Shown here one piece after another: positions 1 to 38,581 of a stretch of 38,581 nucleotides of DNA (position 1 is the first letter of the stretch; the number at the start of each line of letters is the position of its first letter). The position numbers and the translations under genes were made by a program. The DNA is taken from the sequence record SRR2962707_4449, one strand, 5' to 3'. Under the pieces are notes generated by a model. The model did no database searches. It was not told the origin of the DNA and saw nothing but the letters and a program-made list of their open reading frames with translations.

Positions 1-840
1 ATGAGAAGATTAAATTATGCACTATCGTGTGTGCTAGTGATGTTTCTAGCATTTGGTTTTTCCTCGTGTTCTACGGAGGATGAGCCACAAGTTGACGAGA
101 TTTCTGATGAAGTCTTAGCTCAATTTTCAGACCTTGGATTCGATGTGAGCGACATCCAAATGGTCAATCATTTTAACCCTTTAACAGGATTATCAAGTAA
201 GCAATATCAGCTGGAGGGCGATATCTTGGTTCCTGAGCAGCAGATGAGAGAGATGTTGGACAGTGACATTTTTCACATTGGAGCTATGGGTGAGCAGTAC
301 AGAACCAACAACCTAGTAAGCAATAATCAGACAATCCGTGTAATTGGGTATACCGGAGGGTCTAATGCACTGGACAACACAATGCGTACTGCATTATCAT
401 GGGCCATTGATAACTACAATGCGCTCAATATCGGACTTAACTTCACACTAACGTATGGTACCAACTACGGATCGTATGATATCGTAGTATATCGTGTTAG
501 TGGCGGAGGTGGAGGATCTGCCGGATTTCCGTCTGGTGGAAACCCATACAAGTTCGTGCAAATTCAGTCTGGAACCAGTAGCTACGGTACAAACACTACC
601 GAGCACGTGATTGGTCACGAAATCGGTCACTGTCTGGGCCTTCGTCACACTGATTATTTCAACCGTTCCCTTTCTTGTGGGTCCGGAGGAAATGAAGGTT
701 CAGGTGGCGTAGGTGCTGTTCACATCCCGGGAACACCTACTGGTTTCGATTCAAATTCACTTATGCTTAGCTGCTTCAGCGCTAACGAGGATGGTGAATT
801 TGGCTACTATGATCGTGTAGCACTTGAATACCTTTATTAA
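1..840 (+). CDS. M57-family (HEIGH) zinc metallopeptidase, probable lipoprotein
   Basis: Lipobox-like FSSC after a hydrophobic N-terminus; EGDI and QYRTNNLV motifs; HEIGHCLGLRH zinc motif. Confidence 0.85.
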   Translation: MRRLNYALSCVLVMFLAFGFSSCSTEDEPQVDEISDEVLAQFSDLGFDVSDIQMVNHFNPLTGLSSKQYQLEGDILVPEQQMREMLDSDIFHIGAMGEQYRTNNLVSNNQTIRVIGYTGGSNALDNTMRTALSWAIDNYNALNIGLNFTLTYGTNYGSYDIVVYRVSGGGGGSAGFPSGGNPYKFVQIQSGTSSYGTNTTEHVIGHEIGHCLGLRHTDYFNRSLSCGSGGNEGSGGVGAVHIPGTPTGFDSNSLMLSCFSANEDGEFGYYDRVALEYLY

Positions 841-861
841 TTGCAAATAATTGCCCTCACC

Positions 862-888
862 AAAAAGCCGGCTAACGTCGGCTTTTTT
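862..888. terminator. Bidirectional intrinsic terminator
   Basis: AAAAAGCCGGC-TAAC-GTCGGCTTTTTT between convergent genes. Confidence 0.85.
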
Positions 889-1346
889 TATTCAATTTTT
901 TGAATAGATTGTGTGGCGCCATTAAAACTAAACGCGTCTCCTGTTTTCTTTCCTTTCATCGCTTTTGCAATGGGTGCTTCATTTGAAATGGCGAAAATTT
1001 GTTGATCATTCACGCTAATCTGACCAATTGCAGAACTTATAAAGAAGATGGACATATCAGTAAAAACAATACATCCATGTTTAACCTCATCATGCGATTT
1101 ATCAGGATCAATTGATTCCAAGGTTGTCAATTGATCCGTATATATATCCAATTGCTTACCAAGCCGGTTTCTTTCTTGCATCATCATTTCACGCCCAGTC
1201 TCATACTTATCACCCATGCTGCTTTTGGTTTCAGCAATAGCTGACTCTCTGACGGCTTCTAATTCTTCTTTCAAACCTTCAATTTTTTGCTCCAGGTATG
1301 CTCTGCAAGTAGAGTGTACATCTGATTTTGTGATGTGTGTTGTCAT
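888..1346 (-). CDS. GreA/GreB-like elongation factor-domain protein (short Bacteroidota type)
   Basis: KSSMGDKYETGR coiled-coil tip and C-terminal IS..APIAKAMKGKKTGD; start probably ATG 1346 or 1358, not 1400. Confidence 0.7.
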   Translation of the reverse strand: MTTHITKSDVHSTCRAYLEQKIEGLKEELEAVRESAIAETKSSMGDKYETGREMMMQERNRLGKQLDIYTDQLTTLESIDPDKSHDEVKHGCIVFTDMSIFFISSAIGQISVNDQQIFAISNEAPIAKAMKGKKTGDAFSFNGATQSIQKIE

Positions 1347-1494
1347 ATCAACAAACATAACCGCTATCCTGCGATTATAATTCCTAAAACCCTGCTTCAA
1401 TGTCAGTCTCAGAAGAATGCAAGGTTTTAGTCAACAAAAGTCGGCTAAATGATGTTGAGACTGGTGAAAGAGCAATCAATCACATTCAAACCTA

Positions 1495-1881
1495 ATGATC
1501 TTCGATACTTCCTATTCCGACAAAGAAACAACCCGGCAAATAAATGAAGCGGTAGGTAAACCCTTTTCATGGAAACAACGATGGAAAATGGGTGGGATTG
1601 GATCTCGTAGAATGACCGTCAATGAGATAAGTGAAGAACTCAAACAATACATGAATGCGGAACATTACATTTCTACTGCAAGCATTGAATTGCGACCTCA
1701 CGGGATCATTATTCATTTTAGACATAAGCTGCAGGCCTATTCATGGGTTATGCCTTATAGCGAGTTAAAAATTGAATATGATCATTCTCTGCGATTGGAA
1801 AGCAAAGGAAAATTCATCCGTTTTGACGATCCTAATAATGAGCGATTCATCAATCGTATGATTGATTTCTCTAAAGCCTAA
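1495..1881 (+). CDS. Conserved hypothetical protein
   Basis: 128-aa ATG ORF (GKPFS..R.KMGGIGS, IELRP.GII..F); stop overlaps the ppk1 stop. Confidence 0.7.
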   Translation: MIFDTSYSDKETTRQINEAVGKPFSWKQRWKMGGIGSRRMTVNEISEELKQYMNAEHYISTASIELRPHGIIIHFRHKLQAYSWVMPYSELKIEYDHSLRLESKGKFIRFDDPNNERFINRMIDFSKA

Positions 1882-3977
1882 TCCAAAAGCCGCGCTTTCA
1901 TAATGATCTCCCGCTTCACCTTGTAAAACTCCTGGTGAATATCAAAAGGTGGCGCTCCATTCGGCGACAAGTGAACATATGAGCCGTCCTCCTTCATCTC
2001 GTACGTATTTACATTATCCTTCAGATTATAAGCTAAAATATTAATGGCTTGCTGCTTCAGCAAAGTATCTCGAATGATAAAGAGTGACTCCAGCCTTCTA
2101 TCAAACGAGCGAACCATCATATCTGCACTCCCGCAGTAAACTTTTGGATCACCTTCATTATGGAAATAGAAGATGCGTGAATGCTCCAGATACTCACCAA
2201 CTATGGACCGAACGGTGATATTCTCACTAAGTCCCGGCCTTCCGGGGCGCAAACAGCAGATGCCACGAACAATTAGTTTGATTGGCACTCCAGCTTTAGA
2301 GGCCTCATATAATGCTAAAATCGCATCCTTGTCCTGAAGTGAGTTGAGTTTAATCACAATACCACTGGGTTTACCAGCTACCGCGTTTTCACGTTCCTTA
2401 TTGATTAATGCTATCAATTCGCGTCGCATTTGAGTGGGCGCTGTGATTAGGTTATCATAATCCTCCGGCACAGAATGTCCAGTGATAACATTGAAAAACT
2501 CCTGTACATCGTTGGCATAAGACTCATCTGAGGTAAGTAAACTCATGTCTGTGTAGAGCTTTGCGGTAGCTTCATTGTAATTCCCACTACTCATGTGCAC
2601 GAAGCGATTTACCCTCTCTTTTTCCTTTCGGACAATCAAAAGCAACTTCGTATGGGTTTTCAAAGACCCAACTCCATATATGACAAAGCATCCTGCTTTT
2701 TGAAGCTTCTGAGCCTGCTTCATGTTATTTTCTTCGTCAAAACGGGCTTTCACTTCAAAGAGGACGGATACGTGCTTTCCGTTCTCAGCAGCTCGTAATA
2801 ATGCCTCAACGATTCGACTATTTTTAGCCAACCGATAAATCGTCAACTTAATAGAAAGCACGTGCGGGTCATCAGCTGCTTGCTCTAGCAAATCCAATAA
2901 TGGCTCGATGGTATTATAGGGATGATGCAACAGGATATCACGATCCTTTAGGATTTTAAACATATCCTGATGCTCTACATCCGTCATACTGACCGGTGGT
3001 ACCGGTTTCGGTCGAACCGGCAAAAAAGATCGAAATTCTTCGTGGTTCACAATCTGCCAAAGACAAGTGAAATCAATCAGAGATCCTTCCGGAGTAATTT
3101 TAATGTTTTCATTTCCAATCTCATATCGCTTCTTCAGTTGCTTGATCAGCCAGGGGTCTCCACCCTCCTCTACCTCCATCCTCACAACTCTTCCAGTCTT
3201 CCGGGTGCGGAGCTTCTTTTTCATCTCTTCCAGGAAATTTGCCTCTATATCCTCAGACTCTTCCAGGGTAAAATCCCCATTCCTTGTTACCCGGAAAAGT
3301 GAGCTGGAAATAATATCTACACTTTTAAATACTCGATCAAAGTGCTGTTGAACAATACGCTCAATTGGAACAAAGATTACTTTCTCTTTCTCAGTGATCT
3401 CAAAAAAACGCGGGAGGTTTTGAGGCAACTGAATGAACGACATCTTTTTCTTTTCTTTCGAACGTAATGCTTTGGTCACTACCCCAAAAATCAGGATGTT
3501 ATTCATCAGTATCGGAAACGAATGATATGGATCAAAAACCATCGGGGTAAGCATTGGAAAGATGGTCTTCTCGAAGTATTTACTAGCCGCTTTCTTTTGT
3601 TTATCCGAGAGCTCTTCAAAGCCTTTTATTTCGAAATTATGTTTCTTAAAAGAAGGCTTTAAATCCAGAAAAAGCTGGTTTTGCTGTTTTCCAAATTCTT
3701 TAAGCCCAGCGAGAAGTTCATTTTTAAATGGCACTGCGTGCAGACCTGAATAGTCGATGCGACTATTGCCATAATCCAGGTAATTATATAAACTCCCTAC
3801 CCTGATCATATTAAACTCATCCCCGTTACTGGAAGTAATGGCAAGAAATTTCAGTTTTTCGAAAAGGTTTCGCTTTTCTTTCCTTGCCTGATCCAATACG
3901 CGGTGGTTGAATTGTAGCCAGCTTAAATCGCGGCTAATAAGATCACTTTTACTTATAAGGTCCTGGGTATTCTGCAT
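1878..3977 (-). CDS. ppk1: Polyphosphate kinase 1
   Basis: RDLSWLQFNHRVL, LLHHPY, EVKARFDEENN, KTHTK, SIVGEYLEHSR; start set at ATG 3977 because the longer ORF runs into the mdh terminator. Confidence 0.95.
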   Translation of the reverse strand: MQNTQDLISKSDLISRDLSWLQFNHRVLDQARKEKRNLFEKLKFLAITSSNGDEFNMIRVGSLYNYLDYGNSRIDYSGLHAVPFKNELLAGLKEFGKQQNQLFLDLKPSFKKHNFEIKGFEELSDKQKKAASKYFEKTIFPMLTPMVFDPYHSFPILMNNILIFGVVTKALRSKEKKKMSFIQLPQNLPRFFEITEKEKVIFVPIERIVQQHFDRVFKSVDIISSSLFRVTRNGDFTLEESEDIEANFLEEMKKKLRTRKTGRVVRMEVEEGGDPWLIKQLKKRYEIGNENIKITPEGSLIDFTCLWQIVNHEEFRSFLPVRPKPVPPVSMTDVEHQDMFKILKDRDILLHHPYNTIEPLLDLLEQAADDPHVLSIKLTIYRLAKNSRIVEALLRAAENGKHVSVLFEVKARFDEENNMKQAQKLQKAGCFVIYGVGSLKTHTKLLLIVRKEKERVNRFVHMSSGNYNEATAKLYTDMSLLTSDESYANDVQEFFNVITGHSVPEDYDNLITAPTQMRRELIALINKERENAVAGKPSGIVIKLNSLQDKDAILALYEASKAGVPIKLIVRGICCLRPGRPGLSENITVRSIVGEYLEHSRIFYFHNEGDPKVYCGSADMMVRSFDRRLESLFIIRDTLLKQQAINILAYNLKDNVNTYEMKEDGSYVHLSPNGAPPFDIHQEFYKVKREIIMKARLLD

Positions 3978-3991
3978 ACATCGGGGTGTCA

Positions 3992-4031
3992 AACAAAAAT
4001 AAGCCTGTCCCACGAGATGTGAAACAGGCTC
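3992..4031 (-). terminator. Intrinsic terminator of mdh
   Basis: Minus strand AGCCTGTTTCAC-ATCTC-GTGGGACAGGCT followed by TATTTTTGTTT. Confidence 0.8.
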
Positions 4032-4054
4032 ATATTATCATTTTTAAATATTTA

Positions 4055-4993
4055 TCAGATGATATTCATCTCAGAAAGTACGCCATTGGTTTTGCTCACC
4101 GCGGCAGCACTTTCTTCTAGTTTAGCTTTTTCCGCATCATCGAGTTCGATCTCAACAATCTGCTCCACTCCATTTCGTCCGATGATAGCAGGCACTCCTA
4201 TTGAAAGATCGTTAAGTCCATATTCGCCCTCCAGCATACATGAGCAAGGGAACATTTTCTTAGTATCACACGCAATCGCCTGAACCATGGCTGAAACTGC
4301 TGCTCCGGGTGCATACCATGCAGAAGTGCCCAAAAGCTTAGTGAGTGTAGCGCCTCCAACTTTGGTTTCTTCTAACACATAATTGAGCTTGTCTTCACTC
4401 AAGAATTTAGAAACAGGAACGCTATTTCTGGTTGCCAGCCTGGTCAATGGGATCATACCCGTATCGCTATGTCCACCGATCACCATACCATCTACATCTG
4501 ATGCCGGACAATCCAATGCCTCTGAAAGTCTGTATTTGAACCTGGCAGAATCCAACGCCCCACCCATTCCGATAATTCGATGCTTAGGAAGGCCAAGTGC
4601 TTTGTGTGCCAGATACGTCATGGTATCCATTGGGTTTGATACAACAATAATGATAACATCCGGAGAATGTTTGATGAGGTTTTCTGCAACTGATTTTACA
4701 ATTCCAGCATTTGTCGAAATCAACTCTTCACGAGTCATTCCGGGCTTTCGCGGAATACCTGAAGTAATAACAGCAATATCACTTCCTGCTGTCTTCGAGT
4801 AGTCGTTGGTTGTTCCTGTGATTTTTGTATCAAAACCATTAAGTGATGCTGTCTGCATCAGGTCCATAGCTTTACCTTCAGCAAAGCCTTCTTTGATATC
4901 AATAAGTACAACTTCTGCTGCAAAATCTTTGATTGCGATGTATTCAGCGCAACTCGCGCCAACGGCTCCAGCGCCTACTACAGTTACCTTCAT
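4055..4993 (-). CDS. mdh: Malate dehydrogenase (LDH-like)
   Basis: GAGAVG, PRKPGMTREEL, VSNPMD, LDSARF, GGHSD, SAWYAP. Confidence 0.95.
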   Translation of the reverse strand: MKVTVVGAGAVGASCAEYIAIKDFAAEVVLIDIKEGFAEGKAMDLMQTASLNGFDTKITGTTNDYSKTAGSDIAVITSGIPRKPGMTREELISTNAGIVKSVAENLIKHSPDVIIIVVSNPMDTMTYLAHKALGLPKHRIIGMGGALDSARFKYRLSEALDCPASDVDGMVIGGHSDTGMIPLTRLATRNSVPVSKFLSEDKLNYVLEETKVGGATLTKLLGTSAWYAPGAAVSAMVQAIACDTKKMFPCSCMLEGEYGLNDLSIGVPAIIGRNGVEQIVEIELDDAEKAKLEESAAAVSKTNGVLSEMNII

Positions 4994-5035
4994 GATCTAT
5001 TTTATTTATATGAATTGAGATTGATTTTTCAAGCG

Positions 5036-5043
5036 CAAAAGTA
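5036..5043 (-). promoter_or_regulatory. Bacteroidota -7 promoter element of mdh
   Basis: TACTTTTG matches TAnnTTTG about 40 nt upstream of the mdh ATG. Confidence 0.7.
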
Positions 5044-5089
5044 GTGATTTAGATGGAGAAATTTGTTTGAAAACGTTTTGCTTAACATC

Positions 5090-8000
5090 TCATTCCTTTA
5101 CAATTTTTCCCTCATAAACGTCTCCTCCAATCACCTCCACGCGGATAAGGTATTGACCCTGCTTGAAATCGGAAATATTTAATGTCTCTGAGCCCTTGTC
5201 AAACGACCTTCTGAGTTTGCCTTCCAGGTCATAGAACCGTACGCTACGTATTAGTTCGGGACCTAGTCCTCTTAAATGAATTATATCCTGTGAAGGATTA
5301 GGATAAGCCAGTACCTGCCTAATATCCAATTTAGAATTTACCCTGATTACAGGTGAATGTTCAAATGAACCATCCACATCTACCATTCTCAGTCGGTAAT
5401 AATGAATACCTGCATCCACATTCATATCTACAAATGCATAGTCATGTTTGCGATTTGTATTTCCATTAGAGGCCACACTACCAATGGCATCAAATTTTTC
5501 TCCTTCTTCACTTCTTTCAATCAGAAAATAATCTGAGTTAACCTCCGTGAGCGTAGACCAGGAAAGCCGAATATCCCTATTCTCCGCTCTTCCCTTAAAA
5601 TCAATTAATTCCACTGGAAGTGGGTTGGCTTCCGCATCTGTAGAGTAAATAGAAAAATCACTAAAACTGGAAGTCTGACCTGTCACAGTAAAAGGGTCTG
5701 ATCCTGAGGCCCCCACATGTGTTAATTCCAACCAATCTGTTCCATCAAAACGAAGCACTCCTAAAGTAGAAGGATCAGCAGACTCATCACTACCTTCAAT
5801 CTGAAGTTCCACATCCGTTGTTCCCGGTGTTCCACTGATTACATCAATACCCCAATATCGGGTAGTCAGTGTGCTTTCTATATTTCCTGCAAGTTGGCTA
5901 CTAGCTGTTCCATGCAAATCTCGCATGTCACCAAAAGTACCTCCTCCTATGGGAGCGGACTCTCCAATATGCGATACTTCAAAAGTGGTTGCATTAGTAG
6001 GGGTTAACCCTACCGGGCGATAGGCTCCTTCGTCACCTGCCGGAAAAGTAAATAGTGTCGCAGCTCCAACCAATACTTCCATTTTACCCTCTACATGGTT
6101 GCTTGTCCCAAACGTTCCACTAATTGGATTGTTCAGGGTTAATGATGGGTCATCGTCCTTATTTCCATCATCCAAATCAATATCAAGGATGCCATTTGTT
6201 AAAGTCAAAGTATTATTGATCTCAAGGCTAGCCAAAACTGTTAATTGGCCTCCATTCAATGTTACATCATCAATGGTGGTGCCTGCCTCCGGATCGATGG
6301 CTATATTTTTACTTACCGTCAAGAACTCTGCGTAATCATCCTGAAGGATCGTCACTGTCCCGCCAGCATTCACAAGATCATGCCCTTCCTGCACCCGATC
6401 GCCGATGGTTTGTGAACTGAGAGGTCCGACAATTAATCCATCAAAATCACCTTGAAATCCAGGGGTTACCAGATCGGTATCTGTACCTGACGATAACCAG
6501 GGAGTAAAGTCATTATTTGAACCAACCAAAGATTGAATGGTGGCCTCATCTATCGTATTAAAATAATTTCCGGAAAGGTTTATGCCGGATGTCTCAGCAA
6601 TAAACCCATTTCCGTTTTGATCCAAATTGCTATCCGAAATAGTCAGACTGCCTCCGGAAAAAACACCGAGACCTGCCGTGTAATAGAAGCTTGGAATATC
6701 CTCAACCCCTGACAAGGTAGCTGGATTGGTTATAAATGAGTTGGAAACCGTCGCACTAGCGCCCTCTCTTACAATTACACTGAATCCGGCATTACCTCCT
6801 GCTGCAGTCGGATCAAATCCATTTCCTGTTATAGATGATTGGGAGATTGAAGCTACTGCATCTCCTCCTCTGACATAAATGCCTCTGTTTTCATTATCGT
6901 GAATATTGCAATTAATGATCGTTGCATCAATGCCGGCCCCATCAGACGAAGATGGAAAATCACCCACGACGATCCCTGAGTAGTTTGAGAGATCGTTGTT
7001 TACACCAGAAACATCAAGATTATTCATGGTAATGGTTAGATCATCGGTGGCTGTACCACCAGCTGTAAATACATAAACGGCTGTCTCTGTGTCAATATTG
7101 GTTACATCTGAATCAGTGGCAAATCCAGACATGGTCACATTTTGAATCGTTAATGATGATGGGTAGAAACCACCCACTCCATCTGTATTTGAAGGAATGA
7201 TCCCTGTCATACAACCAGTAAATGCTCCACCGTCAATAACGGCTTCCACACTCGACTGAAGGCCATAGGTGGATATCCCCAATGATGCATTTGAGATGTC
7301 ATTGTTGTTAAGGTCCAAATCCAGATCACCTGAGGTTAAAAATGCAGCTATGCCAATGCTTCCGTCAGTCGGACTGGTGGCGTCTTCTATGGCAAGCATT
7401 GAAATCACATTATCAGTAACACTTATGGTCCCGGTGCTCGCATTACCTACCACCAAACCGACGCTATTGGTGTAAACCACATTATTCTGAATAGATATTC
7501 CGGTATTGCCGGAAGCTACTACCCCGTTGGTTATGCTCGAGGTGGATGCATCGGTTCCGAGTTGAATGCCATCTATGGTCACTGTATCGGTGGTGATAGT
7601 AACTCCTACTCCTGAAACATCATTAATAGTTTCGGCTCCTCTTACACCATTTCCCGCAATTCCCACATTTGCTCCTTCGAGGGTAACAGGTGATGAGATA
7701 GTTAAATTTTCAGAATAGCTGCCTGCGGCAACAATGACCTGACCATTTTCCACTGCTATGTCCAGGCCAGATTGAATAAGCTGCTTTGGATCCGACTGCC
7801 GACCAAAGCCCGTATCATCAGGGGCAGAAGCATCTACATAGATAATTCCATTCTCGGCACCCAGAGACGCAAGTCCTCTTCGAAAATCAGCAACATCATC
7901 ATCCGTATCCTCACCCAAAGGAACCCTGAAGATAGCCTCATCAGCGATGCTTGTTGAGGCTCCACCAGTAACAGTGCCATCAGGAGCACCATCACCTGCA

Positions 8001-9547
8001 CCATCCCCCTCCTCATCATCTCCGATTTCCACATCATCAACGAGTGTGCCGTAAGGATCTGTCAAGGTTATATAAACATCGTTGTTTATTTCTTCAGTGC
8101 TAACCGGATTCCCCAAAATCAGATAGTCGCCAGCCACTGTATTATTAAAGCTTCCACTTCCGACATATACTGACTCAGTGAATGCACCTGAACTAGTTAA
8201 ATCACCACTAAAGTCAGTACCGTCAATGACGGCAATATTCCATTTTATCAAATTAAGACCTGAGGTTCCAATGTAAAGTTCTATCCACTCATCCGTAGAA
8301 CCGATACTTCCTCCGGGAGCTGGATCGGTAAAGCCACTAGCGCTCCAATCTTGCCGAGGCGACACCACAATTTCATTAATCAATACAATTCCCTGAGGGG
8401 AGTTATTGGCTCCAAGTGTGGCTCGTGTCTGTACAAAATCATCAGCCTCCACATCTGTATCCTGTCCATTGGGTATGCGGCAGACTGATTCGTCATCTGC
8501 ATCATTTGCATTGCCTGTAAACATGGTCCCGCTACCTAATGCAATCTCAACCTGATCGACAAGATTGTTATAGGCATCCCTTAAAACGATGGTCACCGAC
8601 TGGTTAATAGCTCCGGTGGTCATTGTTCCCAAAACCAGATAATCACCTGCGTCTGTATCAGAAAAAGTTCCACCAGTTTGTGAAATATAGTTTACAACCT
8701 GAAACGCTCCCCCAACTTCAAGTGAACCAGATTCATCCGTCCCGTCATTTAATTCTATCGTCCATTTGGTTAGGTTGAGTCCAGCATCTTCTATATAAAG
8801 CTCCACCCAGTCATCATCCGAATCAATTGTACCTCCTCCATCGCTTCCATCAAATCCATTGGTACTCCAATCTTGCTGAGGATCCACGATTGCTTCGTTT
8901 ATTAGTACTATTCCCGTAGGGGAATTATCGGTACCTAACGTCGACTGGGTCAACACAAAATCATCTAGCTCCACATCAGTATCCTGACCGTTTGGAATAC
9001 GGCAAACAGCTTCATCAGCTATTCCGGTGGATGCCCCGGTAAAAAATGTCCCGGAACCCGTAGCTATTTCTACCTGATCAACAACTGCCATGGTATTGTC
9101 TCTAAGAATGACAGTGATTGTGGCATCCATCGAGCCCGAGGTAGGCTGGCCCAATACTATATAATCTCCTGCATCTGTATCAACGAACGTTCCACCCGTT
9201 GCAGAAATGTAATTCATGGTGACAAAAGCACCCCCGGCATCAATAAGTCCTGATTCATCCGTTCCATCGTTCAGTTCGATCGTCCACCCTGTGAGGTTTG
9301 CCCCATTGGCGGTGACATACAATTCAATCCACTCGTCATTTGTATCAATGAGTCCCAATCCATCTGATCCATCAAATGCATTGGTGCTCCAATCCACTTG
9401 CGGATCAGTAACTACTTCATTAATTAATACTTGGGCGTGCAGCCCAAAGGATATTATGAATAAAAAGAGGATGCAGAGACTTCTCCTGGGAAAAGAAAAG
9501 AGAATTTGATCCACTACGACAAGGTGAAATTGCGTTCGTGAGTTCAT
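5090..9547 (-). CDS. Large acidic T9SS-secreted protein: 3 lamin-tail-like repeats, beta-helix region, type A C-terminal sorting domain
   Basis: Signal peptide; three VLINE...EWIELY repeats; IYVDA...IQSGLD beta-helix start; PLPVELIDF and YPNP...GQYLIRV...KIVKE tail. Confidence 0.85.
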   Translation of the reverse strand: MNSRTQFHLVVVDQILFSFPRRSLCILFLFIISFGLHAQVLINEVVTDPQVDWSTNAFDGSDGLGLIDTNDEWIELYVTANGANLTGWTIELNDGTDESGLIDAGGAFVTMNYISATGGTFVDTDAGDYIVLGQPTSGSMDATITVILRDNTMAVVDQVEIATGSGTFFTGASTGIADEAVCRIPNGQDTDVELDDFVLTQSTLGTDNSPTGIVLINEAIVDPQQDWSTNGFDGSDGGGTIDSDDDWVELYIEDAGLNLTKWTIELNDGTDESGSLEVGGAFQVVNYISQTGGTFSDTDAGDYLVLGTMTTGAINQSVTIVLRDAYNNLVDQVEIALGSGTMFTGNANDADDESVCRIPNGQDTDVEADDFVQTRATLGANNSPQGIVLINEIVVSPRQDWSASGFTDPAPGGSIGSTDEWIELYIGTSGLNLIKWNIAVIDGTDFSGDLTSSGAFTESVYVGSGSFNNTVAGDYLILGNPVSTEEINNDVYITLTDPYGTLVDDVEIGDDEEGDGAGDGAPDGTVTGGASTSIADEAIFRVPLGEDTDDDVADFRRGLASLGAENGIIYVDASAPDDTGFGRQSDPKQLIQSGLDIAVENGQVIVAAGSYSENLTISSPVTLEGANVGIAGNGVRGAETINDVSGVGVTITTDTVTIDGIQLGTDASTSSITNGVVASGNTGISIQNNVVYTNSVGLVVGNASTGTISVTDNVISMLAIEDATSPTDGSIGIAAFLTSGDLDLDLNNNDISNASLGISTYGLQSSVEAVIDGGAFTGCMTGIIPSNTDGVGGFYPSSLTIQNVTMSGFATDSDVTNIDTETAVYVFTAGGTATDDLTITMNNLDVSGVNNDLSNYSGIVVGDFPSSSDGAGIDATIINCNIHDNENRGIYVRGGDAVASISQSSITGNGFDPTAAGGNAGFSVIVREGASATVSNSFITNPATLSGVEDIPSFYYTAGLGVFSGGSLTISDSNLDQNGNGFIAETSGINLSGNYFNTIDEATIQSLVGSNNDFTPWLSSGTDTDLVTPGFQGDFDGLIVGPLSSQTIGDRVQEGHDLVNAGGTVTILQDDYAEFLTVSKNIAIDPEAGTTIDDVTLNGGQLTVLASLEINNTLTLTNGILDIDLDDGNKDDDPSLTLNNPISGTFGTSNHVEGKMEVLVGAATLFTFPAGDEGAYRPVGLTPTNATTFEVSHIGESAPIGGGTFGDMRDLHGTASSQLAGNIESTLTTRYWGIDVISGTPGTTDVELQIEGSDESADPSTLGVLRFDGTDWLELTHVGASGSDPFTVTGQTSSFSDFSIYSTDAEANPLPVELIDFKGRAENRDIRLSWSTLTEVNSDYFLIERSEEGEKFDAIGSVASNGNTNRKHDYAFVDMNVDAGIHYYRLRMVDVDGSFEHSPVIRVNSKLDIRQVLAYPNPSQDIIHLRGLGPELIRSVRFYDLEGKLRRSFDKGSETLNISDFKQGQYLIRVEVIGGDVYEGKIVKE
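7850..9433 (-). repeat. Three tandem ~174-180 aa intragenic domain repeats
   Basis: VLINE starts at 9430, 8908 and 8386 (522-nt period); shared DWS, (E/D)W(I/V)ELY and R(I/V)P.G.DTD...DF. Confidence 0.9.
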
Positions 9548-9971
9548 AGCCGGGTGATTTATAGACAGTTAAATTACTGAAAATCAGATAGAATTACTAT
9601 CAGTCAAAGGTTATGATTCTGTTAACGGCTGGAAAGAGTTGTATCAGCGCCATTAAACCAAGAATCATCTAGCTACATAATTTTAACTAGTAATAGTTGC
9701 TAAAGCAAATATACATATCCATAAAATATGCCTGCTGATATAAATTATTGTACGTGAAATATTCTGAATATTTTGATTAAAATCCTATATTCAATATTAT
9801 ATACTGACTATTTTAATATTTAAATCTATTATACTGCCTATACTAATTTTATTGAAATAATTAACTAAATATTGAAACATAAACAATCTATGATACGTAA
9901 GATATAGTATGTATTTGTAAATGCAACTAAACAAATAGTTACATATGTTTCACCTTTAAATTTGAAAACCT

Positions 9972-11112
9972 ATGATCTTACTTGGTATTCTTATCATTCT
10001 TTTTGGATTATTTATGTTGTATTTCCGACCTCAGCTCAGTGAGCAGGATATTATTGAAGATGGTGTCCTTATCCGAAGAAAGGCACCCCCATTCCTCTTA
10101 ATGTTCACTAAGAAAATATCCTTGTTTATTGCCGGGGTTGGCTTTATGGTAGCCATGTTGCCCTATCTATTCTTCTGGGCAGAGCCAGGTTATCAATATT
10201 TCCTCGTATATCCTACCGGACATAGTGATGTAGTGATGAATCAGGGAATCAAGTTCAGGGGTTTTGCTAAAGTAGTTCCCTGGCAAAAGTATATCGATGT
10301 AAAAGTGGTGGGAGATGGCGATGAAATTAAAGATATAGAAGGCTTGATGGATCCGATTCCAATCCGGTTTATCGATCAGGTAACAGCTGAAGTTAAAATC
10401 TCAGGTAGATAAAATTGAACATAAGGATACGGTATACACTGATATCCAAAAAACTGAGTCTTCAAGAGAGATCAAAGAGATTCGTACACGATATACAGTG
10501 GAGCTCGTTCTTGAAAATGGGCTACCAAAGCGTATCCCTCACGAATTGACTGAAAATAATATCATTGTTTCTCAGGTAATTGTAGACGATGTGGTCCTTG
10601 AACCGATTTTTAAGCAGCGTCTGGAAGCCCAGCGTGACGAGTCTGCTAAAAGGCAGATAGAGCAACAAAAGGTTGAAACTGCAAAAGCAGCACAAGCCCG
10701 GATCATTGCAGAAGGTGAGCGTGATAAAGCAGCAGAGCGTGTTAATCAGGAAAAAGAGCAGGTCAAGCAACTTATTGCGATAGAAACAAAGCTTAAACAA
10801 GAACGAACCAATAAGGAACTGGCAGCTATCGCTCTGGAAACTGAAAGGCTCAAAGCTCAGCAAAAGAAGGTTTCGGCTGATGCTAAAGCCTATGAAAATG
10901 CAAAACTGGTTACTGCCGGACTAACACCTCAGGAGCGAGCCGAATGGGAGTATAAAACTTCGGTGGGTGTGGCAGCAGAATTAAGCAAGCTGACTTTCCC
11001 TCAGACCATGATCATTGGAGGAGAGGAACAAGGAGGCACGCCTTTGGAGTCGCTGATCGGAGCTGCTATGGCTAAACAGCTGACAAGCACAAATAATAAT
11101 TTTCCTAAATAA
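9972..11112 (+). pseudogene. SPFH/band-7 membrane protein split into two frames
   Basis: 5' ORF (TM helices, AEPGYQY, PIRFIDQVTA) stops at 10412; the +1 frame is open from 10384 (QVDKIEHKD...) and encodes the SPFH end and coiled coil. Confidence 0.75.
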
Positions 11113-11117
11113 TAGCT

Positions 11118-11148
11118 AAGGAGCTTCACAGCTCCTTTCTCCTTTTTT
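11118..11148 (+). terminator. Probable intrinsic terminator
   Basis: AAGGAGC-TTCACA-GCTCCTT followed by a pyrimidine/T tract. Confidence 0.6.
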
Positions 11149-12628
11149 ATCCAACCTGATCGTGATACCCTTTTCCATCCCACACCTGACATCTGATAGC
11201 ACTTCGCAATACCCGCGGTTTGAAAAGCGGCTTACCCATCAGGATTCTGCCGCACTCCTGGATTCCCTCAATAATAGAAGGATGAGGATGAATGAGTTCA
11301 GCAAGTTCTTTTATGCTTTTATCCTGCGATATCAATAACGCTACAGCCTGAATGGCACTCGATGCGTGTTCACCGACCACACGCATACCTAGAATATTCA
11401 TTGCTTCATCGTTGGTTACCAGCACTTTGATAAATCCTTCTGTATTTCTCATCGCTGTAGCACGAGGGATCGTCTCGTAGTTCAAACTCACCATCTTGTA
11501 CTCCAAACCAGCTTCTTTGGCCTGAATTTCATTCATTCCTACACCGGCAATCTCCGGATCCAAGAACATGATCGAAGAGATATTTTTATAAATAAGTGGT
11601 TGCTCTGGCTTACCAAATATTCGCTCAACCGCATATCGACCCTCTAACTCTCCAACATTGACGAGTGAAATATCTGCCGTGATATCTCCTACTGCATAAA
11701 TATTTGAAACAGAGGTCTGTGTGAGATCGTCTTTAATACCTCGATTGTCTATTTCCACTCCAATGCTGTCGTCTACCAGGTTGTCATATTGTGGCACCCG
11801 ACCAATGGAAATAAGTCCTTTTTCTACCCGGAAACTCTCTTTACTCCCATCGTCATATTCGAGGATATACACCACTTCTTCCCCATCTACCTTCATGTCT
11901 ATCAACTTGGAATTCCTGTGAATGAGAACTCCTTTCATTTCAAGGTTCTTTTCAATCACCTTCACCACATCCTCATCCTCAAATGGCAGAATTCGATCCC
12001 CTTTGTCAATGAGGTGAACTTTCGTATGACCGAAGTTGGAAAAGATAGTAGCAAACTCACAACCAATCACCCCGGCTCCAACAATCACGATTGATTTAGG
12101 GAATTTAGTAAGGTTACTTAGCCCATCAGAAGTGAAAACGATCTCTTCATCTATAGGTAGATGTGGTAGCTTTCTCGGCACACTGCCAGTTGCCAAAATG
12201 ATATAATCCGCTTCGATTGTTTGATCCTGACCGTTTCTAATTACTTCAACCGTATTCTTAGATGTCACCTTAGCCGTACCGTGAATATATTCGAACAACT
12301 CATCACCCAAACTAAGGTTGATGTTTTCCATGTGATGGGTCATTAAATCCACTCGCTGTGCAACAGCCTGGGCTACTTCTCCCTTCACCTTTTCAAAGCT
12401 GAATTCTGTACTATTCAGATTGAGCGTGTTTCCATGGAGGTTGATCATTCGGGCTTCACGGGAAATTTCCCACCAGGTTTTGCTCCAAAGTGCTCCCTGA
12501 TGGATTCCGGCTCCACCCAATTTATCTTTCTCTATTAATGCTACACGTTTACCGAAATCGATGGCTCTCATGGCTGCTGCATATCCTGCAGGCCCACCAC
12601 CTATGACACAGACGTCAAATTTCTTCAT
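11147..12628 (-). CDS. Pyridine nucleotide-disulfide oxidoreductase family flavoprotein (Lpd/SthA-like) lacking the redox cysteines
   Basis: GGGPAG FAD motif, ATGS.P, GAGVIGCEFA, IYAVGD, C-terminal HPHPSIIE. Confidence 0.85.
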   Translation of the reverse strand: MKKFDVCVIGGGPAGYAAAMRAIDFGKRVALIEKDKLGGAGIHQGALWSKTWWEISREARMINLHGNTLNLNSTEFSFEKVKGEVAQAVAQRVDLMTHHMENINLSLGDELFEYIHGTAKVTSKNTVEVIRNGQDQTIEADYIILATGSVPRKLPHLPIDEEIVFTSDGLSNLTKFPKSIVIVGAGVIGCEFATIFSNFGHTKVHLIDKGDRILPFEDEDVVKVIEKNLEMKGVLIHRNSKLIDMKVDGEEVVYILEYDDGSKESFRVEKGLISIGRVPQYDNLVDDSIGVEIDNRGIKDDLTQTSVSNIYAVGDITADISLVNVGELEGRYAVERIFGKPEQPLIYKNISSIMFLDPEIAGVGMNEIQAKEAGLEYKMVSLNYETIPRATAMRNTEGFIKVLVTNDEAMNILGMRVVGEHASSAIQAVALLISQDKSIKELAELIHPHPSIIEGIQECGRILMGKPLFKPRVLRSAIRCQVWDGKGYHDQVG

Positions 12629-12703
12629 TTGGCTAGGCGATTGTTTCCCTAAAGATAAAGATTTGATTGATTTAATGAATCAGAAGAAATACGGAGTATG
12701 CAT

Positions 12704-12747
12704 AAAAAACAAAAAGGGTGAAAAATCGAGAACGATTTTCACCCTTC
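12704..12747 (-). terminator. Strong intrinsic terminator
   Basis: GAAGGGTGAAAATCG-TTCT-CGATTTTTCACCCTTT followed by TTGTTTTTT. Confidence 0.85.
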
Positions 12748-12946
12748 TAATACTGCAACTGCCGTAGCAACTGCAATATTTCAAACTACTGTTCGGATTC
12801 CCTTCGGATGCGCCTTCGAGGGTTGCCCCTGCGACCGCTTTTCCTCGGCAGTCATTCAAACTTCGTTGACCCAAGCCAAACTTAAAATCAACTTCCCTTT
12901 GTCTGACTGGAAACCTTCGGTTTCAGTTTCCTATCCCTTGTTTGAT
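12704..12946 (-). ncRNA. Candidate structured non-coding RNA of about 240 nt, family not recognised
   Basis: Promoter upstream, terminator downstream, several hairpins with GNRA/UNCG loops and G-U pairs that form only on the minus strand. Confidence 0.65.
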
Positions 12947-12950
12947 GATA

Positions 12951-12981
12951 CTAATGTAGACCATAATTTTACATCTCCAAA
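12951..12981 (-). promoter_or_regulatory. Bacteroidota housekeeping promoter (-33/-7)
   Basis: TTTG-N19-TACATTAG versus consensus TTTG-N19-21-TAnnTTTG (1 mismatch). Confidence 0.7.
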
Positions 12982-12997
12982 CTTTGTAACCGTCTAG

Positions 12998-13040
12998 TTT
13001 TCAACAAGTTTTCCTTCACTTTTCCACCTATTTATCCACA
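12998..13040 (+). promoter_or_regulatory. Array of DnaA-box-like 9-mers
   Basis: TTTTCAACA 12998, TTTTCCTTC 13009 (degenerate), TTTTCCACC 13020, perfect TTATCCACA 13032. Confidence 0.55.
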
Positions 13041-13044
13041 TCAA

Positions 13045-13770
13045 TCAGGCGACTACTTTTAGCTTCTCAGCCAATAGCTCTCTTATCTCAGGAATAGAAT
13101 TGTAAAGCTGCTCATATGATCCAGTGATAAAGTATTCTGTCTGGAATACATCCTTCCGATATGAAGTATCCAACATGTGATCGATGCTGAATTCATGCTT
13201 AGGTGGCTCCTCACTTAGTGAGAACTTAGTTTCACCGGCAGAAGAGAGTATCCCGGCCCCATATATCCTTAGACCAGCTGGATCCTGAATCAAACCAAAC
13301 TCCACTGTAAACCAGTATACACGTGACAATAGTTGAATGGCATAGTTATTTCCAACATACTCCAAACCAATCTTACTCAACTCTTCCAAAAAATTCACAA
13401 AATGCTGATTGGTCAAGAGCGGAACATGAGCAAACACATCGTGAAACATGTCCGGTTCTTCCAGATAATCCAATTCTTTCATCTTTCTCAACCAAGTAGT
13501 AGCGGGAAACCTACGGTTAGCCATTAGCTCAAAAAAGGTGTAGTCAGGTACGATACCCGGAACTACGGCCAATTGCCACCCTGTGGTGTCCTGAAGGATT
13601 TGATTGGTTTCCTTAAAATCAGGGATAATTCCTGTTTCAAAGTTGGCAATCTTCAATCCCTCACGATAGGCTTCACAAGCATGAGTGGGGAATTGTTTCA
13701 TTTGGCGATCAAATAAGATCTTCCAAACCTCAAAGTCTTCCGTCGTGTAGTTTTCGTAAATCTGTCTCAT
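13045..13770 (-). CDS. phhA: Phenylalanine 4-monooxygenase
   Basis: YLEEPDMFHDVFAHVP, YWFTVEFGL, IYGAGILSS.GE. Confidence 0.92.
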   Translation of the reverse strand: MRQIYENYTTEDFEVWKILFDRQMKQFPTHACEAYREGLKIANFETGIIPDFKETNQILQDTTGWQLAVVPGIVPDYTFFELMANRRFPATTWLRKMKELDYLEEPDMFHDVFAHVPLLTNQHFVNFLEELSKIGLEYVGNNYAIQLLSRVYWFTVEFGLIQDPAGLRIYGAGILSSAGETKFSLSEEPPKHEFSIDHMLDTSYRKDVFQTEYFITGSYEQLYNSIPEIRELLAEKLKVVA

Positions 13771-13772
13771 AC

Positions 13773-14780
13773 TTAATTGGCTATCATATTATTTAATATT
13801 CTTAATTTTTCTATCAAACTGGATGCTTCATTATAATCCAGCGTTTGCTGTCCATCCGAGAAGGCCTCCTCCGGTCGGCAGTGTGTTTCAAAGATCACAC
13901 CATCGGCCCCAGCCACTGTAGCAGCCATCGCCACAGGCCCTACATGATCCCGGATGCCAATTCCGTGTGATGGATCAGCTATTACAGGAAGATGTGATTT
14001 CTCTTTCAGAATCGGAATGGCATTGATATCGAACGTGTTTCGTGAAGCTTTTTCATAAGTTCTGATGCCTCGCTCGCAAAGAAGTAAGCGCTCATTTCCA
14101 CCAGAAAAAATATACTCCGCACTATGTAGGAGTTCATCAATTGTGCCTGAGATACCGCGCTTTAACAAAACGGGCTTATCCACTTTTCCCAGCTCATCAA
14201 GCAGGTTGTAATTCTGTGTATTTCGGGCGCCAACCTGAAAAATATCTACATAGTCGTGCATCTCTTCGATTTGAGATACCTGCATTACTTCAGAAATGAT
14301 TTTAATTCCATTTTCCCGAGCTAGCTTATGCCACAGCTGAAGCCCTTTTATCCCTAAACCTCGGAAAGAATAGGGTGAACTTCTTGGCTTATACACTCCC
14401 CCCCGCATAATCCTGATATCATTCGTTTTGAGAAAGTTGATGGTATCCATTATGTTCTCTTCTCCCTCAATACTGCAAGGTCCGGCCATCAATGAAAAAT
14501 ACCCTCCACCTATTTTCACTTCATCACCAAGATCAATAACCGTAGGGTTTACTTTCCATTTAGTGGAAACCAGCTTATAATCATCAGAAACTACATGGAT
14601 ATCTTTAATACCCTTGAGGTGGCCGATTTTTCGAATATCAAACTGCTTTTTACCTGTTCCAATTAAGTAGCTCCCGTACTGTGTTTGCACATGCGTGGTT
14701 TTGTATTTCAATACATGAAGTTCTCTTTCCACAGAATTCAGCACTTCTCCATTTACTCCTTTTTCTAATTGTATGATCAT
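13773..14780 (-). CDS. aroF: DAHP synthase type I-beta with N-terminal regulatory domain
   Basis: AGPCSIE, RGGVYKPRSSPYSFRG, QVGARNTQN, LCERGIRT, ADPSHG. Confidence 0.9.
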   Translation of the reverse strand: MIIQLEKGVNGEVLNSVERELHVLKYKTTHVQTQYGSYLIGTGKKQFDIRKIGHLKGIKDIHVVSDDYKLVSTKWKVNPTVIDLGDEVKIGGGYFSLMAGPCSIEGEENIMDTINFLKTNDIRIMRGGVYKPRSSPYSFRGLGIKGLQLWHKLARENGIKIISEVMQVSQIEEMHDYVDIFQVGARNTQNYNLLDELGKVDKPVLLKRGISGTIDELLHSAEYIFSGGNERLLLCERGIRTYEKASRNTFDINAIPILKEKSHLPVIADPSHGIGIRDHVGPVAMAATVAGADGVIFETHCRPEEAFSDGQQTLDYNEASSLIEKLRILNNMIAN

Positions 14781-15565
14781 GACCCTTTAATTCCTTTTAC
14801 AAATTCTATAATGCCGCTATTCGATGCATCCTCACTTAGCTGCTTGATGAAGGCACTGCCGATAATTGCCCCGTTGGCATACTCACAGGCCGTCTCAAAT
14901 GTCTCCTTGTCAGAAATGCCAAACCCGATCAATTGTGGGTTTTTTAACTTCATTGATTTGATTCGCTGATAATATGCTGTCTGTCCGACCTGAATTCCCT
15001 TTTTTGCTCCTGTAATGCTTGAAGACGAAACCACATAAATGAATCCACTGGACTGCTCATCTATCTGCCTGATGCGCTGCTCAGAAGTATTTGGACTAAT
15101 GAGAAAGATGTTGTGAAGACCCTTTTCCAGAAATCTATCCTGATAGCTTTCTAGGTATTCCATCATCGGTAAGTCCGGAACAATGACTCCATCTACTCCC
15201 ACTTTAGCACATGAATCACAGAATCGATCTAATCCATACTGAATGATTGGATTGACATACCCCATAAGTAATACCGGAATCGAAACGTGTTCTCGTAAAG
15301 AACTCAACTGCTCGAAAAGTAACTTGATCGTCATTCCATTTTCAAGGGCTTTCTGAGAGCTGTTTTGAATAGTGGGTCCATCAGCTACCGGGTCAGAAAA
15401 TGGCATACCTACCTCCAGCATATCAGCTCCAGCTTCCTCCAGCGATTTGGCAATATGCAGGGTATCGTCAAGGTTGGGAAACCCGGCTGTGAAATAGACG
15501 TTCAGAATATTTCGTTTCTGCTGAAATACCCGATCTATTCGATTCATAACTAATTGCTTATTCAT
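14777..15565 (-). CDS. trpA: Tryptophan synthase alpha chain
   Basis: YFTAGFP, EVGMPFSDPVADGPTIQ, GFGIS, IIGSA; start ATG 15565 or 15547. Confidence 0.95.
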   Translation of the reverse strand: MNKQLVMNRIDRVFQQKRNILNVYFTAGFPNLDDTLHIAKSLEEAGADMLEVGMPFSDPVADGPTIQNSSQKALENGMTIKLLFEQLSSLREHVSIPVLLMGYVNPIIQYGLDRFCDSCAKVGVDGVIVPDLPMMEYLESYQDRFLEKGLHNIFLISPNTSEQRIRQIDEQSSGFIYVVSSSSITGAKKGIQVGQTAYYQRIKSMKLKNPQLIGFGISDKETFETACEYANGAIIGSAFIKQLSEDASNSGIIEFVKGIKGS

Positions 15566-15567
15566 AA

Positions 15568-16752
15568 TTAATACTTCCCCCATTTGATGTAGGTCTCTAA
15601 ATCCTTGTCTCCCCTGCCTGATAAATTCACAACAACCACTTCCTCTTTACCAAATTGTCTGTTTCCAAAAACCGCGAGTGCATGCGCAGATTCAATGGCC
15701 GGAATGATTCCTTCGAGCTTGCTCAATTCTACTCCCGCAATCATCGCTTCTTCATCGGTAATGCTGTAAAATTCAGCTCGACCAGCGTCGAAAAGATGCG
15801 CGTGAATGGGTCCAATGCCAGGATAATCCAACCCTGCAGAAATACTGTATGGCTCTACTACCTGCCCATCCTCTGTTTGCATGAGAAGTGTCTTACTTCC
15901 ATGAAGCACACCCGATTTACCGAGTGCTGTTGTAGCAGCTGACTTTCCTGAGTTAACTCCTAAACCCGCTGCTTCAGCAGCAATCAAATTGACTGATTCA
16001 TCATCCAGAAAGTGATAGAAAGCTCCGGCCGCATTGCTTCCTCCTCCTACACATGCAATCACATGATTAGGAGCATTTTTACCTTCAACCTCCTGCAACT
16101 GCTGCTGTATCTCCATGCTGATCACTGACTGAAAGCGTGCAACCATGTCAGGGTATGGATGAGGTCCAACTACGGAACCAATAATATAGTGCGTGTCATT
16201 GGGATTATTGATCCAGTGACGCATCGCTTCATTGGTCGCGTCTTTCAGTGTTTTGCTACCGGATGTGGCAGGCCGAACTTCAGCACCCAGAATCTTCATC
16301 CGTTCCACATTCGGTTTTTGCCGTGTCATGTCAACCTCACCCATGTATACAATACATTCCATTCCCATCAGCGCACAAACGGTAGCTGTTGCTACTCCAT
16401 GCTGGCCAGCTCCAGTCTCAGCAATAATCTTTGACTTACCCAGCCGCTTTGCTAGCAAAACCTGCCCGATGGTATTGTTTACTTTGTGCGCTCCGGTATG
16501 GCAAAGGTCCTCACGCTTTAGATAGATTTTTGTATTGTACTTCTCCGAAAGTCTGGAGGCATAATAGAGCGGTGTTGGTCTGCCCACATACGTTTTTAGT
16601 AAATGTTCAAACTCATTTTTAAAATCTTCTGACTCAATGATCTCCAGATAGTTTTGCCTTAACTCCTCCACATTCGGATAGAGCATTTCGGGAATGTACG
16701 CTCCTCCAAACTTCCCGTAATATCCTTTCTCGTTAACATTGAACCTGCTCAT
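15568..16752 (-). CDS. trpB: Tryptophan synthase beta chain
   Basis: [41 protein letters not shown]. Confidence 0.97.
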
Positions 16753-17780
16753 AAAACTGATTTTAGCTCTTTTAACTTCTGCAAATCCTTTTTAGCTGGT
16801 TCAAATTCAAATCGACTGTTCACATCAATTCCCACAAGCTGCTTCACCTCCATCGCCTTGATCTTTTCAATGTCCTCCAATTGCACACCTCCGCTTAGAA
16901 GGAAGGGTGTTTCCAGATTATAATTCCTAAGAATGTTCCAATCAAAATGGCGTCCCGAACCACCATAGTTGATGGAAGCCGTATCAAAAAGGAAGTAGTC
17001 GGCTATGCCTTGATATTGCTTTGCGACATAGGGGATCGTGTCCATGACACGAAATACCTTGATGATTTTCAACCCTCGTTCTTTCAGTTTTTTTGCAAAG
17101 GTCAGATCCTCATCCCCATGCAATTGAATATATTCAAGACCGTATTTGTCCGCTAATTCCACAATTCGCTCCAATGATTCATTGACAAATACCCCCACTT
17201 TGTGAATGCTGATTGGAATGCGCATGATGAAATCCTCATCCATCTCACCGACAAAGCGTGGAGACTTTGGATAAAAAATGAACCCAATAAAATCCGGCTT
17301 AATATCTATTAAGCCTCTAATATTTTCGGGATCACGCATGCCACATACTTTTAGTTTCAGGTTTTTTGACTCTCCCCTGAATTCTTCGAATTCTTTCCCC
17401 TCTCTTTCAAGAGAGGGGTTAGGGGTGAGTTGAGCCGCAAGCCTTTCATCCACGCTCATCCAATCATTTAGGATTTCTTCGTTTTTAAACCGAAGCACTT
17501 TATAGCCTAAATCAAAAAGTATATCCTCTCTAATCTTATCATATTCAATTTGTTGAGTATGAATTCCACCGTCGACCTCAATAATTAGTTTATGTTCATG
17601 ACAGTAGAAATCAGCAATAAAATAGGACCTATCCTCATGCTCAATTATGAATTGGCGGTTGAACTTTAATCCCTTGAACTTCCGATTTCTAACATTCGCC
17701 CAAAAAATCTTCTCAGCGGGTGTTTGATTCTTTCGTAGGGATCTTGCGTACTCTAATATCTGCGAATATTTCATAAGCAT
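16749..17780 (-). CDS. trpF: DUF559 (Vsr-like) endonuclease fused in frame to phosphoribosylanthranilate isomerase
   Basis: N-terminal [44 protein letters not shown]; from 17360 [43 protein letters not shown]; start ATG 17780/17774 or GTG 17807. Confidence 0.9.
17368..17433 (-). repeat. REP-like palindromic element forming the DUF559-TrpF linker
   Basis: TCAACTCACCCCTAACCCCTCTCTTGAAAGAGAGGGG plus a partial inverted arm TTCAGGGGAGAGT (17370-17382). Confidence 0.8.
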
Positions 17781-17803
17781 CAGATTTATAATGATCAATC
17801 GTT

Positions 17804-17834
17804 TCACTCTTTCTCAAGAGAGGTAGTGAGTTGA
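17804..17834 (-). repeat. Degenerate copy of the same element at the trpC 3' end
   Basis: TCAACTCACTACCTCTCTTGAGAAAGAG aligns with the 17433 copy, with short deletions in the C runs. Confidence 0.7.
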
Positions 17835-18619
17835 TTTAATTGTCTAATAAATTCCTTAGCAGCCTTTTCAGGCCGACCGGTTTGCATAAATGTTTCTCCA
17901 ATCAAAAATCCTTCATAGCCGTACTCCTTTAATTCCTTAATGGTTTTAGGGTTTGAAATCCCACTTTCAGAAACCTTCACAAAATCAGATGGGATAGAGG
18001 ACGATAGATCTTTAGATGTCTGAATGTTTGTTTCAAAAGTCTTCAGGTTACGATTGTTTACACCGATCAGGTCGACCCCTGTGTCGGTAATGCTCCTTTT
18101 GAGTTCATCTTCATTATGCACTTCCAGCAGCACTTCCATACCTAAACTCTGAGCGAGTGAACCTAACTTTTCAATTTCACTTTTATTCAATACTGCTGCT
18201 ATCAAAAGGATTACATCCGCACCTAATGATTTCGATTCGATGACTTGATATTCATCGATCATAAAATCTTTACGAAGAATGGGACAAAAATTAAAGGAAC
18301 GAGCCACTTTCAGATCTTCCGGATCGCCTCCGAAATACTTCTTGTCTGTCAAAACAGATAGTCCGGATGCTCCCGCCTGCATATATCCTATTGATGCTCT
18401 CTCCACTGATACATGCTTATTCATCTCACCTTTAGAGGGCGATTTTCGCTTAATCTCAGCGATAACCCCAGACTTGTCTTCGCGTTTCAGATATTTCTTC
18501 AATGAAACCGGTTGCCCCTCAAAGAAGATGCTTTTCTCGAGTAATTTGGTTGGATAAAGCTCTTTACTGGATGCAACTTCCTTTCGCTTGTTGGCTACTA
18601 TTTCTGATAAGATGTCCAT
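17804..18619 (-). CDS. trpC: Indole-3-glycerol phosphate synthase
   Basis: IAEIKRKSPSKG, SVLTD..F.G, LRKDF, LLEVH, GVNNRNL, SESGI, LIGE. Confidence 0.95.
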   Translation of the reverse strand: MDILSEIVANKRKEVASSKELYPTKLLEKSIFFEGQPVSLKKYLKREDKSGVIAEIKRKSPSKGEMNKHVSVERASIGYMQAGASGLSVLTDKKYFGGDPEDLKVARSFNFCPILRKDFMIDEYQVIESKSLGADVILLIAAVLNKSEIEKLGSLAQSLGMEVLLEVHNEDELKRSITDTGVDLIGVNNRNLKTFETNIQTSKDLSSSIPSDFVKVSESGISNPKTIKELKEYGYEGFLIGETFMQTGRPEKAAKEFIRQLNQLTTSLEKE

Positions 18620-19607
18620 TAATTATTGATGCTTAAAAAGTTCTTAAATGATTGAAGTGCTTTACCACTATTTAGCGATTCCCTGGCCTCCTCAACACCC
18701 TCCATTATGGAGGTTTGGTTCGTTGTGGCTATGGCCAAACCCGCATTAGCAAGAACCGCATGATTTTGACCTTCAGCCCCCTCACCTCCAAGGATTTTAT
18801 TGAAAATGTCTGCCGCTTCTTTAATGGTCTCTCCTCCGTGAAGTTCTTCTTGAACCAACAGGGCAAACCCTATATTATTCGGGGAGACAAGCTCCTCAGA
18901 TCGATTTGAAATCAACTTGAAGTCACTGGTTAGTGACACTTCATCATATCCATCCAAAGAATGAACAATTGAAAAATTCTTATCGGTGTTTTGGTATAGA
19001 TAGCCATAAAGACGAGCCAACTCCAGGCTAAAAACACCAACCATTTGATTGGGTGGAAACGCCGGATTTACCATTGGTCCCAGCATATTGAAGAACGTTT
19101 TCACTCCCAGTTCTTTACGAATTGGCGCCACGTTTTTCATGGCAGGATGGAACAATGGCGCATGCATAAAACAGATCCCGGAAGCATCAATTGAACGTTT
19201 CATCTTGTCGGCATCTCCTGAAAATTTTACACCCAGGTATTCCAGCACATTGGACGAACCGCTAACTGATGAAACCCCATAATTTCCATGTTTAGCGACA
19301 TGCACTCCGGCTCCAGCTACAACAAATGAGGATATCGTTGAGATATTAAAGGTGTTTTTACCATCACCACCTGTTCCACACACATCGATCGTATTATAAC
19401 CCTCCAGGTTTACTGGATTACACAGCTCCAGCATGGCGTCCCTAAAGCCTTCTAACTCCTGAACCCGAATGGCACGCATCAGGTAGACGGTCAGAAAAGA
19501 CGCAATTTGACTGTTGTTGTATTGGCCCTTTGCAAGCCCGGTTAATACCTCTTTGGCCTCCTCTCGTGAGAGTGTCTGGTTATTTATCAGTCTATCTAAA
19601 ATTTCCT

Positions 19608-19611
<4 letters not shown>
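18619..19611 (-). CDS. trpD: Anthranilate phosphoribosyltransferase
   Basis: DVCGTGGDGKNTFNIST, AKHGN, FFNMLGP, DGYDEVS. Confidence 0.95.
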
Positions 19612-20176
<565 letters not shown>

Positions 20177-20180
<4 letters not shown>

Positions 20181-21565
20181 AATCCTTCTGCTTCTTCTAT
20201 CGCGTGCTCCAGGGCACTCACTTTATTAAATACTTCCTGAAGTTCGTTTTCTGGTTTAGACTGTGCTACCACCCCTGCGCCGGCTTGAAACTTCAGAACA
20301 TTGTTTTTGCTTTGAAAGCTACGGATCATAATGGCGTGATTAAAGTTGCCTTCAAAGTCCATAAAACCTACCGCTCCACCATAAAATCCACGAGGTGTTC
20401 TCTCATTTTCCTCGATAATTTCCATCGCTCTGATTTTAGGTGCGCCGGAGAGCGTTCCTGCGGGAAAAGTTTCAGCCACAATATCCATGAAAGAAGAGCC
20501 TTTCTTTACCTGCCCTGTGACTTTAGAAACAAGGTGAATCACATGTGAGTAGTATTGCACCTCTTTATATGTTTCCACCTTCACATCATCACAACTTCTG
20601 CTTAGATCATTTCGGGCTAAGTCTACTAACATCACATGCTCTGAATCCTCTTTGGGATCTTCCATTAGTTTGGCCGCCAGCTCTGAATCTGCTTTATCAT
20701 TACCTGTGCGACGAAATGTTCCGGCTATCGGATGAATCTCTGCTTTCCCGTTTTTCAATACGATCTGAGCTTCTGGAGAGGATCCAAAAATTCTGAAACT
20801 ACCATAATCGAAATAGAATAAATACGGTGAAGGGTTCACAGATCTTAGTGCCCGGTATACTTGAAAATCATCGCCTTGAAACGGGATTTGAAAATTTCGT
20901 GATAACACTACCTGGAATACATCTCCGACATGGCAATGGTGTATTCCCTTCTTCACCATCTCAAGGTATTCTTTGTCTGTCTTATTGGACGTTTTTTCAC
21001 CAGTGGTTTTGAAAGGATAGCCCGGAATATTACGCTGCTGAATGAGCGAAGTGACCTCTTCAAATAACTGATCATCCGGTTCATCCACATATGCCTCTAT
21101 GATGTGGCATTCATTCTTGAAATGATCCAATGCTATGATGAACTTGAATAAATGATATTGGGCAAGTGGAATCGTTTTGTCCTTATTCTTGAGAGCTAAA
21201 TCTCCAAACTCTGCCTTAGCATCATAACTGAAATAGCCAAAGAGACCAGATTTAATGTACCCTTCAGATTCCCCTGACTGAAAAGATGATGTAAAACCTT
21301 CTATCTCTTCGGCCAGATTCCCCAACGAATATTTGTGCACATTCTCTCCCGGCAGCTTTCTCTCAACCTCTTTCCCATTGGTTCTAATGTAGGCGAGGGG
21401 TGCGCAGCAGATATACGAAAAACTATTCTCTGCTCCGTGGTAATCAGAACTCTCGAGGAGAAATGAATTAGCAAACCGATCCCTGAGTTTCAGATAGATG
21501 CTCACAGGCGTGATGGTATCAGCTAAAATCGTTCGTTCGCGTGTTTTAATACTTATTTTACTCAT
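20177..21565 (-). CDS. trpE: Anthranilate synthase component I
   Basis: LLES, NPSPY, GSSPE, EHVMLVDLARND, FPAGTLSGAPK; ATG 21565. Confidence 0.95.
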
Positions 21566-21571
21566 GGCTAG

Positions 21572-21606
21572 AAACAAAAAAACCCTGACGATAACTGTCA
21601 GGGTTT
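21572..21606 (-). terminator. trp attenuator terminator
   Basis: AAACCCTGAC-AGTTATC-GTCAGGGTTT followed by TTTTGTTT just upstream of trpE. Confidence 0.85.
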
Positions 21607-21634
21607 AGATATTTTTAAACACAGCAGCGGCTCG

Positions 21635-21688
21635 TCAACAATCAGAATTGTCGAAATGCCACCACCAATATTTGTTTGTCATAATCAT
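21635..21688 (-). CDS. trpL: trp operon leader peptide MIMTNKYWWWHFDNSDC
   Basis: Three consecutive TGG codons in a 17-codon ORF upstream of the terminator and trpE; absent from the ORF track. Confidence 0.9.
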   Translation of the reverse strand: MIMTNKYWWWHFDNSDC

Positions 21689-21810
21689 TTGAATCGCTAA
21701 ACTAATCGTAATTGTTTTTAAAAAACAAGCAGTCACTAAAAATTGTTATTTTTTTTATGACTGGTCGCAGAAGTTTATCGCGATTAAGGTTTTTAAACTA
21801 AATTTCCGTC

Positions 21811-22230
21811 ATGTTATCGCACGAAGAACAAATTAGCATTCTGGCTCACCTCTCTAAGGCAGACAATGTAGTGGCCGAAGAGGAATACCGTCTGATCCTA
21901 TTTATCGCTGATGGGCTTGGGGTTTCCGAAGAAAGAACATCTGAGTTAATCAACAATCCACTCCCAATTCCAAAGTTGAAAGATCTTCCTCCCGATGAAA
22001 AATTCAACTACCTTTTTAATATCATAAGAATGATGAAGGCAGATGGAAAAGTGCACTCGAATGAGATCAGGTTCTGTGAAAAAGTGGCTTTGAATTTGGG
22101 CTATAAGCCAGGTGTAATAGCAGATTTATCCGCTTACATTTACAAAGATCCAAGTATTAACTCCAACAAGAATTTCTTGCGGTCGATTGCAGACCAGCAT
22201 CTAATCCCGATGGATGAGGATAACGGGTAG
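21811..22230 (+). CDS. TerB-like (tellurite resistance family) protein
   Basis: Two AD..V...E motifs (KADNVVAEEE, KADGKVHSNE). Confidence 0.75.
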   Translation: MLSHEEQISILAHLSKADNVVAEEEYRLILFIADGLGVSEERTSELINNPLPIPKLKDLPPDEKFNYLFNIIRMMKADGKVHSNEIRFCEKVALNLGYKPGVIADLSAYIYKDPSINSNKNFLRSIADQHLIPMDEDNG

Positions 22231-24466
22231 TGTAATATTATCTGTTATCTGCTTACTTTCAGCCTGGGGCCAAAATCAGGCAATTGAAACCTCATATCAA
22301 ATAAAACAAACAGAAAATCCCATATTCCTTGACGGGGTTTTAGAAGAAAAAGCGTGGGTATCCGCTGATGTAGGGCGTAATTTCTATCAATGGTATCCAA
22401 CTGACTCAAAACCAGCCCAGGATTCCACTCTATTTCGCATTACTTACGATAGTAAAAATGTATACATAGGTATCGTTTGCTACGACAATCTTGAAGGCGA
22501 TTTTATCACAACTACTCTTCGCAGAGATTTCGGCTATGACCAAAATGACAATGTAGCAGTTTATATCGATCCGTATAACGATCGGACAAATGCCTTTTCT
22601 TTCCAAGTGACTCCCGATAATGTCCAGCGTGAAGGACTCGTACTATTGGACGGAAGAGTACAGGATGACTGGGACAATAAATGGTTCAGCGAAGTTTTTC
22701 ATGGCGATGGTTTTTGGTCTGTTGAAATGGCGATCCCCTTCAAATCTATTCGTTACAATAATGTATCCGAATGGAACATTCAGGTACTGAGAAACAACCA
22801 GAAAAGAAATGAGCGAACAAGTTGGATCAGGGTACCTCAAGGGTATAGCCCCAGCAATATGAATTTTAGCGGGACAATTGACTGGGACAACCCGCCGGAA
22901 CCAGCAGGACCAAATATCTCCCTAATACCATATATCGCAGGAAGGACAGGAAGAAATCATGAAGGGGGCGAGTCAAGGGAAACGTCCGGAGATGTTGGTT
23001 TCGATGCGAAAGTAGCCGTGTCGAGTTCACTTAACCTGGACCTGACTTTCAACCCCGATTTTTCACAGGTAGAGGTAGATCAGCAGGTAACAAATCTTCA
23101 ACGATTTGAAATTTTCTTTCCCGAGCGACGACAATTCTTTCTTGAAAACCAGGATTTGTTTGCAGAAGGGGGATTTCCAAACACCCGTCCCTTTTTCTCC
23201 CGTAGAATTGGCATTCAAGGTTCAGGAGAATCCAGAAGAAATGTACCTATTATATCTGGTGCCAGATTGAGTGGCAAAATTGGCAGCAAATGGCGAATAG
23301 GATTGCTGGATATGGTGACCAATGAAGATGAAACCAGCACTGACATTTCACCTGCTCAAAACTATTCGGTTGTTAAAGTTGAAAGACAGGTATTCGAACG
23401 CTCCCGCATTAGTGCAATTTTCGTAGGACGAACAAATCTGGGACAGGTAGCTTTAGATTCATTCCGGGTGGAGAATAATTCTGTTTTAAACCGACAGGGA
23501 CAAGTGATCAATCCGGATGATACCCTTTATACCCTCTCGGCATATAATTACGTCTATGGTCTGGATTATGACCTGGCCTCCAAAGACAATCGGTGGATTG
23601 GGGATTTTTATTATCACCAATCAGTAGATCCTGAGGAAGAGGACAATAAATATTCAACTGGGGCTTTCCTAAGATATCAAACTCCAAAATTTGGTTGGAG
23701 AACCAACTTCACACGAATTGGAGAAAATCACAACGCTGAAGTAGGTTTTGTGCCACGAACAGGAATCACCACGTACGGGGTTGGTACCAATTGGAACTGG
23801 TTTTCGGAAGGGAAAATTCAACGCCATGGCCCTGCATTGAACTTTGGTGGAGTAACGGACAATGATCTGAATCAGCTGGACAATGATGCATCCTTTGAGT
23901 ATGGGCTTTCTTTTTTAAATACTTCCTACATGGAAGTCAGTACCAATTGGAATCTGGTCACCCTCACCCGCTCATTTGACCCATCTGGTTCTGAAGGTCA
24001 GGAACTATCCGAAGACACAGATTACTCCTGGTACAGGTATCGATTTTTCTATCGATCAGATCGAAGAAAAAATTTCATTTATTCCCTGGATGTCAGCAAT
24101 GGTGGTTTTTACAATGGTAGGTTATTTAGCCTGGGGTCCGGTATTACCTATCGCCTGCCACCCGTCCTGCAGGTTCAAATGAATTTCAATTATAATCGGG
24201 TTGATCTGCCGAATCCGTACAATGACTCTGATTTGATCCTCATTGGCCCACGCATCGATCTCACATTAACGAACAAGGTATTCTTTACAACCTTCGTTCA
24301 ATACAATACACAAGATGAAAACCTTGGCCACAATTCACGTTTTCAGTGGCGATTTAAACCCGTATCCGATTTGTTTATTGTCTACACCGATAATTACCTA
24401 ACGGATGGGTTTGTCACGCGGAACAGGGCTCTGGTTATTAAACTCAACTACTGGCTGAACCTCTAA
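22214..24466 (+). CDS. DUF5916 / CBM9-like domain outer-membrane protein
   Basis: Signal peptide, LDGVLEE.AW, EMAIPFKSIRY, NPDFSQVEVD, FFPERRQFFLE, barrel-like end KLNYWLNL. Confidence 0.8.
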   Translation: MRITGSVILSVICLLSAWGQNQAIETSYQIKQTENPIFLDGVLEEKAWVSADVGRNFYQWYPTDSKPAQDSTLFRITYDSKNVYIGIVCYDNLEGDFITTTLRRDFGYDQNDNVAVYIDPYNDRTNAFSFQVTPDNVQREGLVLLDGRVQDDWDNKWFSEVFHGDGFWSVEMAIPFKSIRYNNVSEWNIQVLRNNQKRNERTSWIRVPQGYSPSNMNFSGTIDWDNPPEPAGPNISLIPYIAGRTGRNHEGGESRETSGDVGFDAKVAVSSSLNLDLTFNPDFSQVEVDQQVTNLQRFEIFFPERRQFFLENQDLFAEGGFPNTRPFFSRRIGIQGSGESRRNVPIISGARLSGKIGSKWRIGLLDMVTNEDETSTDISPAQNYSVVKVERQVFERSRISAIFVGRTNLGQVALDSFRVENNSVLNRQGQVINPDDTLYTLSAYNYVYGLDYDLASKDNRWIGDFYYHQSVDPEEEDNKYSTGAFLRYQTPKFGWRTNFTRIGENHNAEVGFVPRTGITTYGVGTNWNWFSEGKIQRHGPALNFGGVTDNDLNQLDNDASFEYGLSFLNTSYMEVSTNWNLVTLTRSFDPSGSEGQELSEDTDYSWYRYRFFYRSDRRKNFIYSLDVSNGGFYNGRLFSLGSGITYRLPPVLQVQMNFNYNRVDLPNPYNDSDLILIGPRIDLTLTNKVFFTTFVQYNTQDENLGHNSRFQWRFKPVSDLFIVYTDNYLTDGFVTRNRALVIKLNYWLNL

Positions 24467-25539
24467 GCAGCCTGAGCTAAGCCCTGCTCTTTGATTCGCT
24501 TTATTCTGGGATTCATGATGGCAAACCATAACGGTGGAATAGTTGCTAGTATCATCATGCCAGGGTATCCAGTCGGCATCTGTGGGCTCTCATCAATATG
24601 TCGTAGTATCTGGTATTTGCGGCTAGCTATATAATGATGGTCTGAATGACGAGAAAGCTCAAATAGGATAATCCTCCCGACCATGTGATCAGAATTCCAT
24701 GAATGATGGGGCATCACCCGCTCATATACCTCCCCTTTCTTGTCACGCTCCAGTCCATAGTGCTCAATGTAGTTTACCGTTTCAAGCAATAAAAAGCCCA
24801 TTACTGCAGCGAGTATAAAATAGCCCATCACCACCCAGCCAAAAACAAAACCAATGGTAAGTGTGAACGCTATTTGAATCAATTGAAAACGGAGCATTTC
24901 ATTTTGCATGGAGAAAGCGGACACTCCTTTTTTACTCAGTCGCTTAGCCTCCAGCTTCCATGCTGAGAGGTATGCAAATACGACCGAACGAACCCAGAAA
25001 CTATATAGCATCTCACCATATCTTGCCGAAGATGGATCTTCCTTTGTACTCACATTCTTATGATGGCCTCTGTTGTGTTCAATAAAGAAATGCATATACA
25101 GAGAGGTAAGTAATAGTGCTTTTGCCATCAACTGTTCGTGCCACTTTTTCCTGTGTCCCAACTCATGAGCTACATTAATGCCAATCACCCCGCATAACAA
25201 ACCCATCCCTGTAATCCTGCCAATTTTATCCATTAAGGTGAGTCCGGCTTCCTGCATAGAAAACAGGAACGTAATGAGTAATCCAAACTGGATGGGCACC
25301 ATGATATAAAGCTGCCAGTCATATATCGGATCATCTTTGCGCTGGGCCTCTTTTTCAGGTGTTAGATTTTGTGGATTGGGCTTGTAGGCTAGCTCCAACA
25401 ATGGTATAAAAACGAACGACTCTAACAGTGGTAGATAGGTCAGCCATCCATGCGAATTAAAACTAATCCAGGCTACAACAGGAAGCACAAGTACATTCAT
25501 GTACTTGAGTGAATTCAGCTTTTTTTTATTCCATTTCAT
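24463..25539 (-). CDS. alkB: Alkane 1-monooxygenase-family di-iron membrane enzyme
   Basis: His boxes HELGH, EHNRGHH, NYIEHYG, RHSDHH; start probably ATG 25539. Confidence 0.88.
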   Translation of the reverse strand: MKWNKKKLNSLKYMNVLVLPVVAWISFNSHGWLTYLPLLESFVFIPLLELAYKPNPQNLTPEKEAQRKDDPIYDWQLYIMVPIQFGLLITFLFSMQEAGLTLMDKIGRITGMGLLCGVIGINVAHELGHRKKWHEQLMAKALLLTSLYMHFFIEHNRGHHKNVSTKEDPSSARYGEMLYSFWVRSVVFAYLSAWKLEAKRLSKKGVSAFSMQNEMLRFQLIQIAFTLTIGFVFGWVVMGYFILAAVMGFLLLETVNYIEHYGLERDKKGEVYERVMPHHSWNSDHMVGRIILFELSRHSDHHYIASRKYQILRHIDESPQMPTGYPGMMILATIPPLWFAIMNPRIKRIKEQGLAQAA

Positions 25540-26221
25540 CGTTTGCATTCTTACCAAAGGAAATCATATAACCAATTGTGCATCCCAGCATCCAGTGATT
25601 GGATATATCTGGTGTCTCAGTCGTTAAATCTCCTGCATCAATAAAATTACTGAAACTGTAGCTAAAAAATCCCTCTAATTGCAACGTCCCAAAGGAAAAA
25701 TCCCTGAACATGCCCCCGGCAAGTCGGGCTCCATAACCTACCTCCCGATCCCTGGATTCATCATACGTATAAAAGTCTGATATGAGCGTGGTACCTGTTG
25801 GTTGTGGGTCCAGATCATCATCGATTAAAAACTCTAAATGAAGACCTGCAGACAAAAAATATTTATTCTTACCTCCGAAATATCCAATCCCTTCGAGAGG
25901 TATTTCCAGGTACGTCATCCTGGCAGTATAGGAAGGTAGGTTTTCTATGGGAAGAAAAACCTGTTTCCATCCCTTCTGCACATAATTAATCCCTAGTTGT
26001 ATTCCCGAATTTAGGAATGAATCGCCTTCTTTCGGCAAATACCTAACAAAAACACCACCATTCGCACCCGGCAGGAAAGTGGTGTTCATGTTAATATTGA
26101 AAATCGTATGCTCGATGAACGCCGATGATGCATGACCGCCTGCCTTCACTCCCACGTATGTCTTTTGCCCCACTACCACATGCATCAAACACATGGTGCA
26201 GATCAGCCACAATGTCCTCAT
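25526..26221 (-). CDS. Outer-membrane beta-barrel protein (PorT-like)
   Basis: Signal peptide, GVKAG, YVQKG, YLEIPL, alternating beta-strand pattern. Confidence 0.7.
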   Translation of the reverse strand: MRTLWLICTMCLMHVVVGQKTYVGVKAGGHASSAFIEHTIFNINMNTTFLPGANGGVFVRYLPKEGDSFLNSGIQLGINYVQKGWKQVFLPIENLPSYTARMTYLEIPLEGIGYFGGKNKYFLSAGLHLEFLIDDDLDPQPTGTTLISDFYTYDESRDREVGYGARLAGGMFRDFSFGTLQLEGFFSYSFSNFIDAGDLTTETPDISNHWMLGCTIGYMISFGKNANDEME

Positions 26222-26224
26222 TGA

Positions 26225-26353
26225 CTATTTCTTTTTGGATGATTTTTTAGCTGGCTGTTCAGCTGATTTTTTATTTGAAGGTCTAGGTCGGTTTACGCCG
26301 TAAGTCCCTTTCCAAATTTTTCCTCTTCTGCTTTTTTTGTCACCTTTTCCCAT
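26225..26353 (-). CDS. thx: 30S ribosomal protein bTHX
   Basis: [24 protein letters not shown] 26353. Confidence 0.9.
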
Positions 26354-26368
26354 AATTGTTTTTTCTTT

Positions 26369-26399
26369 CAAAAATAAAATAATCATAGATATGCTCAAG
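26369..26399 (-). promoter_or_regulatory. Housekeeping promoter of thx
   Basis: CTTG-N19-TATTTTTG. Confidence 0.6.
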
Positions 26400-26433
26400 G
26401 AAATCATTATCCTTGAGTCTAATTCTCGACAAC

Positions 26434-27675
26434 ATGGACCAACCTTTGATCACAAATGATGCCGTAATTTTTGGGATGTTGATGCTCATGCTTGGAGCAG
26501 TTTTTTATACTTCGTCTCTGGATCATCCCTTCTGGAAAAAATTCTATTCGTACATCCCTGCCCTGCTTGTCTGCTACTTTCTTCCTTCGTTGATGAAAGC
26601 TACTGGGCTTATTGATCCGTCGCAATCTAATCTTTATTTCGTCGCTTCCCGCTACCTCTTGCCGGCCAGTTTGGTATTGCTCACCATCAGTGTTGACCTG
26701 AAAGAAATAGCAAAACTTGGATCAAAGGCCGTGATCATGTTTTTAACCGGTACAGTCGGTATTATGATCGGTGGACCGCTCACGATCATCATTTTCTCTC
26801 AAATTGCGCCTGATCTGGTAGGAGGTGTCGCACCTAATGAAGTATGGCGAGGCATGACCACCATTGCCGGATCATGGATTGGCGGTGGAGCTAACCAGGC
26901 TACCATGAAGGAAGTCTTCCAGGTGAACGATGAGCTTTTCTCTACCATGGTGACCGTAGATATCATTGTCGGAAATGCGTGGTTAGGGATTCTAATCGCA
27001 GGTGTGGCAGTGACCAAGCTCATCGATAGAAAACTAAAAGCCGATTCTTCCGCCATTGAGGCACTGAAAGTGAAAATGGAAGACTACCAGGCCAGTGTAG
27101 CTAAGATTCCCAATCTGACCGACCTGATGAAGGTGCTTATGGTCGGATTTGCCTGTACCGGATTTGCTCATTTTTGCAGCGACCTGATCGTTCCATACCT
27201 GGAGCAATTTCCCGCACTGGAACAATACAGTCTCACCTCCGGGTTTTTCTGGATTGTGGTCATTGCAACCGCATTGGGTGTGGGGCTTTCATTTACAAAG
27301 GCACGCCAACTGGAAGGTGTAGGTGCCTCAAGAATTGGTCGGGCATTCATTTATATTCTTGTAGCTGCCATCGGGATGAACATGGACATACTCGCCATTT
27401 TCTCAAATCCGGGCTATTTCTTCCTGGGTATCACATGGATCTTATTCCACGTATTATTGCTTGCTATCATGGCCAAGCTGATCAAGGCACCTTATTTCTT
27501 TATTGCAGTAGGTAGCACAGCAAATGTAGGAGGAGCTGCTTCTGCACCGGTAATTGCCTCAGAATTTCATCCATCGCTAGCCCCTGTTGGTGTGTTGATG
27601 GCAGTGCTTGGGTATGTCCTTGGAACGTATGGAGCTTACTTGTGTGGACTGATGATGCAATGGGTGGCGGGATAA
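26434..27675 (+). CDS. DUF819-family multi-pass membrane protein
   Basis: [32 protein letters not shown]; many TM helices; ATG 26434 preferred. Confidence 0.8.
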
Positions 27676-27683
27676 AGTTCATA

Positions 27684-27715
27684 ACCCACCGCTAATCCCC
27701 TCCAAGGAGGGGACT
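27684..27715 (+). repeat. REP-like palindrome, copy A
   Basis: ACCCACCGCTAATCCCCTCCAAGGAGGGGACT. Confidence 0.85.
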
Positions 27716-27880
27716 TATTGCGGTGATAAAGAGTTGTTGCCTATCCTTCAGTCTCTTCGCTTAAAGCCAGATCAAATTTTATTAAGTAAATCTAACTCCC
27801 TACCCAGATTGAACAATTCTTAATAGAAACTTGCTTTCACTCCTTCCAAGATTGAGGAATTCTTTTGTTAAGGATGCTTT

Positions 27881-27911
27881 ACTCCCCTCCCTGGAGGGGC
27901 CGGGGGTGGGT
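27881..27911 (-). repeat. REP-like palindrome, copy B
   Basis: Minus strand ACCCACCCCCGGCCCCTCCAGGGAGGGGAGT. Confidence 0.85.
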
Positions 27912-27932
27912 CTCGATCCAAAGCGTAATGGA

Positions 27933-27954
27933 AGATCCCGGAATAAATCCGGGA
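27933..27954. repeat. Palindrome of a different type
   Basis: AGA-TCCCGGA-ATAAA-TCCGGGA. Confidence 0.6.
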
Positions 27955-27955
27955 A

Positions 27956-28057
27956 CTAAATCTCATTCCAAAGCAACACTTCACTTAAGGTCATATTCTT
28001 CCTCAGCTTTTTTGCCAGGGGAACTAACTTTGGGTTGTAAGGAATGATTTTACGCAT
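27956..28057 (-). pseudogene. Truncated DUF559 endonuclease (N-terminal 33 codons)
   Basis: MRKIIPYNPKLVPLAKKLRKNMTLSEVLLWNEI* aligns with [16 protein letters not shown] of the TrpF-fused copy; absent from the ORF track. Confidence 0.8.
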
Positions 28058-28070
28058 CTTTAACAATTTA

Positions 28071-28102
28071 ATCCACCCCTAAATCCCCTCCAAGGAGGGG
28101 CT
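28071..28102 (+). repeat. REP-like palindrome, copy C
   Basis: ATCCACCCCTAAATCCCCTCCAAGGAGGGGCT. Confidence 0.85.
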
Positions 28103-28111
28103 ACAGAAAAA

Positions 28112-28744
28112 ATGAGCAAACAGCATCACTTAGACATATCCATAAAAACCTCCTACTACACCCTGAATACACTTACGGATAAAACCGAACGCATATGGTT
28201 GGTATTTCATGGGTATGGTCAGCTAGCTGAGTACTTTATCAAAAAATTTGAAGGCTTAGACCCGGAAAAAAATTTCATTATTGCTCCTCAGGGATTATCT
28301 AAATACTACCTCGAGGGTGTATATGGAAGAGTAGGCGCATCCTGGATGACGAAAGAAGATCGGCTGACGGAAATTGATAATCAATATGTGTACATCGATG
28401 CGGTGCTTGAGCAATTTGACCTTTCAGGCAAAAAGCTGGTTTATTTCGGCTTCTCTCAAGGCACAGCCACCATGGGAAGATATGCTGCTCACGCTAAAAT
28501 CCCATTCAGCAAAATGATTATCTGGGCGGGCACGTTCCCTCCTGATACGGACCCTAAGGACTGGGCATATTTAACAGGCAAAGAAGGTATCCATTACTAC
28601 ACCAGTAAGGAAGATGTGTATTTCAAGGATGAAATGATCCCCAAACAAAATGAGGTAGTAAAAACCGCTCTCGGTAGAGAACCCGAACTACACTGGTATG
28701 ATGGAGGGCATAGAGTGATAGCAGAAATTGTGGCAATTTTATAA
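28112..28744 (+). CDS. Alpha/beta hydrolase (phospholipase/carboxylesterase family)
   Basis: FHGYG, GFSQG nucleophile elbow, C-terminal GGH. Confidence 0.85.
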   Translation: MSKQHHLDISIKTSYYTLNTLTDKTERIWLVFHGYGQLAEYFIKKFEGLDPEKNFIIAPQGLSKYYLEGVYGRVGASWMTKEDRLTEIDNQYVYIDAVLEQFDLSGKKLVYFGFSQGTATMGRYAAHAKIPFSKMIIWAGTFPPDTDPKDWAYLTGKEGIHYYTSKEDVYFKDEMIPKQNEVVKTALGREPELHWYDGGHRVIAEIVAIL

Positions 28745-28764
28745 CATCCCTCTCCCTCTTTTTG

Positions 28765-29313
28765 CTAGTTATCCGCGATCACAATTCCTCCGCCGATGAA
28801 CCATTGTGGACTGAAGGTAAAAGTTACATCAGAATTTCCTCCGGCAGGCTGAGTTAAAAAACCAAAATTTAGTTTTGGATGGATATTTCCATCCAGCCAA
28901 TAAATGCCATTAATATTTAGATTCAACGCAAAACCATTATAAGAATCCAAATCTTCAGAAGGAATACTCACACGGTAGCCTACCTGAGCTAGTGACTGAA
29001 TCTCAATATTATCTTCAACCTCAAATGCAGCTCCAATCACCCCTCCAAGTCCAATCATTTGTAAATCAAAATCATATCGATATACATAATTTGAGGGTAT
29101 GTAATTAACAAACCACCCATACCTTATAATCGACTCTCCATATACACCTTCGGCTTTGATCATAAAACCACCTTCCAATGCAGAATAAGCATTGGGTGGG
29201 TCAAAGTAAGCAACCTCCTCTATCTCAAAAACTGAATTAACAGAAAAATGGTATTGCTGGGCTCCAGCAGATACAAAAAAAGTGAGTAGTATAATTGTTA
29301 AATAGATTTTCAT
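28765..29313 (-). CDS. Hypothetical small outer-membrane beta-barrel protein
   Basis: Signal peptide; Gly/aromatic-rich amphipathic strands. Confidence 0.6.
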   Translation of the reverse strand: MKIYLTIILLTFFVSAGAQQYHFSVNSVFEIEEVAYFDPPNAYSALEGGFMIKAEGVYGESIIRYGWFVNYIPSNYVYRYDFDLQMIGLGGVIGAAFEVEDNIEIQSLAQVGYRVSIPSEDLDSYNGFALNLNINGIYWLDGNIHPKLNFGFLTQPAGGNSDVTFTFSPQWFIGGGIVIADN

Positions 29314-29667
29314 ATCCAGATATTTCGTTCTGTCTTAATGAAATCTGTAAAACAATTTACTGAAAAATGTACTTTATTAAAAATATCTGTTGAACCAAAA
29401 TCGAATTCACTAATTCCAAGTTGCCCATTGATGATGGTAATGGGTCGTATCCTAATAGAATTCCCATTTTTAAGCAGTCAAGCAAATTTCCTGATCGAAA
29501 TATCCCGCTGATAGGCGGTGAACACCTCCCCTGGGTTATCCAGTGTTATATTTTTGGGTCCACCATTTACAGATAATCAGTAGTAAAAACGCTCAGCATC
29601 AAGTAGACAATTAACCTCTCATCAAAAGAATGCTAAATAGATTAATCACTTTTTCTAATTTTCATTC

Positions 29668-31026
29668 ATGAAGAAATTAGCTACGCTCCTATTACTCATC
29701 CCGTGTCTTTCATTTGCGCAACACGAGGAAACAATCAAGAATATCTATGACGAAACCTTAACCAATGGTCACGTCTATGAAAACCTGAGGTATCTCTGCA
29801 AAGAAATCGGTCATCGATTGTCCGGTTCTCCGCAGGCCGCCGCTGCTGTAGAGTACACCCGGCACCTCATGGAATCGTACGGATTTGATACCGTGTATTT
29901 GCAGCCCGTTATGGTACCGCACTGGGTTCGGGGAAAGAAGGAAATCGTACGAGCTGTTGATACGGATAAACACGGCACAATCAACTTCAATGCCTTGGCA
30001 CTGGGCAATTCGGTAGGTACCGGTCCGGATGGTGTGCTGGCAGAAGTGATCGAGGTAAGTGGGATCGATGAGGTAAATGAGCTTGGCAAAAAAGTAGAAG
30101 GCAAAATTGTCTTTTACAATGGTGAAATGGACCCGACAATCATCAACACCTTTGGTGCCTATGGTGGCGCGGTGATCCAACGATCATCCGGTGCTTCTGA
30201 AGCGGCAAAGTATGGAGCCAAAGCCATTATCATCAGATCAGTAACGAATAGGCAGGACGATATCCCTCACACCGGATCTCTCAGATACAAAGCACTGATC
30301 AACCAGATTCCTGCAGTAGCAATCAGTACCAATGACGCTGACCTGCTAAGCCAGGTGCTAAAAGAGCAAAAAGTAAAAGCCTATATCGAGACACACTGCC
30401 AGATGCTCCCCGATGTGCTTTCTTATAATGTCATCGGTGAGCTGAGAGGCACTGAGTTTCCGAACCAAATCATAGCTGTCGGCGGTCACCTCGACTCGTG
30501 GGATGTGGGTGAAGGCGCCCATGATGATGGAAGCGGATGCATGCAGGCCATTGAGGCAGTACGGCTTTTCAAGGCACTGGGCATCAAACCCAAACGAACC
30601 CTTCGTGCCGTCATGTGGATGAATGAAGAGAATGGATTGCGTGGAGGCGTTGAATATGCACGAGTCGCTAAAGAAAAAGGCGAAAAACACATAGCTGCAT
30701 TGGAGTCGGATTCAGGGGGCTTTCAGCCGTTGGGTTTCTCTACTTCCGGTTCGGAAGAACAACGCGAACAAGTCAAAGCATGGAGGGACTACTTCCTGCC
30801 CTACCGGGTTTGGGATTTTGATCAGAACGGTGGTGGTGCTGATATCGGTCCGCTCCGATCTCAGGGTACACTGCTGATCGGATTGAGACCAAGTACTCAG
30901 CGTTATTTCATCTACCACCACACCCCTGCAGACGTCTTTGAGGCCGTAGACCAGCGCGAGCTGGAACTAGGAGCTGCCAGCATGGCCGCCATGATGTATT
31001 TGCTGGATCGGGAGGGGTTGAAATAA
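29668..31026 (+). CDS. M28-family peptidase with PA domain (carboxypeptidase Q-like)
   Basis: RLSGS, GGHLDSWDVGEGAHDDG, NEENG, ESD.G, YHHT..D. Confidence 0.88.
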   Translation: MKKLATLLLLIPCLSFAQHEETIKNIYDETLTNGHVYENLRYLCKEIGHRLSGSPQAAAAVEYTRHLMESYGFDTVYLQPVMVPHWVRGKKEIVRAVDTDKHGTINFNALALGNSVGTGPDGVLAEVIEVSGIDEVNELGKKVEGKIVFYNGEMDPTIINTFGAYGGAVIQRSSGASEAAKYGAKAIIIRSVTNRQDDIPHTGSLRYKALINQIPAVAISTNDADLLSQVLKEQKVKAYIETHCQMLPDVLSYNVIGELRGTEFPNQIIAVGGHLDSWDVGEGAHDDGSGCMQAIEAVRLFKALGIKPKRTLRAVMWMNEENGLRGGVEYARVAKEKGEKHIAALESDSGGFQPLGFSTSGSEEQREQVKAWRDYFLPYRVWDFDQNGGGADIGPLRSQGTLLIGLRPSTQRYFIYHHTPADVFEAVDQRELELGAASMAAMMYLLDREGLK

Positions 31027-31033
31027 TTAGAAT

Positions 31034-32197
31034 TTACTTACCCTCAAATTTCTTCAACTGATGTTCGTAATGGGTTGTATCCTCATAAAGTTCCTGAGCT
31101 AACTCCAGTGCCCGTTTTTCCAGCTCAATAGCTTTTTTCTTATTTCCAAGCTTAAATTGTAGAGAAGCATAAGTATCTATCATGGACGGTTCCGGCTGCT
31201 GATCCACGGCTTGCTGGGCCCATGTGGAGGCGATTTCCAACTGGTTCCTGTTGTTTACAAACAGATAAAATTTCCAGGCCAGTTCATTGAGTTCTTCCGG
31301 ATCTTGCAGCTCAGTCATGCCCACCAACTCAACTGCATAATCAGCATAATCAGACCAGTTTTCCGTATATTCAGCATAGTGCAGATTCATCATTAGTCTA
31401 AGCGTATCCGAACCGGTGAAAGACACATCTTTGAAAGAGTGTAAGAGAGCTCTCATTCCAAAATCATGAAGCTCCTCTGCCTCAAATATTTCCTGATACT
31501 GAGAAAGATAAGTGTCGTATAGTTTGGCATTAACTACTCTCTGTCCCAGGCTATCTTCAAATCGTTTTCTGTTTTTCAGTAAATACTGAAACTCCCTACT
31601 GTAAATATCCCATTGGTATGCAGCGAACACTTCCCATGGAGTATCTAATGTCATATCTTTCAATTCTACTGTTTTTAAATAACCAGCAGCAAATCGCTCG
31701 GCATCCAGACATGCGTCCTCTAAAAGCTCCAGGTAATCCAACATAAAGTCGGCCGAGCGATCTCCATCATCATATCGTTTTTCCATCGACATGAGGGTCA
31801 GACTATCCGTCAATGCCTCCTCAGCCAAAGCAAGAAACTGGTTTGCATCCATCCCTCCGCATCCCCGATGCACTACTTCGCTATTCCCATTAATAAATAA
31901 AAAAGATGGAAAAACACCTACAGTGTAATCCTCAGCCAACTCCACGCCCGGATAGTCTTCCATATCCACAGAGACATTGATAAAGTTCTTGTTGAAGAAA
32001 TTAGCTACCTCAAGGTCTGTAAACGTATATTCTTCCATCTCCTTACATGGCTCACACCACTCTGCATAGCCATTGAGAAAGATTAGCTTCCCTGTCATTC
32101 GTGACTGATCAATTGCTTCATTCCATGATTTTATAAACTTGATTTGAGCACTCAGGCCGAAGGGAATAAGGAGAAAAATAACGATCAGTTTCTTCAT
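31034..32197 (-). CDS. Secreted thioredoxin-family protein with C-terminal TPR-like helices
   Basis: Signal peptide MKKLIV; WCEPC; LNELAW, DTYA.L.FKLG. Confidence 0.8.
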   Translation of the reverse strand: MKKLIVIFLLIPFGLSAQIKFIKSWNEAIDQSRMTGKLIFLNGYAEWCEPCKEMEEYTFTDLEVANFFNKNFINVSVDMEDYPGVELAEDYTVGVFPSFLFINGNSEVVHRGCGGMDANQFLALAEEALTDSLTLMSMEKRYDDGDRSADFMLDYLELLEDACLDAERFAAGYLKTVELKDMTLDTPWEVFAAYQWDIYSREFQYLLKNRKRFEDSLGQRVVNAKLYDTYLSQYQEIFEAEELHDFGMRALLHSFKDVSFTGSDTLRLMMNLHYAEYTENWSDYADYAVELVGMTELQDPEELNELAWKFYLFVNNRNQLEIASTWAQQAVDQQPEPSMIDTYASLQFKLGNKKKAIELEKRALELAQELYEDTTHYEHQLKKFEGK

Positions 32198-32237
32198 AGT
32201 GGAAATTTCATCAAAAAACGTCAAAATCTAATGATAG

Positions 32238-32335
32238 TGTACGATCTATTGTGCGAATCCGCACAGAACTCAACGCTTGAAATATTCATAAGTAATTGAT
32301 TTACATCAATTTACAATTCGTGGCATAGCGATTGG
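32238..32335 (+). promoter_or_regulatory. Probable sigma54 promoter with enhancer and IHF-like site
   Basis: TGTGCG-N4-CGCACA 32250-32265; WATCAAN4TTR match on the minus strand 32289-32301; TGGCAT-N5-TTGG 32321-32335. Confidence 0.65.
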
Positions 32336-32367
32336 TTTTCATAAATAACCAAAACCCAAATTGACTC

Positions 32368-34827
32368 ATGCTAAAGAACTACCTGATTACGATCTTTCGA
32401 CAGATCCAGAAGCATAAGGTCTTTTCCTTTATCAATATTCTGGGACTTGCGCTAGGAATGGCTGCCTGTTTGGTTATTTCACAATACGTAAACTTCCACA
32501 CTTCTTTTGATACATTTCACTCAAAAGCAGATCGCATCTACAGGCTGGAGTCAGATGCTTATAAAAATGACTCGTATTTGGGTCAGTCCAATACTGCCCC
32601 CTCCATGTTAGGAGAAACTGTACGGGATCAGTCTCCAAACGTTCTAAATGTAGCACGATTTTACGATTACAATTACGCTAATAACTCTATCATCTATACA
32701 AATGGAGATACAAAAGTCAACTTTGAGCAACCGGGTGTTTACGTTGCAGATCAGGGGGTTTTTGAGCTATTCGATTTCTCTTTTGAGTTTGGAAGTGCCA
32801 GCAGATTTGACGAGCCACAAACAGCCATTCTCACTCATGAGGCGTCAAAAAAATATTTTGATGATCCAGCAAAGGCAATTGGTAAAACGTTTACCCTCAG
32901 TGGTAACAATGGTGCGCATGAATATGAGCTGATTGGTGTACTAAAAGACATCCCAAAAAACTCTCACATTCAGTTTGAGTTGCTTCTTTCCTATCCTTCC
33001 ATGGATAATTACACAGAAAATCGAACAAGCTGGAGATCCAGCAGCCTAATCACCTACCTCCTACTAGATGTCCCATCTCAGCAAGCAAGCGTTTTAGAAG
33101 AGGTGATCAGGCTACACGAAGAAAACTCCAAGGAATCGTATGCGGCCAGTGGGTACCAGGTGGATTACTTTTTTAGACCACTCACAGACATTCATCTCAA
33201 TGCAGAAACCTCATGGTCGTTCAGCAACAGGGTGGATAGTAAAACGATTTTAATTCTGGGCTTTATCGCAATCATTATCCTGGTAATTGCCTGGATCAAT
33301 TACATGAACCTTTCACTGGTGCGAACCATGGAGCGACTCAAGGAAATGGGTGTTAGAAAATGCATGGGCTCCTCCACCAGACAGATAACGCAATTGTTCA
33401 TTCTGGAGGCATTCGTAATGAATATATTAGCATTTGCCTTAGCGATTCTGCTTACACAAGTAGGTGAAAAATACTTGATTGAGGTGACAGGACTGCCTGT
33501 TTCTGCTTTAATGGACCTGAAGGTATTGACTCTATTATTAGGACTAATCGGAGTTGGCACACTACTCATTGGATTCTACCCCTACATCCTTTTGAAAACC
33601 ATGGATATGGTCAATATCCTAATTGGCAACAGGGGAAAAGTGGGTGGAACTAAAATGCGGAAAAGTATGGTGTTCGTTCAGTTTATGATCACTTTTATTC
33701 TTATTGCAGGAACAGTGACAGTCTACCACCAGATCAATTACATGCGCGAAGCAGATCTGGGTATTGACATTGAAAACATATTGGTAATAAAATCCCCGCC
33801 GGGAGCGGTTCATGAAGATGAACGACAAGATGTTAAAAGATTTAATACTTTAAAAACTGAGTTACTTAAGTATGCAGGGGTCAAAGAAATTACCAACGCA
33901 GGTGAAATTCCGGGTGAACCGGTTGGCTGGCGAGTTGGTCTTCATTTAAAAAATGAGTCTCGTGAAACATCTGTAAACACCGGGCTAATCTCCATGGACC
34001 TTGACTTCCCGGAATTCTTTGATATTGAAGTGATTGCTGGCAGGGGGTTGAGAAAAGGTGATAGTCCATGGAGCAAAGGCGATGTGGTGATAAACGAAAA
34101 ACTGGCAGAGATGCTTGGTTTTTTAAAACCGGAAGATGCAATTGGAGCTGAAATTGATGGTTTCTATGGTCCTACTCTACACGTGAGGGGTGTTTTGGAA
34201 AATCATCATCACACTTCCTTACACAATGATTACATGCCGATGGCATACATCCTTAGCTCGTGGACAGAGTTTTATTTTGTCAAATTACGATTGGATGAAA
34301 ACAGCTCGGAAGCAAAAGGACAACAACTGGAAAACCTAGTATCTACCGTGAATGCCGAATGGAACAAGGTTTTTACTGATTATCAAATGGACTACTTCTT
34401 CCTGGATCGGGCCTTTGACGAGCAATACAAGGAGGACATCCGATTTGGTAAAATCTTCTCAAGCTTCTCGGCATTGGCTATCCTTATTGCTTGTCTGGGA
34501 TTATTCGGACTTACATCTTTTAGCGTACAGCAACGCACCAAAGAAATTGGCATTAGAAAAGTGCTGGGCGCAAGCGTAAAAAACCTGATGGTTCTTCTTT
34601 CTAAGGAATATATGATCCTTGTTGGAATTGCCTGCATTGTAAGCCTACCACTGGCGTGGTGGATGATGGCCGAATGGCTGAAAGATTATACGTTTCGAAT
34701 TGAACTCGGCTGGTGGTTTGTGCTTATACCGATTGCCTTTGTTATTGGACTTGCATTGATCAGTATTTCATCCAAAGTATTGAGTACCGTAAAAGCAAAC
34801 CCGGTGGAGTCATTACGTGCAGAATAA
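32368..34827 (+). CDS. MacB/FtsX-family ABC transporter permease (duplicated domains)
   Basis: FSFINILGLALG, PLTDIHL, INYMNLS..R.KEMGVRK, RTKEIGIRKVLGAS, NPVESLRAE. Confidence 0.92.
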   Translation: MLKNYLITIFRQIQKHKVFSFINILGLALGMAACLVISQYVNFHTSFDTFHSKADRIYRLESDAYKNDSYLGQSNTAPSMLGETVRDQSPNVLNVARFYDYNYANNSIIYTNGDTKVNFEQPGVYVADQGVFELFDFSFEFGSASRFDEPQTAILTHEASKKYFDDPAKAIGKTFTLSGNNGAHEYELIGVLKDIPKNSHIQFELLLSYPSMDNYTENRTSWRSSSLITYLLLDVPSQQASVLEEVIRLHEENSKESYAASGYQVDYFFRPLTDIHLNAETSWSFSNRVDSKTILILGFIAIIILVIAWINYMNLSLVRTMERLKEMGVRKCMGSSTRQITQLFILEAFVMNILAFALAILLTQVGEKYLIEVTGLPVSALMDLKVLTLLLGLIGVGTLLIGFYPYILLKTMDMVNILIGNRGKVGGTKMRKSMVFVQFMITFILIAGTVTVYHQINYMREADLGIDIENILVIKSPPGAVHEDERQDVKRFNTLKTELLKYAGVKEITNAGEIPGEPVGWRVGLHLKNESRETSVNTGLISMDLDFPEFFDIEVIAGRGLRKGDSPWSKGDVVINEKLAEMLGFLKPEDAIGAEIDGFYGPTLHVRGVLENHHHTSLHNDYMPMAYILSSWTEFYFVKLRLDENSSEAKGQQLENLVSTVNAEWNKVFTDYQMDYFFLDRAFDEQYKEDIRFGKIFSSFSALAILIACLGLFGLTSFSVQQRTKEIGIRKVLGASVKNLMVLLSKEYMILVGIACIVSLPLAWWMMAEWLKDYTFRIELGWWFVLIPIAFVIGLALISISSKVLSTVKANPVESLRAE

Positions 34828-34863
34828 AGAAACGCCCAATCACCAACTTACTCTACTAGGGCT

Positions 34864-34891
34864 AACCTCGCTTCGGCGGGGTTTTTCTTTT
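34864..34891 (+). terminator. Intrinsic terminator
   Basis: AACCTCGC-TTCG-GCGGGGTT followed by TTTCTTTT. Confidence 0.85.
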
Positions 34892-34925
34892 TATACGCTG
34901 TAATTTCGCAGGAAAAGGAAGCTAT

Positions 34926-35657
34926 ATGGCAAAAAATATATTTGGTCAATCCATCTGGTTTAAAAAGAAAATCTTCCAGACAGTGGGGAGGTTTGTGCTT
35001 TGGTATCTCCTCAAGCCAAACAAAGTGGTGGTTTCCGGCAGTAAGATTCTCACTGAGATTCCAGAACAAAATGTACTATTCATTTCCAATCATCAGACCA
35101 TTTTCACGGATGTTATTGCAATGTTTCATGCGATGTTCGCCGCACTCAACGGACAAATTGATTCCATCGAAGACTGGAGCTTTCTCAAAAACCCAAAAGT
35201 AAATGTCTACTACGTAGCAGCACGTGAGACGATGGAAAAGGGGCTCATGGCCAAGATTCTGGCATTGGCCGGAGCAGTAACAGTGGATCGTACCTGGCGT
35301 AAGGGAGATGAAATGATCAAACGAGAGGTCAACCCCAACGATACCAAATCCATTGGCATGGCCATCAGAGATGGCTGGGTGGTCACCTTCCCTCAGGGAA
35401 CCACCCGACAGGGAGCTCCTGTGAGAAAAGGGACAGCTCACATTATCAAGCAACACAAGCCAATTGTCATTCCCGTTCGTGTGGATGGTTTTCGTGAAGC
35501 GTTCGATAAGACCGGACTGAAAAAACTGAAGAAAGGCACTGAGCTCAGTCTGAAATTTGGAGAGCCACTCAAGATCGATTATGAAAATGATACAGTAGAG
35601 GAACTCATTAAAAAGATGGGTGTGGCGATTGGAGAGGATCATCAGCCTACTCAATAA
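34926..35657 (+). CDS. Lysophospholipid acyltransferase (PlsC-like)
   Basis: SNHQTIFTD, VTFPQGT, RKGTA. Confidence 0.85.
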   Translation: MAKNIFGQSIWFKKKIFQTVGRFVLWYLLKPNKVVVSGSKILTEIPEQNVLFISNHQTIFTDVIAMFHAMFAALNGQIDSIEDWSFLKNPKVNVYYVAARETMEKGLMAKILALAGAVTVDRTWRKGDEMIKREVNPNDTKSIGMAIRDGWVVTFPQGTTRQGAPVRKGTAHIIKQHKPIVIPVRVDGFREAFDKTGLKKLKKGTELSLKFGEPLKIDYENDTVEELIKKMGVAIGEDHQPTQ

Positions 35658-35704
35658 ATCGGCATCATCATTGTACTAACTGATCCAAAAAAACTCTGAC
35701 AGAT

Positions 35705-36814
35705 ATGAAAAAGACAATTGTTCTGACACTTCTAGTCTTGATGATCGGCTTGCTTCTTGGCTGCAGAAGTGATGATGGGCCGACCACTAATGAGGAAAGT
35801 TTTTTCAACGAATACGATAGTCGAAACTTTGAAATGGGATTTAGCACGTGGGCATATGCTCCTACAGTGGCTTCCGTTGACGACACCTACGACTTCATCA
35901 GTAGCAACGCAGATGTTTATTCTGAACATTTGGATCTAAGTGTTCCCTGGGATGCCTGGATGAACGATAAATCACTTCCTGCTGAGTTTACTAACGAAAT
36001 CACCTCACGGAAAAACCGAAAACTACCGAATGCAAAGTTGGCTCTTGCTGTGAGTCTTCTGAACAACTCAAGAAATGAACTGGCTACTGATTATGACGGC
36101 TCCACTCCACTGTATTCCGCATTAAATGATCAGTCTATCGAAGATGCCTACTTTAAACACCTGGAGTATATCACTAATGAGTTAAACCCGGATTATCTTA
36201 TCATCGCCCTTGAGGTGAACGAACTATTAATTAATGCACCAGATAAATGGGAAGCTTACAAGCTATTAATGGCAAATGTTCGTACAAGAATTAAGGCAGC
36301 ATTCCCCGGACTGCCTATTTCTGAATCCATTACACTTCACAATCTTTATCAACCTGATGTAGAAAATCCTGCTGAATATACTGATGAGATCGTGAGCTAT
36401 GCCAATTCCCTTGATTTTGCAGCGATCAGTTTCTATCCCTTCTTTAAGGGCTTGAATTCAAAAGAAGGCTTTCAGGATGCATTTGATTTTCTTCATGAAA
36501 AGATTACCAAGCCCATTGCATTTGCAGAGACGAGCCATCTGTCAGAAGACCTGAACGTAGAGTCATTTGACCTATTCATTCCCGGTAATGAAACAGAACA
36601 AAAAGACTACCTGGAAACCCTCCTGACAAATGCTCAAGAAGAAAATTACATGTATGTAATCTGGTGGGCGCACCGTGACTATGATGAGCTTTGGGAGACC
36701 TTTCCTGATGAAGTAAAGGACCTGGGTAAGTTATGGATCAGTACCGGCATTCTGAATGAAGATGGTAAAGAGAAGGAAGCACTTGATTGGTGGGGAGCAG
36801 CTTTTGAAAAATAG
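35705..36814 (+). CDS. Lipoprotein, probable TIM-barrel glycoside hydrolase
   Basis: Lipobox LLGC; EVNEL, AISFYP, KPIAFAET resemble clan GH-A acid/base and nucleophile contexts. Confidence 0.65.
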   Translation: MKKTIVLTLLVLMIGLLLGCRSDDGPTTNEESFFNEYDSRNFEMGFSTWAYAPTVASVDDTYDFISSNADVYSEHLDLSVPWDAWMNDKSLPAEFTNEITSRKNRKLPNAKLALAVSLLNNSRNELATDYDGSTPLYSALNDQSIEDAYFKHLEYITNELNPDYLIIALEVNELLINAPDKWEAYKLLMANVRTRIKAAFPGLPISESITLHNLYQPDVENPAEYTDEIVSYANSLDFAAISFYPFFKGLNSKEGFQDAFDFLHEKITKPIAFAETSHLSEDLNVESFDLFIPGNETEQKDYLETLLTNAQEENYMYVIWWAHRDYDELWETFPDEVKDLGKLWISTGILNEDGKEKEALDWWGAAFEK

Positions 36815-36816
36815 TT

Positions 36817-37065
36817 ATGATAAAAGGACTTTTTATTCTTTCTATTACAGTGTTAGCAGTGATAATCTTCTGCATTGGGTTATTGTCGCCTTTAACACCG
36901 TCTAAAGGCACTCCAACTGTAATTGATCTTATCGTATATTGGATAGTCCCATTGCTCATAATAGGTCTTAATGTCTACAACTCTAGAAAGACAAACTTTA
37001 AATACATCCTAATCTCCCTCTTTACAATAATTACTCTTATAGGATTTTACCTATTAAACATTTGA
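36817..37065 (+). CDS. Small hypothetical membrane protein
   Basis: 82 aa, three hydrophobic segments, starts 2 nt after the upstream stop. Confidence 0.55.
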   Translation: MIKGLFILSITVLAVIIFCIGLLSPLTPSKGTPTVIDLIVYWIVPLLIIGLNVYNSRKTNFKYILISLFTIITLIGFYLLNI

Positions 37066-37079
37066 TCAATAAACAATTA

Positions 37080-37101
37080 AGCCCCGACCATAGCCGGGGC
37101 T
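37080..37101. terminator. GC-rich hairpin, possible terminator
   Basis: AGCCCCG-ACCATAGC-CGGGGCT; minus strand followed by TAATTGTTT. Confidence 0.5.
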
Positions 37102-37184
37102 CATTCTTGGCAGAATATCCTGACGTTTTCAGTCAGGACAATGTATGACTAACACCTACTGTTAACCATTTCTTTGAAAGATCT

Positions 37185-37308
37185 CCGTCATTGCAAATCC
37201 GCTGGCTAGCGTACGATGCAGACTCTTAATATTAAGATCGCTTCGTAAGCACTGACGTCTAACCCTGACACTTCGGTCAGGGTAGACTAAAGCTTCGCTT
37301 TAGTCTAC
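37185..37308. repeat. Cluster of palindromes downstream of ftsZ
   Basis: CGTCATTGC...GCACTGACG long hairpin; ACCCTGAC-N6-GTCAGGGT; GTAGACTAAAGC-TTC-GCTTTAGTCTAC. Confidence 0.7.
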
Positions 37309-38581
37309 ATTATCGTGTAAAAACTTATTGTTGCCTAAAATCTGATTTTCCTCATTCAGATTGTACTTTGAAATATTTCGTTCCGAAGAATGAGGGGTAT
37401 TCTGAAGCTGAATCTTCTTACGCTCATACGCGGGAACATCCAATCGTTCTTTGAATTCCTCTGTTGGCATTTCAAACTTCTTGTTATTGAACATCGCTTC
37501 TCGCTCCGCTCGTTCCTGGGCAAGCTTCACCTGCTTGGAGCTTGGAGTCGCATGGAAAGCATCGGAAATGTTCACATCGTCCTCATGTACTTCTTCCTCT
37601 TCCTCATGATCAAACCCATCGGTGAAATCAAACTCAAAGGAGCGTTGCTCTGGTTTCTTTCGTCGCTGCTCCTCTTCTTCTACCTCACGCTTGATCTCAT
37701 CTTTCAACGAACTGAACTCATAGTCCCAGTCTTCTACACCATCCTTATCACTGTCTTCCTCGATTTCAAACATAAAGTCTGAAGTATTTCCTCTTTTCTT
37801 GGATTCATCGATTTCGCGTTGAGAGTCAAGATCAAATCGTCTGGCTTCCTCCTCTTTGGAGATATACTCTCCATTGTCATCAATTTTACCGAATCCCGTC
37901 GCAATCACTGTCACACGAATGTTTTCTCCTAGTGAGCTATCAACACCGTGACCGAAGATCACTTCGGCGTTATCACCCGCATATTCCTGGATGTAATCGG
38001 TAATGTCTGTCAGCTCATCCATCTGCAGCTCTGCTTCCTCGCCCGAGATGATGGAAAGCAAAATTTTCTCTGCGCCGTAGATGTCCTGCTGATTCAGTAG
38101 TGGTGAGTTGAGTGCTTCTTCTGCTGCTCTTCTCGCTCGGTTATCACCGATCGTTTTGGCCGATCCCATCACTGCAGGTCCGGCTCCTTTCATCACGGTC
38201 TTCACATCTTCGAAATCGACATTCACATAACCCGGAACGGTAATGATCTCCGCAATCCCTTTTGCTGCAGTGGTCAAGACATTGTCTGCCTGTGCAAATG
38301 CATCGCTGATGGAGAGGTTACCATAGATCTCACGCAGCTTGTCGTTCATGATCACGAGGACGGTATCACAGTACTTTTTCAGTTCTTTGATTCCTTCCTC
38401 TGCTGCAGCCATTTTTTTCTTTCCTTCAAAAGCAAAAGGAGCAGTAACAATACCCACAGTAAGGATATCTAACTCACTGGCTACCTGCGCAATCACCGGA
38501 GCGGCACCTGTTCCGGTACCTCCTCCCATTCCTGCGGTAATGAAGACCATCTTCGTGTCTTGCGAGAGTAGGTCACGAATC
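37300..38581 (-). CDS. ftsZ: Cell division protein FtsZ (5' end outside the window)
   Basis: GMGGGTGTG tubulin signature, NVDFEDV, VTVIATGF, PAYERK, FLHDNVD; frame open to the window edge. Confidence 0.97.
   Translation of the reverse strand, partial: IRDLLSQDTKMVFITAGMGGGTGTGAAPVIAQVASELDILTVGIVTAPFAFEGKKKMAAAEEGIKELKKYCDTVLVIMNDKLREIYGNLSISDAFAQADNVLTTAAKGIAEIITVPGYVNVDFEDVKTVMKGAGPAVMGSAKTIGDNRARRAAEEALNSPLLNQQDIYGAEKILLSIISGEEAELQMDELTDITDYIQEYAGDNAEVIFGHGVDSSLGENIRVTVIATGFGKIDDNGEYISKEEEARRFDLDSQREIDESKKRGNTSDFMFEIEEDSDKDGVEDWDYEFSSLKDEIKREVEEEEQRRKKPEQRSFEFDFTDGFDHEEEEEVHEDDVNISDAFHATPSSKQVKLAQERAEREAMFNNKKFEMPTEEFKERLDVPAYERKKIQLQNTPHSSERNISKYNLNEENQILGNNKFLHDNVD

Follow-up and report, generated by a model that had tools for sequence, protein, structure and literature searches.

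REP and REPIN elements are short palindromic repeats that bracket RAYT, an HUH (Y1) tyrosine transposase. For the BoxC/PIT triplex repeats we know of no partner enzyme since the 1990s, nor does DUF559, a very large protein family, have an established role to our knowledge. Vsr-like ('EDxHD') homing endonucleases, which may be intron-borne or free-standing, include I-Bth0305I (PDB 3r3p; PMC3239194) and enzymes from 'fractured genes' (PMC2677866). Holder et al. (2015, PMC4666352) link intrastrand-triplex motifs to rearranged loci and report that the E. coli motifs are always intergenic and lack a partner gene. Here, we describe a locus in which a DUF559 nuclease gene bracketed by hairpin repeats is fused in frame to trpF within a trp operon.

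The window, i.e., the whole stretch of DNA analysed (38,581 nucleotides, sequence record SRR2962707_4449), contains on the minus strand a frame of 352 codons (16749..17807) that includes no stop and encodes DUF559 and TrpF domains, both complete, joined by a linker. The DUF559 match (PF04480) spans residues 17-125 and profile positions 3-106 of 109 (E 6.3e-32; 110.1 bits, curated cut-off 20.6). The PRAI/TrpF match (PF00697) spans residues 153-347 and profile positions 2-189 of 193 (E 5.9e-35; 121.2 bits, curated cut-off 22.7). NCBIfam assigns the protein in agreement with the Pfam domains, and both searches confirm the two-domain frame described earlier in a sequence-only reading of the window. 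The protein consists of DUF559 (residues 12-125, about 114 aa; 17433..17774, minus strand), a linker (residues 126-149, 22-24 aa) and a TrpF moiety of about 203 aa (16749..17360, minus strand), which has no start codon of its own and is not a stand-alone gene. The layout given in that reading holds, except that the GTG at 17807, with which the open frame begins, is probably not the true start. The ATG at codon 12 (17774), which would yield a protein of 341 aa, is the sole ATG kept in all four fusion genomes (the window, G001, G023 and G066), and corresponds to the position at which free-standing relatives start. Two public gene calls (P0002 and P0003) also begin at this methionine.

Such a frame could arise through an assembly or sequencing error if DUF559 and trpF were in fact separate genes and a stop or frameshift between them had been missed. 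The window is a single assembly, and we found no evidence supporting an error. Besides the window, G023, the metagenome protein P0004 and two genomes that each consist of one contig (G001 and G066) have the identical frame open across both domains, and the domains are not separated by any stop in the five fusion sequences. Contigs obtained from four sequencing runs in four studies, one of which may be the window's own sample, carry only substitutions and zero indels at 16700-17900; these are contigs, not raw reads. One of them (X5) covers the segment without a break and differs by 122 substitutions and 0 gaps. In addition, no trpF start codon remains from which a separate gene could be read. 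The stop or frameshift that the sequence-only reading had named as grounds for rejection is thus not seen, the fusion at 16749-17807 is confirmed, and an artefact, to which we assign a negligible probability, is excluded. No PRAI gene other than the fused copy is present in G001, G023 and G066, the genomes on which our genome-wide statements rest.

The fusion lies between trpC and trpB in an operon with the order trpE-G-D-C-(DUF559-F)-B-A, all genes of which are on the minus strand. The upstream genes are trpE (anthranilate synthase component I, 20177..21565; Pfam Chorismate_bind and Anth_synt_I_N, probable ATG at 21565), trpG (glutamine amidotransferase, 19608..20180; GATase), trpD (anthranilate phosphoribosyltransferase, 18619..19611; Glycos_transf_3 and its N-terminal domain) and trpC (IGPS, 17804..18619; IGPS domain at residues 4-256). 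Downstream are trpB (15568..16752; PALP), the start of which overlaps the stop of the fusion, trpA (14777..15583; Trp_syntA) and, at the operon end, a DAHP synthase gene (13773..14780; DAHP_synth_1). The last ~10 codons of trpC are contributed by the decayed 5' repeat of the cassette described below. TrpC proteins of relatives with plain TrpF are shorter at the end by about 9 aa, and in G023 and G066, where the 5' repeat is intact, the TrpC reading frame extends into it.

A leader peptide ORF of 17 codons plus stop (21635..21688, minus strand; MIMTNKYWWWHFDNSDC), featuring three consecutive Trp codons, precedes trpE. Between the two, a terminator scan identified an intrinsic-terminator-like hairpin of 10 pairs followed by a T-run (21572..21606, minus strand), which ends a few bases 5' of the trpE ATG. 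The region therefore has the layout of a trp-type attenuator, in which a short tandem-Trp ORF is followed by a terminator 5' of the first biosynthetic gene. RNA folding of 21565-21690 gave z = -4.0, and the MFE fold of the leader region, the one structure analysed, features a stem pairing the Trp codons and the terminator. An Rfam scan of the whole window at gathering thresholds returned 0 matches, so the trp leader belongs to no catalogued family. Because the leader ORF, with its Trp-Trp-Trp run, and the terminator are conserved in G001, G023 and G066 as in the window, attenuation control of the nuclease, proposed from the sequence alone, is plausible at the sequence level.

The DUF559 gene is part of a cassette of about 467 nt (17366-17832) with the order repeat, DUF559 gene, repeat. 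The 3' repeat (17366..17431, minus strand) consists of two hairpins within an outer stem, and its in-frame translation constitutes the 22-aa linker of the fusion. The 5' repeat (17781..17832, minus strand), delimited by alignment with free-standing cassettes and with G023 and G066, in which it is intact, is decayed in the window and in G001, where the first hairpin is broken. The ~66-nt unit of the 3' repeat is also found next to close free-standing relatives of the DUF559 gene: G030, G010 and G021 have it on either side of the gene, and G029 has it 3' of the gene. Solo, gene-less repeats occur in G021. Copies of the repeat subtype of the cassette are rare in the fusion genomes (1, 4 and 2), and the cassette is therefore not proliferating there.

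An ITxF-style scan, which applied the class II rules given in PMC4666352 (stems 6-15, loops 1-6, triads GGC, AAT and TAT), identified a class II intrastrand-triplex motif in the linker DNA (17397..17430, plus strand). The motif comprises an 8-nt pyrimidine block, a 6-nt loop, an 8-nt purine block, the trinucleotide TTA and an 8-nt mirror block, and contains no mismatch; the same scan gave 0 hits in 100 shuffles. The 3' repeat fits the rules of class II (BoxC/PIT-like) intrastrand triplexes and may form a triplex. Two further class II motifs are found in the window, at 27884-27909 and 28073-28100.

The host genus belongs to the marine Bacteroidota, and the protein of one member is named Ekhidna sp. 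by one source. Among 42 genomes of the genus, 3 carry the fusion, 38 a plain TrpF and 1 a partial match only; the window represents an additional fusion. At 16 of 18 plain-trpF loci, the trpC stop overlaps the trpF ATG (15 ATGA, 1 TAATG). One of the two remaining loci has a short spacer, and the other, in G025, has a gene-less hairpin insert of ~120 nt at the same spot. The left and right junctions of the cassette map to identical positions in all four fusion genomes, where the ancestral trpF ATG is now TCA or, in G023 and G066, TTA. Alignment of empty and occupied sites within the genus indicates that the ~467-nt cassette was inserted once, at the ancestral overlap of trpC stop and trpF start, and that the insertion destroyed the trpF start codon; by this comparison the fusion would consequently be obligatory for TrpF. 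The sequence-only reading had proposed that a nuclease-repeat cassette was inserted at the 5' end of trpF, which is supported, and had suggested a look for plain trpF in relatives, which is found in 38/42 genomes; it had noticed neither the loss of the trpF start codon, nor the repeat origin of the linker, nor how widespread such fusions are. The TrpF and TrpC trees do not resolve G066 as sister to the other three fusion genomes, and one gain plus a loss, or a transfer, may be an alternative history. A second cassette locus, with a free-standing DUF559 gene, is filled in 3 genomes, and G001 and G066 have the empty site there. The trpC/trpF junction provides a clean natural experiment, being empty in 38 genomes, occupied by a gene-less repeat in G025 and by the full cassette in 4 genomes.

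One could suppose that two proteins are made, TrpF being translated from an internal start (M117, V119 or a CTG at L150) or released by proteolysis of the linker, and that the fusion is an outcome of gene calling. M117 and V119, which lie ~30 codons 5' of the TrpF core, are found in 4/5 fusions, the linker is predicted to be disordered, and a strong Shine-Dalgarno sequence is not required in Bacteroidota. However, P0004 has neither M117 nor V119, and the CTG of the window is a CTA in G001, G023 and G066. Between residue 120 and Cys155 there are no ATG, GTG or TTG codons, and the first ATG in the TrpF frame, M157, is downstream of the invariant Cys155. Since the two domains form one uninterrupted frame in all five fusion sequences, each ribosome that translates DUF559 must enter TrpF, and the purifying selection reported below shows that the DUF559 codons are read. 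Separate proteins are, in our judgement, decidedly unlikely; an additional, shorter TrpF could be produced from M117 or V119 or by linker cleavage alongside the fusion, which we favour as the main product.

Profile, residues and predicted fold assign the DUF559 part to the Vsr-like PD-(D/E)xK nuclease family. In an alignment of 70 DUF559 sequences, 11 columns are invariant and 13 near-invariant; the fusion has the family residue at each of them. The motifs singled out by the sequence-only reading (F.RQ, ADF, EVDG..H, D..R and G..VLRF.N) are among the family-invariant residues. The conserved residues include D66, E77, D79, H83, D90, R93 and N109 (P0001 numbering), with an acidic/histidine cluster that is presumably catalytic, as in Vsr. 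In the TrpF part, all 23 columns invariant among 63 sequences are present, including Cys155 and Asp275, which we take to be the catalytic residues. An AF2 model of the DUF559 domain built from its own alignment has a pLDDT above 90 over residues 1-115, and values are above 93 in the TrpF domain and 34-65 in the linker, which is predicted to be disordered. The low pLDDT of the DUF559 part in the full-length model reflects the fact that only 5 alignment rows cover it, not disorder. The best Foldseek match of the DUF559 model is 3hrl (E 1.2e-6, TM 0.84 on target). Second is the I-Bth0305I catalytic domain (3r3p; E 6e-4, TM 0.76 on target), which ranks first among characterised enzymes, and Vsr (1cw0) is also among the matches.

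The nuclease part is under purifying selection, with DUF559 dN/dS values of 0.115, 0.075 and 0.091 in three close pairs (range 0.08-0.12). Among the five fusion proteins, 38/114 DUF559 positions vary but none of the 24 family-conserved ones does (Fisher p = 1.4e-5); with 4-5 sequences, the catalytic residues alone have no statistical power. The free-standing orthologues of G030, G010 and G021 provided no dN/dS comparator, as dS is saturated. Such conservation has to be weighed against the view that DUF559 is a dead passenger that no longer cuts, selection acting only on an open frame and a foldable N-terminal extension. Loss of the trpF ATG makes TrpF dependent on the DUF559 start, and for this reason the frame must stay open in any case. 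With a repeat subtype that is almost single-copy, the fusion genomes show no signs of continuing spread, and inheritance is apparently vertical, as dN against G066 is similar for DUF559 (0.107) and TrpF (0.099). Selection to keep a well-folded N-terminal domain, instead of nuclease activity, could account for part of the low dN/dS and of the lack of change at conserved residues. A mere spacer, in contrast, would be expected to shrink or drift, whereas the dN/dS measured is as low as that of many enzymes, and the 24 unchanged residues, which include the active-site-type acidic and histidine residues, compare with variation at 38 of the 90 other positions. A dead nuclease is a real but minority possibility; we favour a nuclease domain that may still be active and whose expression would follow that of the trp operon under attenuation.

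From about 20100 to 17314, identity between the window and G001 is 97-100%, and it then falls to 74-86% across trpF; G023 shows a divergent patch at 18100-17807. Switches between high and low identity number 29 in 24.5 kb in the window-G001 comparison and 20 in 17.4 kb in the window-G023 comparison. Because the whole region is a recombination mosaic, a switch would fall next to the cassette by chance about one time in five. Nuclease-driven co-conversion at the cassette was considered and is unsupported, as adjoining breakpoints are no commoner than elsewhere in the mosaic region.

A query consisting of DUF559 plus linker retrieved 58 DUF559 proteins of 193-616 aa, all but 5 of which feature another Pfam domain, including AA_kinase (20), His_biosynth (7), PRAI (6), Trp_syntA (5) and AAA_28 (4). 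Apart from TrpF, the partners include AA_kinase, HisF-like, TrpA, NadR-like kinase, IspD and LeuRS proteins, and the linkers are always repeat-derived; for instance, a DUF559 cassette is in frame with leuS in G001. Outside this clade, GC-hairpin-like linkers were found in 16/16 of the fusion sequences read. Judging from these proteins, the reading of DUF559 cassettes into housekeeping genes, for which the sequence-only reading had suggested a search, appears to be widespread and to involve many host genes. In the titles and abstract starts of the literature covered, neither DUF559-repeat cassettes nor DUF559-TrpF fusions are described, and no nuclease assay on a DUF559 protein of the cassette kind was found.

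Other lineages also have fusions of DUF559 and TrpF, with the domains in either order or even with DUF559 lying within TrpF (P0013, P0019, P0024, P0063, P0086, P0089 and P0132). This recurrence, together with retention across four species at low dN/dS, would suit an adaptive fusion, in which DUF559 is not a selfish remnant but was recruited for a Trp-linked role such as regulation, scaffolding or nucleic-acid binding. However, similar cassettes are attached to many unrelated enzymes, always through repeat-derived linkers, which points to insertion mechanics rather than to a Trp-specific function, and 38/42 genomes of the genus do well with plain TrpF. We regard recruitment as very improbable.

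We consider it probable that one cassette insertion at the trpC/trpF overlap gave rise to an obligatory 341-aa DUF559-TrpF fusion that is the sole PRAI of the cell. This model draws on the observed anatomy of the locus, its one shared junction, the start-codon loss, the single PRAI gene, purifying selection on both domains and the conserved leader and terminator. In an ancestor shared by a few species within a single marine Bacteroidota genus, a cassette of ~467 nt, composed of a gene for a ~120-aa DUF559 nuclease between two ~66-nt double-hairpin repeats, would have been inserted once, landing precisely at the ATGA in which trpC stop and trpF start coincide and removing the trpF ATG. Ribosomes starting at the DUF559 ATG (17774) would read through the 3' repeat, as a flexible 22-aa linker, into TrpF, because neither the end of this DUF559 copy nor the 3' repeat contains an in-frame stop, and the two-domain product would be the only PRAI available. 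TrpF activity would be supplied by the fusion protein, since N-terminal extensions of TrpF are tolerated, as in TrpC-TrpF enzymes. The cassette would be hard to lose because a nonsense mutation, a frameshift or an imprecise deletion there would abolish TrpF. The nuclease may belong functionally to the hairpin/triplex repeats on either side of it, having once moved the cassette or serving to maintain it.

A broader proposal is tentative and rather unlikely, namely that DUF559 genes with hairpin/triplex repeats form an undescribed class of selfish cassettes, that the nuclease is the missing BoxC/PIT partner, and that the cassette is retained by "start-codon capture" with an active nuclease under Trp-starvation control. 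If it were true, a cassette that supplies the start codon for a biosynthetic gene present in one copy would become undeletable, and DNA cutting or recombination would rise during tryptophan starvation. The locus itself suggests that a housekeeping protein can incorporate a mobile nuclease gene with no need for intron or intein splicing, and that the linker of a protein may come from a structured DNA repeat. While fused, the nuclease remains under selection. The fusion may represent a soluble, naturally expressed form of DUF559 with PRAI activity as a built-in, assayable tag, which would make DUF559 biochemistry directly testable. As a caution for annotation, a 'DUF559 domain-containing protein' may conceal the sole copy of a biosynthetic enzyme.

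Compared with Vsr-like homing endonucleases, the cassette has a similar small Vsr-like fold, and its gene is likewise selfish-looking, located in or between host genes and sporadically distributed, with clean empty sites in relatives. At the trp site, presence is sporadic and close relatives have intact empty sites. In contrast to homing endonucleases, the insert is spliced from neither RNA nor protein but is translated within the host enzyme, and is flanked by structured DNA repeats. Pfam and NCBIfam detected no intein family on the fusion protein, the frame of which is continuous, and the Rfam scan of the window is empty; the fusion is neither within a self-splicing intron or intein nor free-standing beside its own cleavage site. 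The likeness to homing endonucleases drawn by the sequence-only reading is partly supported: the I-Bth0305I fold match and the presence/absence polymorphism at two loci speak for it, and the absence of an intron or intein, the low copy number of the repeat and breakpoints at background frequency speak against it.

The 3' repeat resembles the BoxC/PIT/TM(ECO) repeats described in PMC4666352 in being class II, with 8-nt blocks and allowed triads only, and shares with type A the TTA of the second loop. Its block sequences differ from the E. coli consensus given there, and the trp-cassette motif, unlike those of E. coli described in the same source, is translated and flanks a nuclease gene. By these sequence features, the repeat appears to belong to the BoxC/PIT/TM structural class but to a different sequence family.

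As in REP/REPIN-RAYT systems, a single small enzyme gene lies between short palindromic repeats, and gene-less copies exist (the G025 insert at the trpC/trpF junction and the solo repeats in G021). Unlike RAYT, the enzyme is a PD-(D/E)xK nuclease, with DUF559 as the sole domain besides TrpF and no HUH domain, and the repeat, unlike REP/REPIN, is low-copy in the fusion genomes. Finally, the protein resembles the bifunctional TrpC-TrpF and TrpF-TrpB enzymes (NF006945, NF010376), which show that TrpF tolerates an N-terminal extension, in carrying an N-terminal partner on TrpF within a trp operon. It differs from them in having as partner a nuclease with no relation to the pathway, a trpC that is still a gene by itself, and a translated DNA repeat as linker.

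A single frame of 352 codons without a stop, read on the minus strand at 16749-17807, encodes both DUF559 and TrpF. In a Pfam search of the fusion protein, residues 17-125 correspond to a complete DUF559 domain (E = 6.3e-32) and residues 153-347 to a complete PRAI (TrpF enzyme) domain (E = 5.9e-35), an assignment matched by NCBIfam. The neighbouring genes lie on the same strand, with trpE, trpG, trpD and trpC upstream and trpB, trpA and a DAHP synthase gene downstream, and mostly overlap by a few bases. Since the open frame, both domain assignments and the flanking trp genes agree, the sequence-only reading, which had placed the two domains in one frame in the middle of the trp operon, described the layout correctly. 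A gene for a biopterin-dependent aromatic amino acid hydroxylase (13045-13770, minus strand) follows the DAHP synthase gene at the end of the cluster. A 1485-aa ORF (5090-9547, minus strand) features internal direct repeats with a 522-nt period and about 70% identity (8330-9298).

The fusion is real and conserved. One open frame spans both domains in 3 of the 42 genomes of the same marine Bacteroidota genus (G001, G023 and G066; 94%, 92% and 84% identity, respectively), and a fifth version is provided by the metagenome protein P0004 (342 aa). A check for the plain gene in relatives found TrpF of about 206-238 codons in 38 of the 42 genomes; one genome has a partial match only. No stop or frameshift between the domains was found, as the frame is open in the three relatives and contigs from 4 runs of 4 studies, one of which may be the source of the window itself, differ over 16700-17900 by substitutions only. 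One contig covers this whole stretch (122 substitutions, no gaps), and another runs from the DUF559 part across the linker into TrpF, covering its first third (38 substitutions, no gaps).

The nuclease part appears to be maintained as a protein. Over residues 12-125, the dN/dS of DUF559 (Nei-Gojobori) is 0.115 for window-G001, 0.075 for window-G023 and 0.091 for G001-G023. Synonymous sites are saturated in comparisons with G066, where dN is the same for DUF559 (0.107) and TrpF (0.099), and the linker changes faster (0.6-0.7). An alignment of 70 family members marks 24 DUF559 positions as invariant or nearly so; all 24 are unchanged across the five fusion proteins, although 38 of the 114 positions vary (Fisher p = 1.4e-5). 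Modelled with its own alignment, the domain has a pLDDT above 90 at residues 1-115 and a low value in the linker; modelling at full length gave values above 93 for TrpF and of 34-64 for the linker. The best PDB match of the domain is the DUF559 structure 3hrl, followed by the catalytic domain of the homing endonuclease I-Bth0305I (3r3p), and then by PvuRts1I/AbaSI, Bax1, R2 endonuclease and Vsr. These data are good evidence of continued constraint on the predicted nuclease, short of proof of catalysis.

The fusion arose when a cassette of DUF559 and repeats took over the start of trpF. Of 18 plain trpC|trpF loci compared, 16 have the trpC stop and the trpF ATG overlapping (15 as ATGA, one as TAATG), and one has a short spacer. 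The remaining locus, L012 in G025, carries an insert of about 120 nt composed solely of GC hairpin repeats, with no gene, exactly at the junction used by the cassette, and trpF behind it retains its own ATG. In the window, the insert (about 17366-17832) consists of a 5' repeat, the DUF559 gene and a 3' repeat. The 3' repeat, of about 66 nt, is composed of two hairpins enclosed by an outer stem; with no stop ahead of it in the trp copy, it is translated in frame into a 22-residue linker sequence. In G066 and P0004, the second hairpin is another variant known from free cassettes, which adds one codon and preserves the frame. The 5' repeat is intact in G023 and G066, in which TrpC runs into it for about 15 codons, and decayed in the window and G001.

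The ancestral trpF ATG is now TCA in the window and TTA in G023 and G066. The next in-frame ATG of TrpF is M157, past the invariant Cys155, and no ATG, GTG or TTG occurs between residue 120 and Cys155. The GTG at 17807 is not conserved, and the sole ATG common to the four fusion genomes is codon 12 (17774), shared with free-standing relatives and used in public gene calls. The PRAI family has one copy each in G001, G023 and G066, always the fused one. With the trpF ATG lost and this single copy fused, the predicted TrpF activity of these organisms must come from the fusion frame.

The four fusion genomes have the same insert with identical left and right borders, which argues for a single insertion event. 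In the TrpF and TrpC trees, the window clusters with G001 and G023 (support 99 and 95), and G066 falls into a polytomy together with three plain genomes; a single origin is compatible with these trees and is favoured by the identical junctions. The window and G001 hardly differ between trpG and the end of the linker and diverge strongly through trpF (dS 0.06 versus 1.4); in G023, a divergent patch lies immediately upstream of the cassette. We do not take such breaks as evidence of nuclease-induced conversion, since mosaicism extends over the entire region, with 29 switches across 24.5 kb, or about one per 850 nt between closely related genomes. Segments of 95% or more and below 89% identity alternate at 5094-31016 against G001 and 12700-20800 against G023. 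This pattern points to frequent exchange of homologous DNA with lineages further removed.

Within the genus, the nearest free-standing DUF559 genes are 57-69% identical and lie next to the repeat of the trp cassette: G030, G010 and G021 have it at both flanks of the gene, and G029 has it at the 3' flank. Their ORFs stop just ahead of the 3' repeat in G030 and G021, and enter it before stopping in G010 and G029. In G030, G010 and G021, this lineage occupies a second locus, between a 241-aa gene and an OsmC-like gene, which is cleanly empty in G001 (69-nt spacer) and G066 (55-nt spacer). G029 has it with a PnuC-like gene on one side and a NadR-like kinase gene on the other, and such a kinase is fused to close DUF559 relatives elsewhere (P0005-P0008). 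Repeats on their own are present in G021 and, in G025, at the trp junction. The repeat subtype is rare (one copy each in the window and G001, 4 in G023, 2 in G066, 12 in G030 and 2 in G029). In G030 (L027, about 1380-1440), the free-standing cassette has the 3' end of another DUF559 ORF, now degraded, directly upstream of it, which suggests tandem cassettes.

Fusions to other housekeeping genes, which the earlier reading had proposed looking for, are common. The DUF559-plus-linker part gave 58 matches among proteins of 193-616 aa, all but 5 with another Pfam domain: AA_kinase (20), His_biosynth-type (7), PRAI (6), Trp_syntA (5), AAA_28 (4), Type ISP (3) and single cases (8). The word index and the length window bias these match lists, and the seeming preference for operons of amino-acid synthesis is therefore no more than a lead. 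In 19 fusion sequences inspected, all 16 from outside the window's clade have linkers resembling translated GC hairpins. Public TrpF fusions of other lineages (P0132, P0013, P0019, P0024, P0063, P0086 and P0089) appear to have arisen independently at this one host gene: some lineages have the reverse order TrpF-repeat-DUF559, at times with several translated repeat copies, and in P0132 DUF559 is inserted mid-barrel inside TrpF. The leucyl-tRNA synthetase gene of G001 (L002, G001:C1:1774676-1777984) carries an in-frame DUF559 (residues 369-475 of a partial ORF) between the catalytic core and the editing domain, preceded by a repeat of the trp linker's subtype; long open frames around DUF559 matches suggest the same arrangement in G023, G020 and G044. 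The usual form is stand-alone, of about 120 aa (of 321 short candidates, 300 matched at an E of 1e-10 or lower). The trpF case is one well-resolved example of a widespread cassette habit, of which, as of the TrpF fusion, we found no description in the literature searched.

The trpE gene is preceded by a short ORF of 17 codons, three of them Trp codons in a row, and then by a hairpin of 10 pairs with a T-run that ends a few bases before the trpE ATG (21572-21688, minus strand; fold z = -4.0). No Rfam family matched this leader, which is kept with its terminator in all four fusion genomes. A terminator scan of the operon strand from trpE to trpA revealed six weak hairpins, in no excess over shuffles and none of the leader type. 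Given the conserved leader and the lack of such an internal terminator, the proposal that the nuclease may be expressed under Trp attenuation is reasonable.

GC-rich hairpins also adjoin all five other stand-alone DUF559 genes of G001, most, by eye, with a third mirror-like block. A scan scripted after the class II intrastrand-triplex rules stated in Holder et al. 2015 (PMC4666352) assigned 17397-17430 (plus strand) to this class, with 8-nt blocks, a 6-nt loop, a TTA second loop and no mismatch, along with 27884-27909 (plus) and 28073-28100 (minus); 100 shuffles gave none. The latter two belong to three GC hairpins, spaced by 187 and 201 nt, in the intergenic stretch 27676-28111, where no DUF559 gene adjoins them; these may be gene-less miniature relatives of the cassette repeats. 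The block sequence of the window motif is unlike that of the E. coli consensus of triplex repeats quoted in the same source (PMC4666352).
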